Positions 1 through 32,000 of a stretch of DNA of 32,000 nucleotides are shown here, piece after piece. The stretch is from Candidatus Baldrarchaeum yapensis (GTDB lineage: Archaea; Asgardarchaeota; Baldrarchaeia; Baldrarchaeales; Baldrarchaeaceae). The stretch lies in NCBI GenBank assembly GCA_016840465.1, contig JAEOSH010000016.1, forward strand, positions 8,926 to 40,925. The letters are read 5' to 3'. The translations under genes and the position numbers were made by a program. The notes beneath the pieces were generated by a model that searched no databases, had not been told where the DNA came from, and was given only the letters and a program-made list of their open reading frames with translations. Numbering within the stretch: position 1 is the first letter of the stretch; each line of letters opens with the position of its first letter.

Positions 1-4
1 GAAG

Positions 5-994
5 ATGGACGAGGAAGTGATATTCGGCGTTGGAGCGCTTGTTTTTGGAATACTTATGGTACTTCATAGGTTTTTGATGGGGTTTACGTGGTTTCTTATA
101 ATATTTGCGCTAATGGGAGTTTTTGCGTCGGTATTTCTGGTAAATCTCGTGAAATTTCTGCCGAGGAACTTTCCTCAAGGAAAGGTAAGAGAGTTTGGTA
201 TTTGCGGGTGCATCTTCCTAGCGTATAATACGGGATCAGGTATAAGCGTCATCGTGAGTGTACCGCTCAGCGTCAGAATTGGAGGATGGCGTGGCATTTT
301 CCTCGTATACGGGTTGATTTCTATATTCTTCTCGATCCTATTCTTTGTGATGAACAGAATATTTGCACATTTGTATGGTCCGAGAATGACGAGAAAGGAG
401 GCCGATGGAAAAGGAAAGATAGAACTTGCATTCATAAGGTTGCTTATAGTAGTGATGTTGCTGTTATTTGTGCTTTCTGGGGTCTGGATAGGGGTTACAA
501 CGCAGCTTCCACGAGTTTTGTTGCAGTGTCAGTGGACGCTTTCAGAGGTTGGTATGATCCTAGGTGCTCTATTTTGGTCAGCCGTAGTTGGGAACCTTGT
601 TATTTTGTTCTTACAGAGAAAGTTTGTACGAAAGATACAGGCTAGTACATTCTTGGGATCTGCGGCTGCTCTGGCGATGCTACTCATGACATTACCGTCT
701 CTGCATTTTTTCATATGGCTAGGCTCGGTGATCATAGGGTTTTCATTAGGTAGTATGGAGATTCTCATTGGTTCCCTTATTCTTGAGAGATTTCCATTAG
801 ACTTTTCTGAGGTTGTACTAGGCGTTATAGTAGTGATGTTGCTAATAATGGTTTCTGTCGGAGGGGCTCTCTTTTCCATACTCTTGGGCCTAATAGGGAT
901 GGCTTCCTTAGATAGGGTATATGTATTTCCGGTCATATGTAGCATTCTTCTAATGCTATCGGTCGCGCTCATGTTTTTAATTCCGGGGGATTAG
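5..994 (+). CDS. MFS-type transporter, possibly 5'-truncated by the window edge
   Basis: Two blocks of hydrophobic helices separated by a polar loop, with 'GWRGIFLVYG' resembling the MFS helix-6 motif. The frame is open back to base 2 and 329 aa is short for MFS, so the start may lie upstream. Confidence 0.7.
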   Translation: MDEEVIFGVGALVFGILMVLHRFLMGFTWFLIIFALMGVFASVFLVNLVKFLPRNFPQGKVREFGICGCIFLAYNTGSGISVIVSVPLSVRIGGWRGIFLVYGLISIFFSILFFVMNRIFAHLYGPRMTRKEADGKGKIELAFIRLLIVVMLLLFVLSGVWIGVTTQLPRVLLQCQWTLSEVGMILGALFWSAVVGNLVILFLQRKFVRKIQASTFLGSAAALAMLLMTLPSLHFFIWLGSVIIGFSLGSMEILIGSLILERFPLDFSEVVLGVIVVMLLIMVSVGGALFSILLGLIGMASLDRVYVFPVICSILLMLSVALMFLIPGD

Positions 995-996
995 CA

Positions 997-1851
997 GTGT
1001 CACTATCGATTGTACTAATAGTAATTATCGTAATTTCCGCAGTGGTGATCGCGCACATAATTTCAACGAACCTCACATTGTATCTTTTCTACAAAAGGGC
1101 AATGAAGGTATCAAAGCGGGTAATTCCAGTAATTAACTCTGAAATTGACACAGTAATGAAGAAATCAGAAGTCTCATTATCGAAAACTGTACGACCGTTC
1201 CTAAGTGACATGATCATGCTGAGATACGAACCCTACATGATATTTTCTCGTAAATTTGATGAATCCGTGGTATTGGATGGTAAGAAATTGCATTCGATGT
1301 TTGGTGCGCCCATCCTCAACAAGGATGGAAAAAGTATTGGAGCGTACTTCTATTGGAAAAGGTATCTATGTTTTACGACAACTCATATACTGAGAGCGTT
1401 CATCTCCCTAGAACTGAATGGTTTCTCGGTTTATGGAGCGGCAAAAGATAAGCAGAAGTTGAATGAGGCGTTACGCGTAATAGTAACTGATGACGTGTTT
1501 GCCTGTATAGGCGAAGTTCACGTTACACGTTTTAAAGTAAGGGAGAGGATTATCACCACAAAAAAGACACTATTACGACCTGTGGCAATAGTAGATTCCA
1601 CAAATGGCCGGCGCTTCGAGATATCATACGATTTTATGAAGATTCCGGGTATAAGGGAAAGGCATATGTTCAGGCGCGCAAGGATACTTTATAATGAAAA
1701 ATTGGTGGCGGAGATGGTCCGCCATAGGGGATATACTGCATTAGTCCCGGGGAAGCACATTAATCTCATCGATAATAGGTTGTTATTAGTCGCATTAGTG
1801 CTCATGGCCGAGCATCTATGGAATCTCCGGTCATCCGGATTCCTTCTTTGA
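997..1851 (+). CDS. Membrane-anchored hypothetical protein; C-terminus resembles the LURP-one/Tubby-C/scramblase fold
   Basis: GTG start 2 nt after the MFS stop, one N-terminal TM helix, a beta-rich body, and a terminal hydrophobic helix (NRLLLVALVLMAE). Confidence 0.5.
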   Translation: MSLSIVLIVIIVISAVVIAHIISTNLTLYLFYKRAMKVSKRVIPVINSEIDTVMKKSEVSLSKTVRPFLSDMIMLRYEPYMIFSRKFDESVVLDGKKLHSMFGAPILNKDGKSIGAYFYWKRYLCFTTTHILRAFISLELNGFSVYGAAKDKQKLNEALRVIVTDDVFACIGEVHVTRFKVRERIITTKKTLLRPVAIVDSTNGRRFEISYDFMKIPGIRERHMFRRARILYNEKLVAEMVRHRGYTALVPGKHINLIDNRLLLVALVLMAEHLWNLRSSGFLL

Positions 1852-3822
1852 TTCTCTGACAAGATGGAGTATGTCACACGCCTCTAGTCCGTAGCTGAAA
1901 GCGGCCGTTATGAGGTTGTGATAGCATGTGGGGCATGCGGTGGAAATTCTCTCGGCATCCGTTTCCTGTGCCATCATACCTATCTTGTCTGACATCTTTT
2001 CTGCGACTTCTTGGATGTACATATTAAGCGGGCCACCACAGCACCATGCGAGATTTCTAGATTCCTCCATTTCCACAAATTCGAGGTTTTCTATGGATTC
2101 CAACACCTTCCTGGGCGGATCATATATTCCGAGGTGGCGACCCAAGTGACATGGGTCATGATACGTTACTTTCACGCTAGATGGCATTTTTAGGCGTAAT
2201 TTTCCACTTTCAATGGCTTCTGCGAGAATTTCGGTTATGTGCAGAAAATTTATACCTGATGCCCTGTAGTGCTTCTTGAATGTCCTGAGGCACATCGGAC
2301 AAACCGTTATAACGGTTGATATGCCCATATTTTCCATCCTTGTCCTAACCATCTCCATTATTTCATTGAACTTCCTCCTCATGCCGATGAGGAGCAACGG
2401 CCCTCCGCAACAAATCTCATCTCTTCCCAAAAAGGTGAAATCCACGCCTAGGAACTCTAATATTTCGAAGGAGGCTACCGCGATGTCTTTATAGCTTATT
2501 GATGCCGTGCATCCAATAAACAGAAGTGTTTCACTTCTTCTTTCCCTCTTGGGCAGTCGCGCTTTAATCCCTGCACCGAATGGATCAAATTTTGTGAGAA
2601 TATTCGTGGCGACATTTTTCAGTTCATCGGGGTACAGATCCTTCTCTTCGCACATCTCCCTAATGGTTTCAACGTGACTTCCCGCATTTATCTGCACTGG
2701 GCAAACTTCTCCGCATCTATAGCATTCAGTACACAAGAACAGCCCCGCTTCTACTCCTCTTTCAAGTCCTTCGGTTAATGCGGTGAAGCATACCCCCCTT
2801 CCGCCAAGATAAGGATCTCCTCCGAAGACGTTTCCAACGGCGTTGTAGACGGGGCATTCAACAAGACAATATCCACAGCCTATACAGTAAAGCAACTCGC
2901 CAAACCCCGCTTCAATGATGTTTGTTCTGCCAGCATCGAGTAAAATAAGACAGAGATCTTTGGCCCCATGTACTCCTCTGTATAGCTTCTTTTCAATATC
3001 GGCCGTCTTACTCGGGCCCGAAACGATATTTATGAATGATGTGGTGATAGAACCTGTCGCGTAGAACGTTTGAAGCAGGACTGCGTTTAGGGCGTCCTCG
3101 AGAGAAGGAAGTATTTTGTCTATTGAGGTTATTATCAGCACCTTTTCACAATCCTGCAAGATACGTGATATGTTTCCCTCATTGTGGATTGCAACGAGCG
3201 CGCCTTCATTTAGGGCTATCGCATTTGCGCCTATTATACCGATTCGAGACTCCCGATACCCCTTCTCGATATTTTCTTTAATTACACGAACAAGAACCTG
3301 AGGATCCGGTTCTACATCGATATTTAAGGTCCTAGATAGCATTTGCGCAATTTCGGTTCTCGAGAAATGGCATGCAGGGCCCGTTGGATGAGCCGGCTTC
3401 TCTCCCGCCAATTGGATTATTCTATCTCCAATATCCGTCTCCACAACCTCAATTCCCTTCCTTTCTAATTCCCTCGTGAGATGTATCTCCTTAGAAACGT
3501 TCGATTTTGATTTCACGAGGACTTTTTCCCCCTTCACCTCCCTTAATATGAAGTTGAGGGCTTCCTCACGTGTTTTTGCGAAATATACGCGAATTCCTGC
3601 AGATTCGAGTTTCGGTATCAACTCGTCCACTGCACGCTTTATATCCTTCAAGATTCTCTCTTTTGCTTCCCGAAGTTTTGCCTTCTTGCGTTCGAGGTCA
3701 CTCATTATACTCATGTTTTGCTTCTGCCTGACTTTGACCTCCATGAAGGCCGCTCGCATCGCATTAAGTCTTTCTTCCGCACTTAATGCTCGCAGGGCCA
3801 ATTCCCTAACGTTCTTGTCCAT
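1831..3822 (-). CDS. LUD-domain Fe-S oxidoreductase: LutB/LldF-like region fused to a CCG-domain (LutA/GlpC/HdrD-like) region
   Basis: LutB-like motifs KSKSNVSKE, ETDIGDRIIQLAGEKPAHP and VSGPSKTADIE; two ferredoxin motifs CIGCGYCLVECP and CTECYRCGEVCP; CCG motifs ICCGG, YHDPCHLGR and WCCGG. Confidence 0.85.
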   Translation of the reverse strand: MDKNVRELALRALSAEERLNAMRAAFMEVKVRQKQNMSIMSDLERKKAKLREAKERILKDIKRAVDELIPKLESAGIRVYFAKTREEALNFILREVKGEKVLVKSKSNVSKEIHLTRELERKGIEVVETDIGDRIIQLAGEKPAHPTGPACHFSRTEIAQMLSRTLNIDVEPDPQVLVRVIKENIEKGYRESRIGIIGANAIALNEGALVAIHNEGNISRILQDCEKVLIITSIDKILPSLEDALNAVLLQTFYATGSITTSFINIVSGPSKTADIEKKLYRGVHGAKDLCLILLDAGRTNIIEAGFGELLYCIGCGYCLVECPVYNAVGNVFGGDPYLGGRGVCFTALTEGLERGVEAGLFLCTECYRCGEVCPVQINAGSHVETIREMCEEKDLYPDELKNVATNILTKFDPFGAGIKARLPKRERRSETLLFIGCTASISYKDIAVASFEILEFLGVDFTFLGRDEICCGGPLLLIGMRRKFNEIMEMVRTRMENMGISTVITVCPMCLRTFKKHYRASGINFLHITEILAEAIESGKLRLKMPSSVKVTYHDPCHLGRHLGIYDPPRKVLESIENLEFVEMEESRNLAWCCGGPLNMYIQEVAEKMSDKIGMMAQETDAERISTACPTCYHNLITAAFSYGLEACDILHLVRESKKESG

Positions 3823-3921
3823 TTCCCTGACCCCATTCTTCCAAAACGATTATACCTTCACATTCCAAAGAAGACATAAGAAGATAACTGACCCTCATTA
3901 CGGCGTGATGAGCTGATCGAC

Positions 3922-4521
3922 ATGAGCGATGAGGGCAAAATTGATCCGTTGCTTATTAGATTCATGATAGAGTTATTTGATGCGATTTCGGAGGGGATGG
4001 TGTCTCGTGTTGTCTACTTGGGTGCGTTTATTGATGAGATTCTAGGGTTAGCAGAAAAACTGAGAAGCGACGGCGTTTTAGGAGATTTGGAAAAGACGAA
4101 TTTTAAGAGAACGTGTGATTTCTTAAGGGAAATGTGGAGTGTACGTTATGCGTTCTTCATTAGGATTGCGTTCTCGATTTGTATTTTGCTGATTGGAGCC
4201 TCAGTTTTGTTGTTTTTAGGGCTTACGACAATTTCAGATTGCGCATTCCTGTTATTACTCACCCTGCCGATTGCAATCACGTTTTTGTGGATTCAATGCA
4301 ATGGATACTCTAAAAGATTATTACAGGAGTACGAGGATGTCGTTAGCCCTCCGGTTTTCGTGAAACAGACCGCTAAAGAAGTTGTTCAAGATTTAATAGG
4401 GTTGTGCAAGAATATGGGGTTGCCAAAGGCCATCGGCATTCTAAGGTTGTTTAATGGAGAGTATGAGGGAATTAGAATCATCAAAAAAGTGAATGATGAG
4501 ATTTTATGCGAGATTTCGTGA
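3922..4521 (+). CDS. Hypothetical protein with two central TM helices
   Basis: 199-aa ORF with two adjacent hydrophobic segments; no family recognised. Confidence 0.65.
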   Translation: MSDEGKIDPLLIRFMIELFDAISEGMVSRVVYLGAFIDEILGLAEKLRSDGVLGDLEKTNFKRTCDFLREMWSVRYAFFIRIAFSICILLIGASVLLFLGLTTISDCAFLLLLTLPIAITFLWIQCNGYSKRLLQEYEDVVSPPVFVKQTAKEVVQDLIGLCKNMGLPKAIGILRLFNGEYEGIRIIKKVNDEILCEIS

Positions 4522-4656
4522 ATCATTAGAGTGCTGAATCGAATTGCTCCATCAGTAGGGTCCAAAATCATATTGCTTGCGTGGGGAGTGCCCGCGCAAG
4601 ACTATTGTAAAGAGTTTTAACTACATTCACAATACATTTAAATCCTCTAACCTTTC

Positions 4657-4678
4657 CTTACCGATTGTTATAAGTAAG
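4657..4678 (+). promoter_or_regulatory. Candidate TATA box (TTATAA 4668-4673) flanked by a CTTAC/GTAAG inverted repeat; possible antitoxin operator
   Basis: CTTAC at 4657-4661 and GTAAG at 4674-4678 bracket TTATAA about 40 nt upstream of the antitoxin ATG. The arms are short, so this may be chance. Confidence 0.3.
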
Positions 4679-4712
4679 ACTGTTGATATATTGTAAGAAT
4701 TAGTGATGTTGT

Positions 4713-4976
4713 ATGTACGAAATAGTTAGTGTTACCAAGAAGGGTCAGGCGACCATACCGAAGAGGTTACGAGAGAAGTACGGCATCCAGGACAAGGTTA
4801 TGGTTATAGATGTAGGTTACGGGATACTCCTTAAGCCGGTACCAACGCCCGATCAGGCATATGGGTCTCTCAAAGGGTTGTTTGGCAAAAAATCGTCAAA
4901 GGAATTACTAAGGGAAGCAAGAGAGGAAGACCTAGAAAAGGAGAAGAGGTTACTAGAGCATGTCGGTGAAAAGTAA
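4713..4976 (+). CDS. vapB: AbrB/MazE/SpoVT-family antitoxin
   Basis: VTKKGQATIPKRLREKYGI is the AbrB signature; the gene overlaps the downstream PIN gene. Confidence 0.9.
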   Translation: MYEIVSVTKKGQATIPKRLREKYGIQDKVMVIDVGYGILLKPVPTPDQAYGSLKGLFGKKSSKELLREAREEDLEKEKRLLEHVGEK

Positions 4977-5388
4977 GGAGAGAATAGTCTTCGATACTGA
5001 GGCCATTCTTGCCTTTTATTTGGGAGAGGAGGGCGGTGATGTGGTAAGAGATTATCTTAAGAGAGTCCAAGCGGAGGAAATTGAGGGGTACTTCAATATA
5101 GTCAATTTAACGGAATTTTACTACATACTTTATAGACGGGATCCTAAGATCGCGGAGGAAAAGGAGAAAGAACTCCGACTTTTCGGTGTCACCATTGTCC
5201 CCATAGAGGATGATGAAATTTGGAGAGAGGCTGGGAAAATAAAGGGGAAACACGCATTGTCTCTTGCGGATGCCTTTGCCGCCGCAACTGCCAAGGTGTT
5301 AGGTGGCAAATTGCTAACTGGTAGCGATGAAGAGTTCGAGGGCTTAGACTTAGAGGTAATAAGAATAAGAAAGAAAAAGGATTCCTGA
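4960..5388 (+). CDS. vapC: PIN-domain toxin (type II TA)
   Basis: VFDTEA, NLTEFYY, LSLADAFAAATA and LLTGSDEEF supply the PIN acidic residues; 17-nt overlap with the antitoxin. Confidence 0.92.
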   Translation: MSVKSKERIVFDTEAILAFYLGEEGGDVVRDYLKRVQAEEIEGYFNIVNLTEFYYILYRRDPKIAEEKEKELRLFGVTIVPIEDDEIWREAGKIKGKHALSLADAFAAATAKVLGGKLLTGSDEEFEGLDLEVIRIRKKKDS

Positions 5389-5451
5389 GATCCATGAGAG
5401 CTTATAAATTCCAAGATTATCTCCTAGTTTCATGAACACGAGTATCCCGTA

Positions 5452-7127
5452 TTACTGCAAAATTGCGCCTTTTGAGGGCGACGTTACATATTTCCGATAT
5501 CTTGCAAGAATGGTTCCTTCTTTCACCCTATTCTCGACCTCTCGTGGTACTCTCCACTCCTCTCTTCGCCTTCCTAATTCTTTCTCGGGAACGAGAAGTT
5601 CGAGTTTCCTTCCGGTATATCTATGAGTATCTGATCCCCGTCCTCAACTAATGCTATAGGCCCGCCCTCGTATGCCTCGGGCGGTACATGACCTATGCAT
5701 GGACCTCTTGTGGCGCCGCTGAACCTTCCATCGGTAACCAGTGCAACTTTATCCCCCAATCCCGATGAAATAACCGCTGCCGTCACCGATAGCATTTCTC
5801 TCATGCCCGGTCCTCCCTTTGGCCCCTCGTACCGTATTACGATCACTTCACCCTCTTTTATTGTCCCCATCAACGACGACGTTGAACGCCTCCTCTTCGG
5901 AGTTAAATACGCGGGCCACACCCTTGAACTTGAGCATAGACTTGCTGACGGCGCTCTGTTTTACAACAGCCCCTTCTGGTGCAAGTGTACCATACAATAT
6001 CGCTATGCCGCCCTCTCTCCTTACAGAATTGGAAACTGGTCTGATGATGTCGGTATTTCCCACGCGAGCGTCTTTGACATTTTCCCATACAGTCTTTCCG
6101 GTCACTGTAAGGCAGTTTTTCTTAATTAATCCCGCATCGCCCAGTACCTTGAGCACTGCTGGTACTCCACCCGCACGGTCGAGATCCTCCAAGTGATATG
6201 GACCGGAGGGACTGAGTGCTGTAATTGTTGGCACTTTTCTGCTAATTTCGTCAAACGTTTGCAGGGAGAGTTCCACACCAGCGCACTTTGCAATTGCGAT
6301 CAGGTGGAGTATCGTGTTTGTTGAACCACCAAGCGCCATATCAACGGCTATTGCGTTTTCAAAGGCGTCCTCTGTAAGGATATCAGATGGACAAACATTC
6401 TTTTCAAGCAACTTCATGACACATCTTCCCGCGTTGCGGGCAACGTGTATCCTTCTTCTATCAACGGCCGGAATTGTCGATGAGCCGGGAAGCACGAGTC
6501 CTAGCGCCTCGGTAAGGATGTTCATCGTATTTGCGGTAAAGAGCCCGGCGCAACTTCCGCACGTGGGCATAGCACATCTTCCGATTTCATTTAACTCCTC
6601 CTCGCTCATAGTTCCTCTTTTAGCGGCTTCAACTACCTCGAATAGGTCCTTGAGATCAATTTTTCTGCCTTTAAAGGTTCCGGCAAGAGACGGGGCGCCA
6701 TTTATGAAGATCGATGGAATATCCACCCGAGCTGCGGCCATCAGCATTCCTGGGACTATTTTATTGCAGTTAGTTATGAACACGGCGGCATCAAAGCGGT
6801 GCGCCTCGAGCATTATCTCGACCGCGTCAGCGATTATGTCCCTACTGGGCAGGGAGTAACGCATATCAATATGCCCCATAGCTATTCCGTCACAAACTGC
6901 GATAACATTGAACTCCAGGGTACCCCGCCCATTTCCCTTATGCCTTCTCTGGCGGCTTCCGCAATGCTCCTAAGGTGTATATGGCCCGGAGAGGTCTCAC
7001 TATAACTGTTGATGATTGCAATCAACGGTTTGCGGAAATCCGAGTCGTCGAGTCCGATTGCCCTAAAGAGCGCTCTATGAGGGATCCTCTCGGGGCCTAC
7101 GTGTACGGTAACACTCCTATGCTTCAT
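5452..7127 (-). pseudogene. ilvD: Dihydroxy-acid dehydratase split by three single-base frameshifts (pseudogene or assembly error)
   Basis: Pieces 6882-7169, 5848-6879, 5574-5921 and an unlisted tail ending TAA at 5452-5454 join into 558 aa after +1 at 6918-6920, -1 at 5865-5868 and +1 at 5610-5611. Motifs: [51 protein letters not shown] precedes ATG 7127. Confidence 0.9.
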
Positions 7128-7255
7128 AGATCCTCTCTCCTGATCTTTCATCTCTCTTCCATATACCATATATGAATGATTTGTTGGGGTCGGTGGATAA
7201 TTTGTTTAACGCTAACCTTTCAAATTTCAGCCCACTTCTTAACGAAGGTGATGCT

Positions 7256-7741
7256 ATGGTACATGCGATGGAGCATAAGATATGGGCGGGCTTCATCTTC
7301 TCGTTATACTACATGATCTTCGAGAGGTATTTTGCAGTTCTACGGGTTCCATTTTGGCCTGCACTCCTAATAACGATCCTAGGGGCGCATTTCCCGGACT
7401 TCGATCTCGACTTCGGCAGACGTTTTCATAGAAGCCCCATAACTCACAGCGCGCTTATACCTGCTATTCTCTTCGCATATCACATTTTGTACATTCTCGA
7501 CAAAACGTCGCTGGTGCTCATGGCGTTGTTCTTTCTGGGATATGCCTCACATCTTCTACTAGACATATTCCCGGCAAATGCGTCGATATTAAAAAGGTTT
7601 ACTTACATTTTCCGCAATTACGTTCCCGGAGATATTAGAGGGATACCCAAAAGATACGAAAAAACCTTTCTAGTCGTGTCCGGCGTTCTTTGCATAGTAT
7701 TTGCGGTCGTATTCCTTACAGTTGCAGCATTTACGCTTTAG
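7256..7741 (+). CDS. Membrane-bound metal-dependent hydrolase (YdjM/DUF457-like)
   Basis: Motifs FPDFD, HRSPITHS and SHLLLD in hydrophobic helices. ATG 7256 follows GAAGGTGA and is preferred over the ORF-track start 7172. Confidence 0.8.
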   Translation: MVHAMEHKIWAGFIFSLYYMIFERYFAVLRVPFWPALLITILGAHFPDFDLDFGRRFHRSPITHSALIPAILFAYHILYILDKTSLVLMALFFLGYASHLLLDIFPANASILKRFTYIFRNYVPGDIRGIPKRYEKTFLVVSGVLCIVFAVVFLTVAAFTL

Positions 7742-7754
7742 ACAACATTAGCGA

Positions 7755-8459
7755 TTAGATTAGGCGGCTTATTATTGCCAAGAATACGACCGCCAGCAAT
7801 AACATCGCAATTGCGGCTATTATCAACAATATGAGTTCGCTCTCGGAGGGGTAATGAGGCATCTGCTCGGGGTGTGCTAGAAGTTCACCAGCTGTTTCTG
7901 GCGATATCACATCTCCCTTCACCGATGCACTTATTATGCTAATTATCGGTTCGGGCTCCTGCAACAGGTCGCCATAAGCAGAGGGATCCGCCGGGTCTTC
8001 TCCCGCATGCTTTCTAAGGAAATAGCGCACCCACACCTCCTCGAGCAACGCACTGGATAAAAAATACTGTCTCACCTTATCGGCGTATACTACGATATTG
8101 TCAGTCACCTGATCGTACATTATGGAGTAGGTAATGTTTCTTATCCTCACAAAGAACGGTCTGTTTTTCAGATAGTTTTTTAACGACCTCCAAAAGTCCT
8201 TGAATGCTATACGAAGGGCGTACTCGAGGTCGGTGAGATGTGATGGAACTTTTACTGGGCTTACTTCTATGAGGTCTCGGACGGTGAGGGGTTTCATGCA
8301 GAGGGGGCATGTTCCCTTTTCTTTTAACCACTGCATGATATGATTCTTATGACCCTTTACGTGACAGTACGGGCATTCTACGATGGCATCGCTTTCCTTC
8401 AACACCTTAAAACATATTATGCATCTCTCCTGCTCGCGATCCTCGGCTCCTTCGCTCAT
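7755..8459 (-). CDS. RING-variant zinc-finger protein with C-terminal transmembrane tail (putative E3 ligase)
   Basis: C-x2-C-x12-C-x2-C-x4-H-x2-H-x3-W-x6-C-P-x-C at residues 13-54; a hydrophobic C-terminal stretch of about 25 aa. Confidence 0.8.
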   Translation of the reverse strand: MSEGAEDREQERCIICFKVLKESDAIVECPYCHVKGHKNHIMQWLKEKGTCPLCMKPLTVRDLIEVSPVKVPSHLTDLEYALRIAFKDFWRSLKNYLKNRPFFVRIRNITYSIMYDQVTDNIVVYADKVRQYFLSSALLEEVWVRYFLRKHAGEDPADPSAYGDLLQEPEPIISIISASVKGDVISPETAGELLAHPEQMPHYPSESELILLIIAAIAMLLLAVVFLAIISRLI

Positions 8460-8706
8460 TTTGAACGTCTCCGCAATTTTTACTCCTTAAGTGCGCAGAT
8501 GACATCGTGAGACGCACAGTCATGTTATTCTTACCATCCGGTTTAAGAAGTCTTTCTGATGCGGTGTTTTCAAAGATTCCTCCAAACATTTGCCTCAAGT
8601 ACCATAATGTTGTGTAATTGCCGCGAGTAGTCTTTTTACAAACTTGAAATGCAAATGCATTACAGATGATGCGTCACTTTAATTTCACATTAAAGCGTAG
8701 GAATTT

Positions 8707-9924
8707 GTGTTACTATCGCGTGGAAGGCTTCGGAAAGGGGGAAGAGTGGTGCTAGGAACCAGCATCGGGCGGGAGGTCACGGAAGTACTTAATAGGTATC
8801 GCATACACCCCGACACTCTGGCATCGTGGTTTAGATTGATAAATTTAAACGATAAACCATCCATTGGAAAAACTGAGCGACGTATCATGGCAATTTTGGC
8901 CGTTGCTCCTACCTTATCGAACAGGCAAATATCAAGAATTATCGGGATAAGTGAAAGTAGTGTTGCGTATCACATGAAAAAGTTGAGGAATAAGTATGGC
9001 CTATGCGTAATGTCGCATTTTAACCCCTGTTTGGCGGGTTTAGAAAACATCCTAGTAATATTAAGAATGCCTCGTGATCGAGAGAGCAGAAGATTCCTCG
9101 GAAATGTCAATTCAAAGTTTTTGATGCTTGCGATGCGAGGGTCTCCTGACAGCGAAAAATATCAAGGCTATCTGCTTATGTATGCCGTTCCGAGGAATAT
9201 AGGGACTAAAAGATTCATGAAGGAGTTCTGTGACGTTATCGGATCATACAAAGGGGAGGTCTATGCCTTCACGATCAAGGGTGTGTTCACGGGAATCAAC
9301 TTCGCGCTTCCGTATATTAGCACGTGGAAAGTTCCGCGCAACTGCCGTAATTACGATGCTAGTGAACTGACTCATTTCCTTTCTGGGGACATTTTCTGGT
9401 ATTCCGATAATGGGCATATCAGAGATAAAATAGATCTTCTCCTTTTTCTGCTAAAATCATACGACTTCAAAATGCGAAGTTCACAACTTGTCACACTGAT
9501 GCACCGCATATTAGGCAAACGTCTATGTGATGCCGCTGTGAGGAGAAGAGTTAGGAAGTTGTCCGCAATGAACGCATGGAGACCCTTCATTTGTTTCCGG
9601 AGACTAGGGCTCGACTCTTGTGTTGTATTGAATTTAATAGGGGATTTCGAGACGGTTGCCAGCATAATTATGAGTGCTTCTTGTTGTTTTCCTCAGTACT
9701 TTGCGTACATTCACGAGAAGGGTGCAGTTTTGCTGATCAACGTCTCACGTGCACTACTGGGGGAGATCAGTAAAAGGATTATGTCATTTGTGGAGGGGTG
9801 TGATGATCACCATTTCCTTGTAAGCTACGACAATGCGTTACCCCTGCTCAGGCTAGAAGTCATTGATATGTGGAGCAACGAGGAGAGGGGATGGCAAGTC
9901 GCCAGCATTTTGCGGAACACTTAA
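8707..9924 (+). CDS. Tandem Lrp/AsnC-like winged-helix regulator (start uncertain)
   Basis: Two Lrp-like modules: ERRIMAIL..SNRQISRIIGISESSVAYHMKKL..NPCLAGL and DKIDLLL..DAAVRRRVRKL..FRRLGL, each followed by an alpha/beta region. Confidence 0.7.
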   Translation: MLLSRGRLRKGGRVVLGTSIGREVTEVLNRYRIHPDTLASWFRLINLNDKPSIGKTERRIMAILAVAPTLSNRQISRIIGISESSVAYHMKKLRNKYGLCVMSHFNPCLAGLENILVILRMPRDRESRRFLGNVNSKFLMLAMRGSPDSEKYQGYLLMYAVPRNIGTKRFMKEFCDVIGSYKGEVYAFTIKGVFTGINFALPYISTWKVPRNCRNYDASELTHFLSGDIFWYSDNGHIRDKIDLLLFLLKSYDFKMRSSQLVTLMHRILGKRLCDAAVRRRVRKLSAMNAWRPFICFRRLGLDSCVVLNLIGDFETVASIIMSASCCFPQYFAYIHEKGAVLLINVSRALLGEISKRIMSFVEGCDDHHFLVSYDNALPLLRLEVIDMWSNEERGWQVASILRNT

Positions 9925-10027
9925 AGATTTGGTCGAGATTATAAACACTGTAGCTGGTAAATACCGATGCAGAATACTTTTTACGTGTCTTCGACCTTTG
10001 AAACTTTAACCACATGGAGGAGTTATC

Positions 10028-10891
10028 TTGAGCCAAAAGTATCGTGGGGCCCTTGCGGACCTTTTAGGGAATACGCTCGGAAGGGACAAACGGCTTCTGA
10101 TAGCGGATGTATTTCTTCGCCATATCGAGGCAACTTGTAAGAAATGTCTTTCGAACAGAATAGTATGTGCGACAAGGCCCATTTGCGGAAAGGACAGGCC
10201 ATTTTGCTCGATTCTCGTAGAAATAAATGCTAAAGATCTCATTAGTGAGTTCTGTTACAGGTGGATGCTGGTATCAGTACGGCAGACGATTCTTGGGAAG
10301 AAAATACTTCAAGACTTGTGCGTGTACGCGAAAGACCTGCCACATAGTATTGATAGGAAGAAAAAGCGCCTTCCGGAGGGTACCTCTTTTAATAAAATTG
10401 TCGAGGATCTCGCTGAGGCTTTGCGCGCGAATCACATAAAGTTTCATGTCGAGAACAGGGACATGGTGGCCGCGATCGTCTCAGACAATTTCCTAGTATT
10501 GATAGATGGCGAAAAGGGAATTGCCCGGGTGAATCCGCGTAATTACGCGTTTTCGAAAAAGGAAGAAATAGAGGCAGTTTTGAAGGGAATGTCCGAGATA
10601 GAGGGAGTTAAACTTGATATTCGAGAGGAGTTCGAGGGTCTTTTGATATTAGAATTTGAACTTTCCAAGATCTCGCCACATCGCGCCGATGAAATAAAAG
10701 ATTTACATGTGCCGCCCGAACTTGAAAAGTTCTGCCACCACATCGGGGTTACACGCTCAGATAACTCCGTGAAGGTGATAATAGACCTGCTGTTGAATCC
10801 CTTTCCGTCCATAACGGCTGGTGAGTTGATGAAGGTTTTTGATGTGATAAAGAAGCTGAGGACGGTGTTTTCTGCTGAGGAGAGGAGGTAG
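10028..10891 (+). CDS. Hypothetical protein with an N-terminal Cys cluster; first gene of a 4-gene operon
   Basis: TTG start after a GGAGGA SD; CKKCLSNRIVCATRPICGKDRPFC ... FCY; 5-nt gap to the next gene. Confidence 0.7.
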   Translation: MSQKYRGALADLLGNTLGRDKRLLIADVFLRHIEATCKKCLSNRIVCATRPICGKDRPFCSILVEINAKDLISEFCYRWMLVSVRQTILGKKILQDLCVYAKDLPHSIDRKKKRLPEGTSFNKIVEDLAEALRANHIKFHVENRDMVAAIVSDNFLVLIDGEKGIARVNPRNYAFSKKEEIEAVLKGMSEIEGVKLDIREEFEGLLILEFELSKISPHRADEIKDLHVPPELEKFCHHIGVTRSDNSVKVIIDLLLNPFPSITAGELMKVFDVIKKLRTVFSAEERR

Positions 10892-10896
10892 AGGAA

Positions 10897-13800
10897 TTGA
10901 AGGATGAGAAACCAACTTTAACACTCGTGCGGCAACTAGGAATGAGTGATAGAGAGGCTACCATTTACGAGGTTTTACTCAGATCGGGTGTGCTGACATC
11001 AGGTGAGATTTCCGCATTAACAGGTTTTCCGCTGGACGATGTTGAACGGACATTGGCTTCATTAGCGAAGAAAAATGTGGTTTTGAAGGTTCCAGGGATC
11101 ATTGACCGTTACGTGGCGATGCCTCCATTTATGCTCCTTGGCGAGACTTTGAGTACATGTAGGGAGGAGATTTTGAAGGCATATAAGCAGTTTTCTGACG
11201 TCATAAAGCGCATAGAGGGAGAAATAACGAAATTAGCCAAAGATTTCAGGGAAAATTCGAAGAAAATACTGGAGGATGGTGTTAAAACTGTTAGTGAGAG
11301 GATTCCCGAGTTAATGAAGGACTTAGAGGAAATCTTATCTGAGAATCTCGAAAAGATCTCAAAGGACTTGGAAGAAGTTGAGAATAAGATAACCAACGTC
11401 ATAGAGAGAGCCATAAAAGGCATATCGTCGGTTGTGAAGGAGGCTAGAAGTAGCGCGGAGCGAAGCATTTCGAACGGAGAAAGAGCTTTAGTGGGAGTAC
11501 TAGAAAGGACATTAGAGGAGGTAAATTCGACGATTGAGGAAAAGAGTGCGGAGCACGCCTCCGCCGGTCAGGAAGTTCTGGACGGTTTCCATGTGGAGGT
11601 CGAGAGGATAACGGGTGATGTCAGTAAGCAACTTGAGGCCCTCAAAAGCAACCTCATTGAGAGGGTTTCGGGAATTCGATCCGACTTCTCAGAGACTTTT
11701 AAGTCCATGCTCGAGCGCTTTGAACAAATTTCTGCAGAGTTCACAGAGGTTTTGGAGGGATTAATGACCGGCATCGAGAGGGACGTACCGGGATCGCTTG
11801 GAAAGGTTCTCGAATTGCACCGAGACGTATTAGCAAAGACTAAGGAGAATATCAGTACTACCCTGTCAGAGGTCTTATCGCGTGTCCAGAGCGGAATTGC
11901 GTCCATGAAACGTGATATAACTACTTTTCTTACGGAGACCACAATGACTGAAGAGCAACAGCTCGGAGACCTTGAGAAGATGATCGATAACTTGCTCAAG
12001 GAGTTGCGAGAGACGTTGGATAACGCCTTTAATACAATTTCCAGTACAGTTGCCGGTGCAACAAAGCACGCGAAGACAATGATAGAGCAAAACGCGAGAA
12101 GCCTAGTCGTTAAGGTCGCGCAAGTTGCCAGATCGTTCATAAATGCCTATTACACACACGCTGTGAGGTTCCGAGACTCTGTGCTGAGCGCCATTTCAGA
12201 CGAGTTTGATGCTCTAAAAGTGGAGTTTGACGGATTAAGGAGGAATCTCACGGAGAAAATAACGGATATTCTTGAAACCTACAAGAGCGGCTCTAATACT
12301 GTGATCAGAGAGATAGAAGGATGGGCCAGCACCACATTTTCGGATATAAGTGCAAATATGGAGAAATTCAGGTCAGATATCATTAAGATTATAAAGCAGA
12401 CGAGAGATGCCGTTAATAAGAGAATTTCATCGGTTGCGATTGATAAAGATGTTTTCGGTGATCTCAATCAGGGACTGGCGAGGATTTCGGATCTTGCAAA
12501 AAGAGCGCTTACTGGCATCATTAGTAATCTTGAGACCCATATCAACAGGCTCACTGATGTGTTGCACAGTTATATCTCCTCTCAAATTTCAAGCCTGCGA
12601 GCAAGAATTGAGGCAGCCATGCATGAGGTGGAGGGGGCATCGGATCCCGTTAAATTTATGAGCGAAACTCTTGCGGAAATTGAGGAAATAATACGTACGA
12701 TGGATGAGGGACTGAAGCAGAAGGTGAGTTTCGAGTTATCGAGGATGCGTCAGTCCGTTGACAGACTTTCATTAACCCTAGAGAGCGATGTTGACACCTG
12801 GCAGAGGGATTTGGAACAACTTGTCGAGGACATTATGGGACAGATAAACTCGATGCTGAACTTTTCGGTAGATGTCGTGACTCGCACAATGGAAACTGCC
12901 GAGAGGAGAATTTCTTCATCTATGGAAGGTTTACAAAAACTCGTGAGCAGGTTAATAGAACACACGAAGAAGCAGATAACATCCATAGTCAGTAGCGAAA
13001 TCAGGGGGATTGAAAGAGAGACTGAAGCCTTCATTAACGGGCTGAAGGATACTTTTTCAAAATTCATCGAAAGTATTTCGATGCTCGGTGGAAGAATTGG
13101 CGAGAAGATAAAGTCGGAACTTGAGTTTCTGAAGAGAATGGAGGAGATGGGCAAAAAGTTGGATGATGCGATAATGGAGGTGTTTTCAGAGTATCAGAGT
13201 TCAATGGTCAAGGTCTTCGACGAGAGCGAGAAGGCAATAGAGTTGGCATTAGACAGCCTCAGGGAGTTAGACGAGGAAATAATAAGCGTCAGGAAGAGTT
13301 TTGAGAAGTCTTTCAAGTCGTTCATCGATGATGTGAAGCGCAGGATCGACGGCGCTGTAAAAGCCCTAGAGGGATGCTTTGATGACGTTAGTAAAAGCAT
13401 AGAGGATGCCATTCAGGAGGTGATGAAGATAGTTTCGCAAAATACCGACAGTTTAGAGAGGAGGGTCGATGGATTATTCACCAGTGCAAGAAAAGAGATT
13501 ATAGATAGGGCGAAGGAGAGGATAAGCAAATGTCACGATAGGATAATCAAAGTTGGTAGGCTGTACGCGGAAGAATTGAAAACCGAGTCCTCCGCTATGA
13601 ACTCGCTCCTCTCTGATATGCAGAACTCCCTTGATGTCTTAATATCGACTGGTACTAAGAATATTCACACTACGATGACCTCGATAGAGGAAAAGGTTAG
13701 AAAGATGATGAGTGAACACACTGTAAAGGTAAAGAGCGCTCTTGATGACGTTAAAAAGAAGTTAAATGAAAGTATAAACAACCTCGTTGCCAGCAGTAAA

Positions 13801-14613
13801 GATCTGCTGTCTAATATGAGTAAGGAAATAGGATCGACGCTAGACAACGTGAAAAAGAAGCATGAGGAGCTAGGGACATCCATCGGGGCGGAAACGACCT
13901 CTACATTATCGAAAGTTTCGCCTCGTGTGTCTTCCCTCCTCGAGGAGTTTCGAAGAAAAGTAGAAGGAGATTTGATGTCGGTTGCAAACGAAATATCTCT
14001 GAAGGCGAAGGCCCTTTCGCTGGAACTCGATGGCGCGGCATCGCAGATAATAGAGGGGGTTTCACGCGGATTGAAGCTTGCTCGCGTGGATGAACATATA
14101 AATGCTCTTGAGGATGAGATGAGAGATGCAGAAAACCTTATAAAGAGGCTACTGGAGGTTTCCGTGAGCATTGGACCATATCTTGCGTCTAAAACGTGGT
14201 ATTGCATCGGAGTAAATGCCATAATTGCACGTATCAGAGACATAATATCGAGAGCGGAGGAGAAGCTTGCAGTAATGGCTCCACGGTTTTCTATGCTTGC
14301 AGATCTTGTGGATCCGCTATTGGAGGCCGGGCAGAGATGTAGAATTTTCGTGATAGCGGAAGTAAGCGATGATGATGACCTGAAGGTGGCGGGCGAACTT
14401 TCAAGATCTGGGAACATACGAGTGAAAAGGGCGGCAACGGGCTCCTATTACTGTGTCCTAAGGGACGACAAAGAGGTTTTAGTGGCCCCGATGGAAGACG
14501 AGGATCGTGAGGCCATGGCTTTCACATCGCAACTGGATGGTTATGTATCGCTGATAAAGGAGATCTTTAACTTCTTTATGAGAAAGAGCACTAGGGTGAT
14601 GCAGAAAAAGTGA
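10897..14613 (+). CDS. Giant TrmB-like protein: N-terminal HTH, about 1000-aa 11-residue-repeat helical rod, C-terminal TrmB effector-like domain
   Basis: Residues 1-77 match the TrmB HTH pattern (LGMSDREATIYEVLL..TSGEIS..YVAMPP). Residues 1099-1238 match the TrmB PLD-like domain (G..AI..RI.DIISRAEE..RDDKEVL). The middle is Pro-poor with hydrophobic residues at positions 1, 4/5 and 8 of an 11-mer. Confidence 0.8.
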   Translation: MKDEKPTLTLVRQLGMSDREATIYEVLLRSGVLTSGEISALTGFPLDDVERTLASLAKKNVVLKVPGIIDRYVAMPPFMLLGETLSTCREEILKAYKQFSDVIKRIEGEITKLAKDFRENSKKILEDGVKTVSERIPELMKDLEEILSENLEKISKDLEEVENKITNVIERAIKGISSVVKEARSSAERSISNGERALVGVLERTLEEVNSTIEEKSAEHASAGQEVLDGFHVEVERITGDVSKQLEALKSNLIERVSGIRSDFSETFKSMLERFEQISAEFTEVLEGLMTGIERDVPGSLGKVLELHRDVLAKTKENISTTLSEVLSRVQSGIASMKRDITTFLTETTMTEEQQLGDLEKMIDNLLKELRETLDNAFNTISSTVAGATKHAKTMIEQNARSLVVKVAQVARSFINAYYTHAVRFRDSVLSAISDEFDALKVEFDGLRRNLTEKITDILETYKSGSNTVIREIEGWASTTFSDISANMEKFRSDIIKIIKQTRDAVNKRISSVAIDKDVFGDLNQGLARISDLAKRALTGIISNLETHINRLTDVLHSYISSQISSLRARIEAAMHEVEGASDPVKFMSETLAEIEEIIRTMDEGLKQKVSFELSRMRQSVDRLSLTLESDVDTWQRDLEQLVEDIMGQINSMLNFSVDVVTRTMETAERRISSSMEGLQKLVSRLIEHTKKQITSIVSSEIRGIERETEAFINGLKDTFSKFIESISMLGGRIGEKIKSELEFLKRMEEMGKKLDDAIMEVFSEYQSSMVKVFDESEKAIELALDSLRELDEEIISVRKSFEKSFKSFIDDVKRRIDGAVKALEGCFDDVSKSIEDAIQEVMKIVSQNTDSLERRVDGLFTSARKEIIDRAKERISKCHDRIIKVGRLYAEELKTESSAMNSLLSDMQNSLDVLISTGTKNIHTTMTSIEEKVRKMMSEHTVKVKSALDDVKKKLNESINNLVASSKDLLSNMSKEIGSTLDNVKKKHEELGTSIGAETTSTLSKVSPRVSSLLEEFRRKVEGDLMSVANEISLKAKALSLELDGAASQIIEGVSRGLKLARVDEHINALEDEMRDAENLIKRLLEVSVSIGPYLASKTWYCIGVNAIIARIRDIISRAEEKLAVMAPRFSMLADLVDPLLEAGQRCRIFVIAEVSDDDDLKVAGELSRSGNIRVKRAATGSYYCVLRDDKEVLVAPMEDEDREAMAFTSQLDGYVSLIKEIFNFFMRKSTRVMQKK

Positions 14614-14619
14614 TGGGCC

Positions 14620-15918
14620 ATGGCGGATGTAGCAGTATTACTGGCATATATGATACTACTGACCCTTGTTTACGGCGCGATAGTCAGCGAAGTACTTCCG
14701 AAAAGCGTAGCCGCTCTCCTAGGGGGAATTGCGGCAATAATAATCGGCAGGGTTGCGGGAATATTTGATGTTAGCGAGATAGTGAAATTCATAGACATGA
14801 AGGTGCTTCTCATAATAATCGGCATAATGATGTTTGTTGAAGTTGCTAGACGAAGTGGTATGTTTCAATTCATCGCACTATATATTATGAAGTTCGTGGG
14901 CTACAAGCCGAGAAGGGTGCTCATAATTCTATGTGTGCTGTCGGCAATGCTGTCAGCATTTATAGGGAACATAACGGCGATGATTATAATCATATCTGTC
15001 ACGACATTAACCCTGATACCACTGGGGGCAGACCCGATACCATTTCTCATTGCGATTTCCATAGTACTCGATCTTGGGGGCACAATAACTCTTATCGGGA
15101 GTCCTGTATCGATACTGATAGGATACTCGGCCAACTTCTCGTACATAGACTTTCTGATCTATTCGGCTCCCCTTGCGATGATACTTGTTTTGGTGCATAT
15201 TCTATTTTTCCTGACGGTATTCAAGAAAACGATTCCACCTAGGTTTGATGTTGATCCGGAGATACTCGCTGAGTTGGATCCATGGATGGTAATAACAGAT
15301 AGGGATCTCTTTTACAGATCGATTGCCATCTTCATCCTCACGGTAGTTCTCTTCATGACGTACGAGTTTCTCGAGTTATCTGCCGAGTTTGTTGCCCTAA
15401 CGGGTGGTATATTGATGCTGTTCCTTGGATTGCGTGCAAGTGATCCCAAAGAGGTTTTTAAAGGAATTGAGTGGGAAGTAATCTTCTTTCTGCTGGGACT
15501 CTTTCTGCTGATGGGTGCGATTGAGAAATCAGGGCTACTAGAAGTGATTGCTGAGCAGGTAGTCCACCTCACGGGCGAGAACCTTCTCCTTACAATAATC
15601 TTAATAATGGGAGTGGCGTGTGTCCTTTCAGCGATGATCGATAACATACCAGTAACACTGATGATGATACCAATCATAAAAACAATCGTCACCATGAGTG
15701 GTCTCCCAGCGACCCCTCTCTGGTGGGCACTCTTGTACGGCGTAATACTGGGTGGGAACCTGACGCCTATCGCCTCTCCCACAAAGATAATTGCTCTTAC
15801 TGTACTCGAGAGAGAGGGATACAAAATTTCGTTTAAGGAGTTCATGAGGTATAGCATTCCGACTGTGCTCCTTTCCATGGCTGTAGCGGTTCCGTACCTC
15901 ATGAAATTAGCGGGGTGA
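14620..15918 (+). CDS. ArsB/NhaD (SLC13/P-protein-like) ion transporter superfamily permease
   Basis: About 11-12 hydrophobic segments; LSAFIGNIT, LGGTITLIG, LSAMIDNIPVT, LGGNLT, and the C-terminal ISFKEF motif. Confidence 0.88.
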   Translation: MADVAVLLAYMILLTLVYGAIVSEVLPKSVAALLGGIAAIIIGRVAGIFDVSEIVKFIDMKVLLIIIGIMMFVEVARRSGMFQFIALYIMKFVGYKPRRVLIILCVLSAMLSAFIGNITAMIIIISVTTLTLIPLGADPIPFLIAISIVLDLGGTITLIGSPVSILIGYSANFSYIDFLIYSAPLAMILVLVHILFFLTVFKKTIPPRFDVDPEILAELDPWMVITDRDLFYRSIAIFILTVVLFMTYEFLELSAEFVALTGGILMLFLGLRASDPKEVFKGIEWEVIFFLLGLFLLMGAIEKSGLLEVIAEQVVHLTGENLLLTIILIMGVACVLSAMIDNIPVTLMMIPIIKTIVTMSGLPATPLWWALLYGVILGGNLTPIASPTKIIALTVLEREGYKISFKEFMRYSIPTVLLSMAVAVPYLMKLAG

Positions 15919-16871
15919 TCTTATTGAGTGAGAAAAAGGCTAAGGCCAGAGAAGTGGAAGGACTGATGGAAAAAATAATGGAAGAAGTCAGTAGGATGAT
16001 GCCGGTCGTTGAGCCCCTAAAGCTAGCATTCGAGGTTCCATCCATCCAACACGTGGTTGCGCTTACGGGTGGTGAAAACCTCCACCCTAACACGGCAACC
16101 TTTGCTAAGGAGATTGCAAAGCGTCTGAATGCGGAAATCACAGTATTATTTCCCATGCGTGAGATCACTCCTGATGATATCTTTAATGAACGTGCCGAGG
16201 AGGTTGCAAAGTATGCTGATGTGCTAAGAGAAGAAGGGATAAGAGTGAGGGAGTCTACCTGTTTTAAATATTCGGAATTAAAGGAGGTAGTTCAAGAGGT
16301 TAATACCAGAAAGGCCGATATGGTCCTTGTCCCCAAATGTTTGGGGGAGGAGGAAGTTAAGGAGAGATGCCACATAAGCGATATCGTTCAGGTTCTGACA
16401 ACCGAGTTGAACGTCCCGCTCTTCATAATAAGTGAGGAGGATATACTGCCCGTATCAATGCTTGATAATCTGCTCGTTCCAGTCAGACGTACTGACAGAA
16501 AGTTCGGAAACGTCGCGTTGAGCGCCGCACTTGCATCTAAGAAGGGTACTATTGAGATTTTCTCCGTCATAACTGAAGATGAAGTCGAGTCAGGGATGGA
16601 GAGTAGCGATAAGCAACGGAATCAGGTTATTAAATCGTTAAGAGAAAGAAGGGAGGCGTTCGTCACTTCTGTGGAAAAGGCTCTAGCAAAGTTCGTTTCC
16701 CCACAACGGATAAAGATGAGTGTGACTGTGGGTCATCTGGATGAGAAGATCATTGAACGCGCGGAGGAGACCAGGAGCGTGATCGTTGTCAATAAAGTGG
16801 GGAAAGTCGGAATAACCGGAATTTTAGAGGCATTAATGAGGGACGCAAAAGCTCTTATAATAGTGCCCTAA
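15915..16871 (+). CDS. Tandem universal-stress-protein (USP) domain protein
   Basis: Two USP-like halves (HVVALT..AKEIAKRLNAEITVL..ADMVLV..VPLFII; NLLVPV..ALIIVP); 4-nt overlap with the permease stop. Confidence 0.7.
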   Translation: MILLSEKKAKAREVEGLMEKIMEEVSRMMPVVEPLKLAFEVPSIQHVVALTGGENLHPNTATFAKEIAKRLNAEITVLFPMREITPDDIFNERAEEVAKYADVLREEGIRVRESTCFKYSELKEVVQEVNTRKADMVLVPKCLGEEEVKERCHISDIVQVLTTELNVPLFIISEEDILPVSMLDNLLVPVRRTDRKFGNVALSAALASKKGTIEIFSVITEDEVESGMESSDKQRNQVIKSLRERREAFVTSVEKALAKFVSPQRIKMSVTVGHLDEKIIERAEETRSVIVVNKVGKVGITGILEALMRDAKALIIVP

Positions 16872-16872
16872 C

Positions 16873-17670
16873 CTATTCTCGGTACTTTTGAGCCTCCTCA
16901 ACCAATTTTTTCACCCTTTCTTCGTCAACGGGGTTTGTTGTCACGTTATTGACCTTCACGCTCGTACCAACGATAACGCCATCCGCAATTCTCATGAAAT
17001 CCCCTATATTCCAGTGATCTACGCCACTTCCCACAATTATTGGCGTTCCTTCTCCGATATGACTCTTCACCTCCATTATGTGTTCTATTGGTGGAGGATC
17101 ACCGGTTCTCCTACCCGTGACTATTATAGCATCTGGATGAGCACGCATGACAATTTCACGCGCAGCATCGCCTATCGGTTGTGCCCATAGAGGAGTTGCA
17201 TGTTTCACGTGAACATCTGCAAATATCTTTACGTCTGATCCGAGGAATCTTTTATATCTTAGGAGATCTGGGGCTATACCGGATATTATACCTTGTTCGG
17301 TCACATAAGCTCCTATGAGAACATTAACCCTGATGAAACTTGCACCAGTCACGGTTGCGATCGCCATTGCTGATATTCCATCATTTCTCAGTACATTGAT
17401 TCCTATTGGTATGTCCACGTGGCTTGAAACCTCCGATACGACTAAAGTCATCGCCGCAACGGTTTCGGGGCCGACTCTTTCCCTATATGGAGTATCGCCG
17501 AAGTTCTCTATTATAATTCCGTCAACGCCTCCCCGCTTATAAGCAACGGCGTCCCTTATGGCTCGAGTTATTACTTTCTGCATGGGAGTGGGGTTGTGAG
17601 ATCCGGGCAAGGGGAGGAGATGCACAACTCCGATTACTGGCTTGCGTGTCCCGAATATTTTCTCCAGCAT
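16873..17670 (-). CDS. btpA: BtpA/SgcQ-family TIM-barrel protein
   Basis: Motifs GVVHLLPLPG, ENFGDTPY, GINVLRND, FIRVN, ADVHVKH, GSGV and ADGVIVGT. ATG 17670 is preferred over GTG 17685. Confidence 0.92.
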   Translation of the reverse strand: MLEKIFGTRKPVIGVVHLLPLPGSHNPTPMQKVITRAIRDAVAYKRGGVDGIIIENFGDTPYRERVGPETVAAMTLVVSEVSSHVDIPIGINVLRNDGISAMAIATVTGASFIRVNVLIGAYVTEQGIISGIAPDLLRYKRFLGSDVKIFADVHVKHATPLWAQPIGDAAREIVMRAHPDAIIVTGRRTGDPPPIEHIMEVKSHIGEGTPIIVGSGVDHWNIGDFMRIADGVIVGTSVKVNNVTTNPVDEERVKKLVEEAQKYRE

Positions 17671-17781
17671 TGGCAACACGCCCACGGTTTATAACTCCTT
17701 GTAGAGTATATACCGATGACAATATTAATGCCTAGGGATCTCATCCTTTAGGCACAGTTTACGTATTAGAGGTCTGATCGG

Positions 17782-26510: not shown

Positions 26511-26516
26511 TTATAT
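26511..26516 (+). promoter_or_regulatory. TATA box for the C/D sRNA and probably the downstream genes
   Basis: TTATAT lies 24-29 nt upstream of the predicted RNA 5' end at 26540. Confidence 0.45.
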
Positions 26517-26539
26517 TTGGGTTGAGATAAAAGTTGTAT

Positions 26540-26610
26540 AGGGAAGGGGATGACGACATGAGAGTCAGCAGAGGAGAACCGTGAAGATAACGCCGGACTG
26601 ACCCTTCCCT
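26540..26610 (+). ncRNA. Box C/D methylation guide sRNA
   Basis: Perfect 9-bp terminal stem AGGGAAGGG/CCCTTCCCT; box C ATGACGA 26550-26556; 12-nt guide; D' CAGA 26569-26572; C' GTGAAGA 26581-26587; 10-nt guide; box D CTGA 26598-26601. Confidence 0.85.
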
Positions 26611-26629
26611 CTGTATTAAGGGTGGTGAC

Positions 26630-27505
26630 ATGAACTTGGAGACGCTGGTTGTGGGTGCTGTCTTATTTAAAACACGTGGTTCCCGAACTTTTGAAGACTT
26701 TGAGGCTAAAGTTATGGAGTTCGTTGATAAGGCGGCAGAACATCAGGTTAAGCTAATGGTATTTCCGGAATTGCTAACTTTTGATATCGTTGCGGGCGCG
26801 AAAATCTCTCGAACGAGGGAAATGCTTGAACATATCGAGAAATGCAGGGAGAAATACGTCAAGATGTTTTCTGATGCGTCTTCTAGGCACAGCATGATAA
26901 TACTCGGGGGCTCTACCGTTGAAAAAAGAGGAGACGCGTTCTTTAACAGCGCGCATTTGTTCTTGCCAGATGGTAGATTTTTCACCTATCACAAAATACA
27001 TCTCCACTATTTGGATAAGGTTTTAGGAATTCGCCCCGGATTTGCTCCACTTTCCGTGAAGACAGATATAGGGCACATAGGCATTGTGATATGCTATGAT
27101 GTCGGATTTCCCGAACTCTTGAGGTTATTGGCACTAGAAGGCGCATACATATTTCTTGTTCCGAGCGCAGCACCGGGCAGAAGTGCATACTTATGGTTAC
27201 GGTACTGTTGCCATGCACGCGCGATAGAGAACCAGGCAATTGTAGTGCATTCATGCTTAACGGGAGAAGTTGGTGGGGTTTCTTTCAACGGGAAGGCAGC
27301 AATATTCACTTCGACAGATTTTCATTCAGATGGTGTGATTATCGAAAGCGATTGGGATAAAAACGATTTAATAGTTGCCGAAATCAACATGGAGAGATTC
27401 ATGAAGGTGAGGAGGAAGACTCTAGCTCCTACGTTAAAGGATTTACGCCCAGATGTCTATGTGAAATTGTGTGAGATGGGCTGGCGTATGAAGGAGGACG
27501 AATGA
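26630..27505 (+). CDS. Carbon-nitrogen hydrolase (nitrilase superfamily)
   Basis: Glu-Lys-Cys triad motifs FPEL, YHKIHL and ICYDVGFPE; HARAIENQ; GGTGGTGA SD. Confidence 0.92.
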   Translation: MNLETLVVGAVLFKTRGSRTFEDFEAKVMEFVDKAAEHQVKLMVFPELLTFDIVAGAKISRTREMLEHIEKCREKYVKMFSDASSRHSMIILGGSTVEKRGDAFFNSAHLFLPDGRFFTYHKIHLHYLDKVLGIRPGFAPLSVKTDIGHIGIVICYDVGFPELLRLLALEGAYIFLVPSAAPGRSAYLWLRYCCHARAIENQAIVVHSCLTGEVGGVSFNGKAAIFTSTDFHSDGVIIESDWDKNDLIVAEINMERFMKVRRKTLAPTLKDLRPDVYVKLCEMGWRMKEDE

Positions 27506-27509
27506 GGTC

Positions 27510-27857
27510 ATGATCTTTCGCAAGGAGTTCGTAAAACCGATTCTTGAAGGGAAAAAGACTCAAAGTCGAAGAAAGTGGAAGAAGCCTCTCGTGAAGGAGG
27601 GGCGCATATATAAGGCACGTACTTCATACACTAGCGATTATTTTGCAGAAATTTTGGTAAACAGAGTTTTTAAGCAAAAGCTTGGAGAGATGACCGAGGA
27701 GGATGCTAAAAAGGAGGGTTGCGAGTCTCTGGAGGAATTCAAAAGGGTTTGGGAGAGAGTAACCGGTGAAAAGTGGAACCCAGATGAGGAGGTATGGGTT
27801 GTCGAGTTTTCTGTTGTGAATAGGAAGAATGACGATCGATCGCGAGAAAGAGAGTAG
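27510..27857 (+). CDS. ASCH-domain protein
   Basis: ILEGKKTQSRR, DAKKEG and VWVVEF are ASCH hallmarks; 4-nt gap after the nitrilase. Confidence 0.9.
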   Translation: MIFRKEFVKPILEGKKTQSRRKWKKPLVKEGRIYKARTSYTSDYFAEILVNRVFKQKLGEMTEEDAKKEGCESLEEFKRVWERVTGEKWNPDEEVWVVEFSVVNRKNDDRSRERE

Positions 27858-28129
27858 TATTGGAGAATTTCATTCACGTGATACGTTAACTAATTGCGGA
27901 TAGGAGCGCATCATGACCCCTATTTGAAAACTCATTTTTGCGATTTTGAACATTTTATCTAGTAACATTGATGGCATTTTCCCGTCTTGTAGCAGAGTTG
28001 TAATACTGCGAGCGTTTTTACGCCCGTGTTAATACTTATCCTTAATAGTGGTTCGAAACAGAACACTTTTTTGGATTAATTGTCGTTTTGACATTTTTTG
28101 CAGTCATGTTACAACAGGGAGGTTTTGAT

Positions 28130-28666
28130 ATGAGCCAAGAGGTCATGAAGATCCACAGGATGATGATGAGACTGACTGCGGAACTCCGTGACATTTACGA
28201 GGACTTTTTGGGGAAACTTTATTCCGTGTTTGACGAGATGCCCTTGGAAGGCAACGGTGCTGAAATTTCAGAAAGAATAGTTTCACTTGCGGACGACTTC
28301 TATCGCAAACTTGTGTGGAGGGTCATCAGGTTCATAAGGCTATCCGTGCTTCCCGAAGCCGCGGAAGGGAGAGATTCTACGAGCGGGGGTAACTTTTTAG
28401 ATGTTATAAAGAAATTTCAGGAGGCCGTGAAGTCGCGTTTACTCGCCGATATGAAGTATAGGGTGTTATCGGTTCTCGAAAACGCCAAAAGTATGACTTA
28501 TAAGGATCTCGCGAAGGTCCTAGGGATTAGCGAGAGTTCTCTTCGAAAATACATCAGGGAGCTTGAGGCTCTTAACTTTGTAAAAGTGGACAAATCCGTG
28601 AGACCATTCAGGGTAGTCTTTCTGGGGGCTCCATGGGTTTACTCGGCCTCTGAACTTTCGGTGTGA
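28130..28666 (+). CDS. Protein with helical N-terminus and C-terminal winged HTH (putative regulator)
   Basis: MTYKDLAKVLGISESSLRKYIRELEALNFV; ATG 28130 follows GGGAGG. Confidence 0.78.
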   Translation: MSQEVMKIHRMMMRLTAELRDIYEDFLGKLYSVFDEMPLEGNGAEISERIVSLADDFYRKLVWRVIRFIRLSVLPEAAEGRDSTSGGNFLDVIKKFQEAVKSRLLADMKYRVLSVLENAKSMTYKDLAKVLGISESSLRKYIRELEALNFVKVDKSVRPFRVVFLGAPWVYSASELSV

Positions 28667-29331
28667 ATTTCTCCTGTGTGCAGATTTATCGTTATTCTCT
28701 GCACGCCTGCCAGAGAGGGTATACTTACGACGAGAAAGTCTCCCTCCCTCGTTATGTACGCCCACGGGACCCAGGACCCACTTTCGTCATCCCACATATA
28801 CGTCTTTGCAAACGGATTTTTCTCCAGAAATCTCATGAGTTCGCTTTCTGATGAAAAAAGCAACTCTGTTCCTTCCATCGTTATCAGCTTGAATGGGCGT
28901 ATTACAGTTTTTTCCGCAGTGTATTTCTTTCCACTGGGCGGGTATCGCAGATCTCTGAAGATCAATTTTTCATTCTTCCTAGGGTACTCAATTGTGCAGT
29001 CGACAGAAACCACACCAAAGTCGAGCGCCGATATCAACTCGTACCTGCGACGCACCACTGCCAGCAACCTTGCCGAGGTTATATCTCTGTATTCCGATAT
29101 GGCGACACAAAAGTTGCTACTGCCGCGCTCCTCCTCAATGTTCCACCTGAGAAGCAACCTGCCACTTTCGTCTTTTAGCACCTCACTGAGAAAGTTCTTG
29201 ATGTTTGGAAGGAAAGAAAGTCCCTTCCCCCGTATTCTGACCTTCACCTCGGCCCTTACGATCCGACCCTCGTTGTTTTCACATCTACGGATAGTTTCCC
29301 ATGCCTCGTTGTCGCTGATTTCTATTTTCAT
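28639..29331 (-). CDS. Hypothetical protein
   Basis: AAAGGAGG SD before ATG 29331; charged, globular composition; no family recognised. Confidence 0.6.
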   Translation of the reverse strand: MKIEISDNEAWETIRRCENNEGRIVRAEVKVRIRGKGLSFLPNIKNFLSEVLKDESGRLLLRWNIEEERGSSNFCVAISEYRDITSARLLAVVRRRYELISALDFGVVSVDCTIEYPRKNEKLIFRDLRYPPSGKKYTAEKTVIRPFKLITMEGTELLFSSESELMRFLEKNPFAKTYMWDDESGSWVPWAYITREGDFLVVSIPSLAGVQRITINLHTGEIHTESSEAE

Positions 29332-29543
29332 TCGGGATCCTCCTTTCATGCGCTTCTGGTGCGGATATTTACTAGAGAATTCTTCGTCCACACGCAAAAA
29401 AACATTATGTCAGCGGTGGTACTCTTCGAAATGCATACATTTTATAAAATTCTCCGATTGAAATTATAAATGGATGGCCTCTTCTTGGAGTGAGGCTTTA
29501 GTCGCTATTGAACAATAAGAAAAAGCGCGGGTGTTTCTGACAG

Positions 29544-30026
29544 ATGCCCGAGAGCAGATGGGAAACCGTGAGGAAAATACTCTCTCATCTGCGGGAGAGA
29601 AAAGTCGTTGTCTTTGTTGATGGGCCAAACATTTTAAGAAAGGAATTCAATGTGAGGCTTGAGGACATAAGGGAAATAGCGGAGCAGTTTGGAAGGGTAA
29701 CCGTAGCGAAAGTCTTCCTAGACAAATTTGCGCCGAAGAAGCTCATAGAAGCCGTGTCTAATAGTGGCTTTACGCCTGTGATCTCCCCTGTGGACATCCA
29801 TGTTTATATGGCAATAGAACTCGCAACGATTCTTAACACGATGAGCGTTGACGTGTTCACGGTGGTGTCACGGCACGCACGTTGCGCGCCCCTTGTGAAA
29901 ATAGCGCGTGAAAGAGGGTTAGAAACGGTAGTTATAGGATTTGAACCGGGATTCAGCGCCGCACTCAAGAACTCGCCAGATTACGTCTTTAAGTTGAAAA
30001 TTTCGGAAAGCGCTTTTAGAACCTGA
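29544..30026 (+). CDS. NYN-domain protein (archaeal TIGR00288/LabA-like) with degenerate acidic motifs
   Basis: VFVDGPNILRKEF, KLIEAV..GF, GLETVVIGFEPGFSAALKNSPD. Confidence 0.85.
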   Translation: MPESRWETVRKILSHLRERKVVVFVDGPNILRKEFNVRLEDIREIAEQFGRVTVAKVFLDKFAPKKLIEAVSNSGFTPVISPVDIHVYMAIELATILNTMSVDVFTVVSRHARCAPLVKIARERGLETVVIGFEPGFSAALKNSPDYVFKLKISESAFRT

Positions 30027-30975
30027 CACCCTCCAGAAAAAGTACGAACAGCGATGCGGCGGTAAGATCAGCAGTAGTGCCTGGGTTTAGCTTTCCCCTC
30101 GCCGAGTGAAGTTTTTCATCGAATTCCCACAGAAGCTTTATTCCCTCATCTGTCAATATGCCTCCCCTTTTTAGGATCTCTTTTGCCGTTTCAGATACCC
30201 ATTTCGCTTTTCCGTATCCGCTTTTCCTGATGATCAGCGTATCTGGCTCACTAGATAGGATTTTGAGAAATGTCATGACAACGGCTTTATTGATATCTCC
30301 AATCTCTCTGAGAAAACACTTGAGCGAGGGATAGCCTATTGTAAACGTTATAGAGAAGCCTGTCGCCCATTCTTTGCATATGGAGTCCCTATAGGAGTAT
30401 TTTTTAAATATTGAGTATAAAGTTATACGCTTTTCTAGTATCTTCCTCAATGATGTATCTTCCATGACATCGAGGTCTTCTACCCTACCTAAACCCCCGG
30501 GAGATGCCAATCTTATTGCCTTATACACATGAACGGCATCTTCGGGCGTGGTGTTTTGAACCACGGTTCTCACAGTTCTCCTCAAATTTTGTGCGGTAAT
30601 CTTTTGATACTTCGCAAGAACAAATCCTGCCGATGCAGCGAGAGGCGCAAGAAGTAGTAATGTTCCGAGATTTACATTACCCCCTTTCTGCCAACTTAGC
30701 GTATCCCGTATTGCCTCTAGAATACACTCTCCAATTGCTAGACGAGAAAAAGAAAGTTCCCCAGTGGCAACCCTGAATCCTCTGATGGCAAGTCTCCTCA
30801 GAGGAGCACCACTGACCACAGCTCCAACTAAAAAATGTTCAAAGCGTGTTTTTTCGTAGTTTCTAAGTCTGTGGACATTTCCCGGCTTGGGAAAACTTGA
30901 TACTTCGATGAGAGATGCGAGAATCGCGCAACGTTCAATATAATCTCCAATAGCATTGGGATCCTCGCATTTCAC
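30016..30975 (-). CDS. citG: Triphosphoribosyl-dephospho-CoA synthase family (archaeal CitG-like)
   Basis: PKPGNVHR, NVNLG, DTLIIRKSG and NPGTTADL motifs. Confidence 0.88.
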   Translation of the reverse strand: MKCEDPNAIGDYIERCAILASLIEVSSFPKPGNVHRLRNYEKTRFEHFLVGAVVSGAPLRRLAIRGFRVATGELSFSRLAIGECILEAIRDTLSWQKGGNVNLGTLLLLAPLAASAGFVLAKYQKITAQNLRRTVRTVVQNTTPEDAVHVYKAIRLASPGGLGRVEDLDVMEDTSLRKILEKRITLYSIFKKYSYRDSICKEWATGFSITFTIGYPSLKCFLREIGDINKAVVMTFLKILSSEPDTLIIRKSGYGKAKWVSETAKEILKRGGILTDEGIKLLWEFDEKLHSARGKLNPGTTADLTAASLFVLFLEGVRF

Positions 30976-30976
30976 G

Positions 30977-31693
30977 TTATATGAACCTCTTAACTATTTC
31001 CTTCGTCTCCTCCGGGCTGAGTATTCTGAACTTCTTCGTCGATGTCAGCACTTCCGCAAGTTCGACATTTTCCGGCTTAAGTTCGGCTTTTATTGCACTC
31101 TTAAGTGCCTCAAGAGCAAGTTTATAAGCGTCATCGATGCTCATATCCTCCTTATATCCTTTCTCGAGAACCTCTTTTGCCGCCTCCTCTCCTCCTCCTA
31201 TCGCTGTTGCATGCCATTCCCAATATGCACCTGATGGATGCGTGCTGAAGAGGTGTGGCCCCTTTGCATCGATGCCAGCTACTAGCAACGATACTCCGAA
31301 TGGTCTAACACCAGCATACTGGGTATAATTTTGCTTCAGGTCGCACACTATTCTTGTCAGTTCCTCTATCATTATCGGCTCATCGTAGTAGAGTTTATTC
31401 ACCTGAGCCTGGACTCGCGCGTAATCGACAAGCCTCCGAGCATCGGCGTGTAGGCCGGCGATTGCAACTCCGATGTGTTCATCAATCACATAAATTTTCC
31501 TTAAGGAAGATGGTTCCATAAGGGGAGATGTTATTCTTTTTTCGACTGCAAGTATTACGCCATCGACGACCTTGACTCCTATCGCCGCGGTTCCACGTCT
31601 GACTGCTTCTACGGCGTATTCTACCTGAAATAGCCGTCCATCTGGCGAGAAGACAGTAATTGCACGGTCATAACCCATTTCTGGCCTGAACAC
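30977..31693 (-). CDS. psmA: 20S proteasome alpha subunit
   Basis: GYDRAITVFSPDGRLFQVEYA, GLHADAR, RPFGVSLL and PSG motifs; GTG 31693 follows GGTGAGG. Confidence 0.97.
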   Translation of the reverse strand: MFRPEMGYDRAITVFSPDGRLFQVEYAVEAVRRGTAAIGVKVVDGVILAVEKRITSPLMEPSSLRKIYVIDEHIGVAIAGLHADARRLVDYARVQAQVNKLYYDEPIMIEELTRIVCDLKQNYTQYAGVRPFGVSLLVAGIDAKGPHLFSTHPSGAYWEWHATAIGGGEEAAKEVLEKGYKEDMSIDDAYKLALEALKSAIKAELKPENVELAEVLTSTKKFRILSPEETKEIVKRFI

Positions 31694-32000
31694 GCGCCTC
31701 ACCGCACGATCTTTTGGTCGTTAGCACTAGTTCTTTTTTCACATGATTATCAATAAAACTTTTCTCAACCAGCATTGAGGGATCTTTACTTGGATCAGTA
31801 TTGGAACGTTGCTTTTACGTTTGACAACAATATTGAATGCATTAATCTGCACATCTCCATAAGTTCGTTTGAGCGAGATGTTTCGACACAATATCATTAG
31901 GGAGGGTCTGAAACAGTTTTCGGTTTAAGTAATTTTCAGGCATTTTCGTAAAAGTTTAAATGGTATCGCTCCATTATTCGGTCAGGTCGAGGCCGATGAA

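Follow-up and report, generated by a model that had tools for sequence, protein, structure and literature searches.

A conserved Asgard archaeal gene pair encodes a giant TrmB-like rod protein and a cysteine protein predicted to dock on it

Introduction

No known prokaryotes are more closely related to eukaryotes than the Asgard archaea, yet the organisation of their cell interior and chromatin is poorly understood. The described proteins closest to those reported here belong to the TrmB family. TrmB is a known transporter-linked regulator: in Thermococcus and Pyrococcus its gene lies inside the trehalose/maltose ABC transporter cluster, and in the Thermococcales TrmB represses the trehalose/maltose transporter genes that it is encoded with. 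The related TrmBL2 is a chromatin protein. In the solved chains of TrmBL2 (PDB 5bpd, 5bqt and 5box) and TrmB (3qph), 264 and 342 residues long, an N-terminal winged helix-turn-helix (wHTH; PF01978) and the C-terminal PF11495 N-subdomain are joined by a helix of a few tens of residues.

We analysed a window of 32,000 nucleotides (the whole stretch of DNA under study) from Candidatus Baldrarchaeum yapensis, in which the second of four clustered genes encodes a protein with this same arrangement of wHTH, helix and PF11495 N-subdomain. It differs from TrmB and TrmBL2 in that the joining helix is a hendecad repeat of ~960 residues, in that only the wHTH resembles the solved structures in sequence, and does so marginally (E 0.002), and in that a dedicated partner gene, encoding a protein with conserved cysteines (the Cys protein), accompanies it. 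As in Thermococcus and Pyrococcus, the TrmB-family gene is clustered with a transporter gene; here, however, that gene encodes a CitMHS secondary permease and is joined by a USP gene, the arrangement is confined to a single order, and a search of the domains detected no effector sugar pocket. The locus also resembles those of SMC/Rad50-type proteins in combining a very long rod, a capacity for DNA binding and a small partner encoded alongside, and other Asgard families pair the Cys protein with a HEAT-repeat protein that matches Cnd1 and SCD weakly. Unlike SMC and Rad50, the rod protein carries no ATPase head, its repeat is hendecad rather than heptad and no fold-back is predicted, and the HEAT matches are weak and generic.

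We consider it probable that the core of the locus is an Asgard-specific two-gene module, a DNA-anchored rod with a docked Cys protein, to which the permease and USP are lineage-specific additions. In such a module, gene 2 would encode a TrmB/TrmBL2-type DNA-binding protein whose short pairing helix has been exchanged for a ~960-residue hendecad coiled-coil rod, flanked by a winged-helix head and, at the far end, by a TrmB effector-like half-domain. Gene 1 would encode a soluble protein whose conserved cysteine site may hold Zn or an Fe-S cluster, and whose C-terminal alpha/beta domain would dock on the effector-like domain of the rod; since the docking would occur there, the Cys protein may be a cap or input subunit at the place where canonical TrmB binds sugar. 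The module would most likely work as a rod anchored to DNA, whether as a regulator with metal or redox input or as an element of chromatin architecture or tethering. In the order of the window alone it is tightly clustered with a CitMHS permease gene, the only one found in the genome, and with a tandem USP-like gene, the two being a probable passenger or regulated target.

The pair gives a starting point in the form of a near single-copy, phylum-restricted family with a conserved cysteine site, a named partner (a putative DNA-binding rod about 70-145 nm long) and a specific predicted interface. Should the rod be a DNA-anchored scaffold or spacer, it would add a new type of element to the archaeal chromatin or cytoskeleton; should it be a regulator only, it would still elaborate the TrmB family to an extreme and unexplained degree.

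Results and discussion

Gene organisation

A sequence-only reading of the window had described four co-oriented genes, the first three set 5 nt and 6 nt apart and the last two overlapping by 4 nt. The ORF coordinates agree, placing all four on the + strand with the overlap at GTGA:

10028..10891, + strand: gene 1, Cys protein, ORF of 287 aa, start TTG
10897..14613, + strand: gene 2, giant TrmB-like protein, ORF of 1238 aa, start TTG
14620..15918, + strand: gene 3, CitMHS/ArsB-superfamily permease, short form, ORF of 432 aa, start ATG
15915..16871, + strand: gene 4, divergent tandem USP-like protein, ORF of 318 aa, start GTG

The first two genes are a conserved pair

In 10 of about 16 families of the phylum, a giant TrmB-like rod gene directly follows the Cys gene, and these 10 families retain a rod of 836-1310 residues. 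In a sample of 41 genomes, a Cys homologue immediately preceded a giant TrmB on the same strand in 16 of the 21 genomes having one; a second sample added families f19, f20 and f26, as well as further f18 and f8 genomes, to the pair count. Within what was searched, the family of the giant TrmB-like protein is restricted to one archaeal phylum, and word-based homologue searches with either protein returned almost nothing. The Cys gene and the giant TrmB gene form a conserved gene pair, and no published description of either was found. Giant TrmB rods lacking a detectable Cys gene occurred in family f13 and in one f18 genome (G039). The neighbourhood comparison found no conserved adjacency between the pair and the genes that flank the cluster in the window, namely the 405-aa HTH gene upstream and the BtpA, NurA and HerA genes downstream.

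Gene 2 encodes a TrmB-like protein with a hendecad rod

The 1238-aa protein, the only giant TrmB found in the genome of the window, comprises three regions:

10933..11127, + strand: TrmB winged helix-turn-helix, residues 13-77 (PF01978)
11164..14046, + strand: helical rod of ~960 residues (~90-1050) with an 11/3 hendecad repeat, from periodicity
14197..14532, + strand: Regulator_TrmB-like (PLD-like) half-domain, residues 1101-1212 (PF11495)

The wHTH scores as a member of the TrmB family (PF01978, E 1.2e-8, 35.1 bits against a cut-off of 25.6), its nearest solved sequences being TrmBL2 (5bpd, E 0.002) and TrmB (3qph, E 0.004), and we infer that the rod binds DNA through this domain. When the last 200 residues were scanned alone, they matched the N-subdomain part of PF11495 (E 4.5e-6 over profile positions 3-114 of 233; 26.5 bits, with the cut-off at 22.2), as did 8 of 16 rod homologues, and in the model of a homologue this half-domain folds as an alpha/beta domain with pLDDT 77-88. 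The sugar-binding C-subdomain, which TrmBL2 likewise lacks, was not detected, as the match stops at position 114 of 233 and only ~26 residues follow it. Comparison of the C-domain with the PDB, by sequence or by profile, returned only coiled-coil noise, and the protein scored 16-24 bits with the NCBIfam equivalogs for TrmB, TrmBL1 and TrmBL2, against cut-offs of 530-650.

No short pairing helix is present, the wHTH ending at residue 77 and the PF11495 match beginning at 1101, with ~1000 residues between. The periodicity of the rod peaked at 3.66-3.68 residues rather than at 3.5, and its core positions are spaced 4-3-4, with 37 repeats free of phase slips over residues 100-510. A helix break (EGASDP, residues 579-585) lies at 0.49 of the rod length; only about 9 of 15 homologues have a mid-rod break. 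In a mirror test for a hairpin, the arms flanking this break were equal in total length, and the phase shifts near residue 520 and at 730-800 were not mirrored. For an Odinarchaeia-like homologue modelled at its full length of 1028 residues, AlphaFold2 gave the rod as one helix (residues 80-878; pLDDT about 55), a result that neither supports nor rules out a fold-back. The Pfam and NCBIfam matches of gene 2 include no ATPase family, and its two ends are a wHTH and a TrmB-like domain rather than an SMC/Rad50 head.

The rod also matches the Pfam Apolipoprotein family, because of its 11-residue periodicity. A lipid-binding rod was rejected as the main reading: of the 11 positions, three strong and two half ones make up a narrow hydrophobic stripe, and no prolines punctuate the helices.

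These features bear on a rival account, that the giant TrmB is an ordinary local regulator, which together with the Cys protein as metal or redox co-sensor controls its own operon, permease and USP included, the rod being a lineage oddity with no separate role. The protein does have both a TrmB-family wHTH and an effector-like domain, its gene stands beside a transporter gene as in the Thermococcales, and OxsR of Haloferax volcanii is described as a thiol-based TrmB-family regulator (PMC9426492). A rod of 836-1310 residues kept across 10 families is nevertheless hard to fit to a plain repressor, and the pair is usually not beside a transporter. Moreover, a search for operators 5' of gene 1 yielded no operator-like inverted repeat, the sole palindrome in the gap being TTATAA, and the effector-like match covers the half of the profile without the sugar-binding part. 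We therefore regard a purely local regulator as unlikely.

The permease and USP are a lineage-specific addition

Gene 3 encodes a CitMHS protein (PF03600, E 1.9e-68; 231.5 bits, with the cut-off at 31.9; the match spans profile positions 2-336 of 336) with ~11 hydrophobic segments, as in a polytopic membrane protein; the MamN, DASS and ArsB models all scored below their cut-offs, so that its substrate is not assignable. The gene 4 protein, called a tandem USP in the sequence-only reading, scores just under the threshold for PF00582 (23.9 bits against a cut-off of 24), with both halves weak (E 0.02 and 0.045); its orthologue in the sister family (L049) is a clear tandem USP (E 9.9e-21, 75.2 bits, two stretches). 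A regular-expression search found the ATP-binding motif G-x2-G-x9-G[ST] in neither half. The arrangement is akin to that of TeaD, a USP encoded with the TeaABC TRAP transporter of Halomonas elongata, in that the USP gene directly follows the permease gene (with a 4-nt overlap here); it differs in that the USP is a tandem one without the ATP-binding motif and the permease is of a different class.

A permease and a USP follow the pair only in the order to which the window belongs, in two families whose proteins share 19-54% identity. The four-gene order was pieced together from TrmB-CitMHS-USP on one contig (G003:C39), Cys-TrmB-CitMHS and CitMHS-USP on two contig ends of a second genome (G004), and CitMHS-USP in a third (G001). 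Homologues of the 318-aa USP were found in 4 of 41 genomes, all of that order. In the sister family, the space between TrmB and CitMHS is about 250-280 nt, wide enough for the CitMHS gene to have a promoter of its own.

The four genes might yet form a single machine, as the sequence-only reading proposed, in which the permease and USP sense ion or solute state and the Cys-capped rod links that signal, or the membrane, to the nucleoid. In keeping with this idea, the four-gene order has been kept in two deeply diverged families, the spacing in the window is tight (5, 6 and -4 nt), and the permease is encoded by the only CitMHS gene found in the genome (one match in G000). CitMHS genes also occur near the pair or the Cys gene outside the order: one adjoins the pair in divergent orientation in G065 of family f19, and in G027 of f17 another is found at a distance of 3.6 kb from the Cys gene. 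Against it, the 8 other families with the pair have no adjoining permease or USP, G065 being the one exception, and a congener of that genome (G042) has the pair with no CitMHS neighbour. The confinement of the USP homologues to one order and the wide TrmB-CitMHS gap in the sister family also argue against a single machine, which we judge to be quite improbable.

As permease and USP follow the pair only there, the four-gene system is local to one order. What stands of the earlier proposal is a conserved local arrangement, and what falls, on the evidence of gene neighbourhoods, is a general system: the permease and USP are a lineage-specific addition to the pair and not part of a general four-gene machine, and none of the findings directly supports a 'membrane-to-nucleoid signalling or tethering machine'. 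The alternative offered in the same reading, that conservation centres on the first two genes and the transporter pair stands beside them incidentally, is the one borne out by the Cys-then-giant-TrmB order of the 10 families.

The Cys protein and its predicted docking on the rod

The Cys protein consists of an N-terminal helical domain, which bears the conserved cysteines, and two alpha/beta domains (AlphaFold2 model, pLDDT 83.7, pTM 0.83). Two of its features concern us here:

10136..10255, + strand: cysteine cluster C37-x2-C40-x6-C47-x5-C53-x22-C76, from the homologue alignment
10550..10888, + strand: C-terminal alpha/beta domain, residues 175-287, the predicted docking surface for the rod C-terminal domain

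Its family is small, with 108 representatives among 1.84 billion proteins, and its gene is single-copy in 142 of 201 genomes. The protein had zero matches among Pfam, NCBIfam and PDB sequence families, and in the ESM Atlas no usable match was found by features and structural TM scores were low. The cysteines are the best conserved feature of the family: of 40 homologues, all retain C37, C40 and C76, while 38 have C53 and 34 have C47, and every homologue has at least four cysteines in the N-terminal part of the alignment. From this pattern, the cluster is a putative Zn or Fe-S site. In the Cys protein, the rod and the USP, no 19-residue segment reaches the hydrophobicity of a membrane helix (the maximum mean Kyte-Doolittle values are 1.25-1.43), and so no membrane anchor is apparent in them.

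The C-terminal domain resembles the protein-binding alpha/beta fold (alpha-beta-beta-beta-alpha-beta-beta-alpha) of class I type III secretion chaperones and YbjN (1jyo SicP, 2xga Spa15, 5fr7 AmyR), and is also the part predicted to contact the rod. The alignments (99-111 residues, rmsd 3.0-3.7 A) gave VIA Z-scores of 7.2-7.8, a middling range common by chance without kinship. Identity is 5-16%, Pfam gave no YbjN match, the best Foldseek match was a designed protein, and the Cys protein differs from these chaperones in its additional N-terminal cysteine and middle domains.

The earlier reading had suggested predicting complexes, and prediction for the Cys protein against the ends of the rod gave an interface with the rod C-terminal domain. 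The Cys C-terminal domain was placed on the TrmB effector-like domain with a median ipSAE of 0.63, whereas each of the three controls scored 0.00; the runs had 63% or more of their contacts in common, and the partner pLDDT was at least 80. The ipSAE mark was reached by 58 of 80 solved complexes as against 2 of 110 mismatched pairs, a calibration that is only rough for this job, because it combined three chains with shallow custom alignments. Replacing the TrmB C-domain dropped the score to 0.00, which assigns the contact to that domain and not to the wHTH piece. On the Cys protein, the interface spans residues 199-257, which are no better conserved than the remainder of the C-terminal domain (0.475 vs 0.53). 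The models thus predict that the Cys protein and the giant rod bind each other.

The partner is not always a rod. In f9, f23 and one more lineage, a HEAT and coiled-coil protein with weak, generic Cnd1 and SCD matches fills the slot downstream of the Cys gene, and in 4 families (f12, f15, f17 and f21) the Cys gene has no giant TrmB beside it and stands alone or with other neighbours, indicating that the Cys protein is not tied to TrmB rods. It is conceivable, at odds as long as those of the single machine, that the Cys protein is an Asgard hub subunit, its metal domain recognising a common target and its variable C-terminal domain recruiting TrmB rods in most lineages and HEAT and coiled-coil scaffolds in others, to build a hitherto unknown DNA-anchored scaffold or tether of ~70-145 nm inside the cell that became coupled to permease and USP in this order. 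Least probable of all is adjacency without partnership, in which the Cys protein would be an independent, near-universal Asgard housekeeping metalloprotein that happens to precede genes for long helical proteins and the interface an artefact of the model: the solitary or differently placed Cys genes of the 4 families, the unremarkable conservation of the interface and the rough calibration all lean that way, but the same order, strand and tight spacing persist in 10 families with little other synteny, the complex scored 0.63 against 0.00 in three controls, and elsewhere the downstream slot is again taken by one conserved partner, the HEAT protein.

Transcription and translation starts

The 103-nt gap 5' of gene 1 contains one promoter-like element, read from the sequence:

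9937..9944, + strand: TATA-box-like ATTATAAA

This ATTATAAA is a possible archaeal promoter for the cluster. The sequencing runs that contain the stretch include no RNA run, all being DNA runs of hydrothermal-vent, sediment and seawater metagenomes. Shine-Dalgarno-like GGAGG and GAGGAGG motifs lie 7-9 nt 5' of the TTG starts of genes 1 and 2, and for both proteins the alignments with homologues open at the same residues. The start of the USP is less sure, as an alternative ATG at 15966, preceded by GGAAGGA, would replace the overlap with a 47-nt gap.

Organization of the gene cluster

The four open reading frames were confirmed from the sequence at the coordinates first proposed for them, all on the forward strand; genes 1 to 3 are spaced by 5 and 6 nt, and genes 3 and 4 overlap by 4 nt (GTGA):

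10028-10891, +, Cys protein gene (gene 1; 287 aa)
10897-14613, +, giant TrmB rod gene (gene 2; 1238 aa)
14620-15918, +, CitMHS permease gene (gene 3)
15915-16871, +, USP gene (gene 4; 318 aa)

Upstream of each TTG start (genes 1 and 2) is a Shine-Dalgarno-like GGAGG or GAGGAGG, and both starts give the same first residues as in the homologue alignments; for the USP, the ATG at 15966 (GGAAGGA upstream) could be an alternative start. A TATA-like ATTATAAA can be read in the 103-nt gap upstream of gene 1, and the spacing of the four genes suggests their co-transcription. None of the sequencing runs found to contain this stretch is an RNA run. The whole 32-kb window yielded neither a tRNA nor an Rfam family.

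Conservation of the Cys-TrmB pair

In 41 related genomes, giant frames of the TrmB-like type (roughly 650-2100 residues) were nearly universal. Cys homologues were found in this sample with a single protein as query, and in 16 of the 21 genomes having one it lay directly upstream of a giant TrmB gene on the same strand. A second neighbourhood sample (20 loci from further families) added more such cases, bringing the pair to 10 families of the phylum, while the remaining flanking genes were conserved within families only. The sequence-only reading had named, as its alternative, that the first two genes are the conserved unit; the neighbourhoods bear this out, and a conserved two-gene module is the best-supported picture.

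Table. Gene downstream of the Cys gene, by family of the Asgardarchaeota
Giant TrmB rod, 836-1310 aa: f1, f2, f3, f7, f8, f16, f18, f19, f20, f26
HEAT-repeat protein, 330-426 aa, with a Lys/Glu-rich coiled-coil tail: f9 (10/10 loci examined), f23, lineage of locus L045
No consistent downstream partner: f12, f15, f17, f21

The HEAT-repeat gene stands directly after the Cys gene (loci L052-L058, L068 and L045; e.g., L053:8444-9688), and in Pfam its product weakly matched Cnd1 (condensin subunit 1; at most 31.5 bits, cut-off 26.4) and SCD. A search of the window's own genome with the HEAT protein query used gave no orthologue. Directly upstream of the pair, f8 and f18 carry a gene for a DUF4139 protein of 340-473 aa (L028:5864-6895, L071:5898-6920, L070:5743-7164, L042:11500-12888), which also directly precedes the giant TrmB gene in genome G039, which yielded no Cys gene. 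Family f13, which is without the Cys family, has a gene for a different 280-aa Cys-rich protein (16 Cys, six C-terminal CxxC motifs) divergently adjoining the giant TrmB gene (L043:6516-7358 and L044:6154-7011, minus strand); HMM comparison found no homology between this protein and the Cys family. In one f21 genome, the Cys gene is adjoined by a ribonucleotide reductase large subunit gene with a LAGLIDADG-domain intein (L067:9304-12993, minus strand).

The two proteins of the module

The Cys protein had no sequence-family match in Pfam, NCBIfam or PDB. When 1.84 billion proteins were searched with a profile of 18 homologues, only 108 representatives were retrieved; none of them is fused, and all are of similar length or shorter (the short ones look partial). 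The family occurs in 142 of the 201 sampled genomes of the phylum (71/86 among high-quality genomes), nearly always in single copy. Its most conserved feature is C37-x2-C40-x6-C47-x5-C53-x22-C76, in which C37, C40 and C76 are retained in 40/40 homologues, C53 in 38/40 and C47 in 34/40; none of the 40 has fewer than four Cys within the N-terminal portion of the alignment. The AF2 model was confident (pLDDT 83.7, pTM 0.83) and placed a helical Cys domain before two alpha/beta domains; residues 175-287 resembled T3SS chaperones and YbjN at Z 7.2-7.8, a middling range.

The rod protein opens with a TrmB wHTH (residues 13-77, Pfam), and its last 200 residues, scanned alone, matched PF11495 (Regulator_TrmB) above cut-off over the first half of the profile only. 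The approximately 960 residues in between show a sharp 3.67-residue periodicity with 4-3-4 core spacing, including 37 hendecads without phase slip at residues 100-510. A helix break, EGASDP, marks the midpoint, about which the remaining phase shifts show no mirror symmetry. Because the AF2 model of a 1028-residue homologue gave one low-confidence helix between well-folded end domains, the rod may either fold back (~70 nm) or stay extended (~145 nm).

Predicted binding of the Cys protein to the rod

Modelling of the Cys protein with the rod termini, as the sequence-only reading had suggested, predicted an interface with the C-terminal domain. With the N-terminal 190 and C-terminal 200 residues of the rod as the other chains, the Cys protein, as scored partner, reached a median score of 0.63, as compared with 0.00 in all three controls, in one of which the rod C-domain was replaced. 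A score this high was seen in 58 of 80 solved complexes and in 2 of 110 mismatched pairs, a calibration that is only rough here because our own alignments were shallow and the job had three chains. The runs had at least 63% of contacts in common, with partner pLDDT of at least 80. In the predicted contact, strands 199-257 of the Cys protein meet rod residues ~1123-1231, inside the TrmB effector-like domain, at positions conserved no better than the rest of the domain.

In the module as pictured, a DNA-binding head would sit on a very long hendecad rod, and a putative metal-binding Cys protein would cap the rod at its effector-like end. Canonical TrmB senses sugar at its effector end, whereas in the rod the sugar subdomain is missing and the Cys protein occupies that end in the model. 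TrmBL2 shapes chromatin. The function we infer for the module could be to regulate genes, to shape chromatin as TrmBL2 does, or to serve as a spacer or tether. In full-text literature on TrmB in connection with coiled coils, hendecads or Asgard archaea, and on TrmBL2 in Asgard archaea, we found no description of such proteins or of the Cys partner; new here are the architecture, within the known TrmB family, and the family of partner proteins.

The permease and USP genes

Gene 3 encodes a short-form CitMHS permease (Pfam), the only one in its genome, and gene 4 a divergent tandem USP from which the ATP-binding motif is absent. Both follow the pair in the window's order only, and homologues of the USP were found in 4 of the 41 genomes, all of that order. 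There we found TrmB-CitMHS-USP (G003, contig C39), Cys-TrmB-CitMHS at one contig end with CitMHS-USP at another (G004), and CitMHS-USP (G001). The CitMHS fragments of G004 are present twice (contigs C47/C281 and C214/C290; MAG contamination 9%), probably from two strains binned together. In G065 (f19), though not in its congener G042, the pair has a divergently oriented CitMHS gene as neighbour, and in G027, where the Cys gene stands alone, a CitMHS gene is located 3.6 kb from it; these cases are suggestive at most.

The sequence-only reading had mainly proposed that all four genes form a membrane-to-nucleoid signalling or tethering machine. This is possible, and the four-gene order is kept within the window's order, but the system has no support outside that one order. 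Relative to the conserved two-gene module, the permease and USP represent a lineage-specific addition and may, in this order, be under the module's control.

Genomic surroundings and host

A co-oriented gene 103 nt upstream of the Cys gene (8707-9924, +) encodes a protein of 405 aa, in which residues 55-95 form a short HTH_24/AsnC-type wHTH and ~300 residues are without assignment; its position next to the pair is not conserved in other genomes. Downstream of the cluster, a NurA-HerA pair (17782-20726, +; ORFs overlapping by ~55 nt) is likewise not linked to the Cys-TrmB pair elsewhere. A RING-finger gene (7755-8459, -; zf-RING_2, E 2.7e-7) lies 1.5 kb upstream, and in loci of f8 and f18, too, RING-domain proteins are encoded 4-7 kb away from the pair, a proximity that may be chance because the match covers a 50-residue RING only. 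Further upstream, a dihydroxy-acid dehydratase ORF (5848-6879, -) begins at profile position 52, and of its C-terminal domain only the first third is present; it is immediately adjoined on the same strand by a 95-aa ORF (6882-7169), and the gene may be split or frameshifted.

The host genome (2.27 Mb, 100 contigs, completeness 96%) codes for an ESCRT-II protein that exceeds the Pfam cut-off, found in 0 of 14 control prokaryotes; this protein and the RING-finger gene both fit an Asgard archaeon. The stretch itself occurs in metagenomes from hydrothermal vents, sediment and seawater.

Follow-up and report, generated by a model that had tools for sequence, protein, structure and literature searches.

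What protein results when the short, single dimerization helix of a TrmB-family regulator is replaced by about 1,015 residues of helix, and how are the two domains at its ends then arranged? This question is raised by one gene in the window, the 32,000-nucleotide stretch of the Candidatus Baldrarchaeum yapensis genome analyzed here (Table 1). The gene encodes an acidic protein of 1,238 amino acids (138.9 kDa, pI 5.27), and the NCBI and ENA contigs both call the identical product. Its TTG start is supported by homolog alignments that begin at query residues 3–12. A GGAGG motif lies 8 nt ahead of the start within the 3′ end of an upstream partner gene, whose stop codon (10889–10891) leaves a stop-to-start gap of 5 nt, an arrangement that as read from the DNA is consistent with co-transcription and coupled translation of the two genes. 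The giant protein is a member of a known regulator family with an architecture that has no described counterpart, and we found no description of this giant TrmB-like family in the literature. The explanation we tentatively favor, at a little under an even chance, is that it is a TrmBL2-type protein whose rod folds back into an antiparallel arm and which serves, together with the product of the upstream gene, as a fixed-length spacer or bridge.

Table 1. Features of the giant TrmB-like gene and its upstream neighbor, in window coordinates
Feature	Residues	Position	Strand	Evidence
Partner gene P0153	287 aa	10028..10891	+	Conserved upstream neighbor; alignment, AF2, VIA-align
Shine-Dalgarno-like GGAGG		10884..10888	+	Read from sequence; within partner gene 3′ end
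Giant TrmB-like ORF	1–1238	10897..14613	+	ORF; same protein on NCBI and ENA contigs
TrmB-type winged helix-turn-helix	13–77	10933..11127	+	Pfam PF01978, TrmBL2 5bpd match, AF2 fold
N-arm, about 40 hendecads in a single unbroken register	78–513	11128..12435	+	Fourier, phase, AF2
Helix break and register shift	514–520	12436..12456	+	Phase shift of −1.5 residues at 509; AF2 break
G-A-S-D-P, helix stop/start at the mirror center of the rod	580–584	12634..12648	+	Sequence, phase shift, AF2 break, mirror-charge minimum
C-arm, hendecad helix with register shifts about 746, 766–797, 900 and 1068	585–1092	12649..14172	+	Phase, mirror charge
Helix break	651–657	12847..12867	+	AF2 model
C-terminal PLD-like domain	1093–1238	14173..14610	+	PF11495, VIA, Foldseek, alignment

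Profile and fold matches at both ends agree with the original prediction of TrmB domains split by a rod of about 1,000 amino acids. The N-terminal winged helix-turn-helix (wHTH) matches Pfam PF01978 (E 3e-10, 40.2 bits against a cut-off of 25.6), matches TrmBL2 by sequence in the Protein Data Bank (5bpd, E 2e-3), and is modeled by AF2 at pLDDT 79–87 with wHTH fold matches at Z 11–12; family column counts show conservation of wing residues R71-Y72 and P76-P77. With the sequence PLDDVERTL, the recognition helix is non-basic and, as anticipated, unlike that of TrmB: in the alignment to TrmBL2, Glu50 occupies the position of the DNA-contacting tyrosine of TrmB/TrmBL2, and the tyrosine is absent from both the giant protein and the corresponding family column (E/K/Q/N/R/D). 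In TrmB, recognition-helix residue Tyr50 is required for DNA recognition (PMC4158304). DNA binding by the giant protein is doubtful given its non-basic recognition helix, the replaced tyrosine and a wHTH net charge of 0, and this loss of TrmB DNA-contact residues leads us to infer a function as a fixed-length scaffold or bridge.

The C-terminal domain matches PF11495 (Regulator_TrmB) over residues 1101–1212 or so (27.5 bits against a cut-off of 22.2; profile positions 3–114 of 233). Its fold aligns by VIA with 2f5t (Z 14.0, rmsd 1.9 Å over 107 residues), 3qph (Z 13.6) and TrmBL2 5bqt (Z 12.7), and by Foldseek with TrmBL2 (E 5e-7). The domain corresponds to the PLD-like subdomain that opens the TrmB effector domain and that TrmBL2 also has. 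It contains neither an HKD motif nor any histidine, and the family keeps D1190 and E1193 without exception. The sugar-binding second subdomain of TrmB and TrmBL1 is absent, with profile positions 115–233 unmatched and the protein ending 26 residues past the match, and TrmBL2 likewise lacks it (PMC4158304). In line with the expected lack of an ATPase, a motif scan of the giant protein returned no Walker A or B motif ([AG]xxxxGK[ST], hhhhD[DE]), and the Pfam SMC_N profile gave no match.

The two end domains are separated by a hendecad helix spanning residues 78–1092. Over residues 92–509, originally divided into 38 consecutive 11-mers with a Fourier peak expected at 3.67 residues, hydrophobicity power at 11/3 is 793, compared with a maximum of 123 over 300 shuffles (periods 3.0–4.5) and with 8.5 and 17 at periods 3.5 and 3.6. 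Both expectations were borne out, and the register is constant over about residues 72–510, with hydrophobic residues at hendecad positions 1, 4, 5, 8 and partly 11 (a, d, e, h and k). The pattern runs on to residue 1092 with phase shifts near 509–520, 580, 746, 766–797, 900 and 1068, and the last four of these, in the C-arm, have no mirror counterpart in the N-arm. Only 4 prolines occur in 1,015 rod residues, and the only cysteines are at positions 88, 827 and 879. We found no DNA-level tandem repeat in the ORF, so the 11-residue periodicity is a structural pattern rather than the product of recent amplification.

Charge along the rod is ordered about its center. Smoothed net charge at residue i, compared with that at residue 1167−i, gives r = −0.353 with the minimum at a mirror center of 583.5, such that the C-arm charge pattern complements the N-arm read backwards; this value was reached by 0 of 500 hendecad-block shuffles, and the correlation is negative in each quarter of the arm (−0.37, −0.41, −0.33 and −0.23). 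Across 59 representatives with rods of 447–1,692 residues, the dip in mean z, to −1.6 to −1.7, is confined to about 3 residues either side of the geometric center, and the global minimum falls at the center in 14 of 59 (window 7) or 20 of 59 (window 11) versus 1.9 expected, counts that overstate independence among what are related proteins. Because the mirror point stays at the geometric center in homologs of very different length, the arms stay length-matched, and the two rod halves probably pair antiparallel. This result supports the predicted antiparallel pairing of the two halves, here about residues 582–584, and, in the proposed check on homolog lengths, arms that vary symmetrically. The signal may reflect physical pairing, although the statistic is not a validated method for it and marked neither the hinge of SMC nor the hook of Rad50 from the same genome.

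Mirror complementarity bears directly on two readings in which the rod halves do not pair with each other. In one, the protein forms a homo-oligomeric coiled coil of about 150 nm whose chains run parallel and in register, with the wHTHs at one end and the PLD-like domains at the other, resembling the 70-nm pentameric ZorA tail, which by EM is an extended right-handed coiled coil (PMC11946911). The wide hydrophobic seam and matches of the rod to ZorA tail profiles (PADLOC, E 3e-24; NCBIfam ZorA_3, 48.8 bits, under the cut-off of 250) fit such an assembly, yet these matches cover tail positions only (291–431 of ZorA_3) and are likely driven by periodicity, and a parallel rod predicts no charge complementarity between mirrored positions where the family shows a sharp dip at the midpoint; we consider this arrangement quite improbable. 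Placement of the rod on a lipid or membrane surface, as an apolipoprotein- or perilipin-like amphipathic helix rather than a coiled coil, would draw on the straight hydrophobic stripe created by 11/3 periodicity and on matches to Pfam Apolipoprotein A1/A4/E (114.2 bits against a cut-off of 90, in five stretches) and ApoLp-III (56 bits). The PF01442 match is best read as shared periodicity, and we did not favor the lipid reading, which appears very improbable: the rod is not made of Pro-punctuated 22-mers (homolog P0007 has no proline in 1,084 rod residues), large aliphatic and aromatic residues fill the core positions, the polar/apolar boundary shows no enrichment of basic residues, reading of the sequence turned up no signal peptide or TM segment, the flanking domains belong to a DNA-binding family, and the mirror-charge signal implies helix–helix pairing.

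Antiparallel pairing could arise within one chain or between two, and the rod center bears on this choice. As predicted, the sequence G-A-S-D-P lies beside the rod midpoint (residue 585), where we observe a phase shift of −1.27 residues and a 3-residue break in the AF2 model (581–583), and we propose that it acts as a turn or hinge. In the mechanism we favor, a TrmBL2-type antiparallel pairing helix has been lengthened into the hendecad rod and is interrupted at the mirror point, where a Gly C-cap ends one helix and a Ser/Asp-Pro N-cap starts the next; this interruption makes an intramolecular fold-back arm of about 75 nm the form we take as most likely. The N-half (78–580) and C-half would run antiparallel, paired about residue 583.5 in a single fixed register, which would bring the winged helix and the PLD-like domain together at the rod end. 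With a seam this wide (a, d, e, h and k), and with TrmB-family proteins being dimers or tetramers, the arm would probably associate further into a four-helix bundle.

One part of the original prediction, conservation of the midpoint turn, did not survive comparison across the family. A Gly/Pro or other turn signature, GASDP included, is absent from the mirror center of most homologs, and hendecad phase is continuous across the center in 59% of homologs, so the family as a whole does not conserve a hairpin turn, and two separate chains could also pair in this way. Pairing in trans would give two fully overlapping extended chains in a rod of about 150 nm with GASDP as a central hinge and with each end carrying a wHTH from one chain beside a PLD-like domain from the other. 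This would be the domain-swapped counterpart of the hairpin and would bridge with both ends, as alpha-actinin does. Full overlap of antiparallel chains automatically places the mirror center at the geometric midpoint at any rod length, the missing turn motif and continuous phase of most homologs are as such a dimer would have them, and the dimerization helices of canonical TrmB cross antiparallel between chains (F81/I91′ and F84/L88′; PMC4158304). Against it, no more than 2 residues separate the mirror center from a strong helix stop/start motif, roughly a 2% coincidence given the few prolines of the rod; homologs P0018, P0048 and P0020 have long Pro/Gly loops exactly at that center that favor intramolecular closure; and the AF2 model folds back, although it was built for a monomer and could not have revealed a dimer. 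On balance we regard the trans assembly as plausible but somewhat unlikely.

The AF2 model of the giant protein is of low confidence (mean pLDDT 62.7, pTM 0.34, pLDDT below 50 around the center), and, as a check of antiparallel pairing, gave a divided answer: its central break and fold-back agree with such pairing, but overall it looks like a further-folded bundle. VIA rows 8s86, in which both termini enter one superposition (model range 21..1200), and 7rtu, which spans four rod segments (297 residues aligned over model range 201..922), are signs of a folded-back model. By their coordinates, the breaks at 514–520 and 651–657 form a mirror pair about residue 585 and may delimit a tip segment at the far end of the arm, about 65 residues in each strand. 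Taken at face value, the helix boundaries of the model (78–294, 301–513, 658–848 and 856–1055) describe helices of about 200 residues that zigzag into a four-helix bundle measuring about 30 nm, with a small hairpin at the center. VIA aligns about 300 residues of the model (201..922 and 175..845) with four-helix proteins, which points the same way. This compact fold is improbable, as those alignments have rmsd values of 10–12 Å and pTM is low, the AF2 break at 295–300 (P298) that would form one turn leaves the register unchanged, and homologs such as P0007, with neither proline nor register break, could not adopt it. Monomer predictors also tend to collapse amphipathic helices that are truly paired between chains, which counts further against the bundle.

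We then considered the upstream gene, a homolog of which lies directly upstream of a giant TrmB-like ORF in at least 14 related genomes. The partner protein has no family match in Pfam or NCBIfam. Its N-terminal helical domain contains invariant Cys37, Cys40, Cys53, Cys76, Pro51 and Arg57 and a nearly invariant Cys47, and its C-terminal alpha/beta domain has a T3SS-chaperone/YbjN-like fold in an AF2 model (pLDDT 86.7, pTM 0.85) that VIA-align matches to 9uwz (Z 8.4, rmsd 3.2 Å over 107 residues) and to many T3SS chaperones (Z 6.2–7.7). Complex prediction with residues 1–200 and 1000–1238 of the giant protein gave ipSAE 0.51 (runs 0.51, 0.51 and 0.46) versus 0.00 for the best control, which the tool rates as weak support. 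The mark that this value reaches was passed by 58 of 80 solved complexes and by 2 of 110 mismatched pairs; with scores of 0.60 or less, however, only 7 of the 80 passed it, as did both of those mismatches. At least 51% of contacts recur between runs, with partner pLDDT of at least 81, and replacement of the C-terminal fragment reduced ipSAE to 0.00, hinting that the partner may dock on the C-terminal end of the giant protein.

In the fold-back explanation, the giant protein would act as a fixed-length structural spacer or bridge rather than a ligand-switched repressor, working with the Cys-cluster, chaperone-fold partner that is probably docked at its C-terminal end. The family spans Asgard archaea and, as far as named records show, is confined to them. 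In one subfamily with about 20% mean identity, rod length is kept within 1 residue (anchor distance 1091–1093), which together with mirror-register charge complementarity implies that physical length itself is under selection, as it would be in a ruler, spacer or bridge. A wider proposal, speculative and in our estimate unlikely, is that these fixed-length Asgard rods (about 35 to 250 nm, often of several lengths per genome), each a stretched TrmB pairing helix with a wHTH and PLD-like head and a metal-binding chaperone-fold partner, form an ATPase-free nucleoid-bridging or DNA-to-structure tethering skeleton. If true, the archaea that stand nearest to eukaryotes among prokaryotes would have a cytoskeletal system for organizing chromosomes. 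In Asgard archaea, cell architecture and chromatin organization bear on eukaryote origin. The rod is also a natural, very long and regular right-handed or straight coiled coil for structural biology, one on which hairpin and domain-swapped assembly can be compared concretely, and the conservation of the Cys-cluster partner suggests a module of two components.

Several known systems share parts of this design. SMC, Rad50 and MukB use long, length-matched antiparallel arms to unite N- and C-terminal globular parts, as the mirror charge suggests here, but their arms are interrupted heptads rather than a near-perfect hendecad; the giant protein has no ABC ATPase head, its apex is GASDP in place of a hinge domain or CxxC zinc hook, and we found no sequence relationship to them. 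In the cytoplasmic hairpin of methyl-accepting chemotaxis proteins (MCPs), fold-back helices dimerize into a four-helix bundle of discrete length classes in which the arms change length together. MCPs are membrane receptors built on heptads with a conserved tip that binds CheA/CheW, whereas the tip of the giant protein is not conserved and its rod is three to ten times longer. Apolipoprotein A1/A4/E (PF01442) has 11/22-residue amphipathic periodicity in common with the rod, which differs in lacking Pro punctuation, in not being secreted and in its flanking TrmB domains. The ZorA tail of Zorya is likewise a very long right-handed or straight coiled coil that cross-matches in profile HMMs and whose length is thought important for function (PMC11946911), but ZorA is a parallel pentamer on a MotA-like membrane motor, and the giant protein has no MotA/ExbB-like domain and apparently pairs antiparallel. 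KfrA-type plasmid proteins, discussed as cytoskeleton-like DNA-binding proteins, resemble it by description in joining an N-terminal HTH head to a long alpha-helical coiled-coil tail (PMC7821693), although they are bacterial, much shorter and without a C-terminal PLD-like domain. Compared with TrmBL2 (PF0496/TK0471; 5bpd, 5bpi, 5bqt and 5box) and TrmB (3qph and 2f5t) of Thermococcales, the giant protein is acidic, comes with a dedicated partner gene, has an Asgard-only distribution among named records, carries Glu50, Asp47 and Asp48 in place of the contacting tyrosine and basic recognition-helix residues, and extends a linker helix of about 30 residues to about 1,015, while keeping the same order of wHTH, pairing helix and PLD-like domain and, like TrmBL2, dispensing with the sugar-binding second subdomain.

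We analyzed the giant TrmB-like ORF and found that its product follows the plan of TrmBL2, with a head, a helix and the first effector subdomain only, as judged from the sequence and fold matches of both ends and the partial coverage of the Regulator_TrmB profile. The TTG start is credible because homologue alignments begin at query residues 3–12, and the identical protein is called on the NCBI and ENA contigs of a metagenome-assembled genome. A TrmB winged helix occupies residues 13–77 (Pfam, E 3e-10), and the closest structures to this head by sequence are TrmBL2 and TrmB. When the C-terminal piece was scanned alone, residues ~1101–1212 matched Regulator_TrmB at 27.5 bits against a cut-off of 22.2, with the match spanning only profile positions 3–114 of 233. 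Both ends are confident in an AlphaFold2 (AF2) model (pLDDT about 80–89), and the C-domain can be overlaid on the TrmB effector domain's first subdomain (2f5t) with a Z-score of 14.0 and an rmsd of 1.9 Å over 107 residues, followed by TrmB 3qph (Z 13.6), TrmBL2 (Z 12.7) and then other non-catalytic and catalytic PLD-fold proteins. A sequence check found no HKD motif or histidine in the C-domain, and inspection of the whole protein found no Walker motif, as had been noted at the outset.

Features of the giant TrmB-like locus (window coordinates)
Feature	Position	Strand	Remark
234-aa ORF	7755–8459	-	weak zf-RING_2 match on record
405-aa protein	8707–9924	+	HTH_24/AsnC-type helix-turn-helix at residues 55–95; remainder without assignment
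Partner ORF P0153, 287 residues	10028–10891	+	immediately upstream of giant ORF
GGAGG	10884–10888		ahead of TTG start of giant ORF
Giant TrmB-like ORF, 1238 codons	10897–14613	+	TTG start, five bases past stop of preceding gene
CitMHS/ArsB-type permease and 318-aa Usp-like ORF	14620–16871	+	same-strand string

The end domains are separated by a long hendecad rod. Fourier analysis revealed a single sharp hydrophobicity peak at the anticipated 3.67 residues, with a power at 11/3 across residues 92–509 of 793 versus a maximum of 123 over 300 shuffles, and values of 8.5 at 3.5 and 17 at 3.6. The register is constant from ~residue 72 to 510, and the 38 consecutive 11-mers of the original prediction are therefore correct. 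Hydrophobic positions 1, 4, 5, 8 and partly 11 (a, d, e, h, k) hold mostly large aliphatic residues, and the hendecad pattern runs on to residue 1092, its register shifting near 509–520, 580, 746, 766–797, 900 and 1068. If it formed one continuous helix, the rod would be about 151 nm long, or about 75 nm per half. We looked for a DNA-level tandem repeat in the rod-coding sequence and found none, and protein self-similarity of the rod is confined to offsets 11 and 22; the structural pattern alone is conserved. Matches of the rod to ZorA (PADLOC and NCBIfam) and to the Pfam apolipoprotein (114 bits), ApoLp-III and Baculo_PEP_C families were read as shared periodicity and not homology, and we consider a lipid-binding helix most improbable.

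An exhaustive profile-free search recovered 260 homologue clusters at E below 1e-3, and both end domains are present in 96 of the best 150 of these. Total length across the 96 two-domain clusters ranges from 323 to 1907 residues with rods of ~94 to ~1690 residues, and in almost every one the amplitude at 11/3 is larger than that at 3.5. Judged by record names for about 20 clusters, all members with an organism name are Asgard archaea (Frey-, Sigyn-, Loki-, Heimdall-, Hod-, Hel-, Njord- and Atabeyarchaeia), annotated as 'helix-turn-helix domain-containing' or 'hypothetical' and nothing more. At least one match occurs in 40 of 41 related genomes searched, often as several paralogues differing in length; many Asgard genomes carry three to seven matches of different rod length, and in one related genome (G010, contig C1, 205938–208776, minus strand) two giant TrmB-like ORFs of 1816 and 775 aa adjoin. 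The source genome has just one further TrmB-like match (L002, G000:C52:50575–50961, minus strand), an ORF of 280 aa whose size is usual for TrmBL2-like proteins. The distance from the conserved Pro ending the wing to the conserved Trp starting the C-domain is fixed within subfamilies, at 1091–1093 in eleven clusters whose subfamily has a mean identity of about 20%, at 764 in four and at 1552–1554 in five; this anchor-to-anchor distance (P77 to W1101) shows no family-wide mod-11 preference. The Freyarchaeota homologue P0007 has 1084 rod residues uninterrupted by proline or register break (power 1519 at 3.666). Mapping of rod-length gain and loss with phmmer was set aside because in-rod alignments are promiscuous, extending from either anchored end, and thus uninformative on where rod length changes. 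No papers on giant TrmB-like proteins were found in the literature searched, and the longest protein listed in a review of the TrmB family has at most 360 residues (PMC4158304); within the literature searchable, the giant family appears undescribed.

We next examined the rod with a mirror-charge test, which correlates smoothed net charge at residue i with that at residue S−i on the premise that residues lying opposite each other have complementary local net charge. With mirror points tried over the central half of their possible range, the minimum in the giant protein (r = −0.353) falls at residue 583.5, inside a G-A-S-D-P segment (residues 580–584), a value attained by 0 of 500 hendecad-block shuffles and one to which all four arm quarters contribute (r = −0.37, −0.41, −0.33 and −0.23). 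The mean z-profile of 59 family representatives is flat apart from a single sharp dip (−1.6 to −1.7), some 3 residues from the rod's geometric centre, and the global minimum is central in 14 of the 59 with a window of 7 and in 20 with a window of 11, versus 1.9 expected, these counts being drawn from members related to one another. Because this single family-wide dip is central and the proteins with a central global minimum have rods of 459–1083 residues, the mirror point tracks the midpoint at any rod length, as expected if homologues vary in length symmetrically. Results for the giant protein and the 59 representatives thus give independent support to the antiparallel, length-matched geometry originally proposed about residue 582. 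Positive controls from the source genome, a 1126-aa SMC ORF and a 933-aa Rad50 ORF, gave no dip at the hinge or CxxC hook, so the statistic is not a general hairpin detector; the 1126-aa SMC-like ORF (L039, G000:C74:1000–4800) has a strong minimum at residue 742 (r = −0.52, z = −4.3), well away from the mirror point expected at the hinge, and the control failure is perhaps due to irregular arms. From charge complementarity we infer that the rod halves may physically pair, a step that the relatedness of the family members and the unmarked controls make a cautious one.

Midpoint antiparallel pairing within one chain would form an intramolecular hairpin of about 75 nm, a reading we favor tentatively and hold at somewhat less than an even prospect. 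In support of a hairpin, a strong signal for a helix to stop and restart, Gly580 and then Ser-Asp-Pro, lies at most 2 residues from the mirror centre, the rod has only four prolines, the AF2 model breaks for 3 residues at 581–583, further breaks at 514–520 and 651–657 mirror each other about residue 585, and in a few other family members long Pro/Gly loops sit right at the centre. However, the register shifts of the C-terminal arm are absent from the N-terminal arm, which counts against clean two-helix pairing. The conserved midpoint turn of the original prediction was not recovered: neither Gly/Pro nor a G/P/N/D/S turn signature exceeds background at the mirror centre across 59 homologues, no rod column in the roughly 1300-aa subfamily reaches 50% Gly/Pro, and register breaks within 0.03 of the rod centre are modestly enriched (35% of homologues versus 20% for random centres). 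Across the centre, 59% of the 59 representatives keep an uninterrupted hendecad phase, versus 27% expected. The missing turn signature and continuous phase in most relatives argue for a trans dimer, two fully overlapping antiparallel chains making a 150-nm rod whose two ends each bear a head and a tail domain, as does the inter-chain antiparallel crossing of TrmB dimerisation helices (F81/I91′, F84/L88′; PMC4158304); we regard this arrangement as credible but rather unlikely. The hairpin and the trans dimer are domain-swapped versions of each other. In the subfamily of homologues P0114, P0137 and P0023, the mirror centre coincides exactly with a conserved motif that is roughly palindromic (RG-S/A-A-x-K-A-L-F-x-G-x-H-K) and carries a register shift of about −1.2 residues; this motif may serve specifically as a turn or as a dyad contact.

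The AF2 model of the giant protein has low overall confidence (pLDDT 62.7, pTM 0.34), and its structure-alignment rows, which span both termini (21..1200) or ~300 residues from four rod segments (201..922), indicate a modelled hairpin folded again into a four-helix bundle. We do not trust this second fold because the register is unchanged through the proposed turn at 295–300, and consider a compact bundle improbable; given the antiparallel geometry supported by the charge pattern, a parallel oligomer is a still fainter prospect. Foldseek comparison of the model with SMC, MukB and JetC chains returned rmsd values of 75–114 Å and no structural match.

The partner protein P0153 accompanies giant TrmB-like genes across Asgard lineages, with homologues directly upstream in at least 14 related genomes of several families. 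P0153 has no family assignment in Pfam or NCBIfam. Its alignment reveals invariant Cys37, Cys40, Cys53, Cys76, Pro51 and Arg57 and a nearly invariant Cys47, and the resulting CxxC-x6-C-x5-C cluster in the helical N-domain suggests a metal site. In a confident AF2 model (pLDDT 86.7, pTM 0.85), the C-terminal domain (175–287) looks like YbjN proteins and the class I chaperones of type III secretion, with a best match at Z 8.4 and rmsd 3.2 Å over 107 residues and about a dozen chaperones at Z 6.2–7.7; a Foldseek search of the PDB yielded no clear match (TM at most 0.24), an ESM Atlas search gave weak rows including a YbjN cluster, and this fold is only suggestive. Complex prediction of P0153 with giant-protein residues 1–200 and 1000–1238 scored ipSAE 0.51 (runs 0.51, 0.51 and 0.46) versus 0.00 for the best of three controls. 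Among solved complexes 58 of 80 pass the mark, as do 2 of 110 mismatches; passing scores of 0.60 or under come from only 7 of those 80 and from both passing mismatches, and the tool rates the result as weak support. Runs agreed on at least 51% of contacts with partner pLDDT at least 81, and the predicted contact maps to the C-terminal end because replacing the C-terminal fragment abolished the score. The permease begins 7 nt after the giant ORF and is overlapped by 4 nt by the Usp-like ORF; both probably lie outside the conserved module, since downstream genes differ in two homologous loci.

The recognition helix has the sequence PLDDVERTL, as first noted, and places Glu50 at the Tyr that TrmB and TrmBL2 require for DNA recognition (PMC4158304). 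Because of this substitution, a family column holding E/K/Q/N/R/D, a head of net charge 0 and a whole-protein pI of 5.3, canonical sequence-specific DNA binding is doubtful. The wing Arg-Tyr and following Pro-Pro are conserved in the family, and the protein possibly binds DNA via the wing, or not at all.

Comparison with known systems sets the giant protein apart from the TrmB family on three counts: it lacks the family's short linker, its recognition Tyr and its sugar subdomain. Its likeness to SMC and Rad50 would be one of geometry alone; an ATPase, a hinge and a hook are all absent. The rod shares its 11-residue periodicity with apolipoprotein and with the ZorA tail, an extended 70-nm right-handed coiled coil by EM (PMC11946911), demonstrating that sequences with such periodicity build long straight rods, and the protein as a whole shares a head-plus-long-tail plan with KfrA proteins (PMC7821693).

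Follow-up and report, generated by a model that had tools for sequence, protein, structure and literature searches.

Introduction

The closest described counterparts of the RNA reported here are archaeal box C/D sRNAs whose D' guide is directed at a single cytidine of the 23S rRNA. D' guides to 23S C2186 have been catalogued in four archaea, as sR104 of Methanococcus maripaludis (Mma), sR20 of Sulfolobus acidocaldarius (Sac), sR47 of Methanopyrus kandleri (Mka) and sR201 of Ignicoccus hospitalis (Iho) (Dennis et al., 2015; PMC4644070). Because E. coli A1912 is position 2178 of the alignment used in that catalogue (Dennis et al., 2015; PMC4644070), C2186 corresponds to E. coli C1920, and with guides already on record in four archaea this target site is not new for the domain. 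The sR104, sR47 and sR201 RNAs, which come from Euryarchaeota and Crenarchaeota rather than Asgard lineages, share the predicted D' target and differ in the partner D guide: there is none in Mma sR104, while that of Mka sR47 is assigned to G2163 and that of Iho sR201 to C2260*. A RiboMeth-seq study on Pyrococcus does not list the methylation sites (PMC7758197).

In bacteria, the likeness is one of outcome, not of mechanism or ancestry. The type I and type II TlyA proteins are protein-only enzymes that need no guide RNA; they yield 2'-O-methylcytidine at a nucleotide of the subunit interface, C1920 of 23S helix 69 (PMC5778110). The AA[Cm]GGU fragment reported for TlyA substrates agrees with the C1920 numbering (PMC5778110).

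The locus described here lies in the 32,000-nt stretch of DNA from an uncultured Asgard archaeon that was analysed as a whole (hereafter the window). Judged from its sequence, the element at 26540-26610 on the forward strand is a true archaeal box C/D guide RNA of an ordinary type, stand-alone and about 71 nt long. Its particular features are the Asgard host, an unusually long terminal stem, variant boxes, a minimal 8-bp predicted duplex with the target and a short, unplaced D arm, none of which departs from the known archaeal double-guide box C/D kind.

One of the catalogued RNAs, Sac-sR20, can be compared in more detail. Like the Asgard RNA, it is a double-guide sRNA with its D' guide predicted on C2186, and the motif GAGxGUC occupies guide positions 9-3 in both. 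For its D guide, the prediction falls in helix 71 (U2222), where the only conserved candidate site of the Asgard D guide is also located. The D' guides of Sac-sR20 (AAAGAGGGUCGC) and Mma-sR104 (AAAGAGGGUUAU) stand in the same register as that of the Asgard RNA (PMC4644070, Additional file 1). They read GAGGGU(C/U) where the Asgard RNA has GAGAGUC, the difference to be expected if the helix 69 of those organisms had C in place of U. Sac-sR20 differs in its canonical boxes (AUGAUGA, AUGA, AUGAUGA and CUGA), in its two 12-nt guides and in printed flanks that show no obvious long terminal stem, as against the 9-bp stem, the variant boxes AUGACGA, CAGA and GUGAAGA and the 10-nt D spacer of the Asgard RNA. 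Its D' guide would pair over 11-12 nt if the predicted target were fully complementary, compared with 8 contiguous nt in the Asgard RNA. Shared ancestry and convergence on one site could each account for the likeness, the RNAs being very short and their guides bound to the target sequence.

Results and discussion

Architecture and genomic setting of the element

The 71-nt element is intergenic, flanked by a winged-helix gene (25634-26341, reverse strand) on one side and by a carbon-nitrogen hydrolase gene (start at 26630) on the other. The initial annotation, made from the letters alone, had proposed a guide RNA here with four boxes, two guides, a 9-bp stem, one unpaired nucleotide before box C and an upstream TATA box; each of these parts is present exactly where it had been placed (Table 1).

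Table 1. Features of the box C/D sRNA locus; positions refer to the window.
Feature	Position	Strand	Basis or remark
TATA-like promoter element TTATATTT	26511..26518	+	sequence; its centre precedes the start of the stem by ~25 nt
5' strand of the 9-bp terminal stem (K-turn stem I), AGGGAAGGG	26540..26548	+	perfect complement of 26602-26610
Unpaired G before box C	26549	+	sequence
Box C, AUGACGA (DNA ATGACGA)	26550..26556	+	consensus RUGAUGA; C instead of U at position 5
D' guide CAUGAGAGUCAG (DNA CATGAGAGTCAG), 12 nt	26557..26568	+	positions 2-9 from D' predicted to pair with 23S helix 69
Box D', CAGA	26569..26572	+	GUGA at the same place in relatives
Variable loop GGAGAACC between D' and C'	26573..26580	+	8 nt; 11 nt in same-order relatives
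Box C', GUGAAGA (DNA GTGAAGA)	26581..26587	+	AUGAUCU or AUGAACU in relatives
D guide UAACGCCGGA (DNA TAACGCCGGA), 10 nt	26588..26597	+	without established target
Box D, CUGA (DNA CTGA)	26598..26601	+	CCGA in three relatives
3' strand of the terminal stem, CCCUUCCCU (DNA CCCTTCCCT)	26602..26610	+	exact reverse complement of AGGGAAGGG

Boxes C and D carry the elements of a K-turn: AUGACGA and CUGA retain the GA/GA dinucleotides and the G6-C1 pair, the 3-nt bulge consists of the unpaired G and the following AU, and the terminal stem directly abuts it, so that the C at box C position 5 is the only deviation. Boxes C' (GUGAAGA) and D' (CAGA) likewise have the make-up of a K-loop, with C'6-D'1 as a G-C pair. 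The D' spacer has the usual length of 12 nt and the D spacer is 10 nt, a length also found in all the same-order relatives described below. The folding energy of the element taken alone is unremarkable (z = -1.9).

The genome that contains the window (G000) is an archaeal assembly of 2.27 Mb in 100 contigs with 46% G+C. It encodes the proteins of a C/D ribonucleoprotein (RNP), with fibrillarin (PF01269, 349 bits) and Nop5 (PF01798, 259 bits) adjacent on contig C64, and two L7Ae-family proteins (PF01248, 108.6 and 84 bits) on C67 and C94. A regular expression for the full box architecture matched 46 sites in this genome and 2 in the reversed-sequence control. The high number of sites relative to the control, together with the RNP protein genes, indicates that the organism runs a large C/D system into which the locus fits. 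The terminal stem of the element is the longest among the 46 sites (9 bp, the next being 6 bp). Many of the 46 candidates have AUGACUG as box C' and AGGA as box D'.

At gathering thresholds, Rfam returned no match for 26540-26610. In E-value mode, weak end-to-end matches (15-16.5 bits, E 0.16-0.73) were obtained to the archaeal C/D families sR17 (16.5 bits, cut-off 36), sR2 (15.9 bits, cut-off 42) and sR60 (15.0 bits, cut-off 50). Since these three families are lineage-specific, such sub-threshold scores exclude membership in them, not in the C/D class.

Conservation in Asgard archaea

Counterparts of 70 nt were found in all four sampled genomes of the same order (G001-G004, which belong to another family), each of them intergenic. 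Their layout begins with the stem strand UUUGAGG, box C as AUGAGGA or AUGAUGA, the D' guide CAUGAGAGUCAG, box D' GUGA and an 11-nt loop, and continues with box C' as AUGAUCU or AUGAACU, a 10-nt D guide, box D as CUGA or CCGA and the stem strand CCUCAAG or CCUCAAA. The D' guide is identical at 12/12 positions in three of these genomes and at 11/12 in the fourth (UAUGAGAGUCAG); within the order it is thus near-invariant, in contrast to the changing loop, stem and D guide. C' and box D are equally far apart in the window sRNA and in its relatives. An ATTT(A)A element occurs at an equal upstream distance in the four homologues, with ATTT invariant in the alignment.

A covariance model built from these five sequences (the window and the four relatives) recovered all five, the four relatives at E 1e-16 to 1e-23, and also a weaker full-length match (E 0.005) in G010, from a different family; it did not reach beyond Asgard archaea. 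In the terminal stem, all seven modelled pairs have changed on both sides among 13 related sRNAs, with 93.6% of cells paired. None of 500 shuffles reached the observed proportion of paired cells or the covariation score, and slid controls were 21-67% paired. The alignment behind these values comprised 15 matches, namely the 13 related sRNAs and two spurious ones, and was fitted to the model, a procedure that favours the structure; the differing terminal stems are plainly complementary in the raw sequences too. The C'6-D'1 pair shows a further compensatory change, the four relatives having C-G (AUGAUCU with GUGA) where the window has G-C. Together, the compensatory stem changes and this swap fix the register of the boxes.

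The position of the element raises the question of whether it might instead be a structured 5' leader of the carbon-nitrogen hydrolase mRNA (ATG at 26630), for instance a regulatory K-turn bound by L7Ae. Only 20 nt separate its 3' end from the start codon, the window has no T-run terminator after it, and the downstream ORF is indeed a CN_hydrolase. Against a leader role, the RNAs of the four relatives lie between other ORFs: a tblastn comparison of the window's four flanking proteins with the neighbours of the four homologues gave no match, and synteny is absent. Moreover, a T-run follows the homologue in two of the four relatives, it is the guide that is conserved and not the K-turn alone, and co-transcription with the neighbouring gene would be compatible with processing into an sRNA. 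We regard a leader element as very improbable, and read the element as a stand-alone guide RNA.

To look further afield, 400 Asgard genomes were searched with a pattern that required the guide core GAGAGUCA, giving 37 matches as against 13 in a backwards control. A complete C/D architecture is present in about 13 of the 37 and absent from most of the remaining matches with loci; seven further ones without a locus were left out. As the core was fixed by the search, the helix 69 match of the additional sequences exists by construction, and only the register, the C/D architecture and the variable flanks add information. The core stands one nucleotide from D' in the order (five genomes), in the genus of G010 (4/4) and in G176, and the flanking guide positions vary: the D' guide and box D' read GGUUGAGAGUCAU and GGGA in the four genomes of G010's genus, and GCAGAGAGUCAG and UUGA in G176. 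In another Asgard genus (g41, loci L042-L044), the spacing between the same core and D' is ambiguous (11 or 13 nt), and the predicted methylation site would move by one nucleotide.

Taken with the encoded fibrillarin, Nop5 and L7Ae, the Asgard counterparts and the compensatory changes establish that the sequence at 26540-26610 is a real gene.

The covariance model also scored a much smaller structure elsewhere in the window. At 28152-28182 on the forward strand, just 5 nt separate box C (AUGAUGA) from box D (CUGA) in a mini hairpin of 31 nt, whose closing stem of 7 positions (UCCACAG / CUGCGGA) includes one mismatch. The hairpin lies within the 5' part of a winged-helix regulator ORF (28088-28666) and, at a covariance-model E of 0.078, may be a chance occurrence or a stand-alone K-turn.

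The D' guide and helix 69 of the 23S rRNA

The 23S rRNA gene of the organism (C59:1031-4195) has a helix 69 that reads UAACUAUGACUCUCUUAAGG (also given as GUAACUAUGACUCUCUUAAGGUAGCC), exactly the eukaryote-type sequence that the initial annotation had used when it counted eight contiguous pairs with the D' guide. Those eight pairs are therefore found in the organism's own rRNA as well: guide positions 2-9 are Watson-Crick complementary to UGACUCUC in helix 69, position 11 could add an isolated A-U pair, and positions 1, 10 and 12 are mismatched. Guide position 5 (G, 26564) stands opposite the C of AUGA[C]UCUC, which is nt 2148 of the 23S rRNA (C59:3178). Aligning the loop as U1911 A1912 A1913 C1914 U1915 A1916 U1917 G1918 A1919 C1920 makes this nucleotide the equivalent of E. 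coli C1920, the one to which the N+5 rule had already been taken to point. A complement search of the organism's stable RNAs, proposed at the outset as a check, thus recovered the 8-nt helix 69 match and left the suggested target standing. The UGACUCUC sequence and the pairing also hold for G001, the sole same-order relative with a 23S rRNA, and for G010.

Eight base pairs are at the lower end of what archaeal guides use. In a shuffled-guide null, the 7.3 kb of own rRNA and tRNA offered 70/200 guides an equally long run across N+5, so that the match is at chance level when taken alone. The D' target claimed from the window sequence is accordingly supported on comparative grounds, while the 8-bp match on which the claim was based is in itself indistinguishable from chance. 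What carries the assignment to helix 69 is that the guide core and its register are kept in relatives, and that published guides aim at the same nucleotide in four archaea.

This chance-level match leaves room for the view that the sRNA is real but its complementarity to helix 69 coincidental, the D' guide being an orphan or acting on another RNA, for instance a tRNA precursor, an mRNA or the 5' portion of the 16S rRNA that the assembly lacks. Consistent with such a view, conservation within the order extends to all 12 guide positions, the three that are unpaired with helix 69 (1, 10 and 12) among them. The 16S rRNA also leaves space for another target: only Rfam model positions 706-1467 of the own 16S rRNA are assembled, so that the complement search covered that part and the first ~705 nt are missing, and none of the assemblies of the four same-order relatives contains a 16S rRNA. 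Yet full-length 16S rRNAs of four other Asgard genomes offered at most 7 paired positions with the D' guide, and no alternative target common to the relatives emerged. In the own genome, the only exact complement of the D' guide is the antisense strand of the gene itself. Across G000-G004, 12-mers with at most one mismatch to the D' complement occurred at chance frequency, with none common to the genomes; in G001 and G003, the only such match was the sRNA gene. Other Asgard families keep just the core that pairs with helix 69, at the same distance from D', and the D' guides of four other archaea are aimed at the same nucleotide. A coincidental match is, on balance, quite improbable.

An 11-nt match at C24:313-324 was considered as a D' target and rejected. 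It lies at the edge of a GC-rich unannotated element that has no Rfam match and whose paralogue on C9 lacks the complement, a further point against a target other than helix 69; two sites in G004 with the same 12-mer lie in unrelated sequence. The element itself is of some interest. Two related GC-rich, non-coding-looking segments of ~150-200 nt occur in G000, at C24:~1-330 (reverse strand, locus L071) and C9:1183-1373 (reverse strand), with 86% identity over 98 nt, a position downstream of TATA-like boxes and several GAUGA motifs. Neither matches Rfam even at E 10, and they may represent a structured RNA that has escaped annotation, perhaps one of the H/ACA or omega-RNA type.

The reading that we consider highly probable from these sequence comparisons is an archaeal box C/D sRNA whose D' guide would direct modification of the C1920 equivalent in helix 69 and whose D arm is labile or orphan. 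Support thus exists for one arm being set to direct sugar methylation of this cytidine. By analogy with characterised C/D RNPs, boxes C and D with the 9-bp stem would form a K-turn and boxes C' and D' a K-loop, both bound by L7Ae, upon which Nop5 and fibrillarin would assemble. The 12-nt D' guide would then pair with the 3' side of helix 69 in the 23S precursor (UGACUCUC), and fibrillarin would 2'-O-methylate the C opposite guide position 5, the subunit-interface C1920 equivalent. At best, the D arm would pair weakly, over 7 bp, with the helix 71 3' strand. No TlyA was found in the own genome (best score 22 bits, cut-off 185.8); with no enzyme of that type encoded, the guide would be the route to the methyl mark.

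The architecture expression also recovered a second helix 69 guide in the own genome, on C9 near 10785. Its D guide CUCAUAGUUACG pairs with GUAACUAUGA in the helix 69 loop; the complement of its D' guide, CCUUGCCGGAUAA, is a 23S stretch downstream of helix 69 assigned to the 5' strand of helix 71. This sRNA shares with the 26540-26610 sRNA the genome, the RNP and the rRNA helix, and differs in its target (A1913 in the loop, as against C1920 in the 3' strand) and its terminal stem (5 bp, as against 9 bp).

The D guide

The initial annotation had been unable to place the D guide, and after a search of the organism's own rRNA and tRNA it is still without a convincing target: the best matches were at chance level, equalled by 90/200 shuffled guides. 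Exact complements of the D guide occur at 8 other sites in the 2.27 Mb, a number near the chance level estimated for a 10-mer (~4), and none of them falls on the contigs with aragorn tRNAs or on the rRNA contig C59. Among the relatives, the D guide differs, reading AAACGCCGAC in G001 and G004, GAAUAUCAAU in G002 and GAACAUUGAU in G003.

Several candidate sites were discarded. The segments around nt 147 and nt 3014 of the own 23S rRNA are not conserved in G001, and the best site of the G001 D guide (nt 1977) is not conserved in G000. A 16S site of another Asgard genome that fits the G001 D guide (GAAGGCGUUUAG) reads GAAGGCGCCCGG in the own genome. The G001 D guide can also be set against the 5' end of the intron in that organism's 23S rRNA, with 9/12 positions paired and a mismatch at N+5; the own genome is intron-less and the pairing was treated as chance.

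The remaining candidate, located 40 nt further downstream than the D' site, is the 3' strand of helix 71, ACCGGCGU; it offers 7 bp to the D guide and would place N+5 opposite the G that corresponds to E. coli A1960 (own 23S nt 2188). One could accordingly envisage an RNA with two functions, in which the D' arm methylates C1920 while the short D arm pairs with ACCGGCGU and, during folding, holds the helix 69-71 region together or keeps it open, whether or not a second methylation takes place. Of the three best D-guide sites in the own 23S rRNA, only that in helix 71 indeed falls in sequence that G000 and G001 share without change. Sac-sR20, which has the same D' target, has its D guide predicted on U2222 (E. 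coli ~1956) in the same helix, and helices 68-71 are a methylation hotspot (Dennis et al., 2015; PMC4644070). The D guide of the counterpart in G176, judged against the sequence conserved in G000, G001 and G010, forms 9 contiguous pairs with AAAUGCCUU, 16 nt downstream of the D' site. Yet 7 bp is below the best chance matches, the helix 71 pairing shrinks to 6 bp in G001 and G004, and the D guides of G002 and G003 are unrelated. The 10-nt spacer is also shorter than the preferred length, the archaeal RNP reportedly favouring 12 nt. A combined guide and chaperone role is rather unlikely.

Most likely, the D arm is an evolutionarily labile or orphan guide. The pattern would be that of a stable D' arm beside a labile D arm, often aimed within the helix 68-71 hotspot and weak or orphan in the own genome. 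A few substitutions can give rise to orphan guides (Lui et al., 2018; PMC6009581).

Two observations on D guides in other genomes may be added. Those of the four counterparts in G010's genus (L049-L052) differ from one another at few positions (GAGUUAACCU, GAAGCAACCU, GAAGCAGCCU and GAAGUAGCCU). The D guide in G020 has a perfect 10-nt complement in the 16S locus of G015, at nt 1320 of a 2426-nt 16S region; no complementary site occurs in the 16S or 23S rRNA of G010 itself.

A helix 69 methylation site possibly shared among Archaea

An uncultured Asgard genome gains a well-supported, hitherto unannotated guide RNA, from which a particular ribose methylation at the subunit interface can be predicted. 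As a rule, archaeal lineages do not share their precise methylation sites (Lui et al., 2018; PMC6009581). Set against this generality, guides to the same C in Sulfolobus, Methanococcus, Methanopyrus, Ignicoccus and an Asgard archaeon make the C1920 guide one exception. It is conceivable, and we advance it tentatively, that D'-guided methylation of the helix 69 cytidine belongs to the few modifications precisely conserved across Archaea, with the D' arm stable and the D arm freely replaced. If so, Euryarchaeota, Crenarchaeota and several Asgard families would keep the same RNA-guided mark, a modification that bacteria reach with a protein enzyme, TlyA. Asgard archaea, with a helix 69 identical to that of eukaryotes, would then retain the mark; to our knowledge, methylation at the C1920 equivalent has not been reported in yeast or human rRNA. 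Beyond this, the result is routine annotation and leaves the known working of C/D sRNAs unchanged.

Other features of the 23S rRNA

The 23S rRNA genes examined for the target site show further differences between the two organisms of the order. That of G001 is interrupted directly after helix 69 by a 583-nt intron (L024:955-1537, reverse strand), with the junctions ...GUGACUCUCUUA / intron / AAGGUAGCC. The intron has an ORF (L024:948-1457, reverse strand) for a LAGLIDADG endonuclease of 169 aa (PF00961, E 1.5e-15). Its 5' end includes GGGAGAGUC, which could pair with the exon strand to which the D' guide is complementary. The own 23S rRNA is intron-less at this insertion point. It contains a 17-nt insertion at nt 156-172 and, near the 3' end, a stretch of ~127 nt (nt 3020-3146; C59:4050-4176) that is missing from the G001 23S rRNA, its total length being 3165 nt as compared with a model of 2987 positions.
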